Shown piece after piece: positions 1-22,120 of a stretch of 22,120 nucleotides of DNA. How positions within the stretch are numbered: position 1 is the first letter of the stretch; each line of letters starts with the position of its first letter. Where the stretch lies: assembly GCA_033764315.1 (NCBI GenBank), contig JANRJA010000069.1, positions 1-22,120 of the forward strand. Direction: 5' to 3'. This DNA is from Oculatellaceae cyanobacterium bins.114. Its GTDB lineage: Bacteria; Cyanobacteriota; Cyanobacteriia; Elainellales; Elainellaceae. A program made the position numbers and the translations under genes. A model generated the notes under the pieces. It was not told the origin of the DNA and ran no database searches. It saw only the letters and a program-made list of their open reading frames with translations.

Positions 1-550
1 CCCCCAAAATGGGTGTCAACTCGATTGCTAGAAACAGTCAAATCTCGACAAATATAGGTAAAACCTCGTTCTAGCCCTTCAAATTGCTCTAGATCAAGCC
101 CCAATAGGTCTAGAAACTGCCGTTGGTAGGTTGATTCGGCCAAGGCATAGCGATCGATTAATATCTTTTCATGATGAGCATTTAAAAATCGCAATCTGGG
201 TAAACAATCAAATACAAAGTGATAGTAATTATTGGCACTTCCTAGTAAAAAACAAGAGCGATCGATAAAAGCTGTGTCGTAATGCTCTAGCAAAATATAA
301 TTGTGGTCTTGATAGGAATAGTGACCCTTAATATAAATAGAATCTTTGGCATCATAGACATTCAAAAAGCAATCAGCAATGCATTGATTGTGATTGTCTA
401 CAATGAAATATTCTTCTGGAAAAACCTTAGCTAGAATCAGGTCTTTCACAGTACTCTGGGTCGCTGGCAGAACTGAATTTTCTTCAGCCCTAGAGATTTG
501 GTGGAGCCAAGTAATGGGATGAATATTGATATGCATCGTTAACCCAAGCA

Positions 551-610
551 AATCATATTAGTTTGAATCACATTGGTTTGAATCACACTAGCTTGAATCA
601 CATTAGCTTA
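551..610. repeat. 4 x 15-bp imperfect tandem repeat, consensus AATCACATTAGYTTG
   Basis: Units read directly: aatcatattagtttg (551-565), aatcacattggtttg (566-580), aatcacactagcttg (581-595), aatcacattagctta (596-610). Confidence 0.95.
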
Positions 611-656
611 CTCAACCTCAGTAATAGAACCTCATCAAACTCAATTCAGAATTCGG

Positions 657-740
657 GTTTCGACTCCGCTCAACCCGCTTTGAGAGAGATTTAGAGCGTT
701 GAGCGGCTTGTCTTGGAGCGAGTCGAATGGGAGTTGAAAT
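657..740. repeat. REP-like palindromic dispersed repeat with a nested 25-nt insertion in its right arm
   Basis: The left arm gtttcgactccgctcaac (657-674) is the reverse complement of gttgagcgg (698-706) + agttgaaat (732-740), with 2 G:U-type mismatches. The interrupting 707-731 segment (cttgtcttggagcgagtcgaatggg) carries a related gagcgagtcgaa motif. Confidence 0.75.
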
Positions 741-853
741 GCATCTTAGAGTGAATGACATCAACCTACTGATTCCTCTGAATATTTCTCTAAATTAAAG
801 TTTGAATAGAGAGCAACTCAAAATAATTTTCCTGCTAGAGCAAAAGTCCCTAG

Positions 854-1750
854 TTAGCTATTAAAGGCTTTCAGGAACTTCCGGATCAATCCAATCGTCA
901 CAGCAGGTAGTTCTAGTTGAGGAGTGAGTCCAACGTCATCGAGCACCTCTAGGAACCTCACCGCTTGAGGATTCATAGCGGCTAGACGACGTCCGATATC
1001 AGGACCTGTAAATTGCGATTGTTGTCCCCAAATTATGCCCGTGGGAACGGTCAATTGTGTAATGTGCTGTGCTAAATCAAAACACAAATCTCCTCTAACA
1101 AACGATAGAGCACTATAGTCTGCATTGGGTTGTAGGGCAGATGTGAGGTACGCCTCTACAATTTCCTGAGAAATTCGGTTTGCTTGGGCAAACTGCCGCT
1201 GTTCCAGAAAGTTGCGAATTCCAAATTCGGTCGCGATGCCTGCTTTATAAAGCAACCGATCTAGCACTGGAGTGCTGACCAACTGAGCAAAAAAGCTGCG
1301 CGTGTAGTCATTCCCAAAATCAGATAGACCGGATGGGGTTGTCAAAATCAAGGCTCGAAAGAGCTGAGGATGGGCGATCGCCACTCGAATGGTCAAGGCA
1401 GCGGTTAACGATGAGGCAACGACTGTCACAGCTTGATTGCAGGTAGCTTCTAAAAACTCACGAATCGTCGTGAGATAGTCGTCGATCTGGTAATTTCGCG
1501 CAGGATGGTCTGACTGCCCCCACCCGATCAGATCGGGTGCCAGGATGCGGTATTCACTGGCAAACGCCGGATAGACCTTTGACCACTCATAAGCAGATGA
1601 GCCGCCCCCAAAGCCGTGGAGAAATACCAGGGTGTGTGGGGCAGTCATATCTGGGTTTTCTTCCCAGGGAGCCGCTTCAGCGGTGTAATACACCATCTTT
1701 CCCAAACTCGTGGAAATAGAGCGACTGCATAAACCAGCAGGTTGCAACAT
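854..1750 (-). CDS. Alpha/beta hydrolase fold protein (Abhydrolase_1/6-like), possibly non-catalytic
   Basis: 298 aa. LVFLHGFGGG and APDLIGWGQSD motifs, nucleophile elbow ASSLT, IIWG strand and C-terminal GLTPQLE. Confidence 0.9.
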   Translation of the reverse strand: MLQPAGLCSRSISTSLGKMVYYTAEAAPWEENPDMTAPHTLVFLHGFGGGSSAYEWSKVYPAFASEYRILAPDLIGWGQSDHPARNYQIDDYLTTIREFLEATCNQAVTVVASSLTAALTIRVAIAHPQLFRALILTTPSGLSDFGNDYTRSFFAQLVSTPVLDRLLYKAGIATEFGIRNFLEQRQFAQANRISQEIVEAYLTSALQPNADYSALSFVRGDLCFDLAQHITQLTVPTGIIWGQQSQFTGPDIGRRLAAMNPQAVRFLEVLDDVGLTPQLELPAVTIGLIRKFLKAFNS

Positions 1751-2388
1751 AGTAAATCCTAGATTCTCTAAACAATCCCTAGCCTAAATGGAGAGATTGC
1801 AACATAATAAAAACTGTAAAGGAATAATGAACTAGGGTGTCGTTAAGTTAAAGTTTTGGTGAAGTATTTTTTCCCAAGTTCAGGTTAATCCTGGAAAATG
1901 CTTCATTAACCCAAAACTCCATCCGGGTAGATTTTCGAGAAAGGGTGCATTGTGGACGCCTGAGTTCAGGCAAATCAGGGATAATACGAATGAGGGGCTA
2001 GACCCCGCACGCAGAAAAACAGGGTGAGTTGATTTACTTTTCAGGGATAGCATCGACATTGCGTGTTGATTAATCTATTGCAGTTGGTCAGCATTGACCT
2101 CACGTCGAGGGCGGAGTTGCGATCGCCACTGATCAAAATACAGCGTCTGACGGTTTTTTAATGTTCTACACCTGTGGTTGTCTTTGCACTGATTGGGAAA
2201 ACTTTTCCCAAAAATGTCCGGATGCTCAGTTGGCTTGACTGCTTCGGTGGGTAGTGCTTTATAAACTAAGACTTTACAACTACGTAAATTAACCCAGTTC
2301 TGTATAATTAAGCACATGATGCTGATTGTGCAGCGGGTGGCGAGTCTTAATAAGCCAATCAGCTAAGAGAAGCATGCTTGGGGGATCT

Positions 2389-2973
2389 ATGACGAAGTTA
2401 CATCAGCAAAAACTTGAACACACGCTAGTCTCAAATCAGCCTCAATTGTCTGAGGTCAAGTTTGCAGAAGCTCCTACTTCCACGCCATTCCTGGTGCAAC
2501 CTGTGGATGAGTGTGGGGCTGAATTGGCAACTCGCCCATTGCCGACCTGTGTTCGGCTAGATATGGAAGATCTAGAATCCTTTGAGGTGGTTCACGATCA
2601 ATTCAAAGATTTGGGAGTAACTTTTACCAATGCCGTGGCGTTGACGCCTTCTAATCCGGCTTATCCGACTCGTTCTGGCACAAAGGTATTGATTGGTGCT
2701 CCTAGAAGCGGTTGGTTAGAGGCAACTTTTTTGAAGCCAGTGCGGTTTGTGGGTGGGTTTGTCACGAGTTCTCGTTGTGCTGTGTTAGCGGCCTTTGATC
2801 ACAACAATCAACCTGTGGCTCAAACTAAAAGCTCGGCTGCAAACCTGGCTGTTGCTGGGGCTAAAGTGCCACCCAACGTACAACTAACTTTGAGTGGTGA
2901 AAATATCCACCGCATCCGGTTTTATTCCTTTGATGGTCAGATGACGGTGGATGAATTTAGCTTTAGTTTTTGA
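2389..2973 (+). CDS. Hypothetical protein (low-complexity N-terminus plus predicted beta-rich C-terminal domain)
   Basis: Open frame 2326-2973. ATG at 2389 follows a GGGGGA SD-like sequence and is preferred as the start. The protein-like C-terminal domain ends QMTVDEFSFSF. Confidence 0.75.
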   Translation: MTKLHQQKLEHTLVSNQPQLSEVKFAEAPTSTPFLVQPVDECGAELATRPLPTCVRLDMEDLESFEVVHDQFKDLGVTFTNAVALTPSNPAYPTRSGTKVLIGAPRSGWLEATFLKPVRFVGGFVTSSRCAVLAAFDHNNQPVAQTKSSAANLAVAGAKVPPNVQLTLSGENIHRIRFYSFDGQMTVDEFSFSF

Positions 2974-3046
2974 GCGGTTTTGCCTTGTCCCTTGACTTTT
3001 AGGGGTGAGGCATTTGGCAAATAAGCTTTGTCTGACCGCTAACGCG

Positions 3047-3802
3047 TTACATCAAGCCTTCTTGCTCAATTTCTTCAATGACCTGCAAGCCACGAGGGTC
3101 GCCCACTTTCAACATAGAGAGTTTGGCATCTTCGCGCACTCCCATCTCTTCATCTTCGGCAAATGCTTCAATGAGGGCATCGATCGCCGTTGCATAGACG
3201 ACATTAGACGGCAGTTCTCGACACAGTTGCCCAACCGACCAGGCACAGTTGCTGCGAACAGCGGCAATCGGATCTTGACGCAATGCCTCAATCAGCGGAG
3301 GAATTGCACTAATAATGGCGTCATAGCTCACCTCTGACATTTGGGCTAGGGCACTAGCTGCCCAGAGCCGCACGGCTGAGATGTCGGTTTTGAGGGATAG
3401 GATCAAGGGTTCCAACGAACGGCGATCGCGACAGTTGCCCAATGCCCAGACAATGCCTTTGCGGACATATCCATTCCAGTCTTGGTTGAGTTGGGTGATC
3501 AACGGCTCAACTGCATCAGAACTGGGGTTGCGCCCTAACGCGTAGGCTGCGCTCACCCGAATCAAAGGGCAGACGTCGGTCAGTAAAGTAATCAAATAGG
3601 GAATTGCCCGCTCGTCTTCTAGTTCACAAAAAGCACGAGCAGCTAACATGCGTTGTTGGTTGTCAGGCGCATCTAACAACACCAGCATCGCATCTGGATT
3701 GGGTTTTGGTACCTCTGCTGCACTGGCATCTCCCATTTTGTCTAATGGGCTTTCTAAATCCAGGTCAGCATCCAATACACTTAAGTCGTCATCATCGTAC
3801 AT
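3047..3802 (-). CDS. HEAT-repeat (PBS lyase HEAT-like) protein
   Basis: 251 aa. Repeated helical units: VRVSAAYALG-like (IRVSAAYALG), VRKGIVWALG, VRLWAASALA, VRSNCAWSVG. Acidic N-terminus. Confidence 0.92.
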   Translation of the reverse strand: MYDDDDLSVLDADLDLESPLDKMGDASAAEVPKPNPDAMLVLLDAPDNQQRMLAARAFCELEDERAIPYLITLLTDVCPLIRVSAAYALGRNPSSDAVEPLITQLNQDWNGYVRKGIVWALGNCRDRRSLEPLILSLKTDISAVRLWAASALAQMSEVSYDAIISAIPPLIEALRQDPIAAVRSNCAWSVGQLCRELPSNVVYATAIDALIEAFAEDEEMGVREDAKLSMLKVGDPRGLQVIEEIEQEGLM

Positions 3803-3865
3803 ATTGCCACTTTACAGCAGATTGGGAGACGCGGGGTGAACGGGATTCCTCCCTTTTAATGGGGA

Positions 3866-5272
3866 TTATTCACATTGTCTCAAACGCCCTAGTAATAACA
3901 CGATTTCATCTATCGCTGGGCGTACTGTTCTGACGGGTTGGTCGAAATGATTGAGGAGGATACTAAACGCCAGGGGTGGATAGTTAGGAGGATCGAGATA
4001 GCCAGAGAGAGCAGCCACTCCACTGAGTGCTCCGGTTTTGCCTTGCAACCTGTCTTGAACTGGAGTGTCTCGAAATCGATTTTGCAAGGTTCCACGCACA
4101 CCTGCGATCGCCAGAGAATTGCGAAAAACAGTTGCATTGGGCGATCGCGCCATACCTCTGAGCGTTTGCACCAATGCCTCTGGAGTCACCTGATTGTGGC
4201 GAGAAAGCCCCGACCCATCCGCCAGATCAATGCTTTGAGGATCGACTCCCAAACGACTTAAGGTGGTTTCTATTGCGGCAATGCCACTGGCTAAGCTGTC
4301 TTCGTTGGGGTTGGTTACGGTTCCGAGCGATCGCAACAGTGCTTCAGCATAGAGGTTGTTACTGTTTTGATTCGTTTCAATCAACAGTGTGGACAGGGGT
4401 TGTGAGAGCACAGCCGCCAATTCAGGCTCAGGGGTTACAGAAGGGGTCGGGGCGATCGCTGTGCCTGCAACCGTGATTTGGGTGGTATTGAGAATGCGTT
4501 GAAATCGCTGCAAAAAATATTGAGTGGGGTTTGCAACGGCACGTTCCCCAACTGCGTTTTGGTTCAAGATCAGGCTGTTAGCGGGCGCACCATAATCAGT
4601 TTGAGTGTCTGACCATTCCCAGGTGGAATTGATCAATTCACCTTTGAAATAATGATCATCCACAATCAGGCGATCGAGGCGAGTGATGCCTCGTTGACGC
4701 AGTTGTTGAGCCAGTTGTTGGAGTTGAACCTCCGTCAAACTTGGATCACCGCGTCCCACTACACGAGCGATCATCCCCGTTTGAGAGGGGACTTGATACA
4801 CCGAAGTGCGAATTTGAAAATTGGCTCCTAATCGTTCGAGGACAGCCGCCGTCGTTAAAAGTTTGGTATTCGACGCGGGAATAAAGAATCGCTGTGCTTC
4901 TTGAGCAAACAGGGTTTCCCCGGTGTCTAACCGTTGGACTAAGATGCCCCAGCGAGATCGTTGTAGACCCGGACGGTTGGCGATCGCCCCAATCTGAGCA
5001 GGGAGTTGAGCCGGACAGACGCCTGTCGCCTGGGCTGTCAGTTGGGGTTCTGGAGCAACTGATGGAGTTAGCCAGGGTTGCGCTTGAGCAGGGGCGATCG
5101 CCCAAAAACTCAAACAACTGCCTAAAAAAACACCTGTGTACCTATATCTCTGCTTTCTGGTGAAGATTGAGCGGGGGAGGGGGTGGCATCCTCCACGGGG
5201 TTGGGGCTTGTCAGAGCCACGGTCTCTAGCAACAGGTGTCTTGGCTAACCCAAACACGCACTTTACTCTCAT
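3866..5272 (-). CDS. dacB: D-alanyl-D-alanine carboxypeptidase/endopeptidase (PBP4, peptidase S13), short form
   Basis: PASNTK (SxxK), SNNLYAE (SxN), DGSGLS and GKTG (KTG) motifs. Signal-peptide-like segment ending APAQA. The start overlaps the upstream stop (ATGA, 5269-5272). Confidence 0.93.
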   Translation of the reverse strand: MRVKCVFGLAKTPVARDRGSDKPQPRGGCHPLPRSIFTRKQRYRYTGVFLGSCLSFWAIAPAQAQPWLTPSVAPEPQLTAQATGVCPAQLPAQIGAIANRPGLQRSRWGILVQRLDTGETLFAQEAQRFFIPASNTKLLTTAAVLERLGANFQIRTSVYQVPSQTGMIARVVGRGDPSLTEVQLQQLAQQLRQRGITRLDRLIVDDHYFKGELINSTWEWSDTQTDYGAPANSLILNQNAVGERAVANPTQYFLQRFQRILNTTQITVAGTAIAPTPSVTPEPELAAVLSQPLSTLLIETNQNSNNLYAEALLRSLGTVTNPNEDSLASGIAAIETTLSRLGVDPQSIDLADGSGLSRHNQVTPEALVQTLRGMARSPNATVFRNSLAIAGVRGTLQNRFRDTPVQDRLQGKTGALSGVAALSGYLDPPNYPPLAFSILLNHFDQPVRTVRPAIDEIVLLLGRLRQCE

Positions 5273-5646
5273 GAGAGCTTTTCTTCTAACGGTTTACAAA
5301 AGTCACTGATTCCCGTCTTGAGGGCAAACAGCACAATGGGAACAGCGAGTTCAACCGAGATGCCTGCTTCAGTGGTGAGCGATCGCACAGCAACGGCTAC
5401 CTGACGGGTTTCCAACGCAGCTCTAATAGTCGTTCCACACAAGACAGTGCGCCACCGTTTTGCCACGCTTTCGAGCCATTGGTCTGAGCGATCGGGTTCT
5501 TGTCCGGTTCTCAAGGCGAGTGAGATCGCGGCATCTTCTAAATCTCCATCGCAATCCTCAACCATATCAAAAGCATGTAAGGCATCTGCGTCATCGGCTA
5601 AGGCAGCGCGATATTCGACCAGTTCGTCTGCTGTCAGAATTACCAT
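5269..5646 (-). CDS. Small acidic hypothetical protein
   Basis: 125-aa ORF with ATG start and a GAG-containing SD-like sequence. It sits 20 bp after the upstream gene and has a 4-bp overlap with dacB. Confidence 0.8.
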   Translation of the reverse strand: MVILTADELVEYRAALADDADALHAFDMVEDCDGDLEDAAISLALRTGQEPDRSDQWLESVAKRWRTVLCGTTIRAALETRQVAVAVRSLTTEAGISVELAVPIVLFALKTGISDFCKPLEEKLS

Positions 5647-5666
5647 GCCTCACTCTCGGATTAAAA

Positions 5667-7010
5667 TCAACAATTATCTTCATCTAGAGGATTGTAAACC
5701 CCTCTTGAATAGTGTGATAGCATCATTATCCCTTCATCAAACCTCAACTGTGGCGATTTGCTTCGCCTATTTATCCAGTGGCACCGATTCTCTTCTGACT
5801 GTGCTTGCGAAGGCATCAATGTCGGTTGTCGATAGCGCACCCGCGATCGCACGATAAAAACGATGAGAACAACTCCAATCAACAATCCTGTACACAGGTA
5901 GTTGACCCAACTTAATTGCAATTGCCCTAGATAGTGAGAGCCAATCAAAATACAGTGCGTTACTGCCAACACCAACGCTGGAACTGCGAGTAAATGGAGC
6001 GATCGCCACAGGCGACCTAAGCGTTTCTGTGCTCCATCAAAACTGGTGCAAGCAGCAGGAGTCATACATATCAGGGCGATCGCGCCAGCAATAATACCCC
6101 ATTGATGTTGAGGCAGCATAAAAGTGAAGGCATCTAGATTCCAACCCCAACTATGTTCTAGCATGTGCAGGGTGTGCACCAGAGACAACACAAACGCACC
6201 CACCCCCAAAACGCGGCGATAGTGTAGGGGGTGTGCCCAAAACCGACTGATCGGGCGGGCGATCAACGCTAACACCAGACAGAGCAAAGCTCCATGCCCG
6301 GTGTAATCGGTCATGGTATCCCCCGTTCGCAATAGGGTGAGGATGCCAATCAATAAGGTTATCCATCCGCCCAAACGAAATAATTGACTGCGGCGATCGC
6401 GGCTCATCAGCCCTGTAAAAACGCCCACACCTAACAAGGTAGGTGCAGTCCCCAAACCAAATGCCAGCATGGTTGCACCTCCCCACCAGGGGTTGCTAGT
6501 CTCAGCCGCTTTGATCTGTGCTGCATACAAAAAACCACAGGGCACCAAGCCCCACACCAGACCCAACAGGGCAGGAGTCCACCAGTGCGATCGCAGCGAT
6601 AGTTTTAACATCAACTGACTGAGGCGATGGTGCAGCCTGCCCTGAGCTAGAGGATGGGCGATCGGCAAGTGAGGTAACAGAGTTGGGCTAATCTGAGCCA
6701 AGCCAAACCAAATCAGCAATATGCCTGTGATGATGGCCATCAATCGTCTCAAATCACTGCCGATGCCCGCCATTTGACCCCCAGCTACCAAGACTGAACC
6801 GAGTGCGCCAATGCCAACCCCCACTAGGGCATAGCTCACGATTCGCCCCACATTGAGCAGTCCGTGAAAATAAAGCTGTCTCACCCAGGAGGGCTTTGAC
6901 TCATCGCCTTGCGACAGGGAAAAAGCCGCTGTGATGGGGCCACACATCCCCACACAGTGACCAAAACTTCCCACAAAACCAAGGGCTGCGATGAGTAACA
7001 GATCTAGCAT
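5667..7010 (-). CDS. Membrane protein: DsbD_2 (TauE/SafE/UreH-like) domain fused to a ferric-reductase-like/MsrQ-like transmembrane domain
   Basis: N-terminal GHCVGMCGP and GLVPCG motifs with ~6 hydrophobic helices. The C-terminal half has RRVLGVGAFVLSLVH and TSFDGAQKRLGRLWRSLH...VTH, resembling MsrQ heme-ligand helices. ATG at 7010 (MLDLLL) is preferred over 7031. Confidence 0.85.
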   Translation of the reverse strand: MLDLLLIAALGFVGSFGHCVGMCGPITAAFSLSQGDESKPSWVRQLYFHGLLNVGRIVSYALVGVGIGALGSVLVAGGQMAGIGSDLRRLMAIITGILLIWFGLAQISPTLLPHLPIAHPLAQGRLHHRLSQLMLKLSLRSHWWTPALLGLVWGLVPCGFLYAAQIKAAETSNPWWGGATMLAFGLGTAPTLLGVGVFTGLMSRDRRSQLFRLGGWITLLIGILTLLRTGDTMTDYTGHGALLCLVLALIARPISRFWAHPLHYRRVLGVGAFVLSLVHTLHMLEHSWGWNLDAFTFMLPQHQWGIIAGAIALICMTPAACTSFDGAQKRLGRLWRSLHLLAVPALVLAVTHCILIGSHYLGQLQLSWVNYLCTGLLIGVVLIVFIVRSRVRYRQPTLMPSQAQSEENRCHWINRRSKSPQLRFDEGIMMLSHYSRGVYNPLDEDNC

Positions 7011-7138
7011 GATCGCTTTGATAACAAGCACTTCATTTTAGCGTTGAAGCGCAGGAGAGAGCGTGAGGGAAAATAGGAAGGATCAAAGATGAAATGGTTT
7101 TTGCATGCAGGAGTGAGACAGGGTAGGGTGAAGCGACG

Positions 7139-8812
7139 TTAAGGAGCGAGTTTGATCTCTTGTTGAATGGGTAAACCTTTCAGCAAGTCTCGGTCTTCGC
7201 TGACATGTGGAAGTTTTAATTGAGCTTCAGCCATGCCCTGTTGCAACATCCGTTGACGAAGAATCGCAAAGCTGCCGGGTTCTAGAATGCGAAGGCGCGG
7301 CAGTGGAATCTGGTCTCGCCGCTTGATGCCATAAAAAGTATGAACTTCTTTTAAGGTGTCATCAAACAGTTGTAGAAATTTTTTGGGGTCTTGCAGCGTA
7401 TGACCAGAAGCCAGTTCTATATTTACTAGATAGGGTGCTGGAATGGATTCTTTAGATAGTGTGAGGCAAAATTCTTCTAGACCGATGTTTAGTGTTTGCT
7501 GTAAGATTTGCATCACTTGAATCGCATGAAACTCAGTTGTCTTTTCAGTGGAAGACGACATCACTCCACCTCGACGGTGTTGAAAGATAACGAGTGGCGT
7601 CTGTTCAAAAAAACCATCGATTTTAACAACATCACCTAAGTCATAGCGATAAAACCCTGTGTAGTTGCTCATCACAATGCGATAGCGATCGCCTGTCTGC
7701 ACTTCCCACGGGAGTAGTGTTTTGGGATATTCCACATCCCATTGATCTTCAGGGATAAATTCAAAAAAACCGCTGTCGATCGCCAAAATCGAACCATCTT
7801 TATTGAAGTCTCGATGTACCCCGATCACCCCTTCTGCACAGGCATAGGTGCCGCCAAAAATAGGAACATCGCCAAAATAGTCTGGAAATCGCTCAAAGTA
7901 GAAGTTTGACGTGCCGCCTCGGGCTGTGACGATGAAGGACAGATCAGTCCAGGCATCTTTAGGAACGAGCCGTCCCTGGGTTTTTAAAATGTGGCGCAAG
8001 TGTGCGGCTCGTTCTGGCAAGGCGTGCCACTGGCGTTCTAGTTTGAGCCGCAGATCTGGCTCTAGTTTTAACCAGTGTGCAATTTCTCCCGTTTCCAGGT
8101 CGTCAATCAAGCTGCTGGCATAATTCTCTAAATAGTCACACATCTGCACGGCTAAGACTGGAAACGTTGCCGCAATGATTCTGAGGTCGGCATCGCGCAA
8201 GGCAAACAAGAGACAAATGTAATACCGAGTTGCAGTATCGGAGATTTGAACCGCTTCAAATGGATAGGCAAAAATTTGGCGATAGGCCCTATCTAACCGC
8301 AGATCACTCGTGCTTCCAGGTGCAAAGGGGATGCCTCCTTTAGTGTGCCCCAACGGATTGACCGACAGGGGAAGCAACATTTTGCCCAAGGGACGCTGCT
8401 CTCGCCTTAATGCATCTGCTGCAAATCCCATAGCGATTCGGCTGGCTTGGGAGCTACATCGACGGGTTTGCTTGGTCACGGGAATCATCTTTTGAGGACC
8501 CGTTGAGCCACTGCTGAGATTGACGTAAACGAGCGGCTCTGCTGTCAAGATATTGGTTTCACCGTCAGCCATTCGCTTGGTGTAGGGATCGTAATAGCGA
8601 TAAGACTGGACTGGCAGGCGATCGCGAAATTGCTCAATGGTTTTGATCTCAGATAGGTAGTGTTGACGGCCAAATTCAGTGTTTTGATGAGCTTGCAAAA
8701 GCGATCGCAAAAACCGCTGCTGAACGTCTTCTATCCGTTTGGTGTGGCGAATAAATTTAGCCTTTGACTGCCGAGCTAGGGTAGCCAGAAGTGACAGAGC
8801 CAGGTTAGTCAT
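7139..8812 (-). CDS. GH3 family acyl-acid amido synthetase (adenylating enzyme)
   Basis: GH3 motifs SSGSTG (P-loop-like), YACAEG and YRYDLGDVV, plus GFFEFIP. The likely start is ATG 8812 (MTNLAL); the frame is open to 8851. Confidence 0.92.
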   Translation of the reverse strand: MTNLALSLLATLARQSKAKFIRHTKRIEDVQQRFLRSLLQAHQNTEFGRQHYLSEIKTIEQFRDRLPVQSYRYYDPYTKRMADGETNILTAEPLVYVNLSSGSTGPQKMIPVTKQTRRCSSQASRIAMGFAADALRREQRPLGKMLLPLSVNPLGHTKGGIPFAPGSTSDLRLDRAYRQIFAYPFEAVQISDTATRYYICLLFALRDADLRIIAATFPVLAVQMCDYLENYASSLIDDLETGEIAHWLKLEPDLRLKLERQWHALPERAAHLRHILKTQGRLVPKDAWTDLSFIVTARGGTSNFYFERFPDYFGDVPIFGGTYACAEGVIGVHRDFNKDGSILAIDSGFFEFIPEDQWDVEYPKTLLPWEVQTGDRYRIVMSNYTGFYRYDLGDVVKIDGFFEQTPLVIFQHRRGGVMSSSTEKTTEFHAIQVMQILQQTLNIGLEEFCLTLSKESIPAPYLVNIELASGHTLQDPKKFLQLFDDTLKEVHTFYGIKRRDQIPLPRLRILEPGSFAILRQRMLQQGMAEAQLKLPHVSEDRDLLKGLPIQQEIKLAP

Positions 8813-8886
8813 GTATCGATGTTTGAGATGATGTTGGAACGACCTTATCAATTAAGAGAACTGTAAAGAAAACTGTAGTGCCGTGG

Positions 8887-10215
8887 CTATTTTTGCAAAA
8901 CCACATGGGGATACTGTTTTTCAATGCGCTCTGCCACGATCTCAGGCACAATCTCGTGGGGTGAAAAGACCACGTTTGGCTGGAGTTGCTGCAACGAGTA
9001 ATCTTGGTGCATTCTCTGAGAGCCTCCGCTGGTGATGTTGAGGAGAATGTGATCCTGTTTCTCAACGGTGCCACTGTTGACCGCTTGCATCAAGGAGGCG
9101 ATCGCCACACCCGCCGCAGGGCAAACATCAATGCCTTCGAGTTGCTCAAACAAGACTCTGGCGGCTGCCGACTCTTGATTGGATACAGAATACATTTCTC
9201 CGTGGGTGTCAACGAGTGCCTCGTAAACGCCTCCCGCAACAGCATAAGCGGGTTGTCGATTAGTCAACACTTGAGCAGAAACTTGACTAATTTGCTCTTT
9301 GGCGGTGCTTTCATCTATCCACGAAATCTCTGTGTTGCCCGCTTTCCAGGCATCTACCATTGGGCAAAAGAGTAAACTTTGAGACAGGTGAAGTTTCATT
9401 TTGCCAGTGCCAAATCGCCCATCTGCTAACAACCGTAGATTGGCTTCCCAGGCCGCAATCCCACCAGTGCCAGAGCCAACCGCTTGAAAATAGTGATCGG
9501 GGATTCGTCCTAGTGTCACCGCCGCGTCTAAAACGGTTAGTCCCATTCCGTCTCGTCGAGCCACATTTGTGACACCCCCCTCCGGGAAAAAGCCTTCCAT
9601 TTGGCTAATCAGGCGTGAAAGGGCGATCGCATCTGAGTAGTCACCGCCCTCGCCGACAGCCACCAAAAAAACGCTAGAGGGTAATTCTTCCATTAACCAG
9701 ATTGCAGATAAGCTGCTCTCTGGCACAACCAGACACAGTGGAATTTGTTCTGCGGAGCAAATATTAGCAAAGGCTCTACCCGCATTACCTGCTGAGGCAA
9801 TTACCAACGTGCGCTCATGGCCTTGAGGAACTCTTGCCAGCACAGTGGCCGCTTCTAGTTCTTTAAAGGAACAGCTTAAAAAATGAGCATCGCGCTCAGC
9901 CCAATAACCGTTGAAACTGATAAAGAGGTGGTCTAATCCAAGGTGATGGGCGAGCTTTTTACTGGTGTAGGTAATGGGCTTGCCTATAACGTTGAGCGAT
10001 CGCTCAACCGGGAGCCAATCGATAAACTGAAACAGACCGGGTAAATCACGATGAATCTCAAGTGTGTGATTGGCGTAAACGCTCTGCAAAAGAGAGGGAC
10101 GATGCTCTGCGCTACAGGTCAGACGAAAGGGGTCGGGGAGATATTCCGCTCCACATAAAACACAGCGAAGGACATATTTTGACTCGTGGAGTGGCTGTTG
10201 GTAGTTGCAAAGCAT
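8887..10215 (-). CDS. Cysteate synthase-like PLP-dependent enzyme (threonine synthase/fold type II family)
   Basis: N-terminal CxxC (CVLC). ISFNGYW..R.A....CSFKELEA containing the PLP Lys, ASAGNAGRAF, EGGVTNVARRDGMG, HYFQAVGSGTGGIAAWEA and LLNITSGG. By recall these match archaeal/bacterial cysteate synthases better than canonical ThrC. Confidence 0.8.
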   Translation of the reverse strand: MLCNYQQPLHESKYVLRCVLCGAEYLPDPFRLTCSAEHRPSLLQSVYANHTLEIHRDLPGLFQFIDWLPVERSLNVIGKPITYTSKKLAHHLGLDHLFISFNGYWAERDAHFLSCSFKELEAATVLARVPQGHERTLVIASAGNAGRAFANICSAEQIPLCLVVPESSLSAIWLMEELPSSVFLVAVGEGGDYSDAIALSRLISQMEGFFPEGGVTNVARRDGMGLTVLDAAVTLGRIPDHYFQAVGSGTGGIAAWEANLRLLADGRFGTGKMKLHLSQSLLFCPMVDAWKAGNTEISWIDESTAKEQISQVSAQVLTNRQPAYAVAGGVYEALVDTHGEMYSVSNQESAAARVLFEQLEGIDVCPAAGVAIASLMQAVNSGTVEKQDHILLNITSGGSQRMHQDYSLQQLQPNVVFSPHEIVPEIVAERIEKQYPHVVLQK

Positions 10216-10375
10216 TTAGATTAAAAGTTGGGGGAGTAAAACCCTTTACAGATATGACGGGTTCATCAAAATGACAGTTTCCGGTGAAATTGAGATAAGA
10301 CTTTTTTTGCTGTAAAGGTCTTAAGAGAAACGGTCTTAGGAGCTGCACCTGGTAAAACCTACTCCGTAATACTTT

Positions 10376-10411
10376 TGCTCTAATACCTGCTCTAACACTT
10401 GCTCTAGTACT
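10376..10411. repeat. 3 x 12-bp direct repeat (TGCTCTA core) upstream of the cysteate synthase gene
   Basis: tgctctaatacc / tgctctaacact / tgctctagtact, about 160-195 bp upstream of the ATG at 10215. Confidence 0.8.
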
Positions 10412-10692
10412 AGGCTTTTTTGGTGAAATCAGGAGTTGCTGAATTTCATTAATGATAGAAAACACAGGTAAAAAACTCGGAAAGATCAAGCATCCATTTG
10501 AGGTAGTTCTAAACGGCATTGTTCTTTAAGTTCTGCCTGGAAGTGTAGATTGGGAGACGTTGCCTCCTCCAAGATCAATGGGTTGAAACCTAGCACATAC
10601 CCACGGTCTCATCATCTATCTCCAGAGCGAACTGAGCGCGTTACTAGCATCTCAAAATTCTTTTTTATCCTTCATTCTTCATCCTTTTCTTT

Positions 10693-11214
10693 TTAGTGTC
10701 CCTCTGATTTTGTTTCACGCATCTCTCGCTCGGCTGTAAAGGCAAGTTGAGTGGAGCCAAGGGTCAGTTGTCCGGTGAGTTCTTTGACAGGTTCACCTGT
10801 GAGATTACCTTCTAGCGTTACGGGAATTGCAGCGTTTGAGGATGATTGGGCTTCAAGTTGGCAATCTGCCAGTTTTGTTGTGCCCGATAAAGTAATGGCC
10901 TGGTCTTTCCAGCGTCCCGCTAGAGATGGGTTTTCTTCGGTCAGAGTATTTGCTTGAGAGCTTGCCGTTGTTTCAGCCTCCACCAGAGTTAGTGTGCCGT
11001 TGATATAAACCCCAGACTGTTGAATCACGAGCATCAGGCGATCGCTTTCAGAGCATCCCGCTAACGGTTCACTGATCAGATAGTGACCATTGATATTGGG
11101 AGGGGCCTTTAAATGTGTCTCTCCATAGGCACTGGTAAACCGAAACAGAATAGTGACGGAGCCAATCATGGTTCCATAAAATAGCAGGGATTTGGGTTGA
11201 AAGTGGCTGCTCAT
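10693..11214 (-). CDS. Hypothetical membrane-anchored or exported protein, translationally coupled to the antiporter
   Basis: 173 aa with an N-terminal hydrophobic helix (LLFYGTMIGSVTILF), two Cys and a beta-rich remainder. The start overlaps the antiporter stop (ATGA, 11211-11214). Confidence 0.8.
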   Translation of the reverse strand: MSSHFQPKSLLFYGTMIGSVTILFRFTSAYGETHLKAPPNINGHYLISEPLAGCSESDRLMLVIQQSGVYINGTLTLVEAETTASSQANTLTEENPSLAGRWKDQAITLSGTTKLADCQLEAQSSSNAAIPVTLEGNLTGEPVKELTGQLTLGSTQLAFTAEREMRETKSEGH

Positions 11215-13367
11215 GAGGGATAGGTAGAGTAAGGAAGGATGGAAGCGAGATGTGGTGTGACCTTGCTATAACGACGGGTGATCAAGAGTGAAGAGCGACA
11301 TCTTACAGCTAATTGATCGGTGTAATAACCTAGCGTTTGTCGCTCGATGCCCCATTCGCGAGAGGCACCCGCGATCGTTAGATCCACGCCTTCTGAAGCT
11401 TCGACTGCTGCTTGCAGAAAGTCACTGGATTCCAACACCGGAAAGGTAATGCGATCGCGCAGGTCGTTGGGCAGTTGCTGCATCACGCTACGAAATTCAT
11501 AGCTCAATTCGCTGGGTTGCTGCTCGTTCGAGGCGACTCGCAAAATTGTCAGATAACAGTTGGGTTTGCTGACCATAATGCGCAACGCTAGCTCTAACCC
11601 CAGGTCATTGTGAATTCCAGCAATGTAAGGAACAAGCAATTTTTCTAATTTTTCGGGGTGGCGATCGATAAAGACGGCAACATCGGTTTTAGCGGTGCTG
11701 AGGATCTGTCCCACCCGTCCTCCTAAGCGGTTATCACTAAACGCTGGACGGTGCCATCCTACGAGAATTAAATCGGTTTGATCAATATCGGCGATCGTAG
11801 CTGTCTCTCTAGCAACGTCGTTGCCAATCCTGACAATTGGCAGAATCAGCGACTGCACTGAGGGTGGCTCAAGCGTCTGGATTAATGACTGCAACTGAGC
11901 TTGTTGTTTGGCAATGATGCGTTCTGCCTCGGCAGGCATGCTCTCAAATACGTAATCTTCATCCAGTTGAATCAAGCTCAGGGGATGCACCACAGCTCTT
12001 TGGGGTTCAGTGCCAGCGATCGCCACCGCGAGTTGTAGCAACCCTTGTTGGGTATCAGGATTCGCAACAGGCACCAAAATGCGGTAAGTCATTTCAGGGT
12101 CGGTTGATACCTTTGTTGTTTCTGAGGGTTCTACTAAATCTTGCCGAATCAAGTGTTTAGCATAGGTCCACTCTAGTAAAGGCGAGGTCATAAATGTGGT
12201 CACTAATGCCATAATCACCAGCATCGTAAACAACAACGGTGAGATGACCCCCAGACTCAAACCAATGTTGAGCACAATTAATTCCGTCAAACCGCGTGTA
12301 TTCATCAACCAACCCAGGGCTGAGGCTTCTCGCTGTTGTAGCCCACAGACGCGGGCGGCGACATAGGTGCCAATATACTTTCCGCCGATCGCCACCAACA
12401 GCACTGCCCCACACAGCAGCCACAAGCCAGGGGTGTTTAACAGACCAATTTGGGTACGTAAGCCGCTATAGGCAAAGAAAATTGGCAACAAAAAAGTGAG
12501 AACAAAATCTTCTGTTTTGAGGGCTAGTTCGCGGGTTAACCCATCGTTTTTGGGCATCACTGCCCCTAACAAAAAGGCTCCAAAAATTAAGTGAATGCCA
12601 ATCAATTCCGTGATTAAGGCAGAGGCGACTACGCCCATGTAAATGCCTGCCAACACAAACTGGGTCAACCTACCCGTGCGATCGTAGTGCTTTGAGAGCC
12701 GTTTTAAGAACGATCGCCCCACTGTCACCATAAACGCGATGTAGACGGCTGAAAGCAGTAATGTGGGGAGTGCCCCAATCATGCTATTGGTGCGAGTGAC
12801 GGCGATCGCTGCGGCTAACAGACACCATGCCGTTACATCATCCACGGCAGCACAGGTCAGAGCCAGAGTGCCCAACCGACTCCCCTGCAAATTGTTTTCA
12901 GTAATGATGCGGGCTAGTACCGGAAAGGCCGTAATGGACATGGCCGATCCTAAAAACAGTGAAAAGGCGGTGAACGAGACACTGTCGTTCGATACCAAAG
13001 GATAGAGCAGCAATGCCAGTAACGCACCCAATGAAAATGGCACCACAATACTGACGTGAGAGGTCAAAACGGCTACTTCTAATTGCCCCTGAAGATATTT
13101 TGGATTTAGCTCTAAGCCAATCAAAAACATGAAAAAGATCAGTCCCACTTGCGACAAGATATTGAGAAACGGAATCGTCTCTGGTGGGAATAGTGCGGCT
13201 GCTACATCAGGGGCAATTAACCCAAATAAAGAGGGACCCAGCATGATCCCGGCGACGATCTCACCAATCACCAGGGGTTGTCGCAGCCAACGAAAGCCCA
13301 AACCGACTAAACGAGATAAGCCGATCACCAATAGAACTTGTAACAAGACGAGAACAATGGTTGACAT
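11211..13367 (-). CDS. Cation:proton antiporter, CPA2 family (NhaS4/CHX-like), with C-terminal universal-stress-protein-like domains
   Basis: RQPLVIGEIVAGIMLGPS, SITAFPVLARI, AAVDDVTAW, FGAFLLG and LMNTRGLTELIV motifs. Soluble tail begins RILVPVANP. Start placed at ATG 13367 (MSTIVL) because the upstream 52 codons translate a low-complexity tract. Confidence 0.93.
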   Translation of the reverse strand: MSTIVLVLLQVLLVIGLSRLVGLGFRWLRQPLVIGEIVAGIMLGPSLFGLIAPDVAAALFPPETIPFLNILSQVGLIFFMFLIGLELNPKYLQGQLEVAVLTSHVSIVVPFSLGALLALLLYPLVSNDSVSFTAFSLFLGSAMSITAFPVLARIITENNLQGSRLGTLALTCAAVDDVTAWCLLAAAIAVTRTNSMIGALPTLLLSAVYIAFMVTVGRSFLKRLSKHYDRTGRLTQFVLAGIYMGVVASALITELIGIHLIFGAFLLGAVMPKNDGLTRELALKTEDFVLTFLLPIFFAYSGLRTQIGLLNTPGLWLLCGAVLLVAIGGKYIGTYVAARVCGLQQREASALGWLMNTRGLTELIVLNIGLSLGVISPLLFTMLVIMALVTTFMTSPLLEWTYAKHLIRQDLVEPSETTKVSTDPEMTYRILVPVANPDTQQGLLQLAVAIAGTEPQRAVVHPLSLIQLDEDYVFESMPAEAERIIAKQQAQLQSLIQTLEPPSVQSLILPIVRIGNDVARETATIADIDQTDLILVGWHRPAFSDNRLGGRVGQILSTAKTDVAVFIDRHPEKLEKLLVPYIAGIHNDLGLELALRIMVSKPNCYLTILRVASNEQQPSELSYEFRSVMQQLPNDLRDRITFPVLESSDFLQAAVEASEGVDLTIAGASREWGIERQTLGYYTDQLAVRCRSSLLITRRYSKVTPHLASILPYSTYPS

Positions 13368-13705
13368 AGAAGAAAAAATGAGGAGTGAAGAGAGAAAAAA
13401 ATACGGAGTGGAGGATGAAGCAGGATAAAAAAAGGAGAAGAGAAGAAAGCGAAGAGGACAGCAGGTAGAGATTAGAGATATGTCGGTTAAAGTCTGACTG
13501 TCAACCTTCTCACCCATCTGCACATCAAAGTGAGACTAGTGTACACGGCACTTTAGTCACAGGCAGGCAGGAACAAAGGCAAAACCTGGATTGACACAAA
13601 CGTTGAGCATCGTTGGAGATTGCAGTTGTCGGGTGGTGTCAGCGACAGCGTAACGCTCTCCATGATTTCTCTGGTAAAAGTTTTTATTTGCTATGGTTTT
13701 ACTTT

Positions 13706-14560
13706 TCACTCTTCACCCTTTTTTCGATAAGGTGTGCCGTTGTCCCAGGGAGCGATCGCCCATCCCTGTTGTTGACACTGTTGCTTAACTTCTGGTTCAT
13801 GGTGAGCAGCTACAAACAAGAGTACTCCACCTTCTGAGCCATCATTTCGATTCAAAGCAGCGGCGATCGCTTCAAAGGGTTGCAGGTGATAGCCATTCCA
13901 GCCCAAAACAGGGTAAGTGTCTCGCACGATCATCAGCGATCGCTGTGCACCTTTAACAGTGCCCGCCAACGTCACAAAGTGACCTACACTCCAATCGGGT
14001 GCAGGAGGTTCAATCGGGGTTCCTTGCAAATAGGCGATCGCCCGTCCTAAATTTAGCCGCGATCCCCAAAAGTGTCTCGTCTGAACGTTACATAATGGAA
14101 CAGTTTGCCAATGCGAGAAGGTGTGACAAAGGTCGATCAGGGTTTCCAGGTGAGCGGCTGTCCAGGTGGTTTTGAGCGGGATCAAGGTGTATGCAGCTGA
14201 GGAAGCTTGCACCGTAGCGGCCAGCAGTCCTGGGATTGAAGTGCCCCCTAACTCTGGAGCACAGGTTGGCAAGGGAACGGCATAATCTTGCCGAGAACTG
14301 GCACCAGTGGGCACCCATTGTTGTGGATCATCCCCCATCGGCAGAACCGAACCAGCGAGTTGCCCTAACCGAGCAGGATCAATGTGGCTCACCTCATATG
14401 CCTTGAGCAAGGTCGAAATCCAGTAGGGGCCACATAGGTTGTCTGGTTGCTGACCCGCTAATTGGTGTGCTTCTATTAAGCGGAGTGAACCAGGAAGCCA
14501 CTGAATCCACTCAGTGCATTGAGACAGGTCAGAATGAGTTGGTGCTAAAGGATTCATCAA
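13706..14560 (-). CDS. Hypothetical protein with papain-like (C39/phytochelatin-synthase-like) Cys-His-Asp signature
   Basis: 284 aa with QQPDNLCGP (Q-x4-C-G), VGHFVTLAG and IVRDTY motifs in the canonical order. Confidence 0.75.
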   Translation of the reverse strand: MMNPLAPTHSDLSQCTEWIQWLPGSLRLIEAHQLAGQQPDNLCGPYWISTLLKAYEVSHIDPARLGQLAGSVLPMGDDPQQWVPTGASSRQDYAVPLPTCAPELGGTSIPGLLAATVQASSAAYTLIPLKTTWTAAHLETLIDLCHTFSHWQTVPLCNVQTRHFWGSRLNLGRAIAYLQGTPIEPPAPDWSVGHFVTLAGTVKGAQRSLMIVRDTYPVLGWNGYHLQPFEAIAAALNRNDGSEGGVLLFVAAHHEPEVKQQCQQQGWAIAPWDNGTPYRKKGEE

Positions 14561-14694
14561 GGGTTAAGAGTCTGAGCCAATTCTGGTAACAGCATCACAA
14601 TCGCCTATTTGCTCTGATAAATCTACCGTTTCCCTGTAAATTTGTTGCACAACTGCAAGAATTAGGTTTGGGGCGATCGCTTCGCTAAACCTTC

Positions 14695-15174
14695 GTGTCA
14701 CAATCGGGTAAGTTAAGCTACTACTCAACCCCCTCAAGCGTCTCTGTGAAACGAATCCCGTGGTTTTCTTTATCACTCCTACTCATTGCATATAGCAGCT
14801 TTAGCTGGCTTCTATATCAATCCACGGCAACCTGGCTTGTTTGGGTGATCGCCCTTAGTTTTGCTCTAACCCAAGCTTTGTTATTAACGGCCTTCCTACA
14901 AGGCTTTCGGTTTTTTGTCAGAAGTTGGCTCAAATCAGATATTGGCTACTTCTCTGTGATTGCGCTCAGTGCTTTTTCGATCGCTGGGGTTCTCGTCTGG
15001 ATTCATGTCTTTGAATATGTCCTGATGTTGGTAGCCGCTGAAATTTTGGCTCGGATGGATCTGCAAAATGCTGGCTTCAATCAATGGCAAGCTCTAGGAT
15101 TACTAACGTTAGCGTCCATCCTGGGATTGTCAGTGGGTTATACCGCGCAAGAGCTAACGTTTAAGATGGGGTGA
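14695..15174 (+). CDS. Hypothetical integral membrane protein
   Basis: 159 aa with about 5 hydrophobic helices. GTG start is uncertain. Confidence 0.8.
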   Translation: MSQSGKLSYYSTPSSVSVKRIPWFSLSLLLIAYSSFSWLLYQSTATWLVWVIALSFALTQALLLTAFLQGFRFFVRSWLKSDIGYFSVIALSAFSIAGVLVWIHVFEYVLMLVAAEILARMDLQNAGFNQWQALGLLTLASILGLSVGYTAQELTFKMG

Positions 15175-15495
15175 GACACTCAGGACACGACTGATTTCAA
15201 TCTGAAATTAAAGCTTTAAGTACCTCATGAGCTATTGATTTGCTCTCAAGGTTGATATGCTGTCGTGAAGATTGGGTTACGGTTTTTAGAAACAGGCTCC
15301 AACAAAACTCCAACACAGGCTCAAACGAAACCAATGGACACTGAAGAAATCGGCACACAGGGTGGAGAGATTTTTGACAATGTCGAACACACTAAGGTTA
15401 GCGTTTAACTGTCCTTGCCCTTCAGCCTTGCTGGTGGGCAATTTTTGTTTGTTGCGTGGCTGCGGTTAATTCTATACAACGCTAGAGGTAACACC

Positions 15496-15810
15496 GTGAA
15501 AATTGTCTGGGAGCGAAGCGTTTACGTTGGCAATGTTCCAGTTTTTTGTACAATTTGCGGTCATCAGTCATACCCCATCCGTGCTCAAGGCAACCAATTG
15601 CTGCTCGCAGTGTTATATGACAAACAAGGAGTCGTGCGAGGTGAAGTTTGCCGGGATTGCGTCTCTGTAGGTTCAGCAGGTATCAAAGCCCGTTTACAAG
15701 AGAGAATTCAGGTATTGCAGACTAAAATGGCTGAGCTACAATCAGTGGCTCAAGAAGACGTAGAAACCCCTAGCCTGGAACAAGAATTTCAGGTGCACCG
15801 TGGGCAGTAG
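15496..15810 (+). CDS. Small putative Zn-binding protein (2 x CxxC) with coiled-coil C-terminus
   Basis: GTG at 15496 follows a GAGG SD and gives MKIVWERS. CTICG and CRDC motifs, then heptad-like LQERIQVLQTKMAELQ. Confidence 0.8.
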   Translation: MKIVWERSVYVGNVPVFCTICGHQSYPIRAQGNQLLLAVLYDKQGVVRGEVCRDCVSVGSAGIKARLQERIQVLQTKMAELQSVAQEDVETPSLEQEFQVHRGQ

Positions 15811-15849
15811 CGGCAGCAGATAGAAGGATGTGTCTCGTCTCGCTGTGCA

Positions 15850-15888
15850 AGGGGTTGGGTGAATCTTTTCCCAATGCCCTATTTTTAA
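15850..15888 (+). terminator. Possible rho-independent terminator
   Basis: aggggttggg ... cccaatgccct imperfect stem followed by atttttaat, 40 bp after the stop at 15810. Confidence 0.5.
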
Positions 15889-15891
15889 TGC

Positions 15892-16066
15892 ATCGATGAG
15901 GATTGAGTGTTGAGTGAAAGGGAAACGCGATGTGCAACCTAAGGGTTTAGATTCTCGGTTTCTCGTTGGAACTGGCGGGAAGGTGCCGAGTTACATCCCT
16001 GGAAACCGGGGATCTGGAATAGTCGCACATGGGGTAGGGAAAGCTTTTAACGATTTTTTGGCGATC
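15892..16066 (+). ncRNA. ssrS: Rod-shaped structured RNA, most likely 6S RNA (ssrS/ssaA)
   Basis: Nested pairings: atcg 15892-95/cgat 16062-65; gaggattg/cgattttt; gttgag/tttaac; a ~15-nt purine-rich bubble on each side; atgtgcaac 15930-38/gtcgcacat 16022-30; 16-bp ttagattctcggtttc 15947-62/gaaaccggggatctgg 16002-17; aactggc/gccgagtt apical stem. The many G:U pairs favour the + strand. Length and central bubble fit 6S RNA. Ends are approximate. Confidence 0.7.
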
Positions 16067-16067
16067 T

Positions 16068-16445
16068 TTAGCGATCGCTCATTAACCGCAGTGGCACAAC
16101 GGTCTGGTTTATCAGAATGGCAAGGCGTTTGAGCAGATTTGCCAAACTTTTAGAGTGGGCGATCGCCCAGCCATTGGCAGCTAAACAAGTTGCCCCTAAC
16201 CACAGCAAGACAAAGGTGGGAATCATCACAACCCCAATCATGAACCAGGTGCCAACATGCAGTACCATAACAAGGGCATAAAAGCTGGCGATCGTTGTCA
16301 TCAAGCGTATATGAGCGGGAGGGCGATCGAAACCCACAAATAGAAGCGTTTGCACCGTTGCTATTAGATTGGCAGGCACCAAAAATGCGCAGATGGCAAC
16401 GCAATGGGTGCGTGAAAATTCAAACAGTGGAGTTAGTTCAACCAT
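16068..16445 (-). CDS. Small hypothetical membrane protein
   Basis: Likely start ATG 16445 (MVELTPLFEFSRTHCVAICAFLVPANL), with about 3 hydrophobic helices. It converges on the putative 6S RNA. Confidence 0.8.
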   Translation of the reverse strand: MVELTPLFEFSRTHCVAICAFLVPANLIATVQTLLFVGFDRPPAHIRLMTTIASFYALVMVLHVGTWFMIGVVMIPTFVLLWLGATCLAANGWAIAHSKSLANLLKRLAILINQTVVPLRLMSDR

Positions 16446-16506
16446 TCGCTCAGGATACACACTTCTAAAAAAACTATCCCCAAATCTTGCGATTTCCCTA
16501 AACATC

Positions 16507-17193
16507 ATGAAACGAATCTTTACACACATCACCCAAAACAGTTTGTGGCAAAGTCAAGAATCCTGCTCGGGTCGAGGGTCTGAATTGGCGTGTACAGCTT
16601 CGATTCGGGCGGCACTACCAACGGTATTGCAAGACTTGAATATCCAATCCATTTTAGATGCTCCCTGCGGTGACTTTAACTGGATGCGTCACCTCTCACT
16701 AGAAGGCATCGACTACACCGGCATGGATGTCGTCCCAGCCGTCATTGAGCAAAATCAGCGCACCTATGGCAGCGAGACAATTCGCTTTTTAGCCGCTGAC
16801 ATTGCCAGTGACACCCTGCCTCAAGCTGATCTGGTGATTTGTCGAGACTGTCTAGTGCATCTCTCACTGAGAACAGGCTATCGGGCGTTGCAGCAGTTTC
16901 AACGCAGTGGCTCTAAATATTTATTGGTGACAACTTATCCACAAACGTCTGAAAACCAAGATGTGGCAACAGGTTCCTGGCGATCGCTCAATCTCAACTT
17001 GCCTCCCTTTAACTTCAGCGAACCCCTGATGTTAATCAGTGATCCCAGTGATGACACAGGCGCACACCCCGACAAAGCTTTGGGTTTGTGGAAGCTCGAT
17101 ACTCTAAATTTATCCAAGCTACCCGCACTGTCTCCCCAAGTGATGTTGACTACCTTCATTCGAGAAAACCTTAATCCCACTTGGCAGTGGTAA
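16507..17193 (+). CDS. Class I SAM-dependent methyltransferase
   Basis: Motif I SILDAPCGDFNW, YTGMDVV, ADI and DLVICRDCLVHL. Start at ATG 16507 avoids an overlap with the divergent gene. Confidence 0.88.
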   Translation: MKRIFTHITQNSLWQSQESCSGRGSELACTASIRAALPTVLQDLNIQSILDAPCGDFNWMRHLSLEGIDYTGMDVVPAVIEQNQRTYGSETIRFLAADIASDTLPQADLVICRDCLVHLSLRTGYRALQQFQRSGSKYLLVTTYPQTSENQDVATGSWRSLNLNLPPFNFSEPLMLISDPSDDTGAHPDKALGLWKLDTLNLSKLPALSPQVMLTTFIRENLNPTWQW

Positions 17194-17337
17194 GGGCTGA
17201 AGGATAAAGGCTGAAGGAAGGATGAGCAAGAGCGAGGCATGCAGAGGATTTCAAGAGTCAAAGAAGCCAGAGAGTGGAAAACAGGACGATTAAAATTTTT
17301 AATCATCTTTTAGTCTTTATCCCTCATCCTTTATCCT
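17194..17337. repeat. Inverted clusters of heptamer repeats (AGGMTRA / TYATCCY), STRR-like
   Basis: gggctga-aggataa-aggctga-agga-aggatga (17194-17225) faces ttatccc-tcatcct-ttatcct (17317-17337). An inner perfect palindrome gattaaaa-t-ttttaatc lies at 17288-17304. Confidence 0.7.
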
Positions 17338-17522
17338 TTTTCTTTTTTCTCTCTTCTTCTTTTTTCCTTGCTAAACCGTAGCCAATTGATCTTTTTGACC
17401 TCTATCCAGGGTCGGAGCATAAAGAAAACCTTTTAGCAGGTTGTCCTTTAGAAAAAGTTGTCTACGCTTGAGGGGATGAATGCAATTCCCCAGCGTTATC
17501 CAGAAGCAGGCAAAAAGGGTTT

Positions 17523-18956
17523 ATGGCACAAAGTTTTGGTCTAATCGGTTTGGCGGTCATGGGCGAGAACCTCGCACTCAACGTTGAGCGCAATGGATTC
17601 CCAATCGCTGTTTACAATCGCACCTCTACGGTGACAGAAAAATTCCTGGCAACTCGCGCCCAAGAAAAGAATGTTAAAGGAACGTTCTCGTTAGAAGAAT
17701 TTGTACAATCCCTCGATCGCCCCCGCAAAATTCTCATCATGGTCAAGGCTGGTGGTCCTGTAGATGCAGTGATTGACCAATTAAAGCCCTTGCTCGACAA
17801 GGACGACATGATTATTGATGGTGGCAACTCCCTTTACGAAGACACGGAACGTCGTGTTAAAGACCTAGAATCTACTGGGTTGAGCTTTATTGGCATGGGT
17901 GTCAGTGGTGGCGAAGAGGGTGCATTAAATGGCCCTAGCCTCATGCCCGGTGGTACAGAAGCGGCATATCGTGAGATTGAGCCAATTGTCACTAAGATTG
18001 CGGCTCAAGTAGAAGATGGCCCCTGTGTCACCTACATTGGGCCTGGTGGTTCTGGGCACTATGTCAAGATGGTGCACAACGGCATTGAGTATGGCGACAT
18101 GCAGTTGATTGCAGAAGCCTATGACCTACTGAAGAATGTGGGTGGACTGAATCACACGCAACTCCATGAAGTGTTTGCTGAGTGGAATACAACTGATGAA
18201 CTTGATTCCTTCTTGATTGAAATCACCGCTGATATTTTCCGCAAGATCGACCCTGACACCAATCAACCCCTGGTTGAGCTGATTCTTGACTCAGCAGGGC
18301 AAAAGGGCACCGGACGGTGGACGGTAATGAGCGCACTGGAGTTGGGTGTTAGCATCCCAACGATCATTGCCGCTGTGAACGCTCGCATCATCTCGTCCTA
18401 CAAACAAGAGCGGCTAGCGGCGTCTGAGCAATTAAGCGGCCCCAGCACTAGCCCCTATGGCGATACAAAGGCCTTTGTTAACATGGTGCGGGATGCTCTC
18501 TATTGCTCCAAAATCTGCTCCTATGCTCAGGGCATGGCACTTTTGAGCAAAGCGTCTCAAGAGTTTAATTACAACCTCAACTTGAGTGAAATGGCACGGA
18601 TTTGGAAGGGGGGTTGCATTATTCGGGCACGTTTCCTGAACAAGATTCAGCAGGCGTTCATTCACGATCCTCATCTTCCAAATCTGCTGTTGGCTCCTGA
18701 GTTTAAGCAGACTATTTTAGATCGTCAGACATCCTGGCGTGAAACGTTGGCGATCGCCGCTAAATCGGGTATTCCCGTACCGGCCTTTAGTGCATCGCTC
18801 GACTACTTCGACAGCTATCGTCGTGCTTCTTTGCCTCAAAACCTGACTCAGGCTCAGCGTGACTACTTCGGTGCTCACACCTATGAGCGCACTGATAAAT
18901 CAGGGACGTTCCATACAGAGTGGACGACCGAAGACAAAGTGCCCGCTGGAGTTTAG
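17523..18956 (+). CDS. gndA: NADP-dependent 6-phosphogluconate dehydrogenase, decarboxylating
   Basis: GLIGLAVMGENLALN, YNRT, IDGGN, GVSGGEEGA, VKMVHNGIEYGDMQ, QKGTGRWT, WKGGCIIR and QAQRDYFGAHTY motifs. Confidence 0.99.
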   Translation: MAQSFGLIGLAVMGENLALNVERNGFPIAVYNRTSTVTEKFLATRAQEKNVKGTFSLEEFVQSLDRPRKILIMVKAGGPVDAVIDQLKPLLDKDDMIIDGGNSLYEDTERRVKDLESTGLSFIGMGVSGGEEGALNGPSLMPGGTEAAYREIEPIVTKIAAQVEDGPCVTYIGPGGSGHYVKMVHNGIEYGDMQLIAEAYDLLKNVGGLNHTQLHEVFAEWNTTDELDSFLIEITADIFRKIDPDTNQPLVELILDSAGQKGTGRWTVMSALELGVSIPTIIAAVNARIISSYKQERLAASEQLSGPSTSPYGDTKAFVNMVRDALYCSKICSYAQGMALLSKASQEFNYNLNLSEMARIWKGGCIIRARFLNKIQQAFIHDPHLPNLLLAPEFKQTILDRQTSWRETLAIAAKSGIPVPAFSASLDYFDSYRRASLPQNLTQAQRDYFGAHTYERTDKSGTFHTEWTTEDKVPAGV

Positions 18957-18964
18957 CCCTCATC

Positions 18965-19002
18965 TGCTGGGATGCGCTGCGTAGCCGTGGCGTATCCTAG
19001 CA
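18965..19002 (+). terminator. Long stem-loop directly 3' of gndA (terminator or mRNA-stabilising hairpin)
   Basis: tgctgggatgcgctgcg-TAGC-cgtggcgtatcctagca forms a 17-bp stem with 4 G:U pairs. No U-tract follows. Confidence 0.65.
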
Positions 19003-19088
19003 TCAAGAATCATTAAGTAAATTCATGAGTTCATAAGGGCGATCGCTCTTTTTTCCCTAAACTCTTCGATCGTCCACGTGTTTTTTCG

Positions 19089-19094
19089 TATAAT
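19089..19094 (+). promoter_or_regulatory. Candidate sigma70-type -10 element for the histidine kinase gene
   Basis: Perfect TATAAT about 140 bp upstream of ATG 19235. No clear -35 element. Confidence 0.4.
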
Positions 19095-19234
19095 GCTACA
19101 TCCACGCTTGGCTGAGTTAAGGGTTCTCCACGAATCAGAGAGAGAGGGGACAGTGCTACCGTTCAATGCATAGATCCAGTGCAATAGATTCTATGATGTT
19201 CAACAAAACGGTAGAAACTTAGGAACGTGAAACG

Positions 19235-22120
19235 ATGCCTAGTGCCCCCTTACCTGAAAATGAACTCGCTAGGCTGAAGGCACTTCAACAATGCAGAATT
19301 TTAGACACGGCCTCAGAGTTGGCCTTTGACGATATTGCTCGACTAGCGGCTTATGTGTGTCAGACTCCAATCGCCCTGATTAGCCTTGTTGATGCTGAGC
19401 GGCAGTGGTTTAAAGCCAGAGTTGGACTAGCGATCGCCGAGACAGACCGCAGTTTGGCTTTTTGTTCCTATACCATTCTGCAAACAGATGTTCTGGTCAT
19501 TCCAGATGCTCTAGCCGATCCTCGGTTTGCAGATAATCCGCTCGTGCTTTCAGAACCCTATATTCGGTTTTATGCCGGAGTTCCGCTTATGACAGCGGAT
19601 GGGTTTCCCTTGGGGTCGCTGTGTGTCATCGACTATATTCCTCGTAGCCTCAGCTCAGAGCAACTTTATGCCTTAAAAACCCTGGCACAGCAGGTCATGA
19701 AGCAGCTTGAGTTGCGACGATATTCGGCTCAATTAGAACGAGACTCGGTGAGCCGCTCCTATCCATTGACTAAAAATGGGCAGTTACAACGAGTCAGGGT
19801 AGGTTTTGGGCTCGCTCTCAGTTTGTTTTTGGGGTTAGGGATATCGATTTATCAACAGGTTACTCAGCTATCTCATACCACAGAGTCAATCATCAACACC
19901 CACGCGACGCTGATCCATCTCGAACATATTGCCCTTGATGTGCAAGCTATTGAACTCAGTCAGCGACGATTTGTCTCATTGGGTGAGGAACAAGATTTAC
20001 AGTCTTATTACACCTCGATCGCCCATCTTCATCAGGAATTGCAGCTTTTAAAGGGAGTGTCGCAATACAATTTTGAACAACGGCAATGGATTGACCCCAT
20101 CCAGTCAGTCTTAAACCGTTTGCTGATTAAATTAGAAGCAGCGATCGTTTGGCGTCAACAGCATTCTACCGAACCGAAATTCGTACCACTGGCTACTAGC
20201 ACTTTTCAAGAATTTGAGCAGACGATTCGCGATCGAATCGAACAGATTGAAGCAACCTATCCCATCGAACCATATTCAGGGCAAGTACACGTAACTAACC
20301 AACCTGCCGTGATTAAGCTCGCTACTTTATTGGTCTTCAGTTTTGTTGCTCTCGGTGTGATCTTCTATCTCACGCTGCAATCACTCAAGCAACGACAGCG
20401 GGTTGAGGCGAAATTAGAAGATGAGCGTGATTTTACGACTGCCGTCTTAGACACGGTGGGGGCTATGGTGGTTGTGCTCAATCCACAAGGACGCATTGTA
20501 CGGTTTAACCGTAATTGTGAACGAGTCACAGGATATTTATTTGAAGAGGTTCGAGATCAGTTCTTCTGGGATATTTTTTTGTTACCCGAAGAAATAGAAC
20601 CCGTTAAGAAAGTTTTTGAGCATCTGGCGATTAAGCATATTGCTAACACCTACGAAAATTATTGGGTGACGCGCAGTGGCGATCGCCGCTTGATTGCCTG
20701 GTCTAACACCGCCTTGTTGGGTCGCAGTGGCAAGCTGGAGTATGTCATTGGCACAGGCATTGACATCACAGAACAAAGACGTGCTGAGGAAGAAACCCAG
20801 CGTCAAAATCAGCGATCCCAACTGTTGGCGGCCATGACCTTTCGCATTCGCCAATCCCTCGATCTTCAAGAGATTTTGAAGACTACGGTGGCAGAGGTGC
20901 GTGAGTTTTTGAAAGCTGATCGAGTCTTGATTTATCGCTTTAACTCGGACTGGAGCGGCACGATCGCGGTAGAAGCTGTTGACTCTCAGTGGATTGGCTC
21001 ACTCAACACCAAAGTTGAGGATACCTGCTTTCAAGAGGGGGGGTGGCAAGCGTATCAACAAGGGCGCATTAGTGCGATCGCCGATTTAGATGAATCTGAC
21101 CTGACATCCTGCCACAAAGCCCTGTTAAAACACTTTCAAGTGCGGGCAAACTTAGTTGTTCCTATTCTAGAAAACCAGCAGTTGTGGGGCTTGTTGATTG
21201 CTCATCAATGTTCGGGTCCGCGACACTGGCAACTCTTTGAGACAGATTCTCTCGTGCAACTCGCTAATCAGGTGGGCATTGCGATCGCCCAAGCACGACT
21301 CTTAGAACAAGAAACTCAGCAACGAGAAGCACTAGCAGTTCAAAATTTTGCTCTCGAACGGGCTAAAGAAGTGGCAGAACAGGCGGCTCAAATGAAAAGC
21401 ACATTTTTGGCCACGATGAGCCACGAAATCCGTACTCCATTAAATGCTGTTTTGGGGATGACTGGGTTGTTGCTTGACACAAGCCTCAGTTTTCAACAAC
21501 GAGATTTTGCTGAAACGATCCGGTTGAGTGGCGATACTCTTTTAACTCTGATTAATGAAATTCTCGATTTCTCGAAATTAGAAGCCGGGGAGATGGAGTT
21601 AGAGATTCTCGATTTTGATCTCAGGAGTTGCATTGAAGAAATTGTTGATATGTTGGCTATTCCAGCCCAGGCAAAAGGTCTGGAAATCGCTATCCTGATT
21701 GCTCAAGATGTTCCCAATTATTTGAGAGGAGATGTCGCTCGGCTACGCCAGATTTTGACGAATCTAGTGGGTAATGCCGTCAAATTTACAGCCCAGGGTG
21801 AAGTGGTCATTACAGTGACGCTAGAGACTGAAACGTCAGACACAGCCACTATCTTCTTTGCGGTTAGTGATACTGGGGTGGGAATTTCACCCAGCGGACA
21901 GAAAAAACTTTTTAAACCCTTTTCTCAAGTAGACGCTTCAACCACTCGCAAATATGGTGGCACTGGTTTAGGGTTAGCCATTTGCAGACAATTGGTTGAT
22001 TTGATGGCAGGTTCAATTGGGGTTGAGAGCACTGAAGGTAAAGGCTCTCGCTTTTGGTTTAACCTCTGTTTTGAGAAACAATCTCGAAGTGCGATCGCGG
22101 CTGAACCGTTGACAGCGGAC
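19235..22120 (+). CDS. Multi-sensor histidine kinase (GAF-TM-CHASE3-TM-PAS-DXCF cyanobacteriochrome GAF-HisKA-HATPase), truncated by the window end
   Basis: Translated by hand from ATG 19235: [17 protein letters not shown]...[13 protein letters not shown]...RFYAGVPL (GAF); [25 protein letters not shown]3-like [54 protein letters not shown]...[17 protein letters not shown]...EDTCF...CH...[11 protein letters not shown]-box [30 protein letters not shown] and [10 protein letters not shown]. It is absent from the ORF track because there is no stop in the window. Confidence 0.96.

Follow-up and report, generated by a model that had tools for sequence, protein, structure and literature searches.

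Cysteate synthase and GH3 ligase genes form a recurrent cassette in cyanobacteria and may direct the synthesis of an N-acyl-cysteate

The window is a 22,120-nucleotide stretch of DNA from Oculatellaceae cyanobacterium bins.114. Two neighbouring genes lie on its minus strand. The upstream gene (8887-10215) starts with ATG and encodes a PLP enzyme of fold type II with 442 amino acids, ThrC ancestry and a catalytic Lys118. The downstream gene (7139-8812) encodes a GH3-family acyl acid amido synthetase with 557 amino acids from ATG 8812; a longer form of its open frame on the same strand (7139-8851) begins at TTG 8851 and specifies 570 amino acids. ATG 8812 is the likely start because all eight aligned homologues begin at Met14 of the long frame. 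The spacer between the genes (8813-8886, minus strand) is 74 nt long, or 35 nt if counted from the TTG; the ORF list thus bears out the co-directional pair and the two gap lengths of the original prediction. The two genes are probably co-transcribed; no terminator-like site was found in the spacer on the coding (minus) strand. Across the promoter and terminator scan, counts do not exceed the shuffled expectation, and the scan gave no usable site.

The pair is preceded by an upstream region of 477 bp (10216-10692, minus strand), which agrees with the predicted intergenic region of about 480 bp. It contains no long gene in the ORF list and is presumed to be the promoter region. Together with the two genes it forms a cassette of 3.64 kb (7052-10692). 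No Rfam family reaches its gathering score in the window and no riboswitch was found there; the sole Rfam match in the upstream region is a miRNA at chance level (E 0.65). HIP1 (GCGATCGC) occurs at 40 sites in the window, where 0.24 are expected. As predicted, it is found in both genes, with three sites in each. A Pfam scan of 18 window ORFs found no coenzyme M gene and no capnine acyltransferase (PF00155), also as predicted, and no TPP decarboxylase.

The upstream gene had been predicted to encode a cysteate synthase rather than ThrC, and model scores and phylogeny agree with this. The enzyme scores 506.6 bits on the TIGR03844 equivalog (cut-off 324.9) against 25-77 bits on ThrC models, the top ThrC model giving 76.5 bits (cut-off 303); it also matches PF00291. 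Only one of 14 control genomes, that of Methanosarcina acetivorans, passes the TIGR03844 cut-off. The best PDB match is 9k3c/9k3o, named 'Cysteate synthase' (E 1.3e-122, residues 12-430); a literature search on these entries returned unrelated papers only. Lys118, within an SFKE motif, is conserved in every one of the 30 cysteate synthase rows of the alignment and in the ThrC of the same genome, and the glycine-rich PLP phosphate loop (G247-S248-G249) is invariant in the 30 family rows. Both the PLP lysine and the loop align identically to 9k3c.

In the tree, the enzyme groups with archaeal and bacterial cysteate synthases; the ThrC of the same genome lies far from it, outside the family and at the end of a very long branch. 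Two separate ThrC genes are found elsewhere in this genome (TIGR00260, 341.4 and 336.2 bits; cut-off 167.1). Identity to homologues from Methanosarcinales and Methanoperedens is 44-51%, and the window enzyme clusters with the cysteate synthases of three other GH3-linked loci (support 93). By these measures 8887-10215 encodes a cysteate synthase. As a member of this family, the enzyme would convert O-phospho-L-serine and sulfite to L-cysteate and phosphate; the literature search found no characterised cyanobacterial cysteate synthase.

GH3 enzymes are built from three domains, and the N-terminal (PF03321, 265.1 bits), central (PF23571, 81.0 bits) and C-terminal (PF23572, 66.1 bits) domains are all found in the downstream gene product (cut-off 23.6 each). 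It aligns over its whole length with JAR1 (5ech; E 2.6e-34). The three nucleotide-binding motifs, named as in the available part of PMC12493201, are SSGSTGPQK, YACAEG (a variant of YGSSEG) and YRYDLGD; they align to those of JAR1 and are conserved in the family. The core residues S114, G115, T117, G118, K121, E340, R402, Y403, D404, G406 and D407 are invariant or nearly so across 53 rows. From its sequence, 7139-8812 encodes a complete three-domain GH3 ligase, and the catalytic motifs of both enzymes are intact, as had been claimed. By analogy with its relatives, the ligase would adenylate an acid with ATP and then form an amide with an amino acid. It scores 93.9 bits on the OlsH model NF052613, which is below the cut-off of 620; it is thus no OlsH orthologue, and it may have an OlsH-like function.

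A genome of the same genus, G621, contains 67 bp in place of the 3.64-kb cassette. This was found by BLAST of window positions 3000-14600 against G621 and by reading the junction sequences: window 5269-7051 aligns to C12:383274-385019 and window 10693-13432 to C12:385087-387849. Both genes and the 477-bp upstream region are missing from G621 and the flanks are conserved. The two genes have evidently been gained or lost together, as an insertable unit.

The original prediction proposed a survey of gene neighbourhoods for recurring linkage of cysteate synthase and GH3, and such linkage is found. Cysteate synthase is present in 27 of the 401 genomes in the class sample, and all 27 have a GH3 gene within 2 kb of it; in the phylum sample the gene is present in four of 401 genomes, again always with GH3 within 2 kb (4/4). 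Linked genomes are spread over eight family codes. Counted as distinct cyanobacterial loci overall, 28 of 37 cysteate synthase genes are GH3-linked. The 15 other type A loci with both genes on the same strand and both ORFs whole share the gene order, with gaps ranging from an overlap to about 215 nt (measured from longest-ORF starts); the genes are divergent in one further locus.

The GH3 tree of 53 rows places 21 linked rows and one unlinked row in a single clade (SH-aLRT 100), and the window GH3 belongs to this 22-row clade. The unlinked member, from genome G346, adjoins a transposase gene (locus L117); no cysteate synthase match was found in this genome, which is 99% complete. Eleven positions mark the clade, including A177, S182, D183, L186, T229 and H346. 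These positions bring in no obvious basic residue for binding a sulfonate, and the type B and C cassettes described below do not share any of them, so no substrate conclusion is drawn from them. A metagenome scan with the GH3 protein was uninformative: its one locus, L122 (53% identity), has no match to cysteate synthase in flanks of up to 3.5 kb on each side. The PALP gene beside GH3 at locus L114 resembles threonine synthase: with 175.4 bits it exceeds the ThrC cut-off of 167.1, and its position was put down to coincidence. On the evidence of the loci and the tree, the pairing is not due to chance and the pair is inherited as a unit; the cassette is evidently an accessory module with a patchy distribution.

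Two rarer forms of the cassette carry a third gene. In type C cassettes (G250, G707) a racemase gene lies between the two genes; the racemase matches CuyB best in NCBIfam, though its 123.6 bits fall short of the cut-off (190), and it scores above cut-off on TIGR00035. Type B cassettes (G248, G548) have a gene for a group II PLP decarboxylase immediately downstream of GH3. The presence of these genes fits cysteate as an intermediate, and the match to CuyB supports cysteate as a metabolite that is passed on.

The two genes probably, if narrowly so, provide a self-contained pathway for an N-acyl-L-cysteate in which the acid is a fatty acid. In the first step, the PLP enzyme would take the phosphate off O-phospho-L-serine, and sulfite from assimilatory sulfate reduction would add to the aminoacrylate intermediate to give L-cysteate. 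In the second step, which we infer from the GH3 mechanism and from OlsH, the ligase would use ATP to adenylate a carboxylic acid, and cysteate would then displace AMP through its amino group to form the amide. With a fatty acid, the product would be a phosphorus-free, doubly anionic sulfonated lipoamino acid: a lyso-type aminolipid or else a surfactant. A literature search found no paper describing a pair of cysteate synthase and GH3.

The acyl donor was examined through the neighbours of GH3 genes. Among 27 cyanobacterial GH3 loci without cysteate synthase, an FA_hydroxylase gene lies within two genes in ten; Mpo1-like proteins (four loci), OlsC/LpxO-type hydroxylases (four) and PlsC-type acyltransferases (three) are found at the same distance. 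The hydroxylase beside the second GH3 of the genome studied here scores 266 bits on the OlsC model and the one upstream of the L016 cysteate synthase scores 114 bits on OlsE; both are below cut-off. Lipid-type neighbours are rare around the type A cassette (FA_hydroxylase in two of 22 loci). No OlsI or other second acyltransferase gene is linked to the pair. An alpha/beta hydrolase (854-1750), the only one in the window and 5.4 kb from the pair, was considered as an OlsI-like second acyltransferase and rejected: it reaches 48.5 bits on NF052614 against 385, and generic hydrolase models score higher.

The acid might instead be an aromatic, hydroxy or other small carboxylic acid, and the product a sulfonated, water-soluble conjugate serving as a signal, a tag for detoxification or export, or a chelator-like metabolite. 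Among the substrates of the nearest solved relatives, the plant GH3 enzymes, are jasmonate, IAA and benzoates. Cyanobacterial GH3 genes repeatedly have MFS exporters (seven of the 27 unlinked loci) and Rieske/VanA_C oxygenases as neighbours. The oxygenases, found at four of the 27 unlinked loci and at one type C locus, are compatible with an aromatic acid as well. MFS or EamA genes adjoin several linked loci, and the Pfam scan found no lipid gene in the window. Nevertheless, fatty-acid hydroxylase, OlsC-like and PlsC-like genes are the commonest neighbours of cyanobacterial GH3 genes, and the only characterised bacterial GH3 found in the literature uses fatty acids, according to the available part of PMC12493201; a small acid is thus unlikely. 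The predicted acyl- or aryl-cysteate pathway stands as far as the identity of the synthase and the linkage are concerned, and is refined in its acid: a fatty acid is likely the better candidate than an aryl acid.

The type B and C cassettes raise a further alternative, in which cysteate is first converted to taurine, D-cysteate or another derivative and the GH3 enzyme acylates the derivative, giving for example an N-acyl-taurine. The decarboxylase after GH3 in type B and the CuyB-like racemase between the genes in type C both fit this order of events. Neither gene is present in the window, however, and searches of the genome, which is 90.7% complete, with PF00282 and the type B decarboxylase gave no match; because no such decarboxylase was found, cysteate itself is the likely acceptor here. 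The GH3 genes of types B and C also fall in other clades of the tree than the window GH3. For this locus, prior conversion of cysteate is improbable.

Cysteate synthase and GH3 also occur apart. Of 12 named cyanobacterial loci with cysteate synthase, nine lack GH3 in the flanking DNA examined, and three of the nine carry decarboxylase, TauD-methyltransferase and methyltransferase genes instead; cysteate synthase therefore serves other routes too. Of the 72 genomes with GH3 in the phylum sample (401 genomes), 68 are without cysteate synthase, and the literature search found no assayed cyanobacterial member of the synthase family. The two genes might then be neighbours with no common pathway, or the synthase-like enzyme might use a nucleophile other than sulfite, and no cysteate conjugate would be made. 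This explanation is more improbable still: the genes adjoin each other in all 27 positive genomes of the class sample, which span several families, a single clade holds the linked GH3 genes, both genes are gained or lost jointly, and the equivalog score is far over its cut-off.

Linkage alone is silent on which GH3 substrate cysteate is, and other GH3 enzymes conjugate polar acids, but it is very improbable that cysteate is the acid, with GH3 adenylating its carboxylate and coupling it to a different amine to give a cysteate amide or peptide-like product, given that cysteate is an analogue of aspartate, a classic GH3 acceptor, and that an amino acid is the acceptor in the solved plant GH3 enzymes and, in the available account of it, in OlsH.

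If the N-fatty-acyl-cysteate reading is taken further, it may be that filamentous cyanobacteria make this lipid, a sulfonated aminolipid of a class not seen before, by means of a portable two-gene cassette, that sister cassettes vary the head group, and that orphan GH3 genes encode aminolipid synthases; this wider proposal is tentative and rather less probable than the pathway itself. The sister head groups would be D-cysteate, made by the built-in racemase, and taurine, made by the built-in decarboxylase. The many orphan GH3 genes of cyanobacteria that lie next to OlsC-, OlsE- and PlsC-like genes would then represent a family of ATP-dependent aminolipid synthases.

To our knowledge, no aminolipids are on record in the cyanobacterial phylum. 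The product would be a sulfonated lipoamino acid of a new kind and would join SQDG as a second lipid that contains sulfur but no phosphorus; its simple two-gene route, which draws phosphoserine, sulfite, an acid and ATP from central metabolism, would be transplantable. Cysteate synthase would have a function beyond methanogen cofactor synthesis and Bacteroidota sulfonolipids, and cyanobacterial organosulfonate production would join the sulfur cycle. Cysteate conjugation would also be a second substrate class for bacterial GH3 enzymes, among which OlsH is the only characterised one found in the literature. N-acyl-cysteates are anionic surfactants and could matter for phosphate-limited membranes, gliding and inter-organism interactions. 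Bacteroidota sulfonolipids act in interactions with other organisms.

Several characterised systems resemble parts of the cassette. CuyB of Bilophila wadsworthia, the best NCBIfam match of the type C racemase, is reportedly a catabolic cysteate racemase. It differs from the cassette enzymes in this catabolic role; the type C match is below cut-off, and the window cassette has no racemase. Graham and co-workers are said to have described, in 2009, the cysteate synthase with which Methanosarcinales make coenzyme M by the phosphoserine route. The window synthase belongs to the same enzyme family (TIGR03844), but the window has no gene for coenzyme M synthesis, such as one for the TPP enzyme sulfopyruvate decarboxylase, and the host is an oxygenic phototroph. 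A TPP gene of the sulfopyruvate decarboxylase type is linked to cysteate synthase in a Nitrospirota locus (L057).

The plant GH3 enzymes (JAR1/GH3.11, GH3.12, and GH3.5/GH3.6, which form IAA-Asp) share the three-domain architecture and nucleotide motifs of the window ligase. GH3 enzymes commonly accept aspartate, of which cysteate is the sulfonate analogue. The plant enzymes are distant in sequence, with YGSSEG at motif 2 where the window enzyme has YACAEG; in contrast to them, the window enzyme is prokaryotic, is encoded in an operon-like pair, and probably acts on a lipid rather than a hormone.

The capnine/sulfobacin pathway of Bacteroidota consists of a cysteate synthase (Cys/CapA), a cysteate fatty acyltransferase (CFAT/CapB) and a ketocapnine reductase, as set out in the available part of PMC11211663. 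The first step would be shared, as phosphoserine is converted to cysteate, the head-group precursor of a sulfonated lipid. The second step in Bacteroidota, in the same partial account, is a PLP-dependent C-C condensation in which the carboxylate is lost and a sphingoid-like base is formed; the second step of the cassette would instead be the ATP-dependent formation of an amide bond with the carboxylate kept, and PF00155 is absent from the 18 window ORFs.

A functional parallel is the OlsH/OlsI pathway for ornithine lipids. OlsH of Singulisphaera acidiphila is a bacterial GH3 that makes N-acyl-ornithine from a fatty acid and ATP (PMC12493201, available part); the likeness lies in ATP-dependent N-acylation of the alpha-amino group of an amino acid by a bacterial GH3-type enzyme with a fatty acid donor, and OlsC- and OlsE-like homologues of enzymes that modify ornithine lipids adjoin cyanobacterial GH3 paralogues. 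The window GH3 differs in falling far below the OlsH cut-off and in having no linked OlsI. Its acceptor would be a sulfonate in place of ornithine, made by a dedicated synthase that is encoded next to it.

The two genes of the pair, 8887-10215 and 7139-8812, lie in the same direction, as originally predicted, on the minus strand. The first encodes a PLP enzyme of 442 aa. The GH3 open frame extends from 7139 to 8851 (570 aa); since all eight aligned homologues begin at its Met14, the likely start is the ATG at 8812, giving 557 aa. This would most likely place the GH3 start 74 nt beyond the stop of the PLP enzyme gene, the predicted spacing. The terminator scan found no terminator-like site on the coding strand between the genes, and no Rfam family matches anywhere in the window. 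Upstream of the PLP enzyme gene, 477 bp contain no credible gene, in agreement with the intergenic region of ~480 bp claimed for this position. The G+C content of the pair (~0.49) is similar to that of the remaining window. HIP1 octamers, which had been noted in both genes, occur three times in each; the window contains 40 against 0.24 expected.

The PLP enzyme scores 506.6 bits on the NCBIfam cysteate synthase equivalog model (cut-off 324.9) versus 25-77 bits on threonine synthase models. Among 14 control genomes, the cut-off is passed only by Methanosarcina acetivorans. The closest solved relative is 9k3c/9k3o, titled 'Cysteate synthase' (E 1.3e-122, residues 12-430); threonine synthase structures come next in the PDB ranking, at E 1e-8 or worse. 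All 30 aligned family members share Lys118 of the SFKE motif. Two true threonine synthases are encoded separately in the genome, with TIGR00260 scores of 341.4 and 336.2 bits. When 30 family members are placed in a tree with the genome's own threonine synthase (ThrC) as root, the window protein falls inside a bacterial clade that is distinct from the Methanosarcinales/Methanoperedens group (44-51% identity) and lies a great distance from ThrC. Model comparison and phylogeny, both proposed as checks with the original prediction, thus place the enzyme with the cysteate synthases. More than 100 cyanobacterial homologues already carry this name from public pipelines.

The GH3 protein has all three GH3 domains and can be aligned with JAR1 from end to end (E 2.6e-34), the three nucleotide motifs included; its catalytic motifs are intact, as claimed. 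Model scores, domains and coordinates together confirm the observation of a cysteate synthase-like gene paired with a GH3 gene.

This linkage recurs in other genomes, as the proposed neighbourhood survey reveals. In a phylum sample of 401 genomes, the synthase is found in four and GH3 in 72; all four synthase-positive genomes have a GH3 within 2 kb. In a class sample of 401 genomes, 27 have the synthase (26 above the cut-off), and tblastn finds a GH3 within 2 kb in every one; this count includes two loci cut by contig ends (L149, L166), the divergent L164, and L162 with a fragmented GH3. Linked genomes are spread over eight family codes. A pattern-based search of named genomes gave 48 synthase loci. 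Twelve of these are cyanobacterial or uncultured (57-68% identity); GH3 is directly downstream in three and was not found within the flanking DNA examined at the other nine. It is absent from all other 36 (archaea, Binatia, Spirochaetota, Nitrospirota). The three linked named loci duplicate class-sample loci; with duplicates removed, 28 of 37 distinct cyanobacterial synthase loci are linked to GH3. At L162 (genome G700, 4988-6668), an intact cysteate synthase is followed by a GH3 that is broken into four short ORFs, through either gene decay or misassembly.

Three gene orders can be distinguished. In type A, the form in the window, synthase and GH3 are directly adjacent, with gaps from an overlap to ~215 nt (longest-ORF starts; 15 other loci with whole ORFs on one strand); further neighbours differ between genomes. 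Type B (G248, G548) has the order synthase, DedA/VTT membrane protein, GH3, group II PLP decarboxylase. Type C (G250, G707) has synthase, Asp/Glu-type racemase and GH3, with an extra methyltransferase before GH3 only in G250. The type C racemase passes an amino acid racemase model; of the NCBIfam models, cysteate racemase CuyB fits it best, with a score of 123.6 bits that stays under the cut-off (190).

A tree of 53 cyanobacterial GH3 proteins unites 21 of type A and one unlinked member, L117, in a single clade (SH-aLRT 100); types B and C occupy two other positions. In the synthase tree, the window protein and those of three other type A loci cluster together (support 93), and the sister clade is linked instead to decarboxylase, TauD-methyltransferase and methyltransferase genes. 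These groupings indicate that the pair travels as a unit and that at least three GH3 lineages have acquired or retained the association. Within the linked GH3 clade, only L117 (G346, 6375-7997) lacks a cysteate synthase, and its genome gives no synthase match. The protein is shorter (540 aa), with a long branch and odd composition. An IS240-type transposase fragment adjoins its gene, which may be a remnant in decay.

G621, a 100% complete genome of the same genus, gives no synthase match in the class-sample search and has the two flanks of the cassette side by side. Window 5269-7051 corresponds to G621 C12:383274-385019 and 10693-13432 to C12:385087-387849; 67 bp replace window 7052-10692. The indel contains exactly both genes and their upstream region; the cassette was gained or lost as a unit, and either state could be ancestral. 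Directly downstream, the minus-strand gene 5667-7031 encodes a 454-aa protein in which a DsbD_2-type thiol-disulfide membrane domain is fused to a ferric-reductase/MsrQ-like haem domain; its conservation in G621 places it outside the cassette. On the other side, a 173-aa protein without a family match (10693-11214) directly follows a CPA2 cation/proton antiporter whose C terminus carries a fused universal stress protein domain (11211-13523, minus strand, 770 aa); the start of the smaller gene overlaps the antiporter stop. A pyrimidine-rich stretch of ~30 nt at the cassette edge (10658-10690) recurs at four other sites in G621 with 90-97% identity, probably as a dispersed repeat of low complexity.

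The decarboxylase and racemase of types B and C need the synthase product to be passed on as an amino acid, which supports cysteate or a close derivative as a GH3 substrate. No PF00282 decarboxylase was found in this genome (90.7% complete) and no racemase adjoins the pair; L-cysteate itself is therefore the likely acceptor, judging from gene content. The PLP enzyme would convert phosphoserine and sulfite to L-cysteate; GH3 would then make an acyl-adenylate and move the acyl group onto the cysteate amino group, giving N-acyl-L-cysteate. The two reactions, the co-transcription of the genes and the product's role are inferences.

Evidence on the acid is indirect. OlsH, the only characterised bacterial GH3 in the papers covered, N-acylates ornithine using ATP and fatty acids, and its authors expect homologues acting on other amino acids (PMC12493201; review PMC12971839). 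Within two genes of 27 cyanobacterial GH3 loci without a synthase, FA_hydroxylase occurs at ten, MFS transporters at seven, Mpo1-like, Asp/Arg-hydroxylase family and Rieske oxygenase genes at four each, PlsC-type acyltransferases at three, Cupin_8 at two and a GDSL lipase at one. On the OlsC model, the hydroxylase adjoining the genome's second GH3 reaches 266 bits; on OlsE, the one encoded upstream of the L016 synthase reaches 114 bits. Neither score attains its cut-off. Against a fatty acid, FA_hydroxylase is near only 2/22 type A loci and the window has no lipid gene. The Rieske/VanA-type oxygenases beside GH3 loci would suit an aromatic acid as well. Clade-specific GH3 residues give no interpretable substrate clue. 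The product is probably some acyl-cysteate; a fatty-acyl cysteate is marginally favoured.

Several related loci were observed. In Richelia, Symploca and Moorena bouillonii (L015, L017, L018), a different cluster combines a cysteate synthase with a TauD-dioxygenase/methyltransferase fusion (up to 806 aa), a 220-aa methyltransferase and a group II PLP decarboxylase; these synthases form their own clade (support 100), and the cluster may lead from cysteate via taurine to methylated or hydroxylated sulfonates. Sulfite-related neighbours include a gene for a TauE/SafE-family exporter of sulfite or sulfonate close to a type A cassette (L165, G491) and a PAPS reductase gene three genes downstream of a Binatia cysteate synthase (L022). 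The second GH3 of the window's genome (contig C77, locus L093: 5175-9644) is 59% identical to the first and lies between genes for a 531-aa FAD-oxidoreductase-like protein and an OlsC/LpxO-type hydroxylase, apparently a second aminolipid-type locus that does not depend on cysteate. The GH3-hydroxylase pairing also occurs in G017, G158 and G014. In L101, L102 and L104 (G092, G328, G008), a PlsC-type acyltransferase (PF01553) directly adjoins GH3, a layout like that of an aminolipid pathway with N-acylation first and O-acylation second. Ornithine lipids are unreported in cyanobacteria according to excerpts of a review (PMC12971839).

The lack of any description in cyanobacteria, as originally claimed, agrees with a literature search whose range lay outside subscription journals. 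It found no study of any cyanobacterial cysteate synthase (among the papers listed, the one that mentions both the enzyme and cyanobacteria names the enzyme just in its bibliography), no pairing of 'cysteate synthase' with GH3, no acyl-cysteate under any of six spellings, and nothing on the pair in work on cyanobacterial GH3 and N-acyl amino acids or on sulfonolipids and cysteate. The proposed two-gene pathway to an acyl-cysteate is supported as far as computation goes: a predicted GH3-type synthase of N-acyl amino acids that would draw its sulfonated amino acid from a dedicated enzyme. Comparative genomics supports this reading well, and its chemistry is conjectural. The window GH3 is not an OlsH orthologue because it scores 93.9 bits on a model with a cut-off of 620. 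The cassette resembles OlsH and its partner OlsI in the amide-forming step, and the capnine pathway of Bacteroidota in how cysteate is supplied, but belongs to neither.
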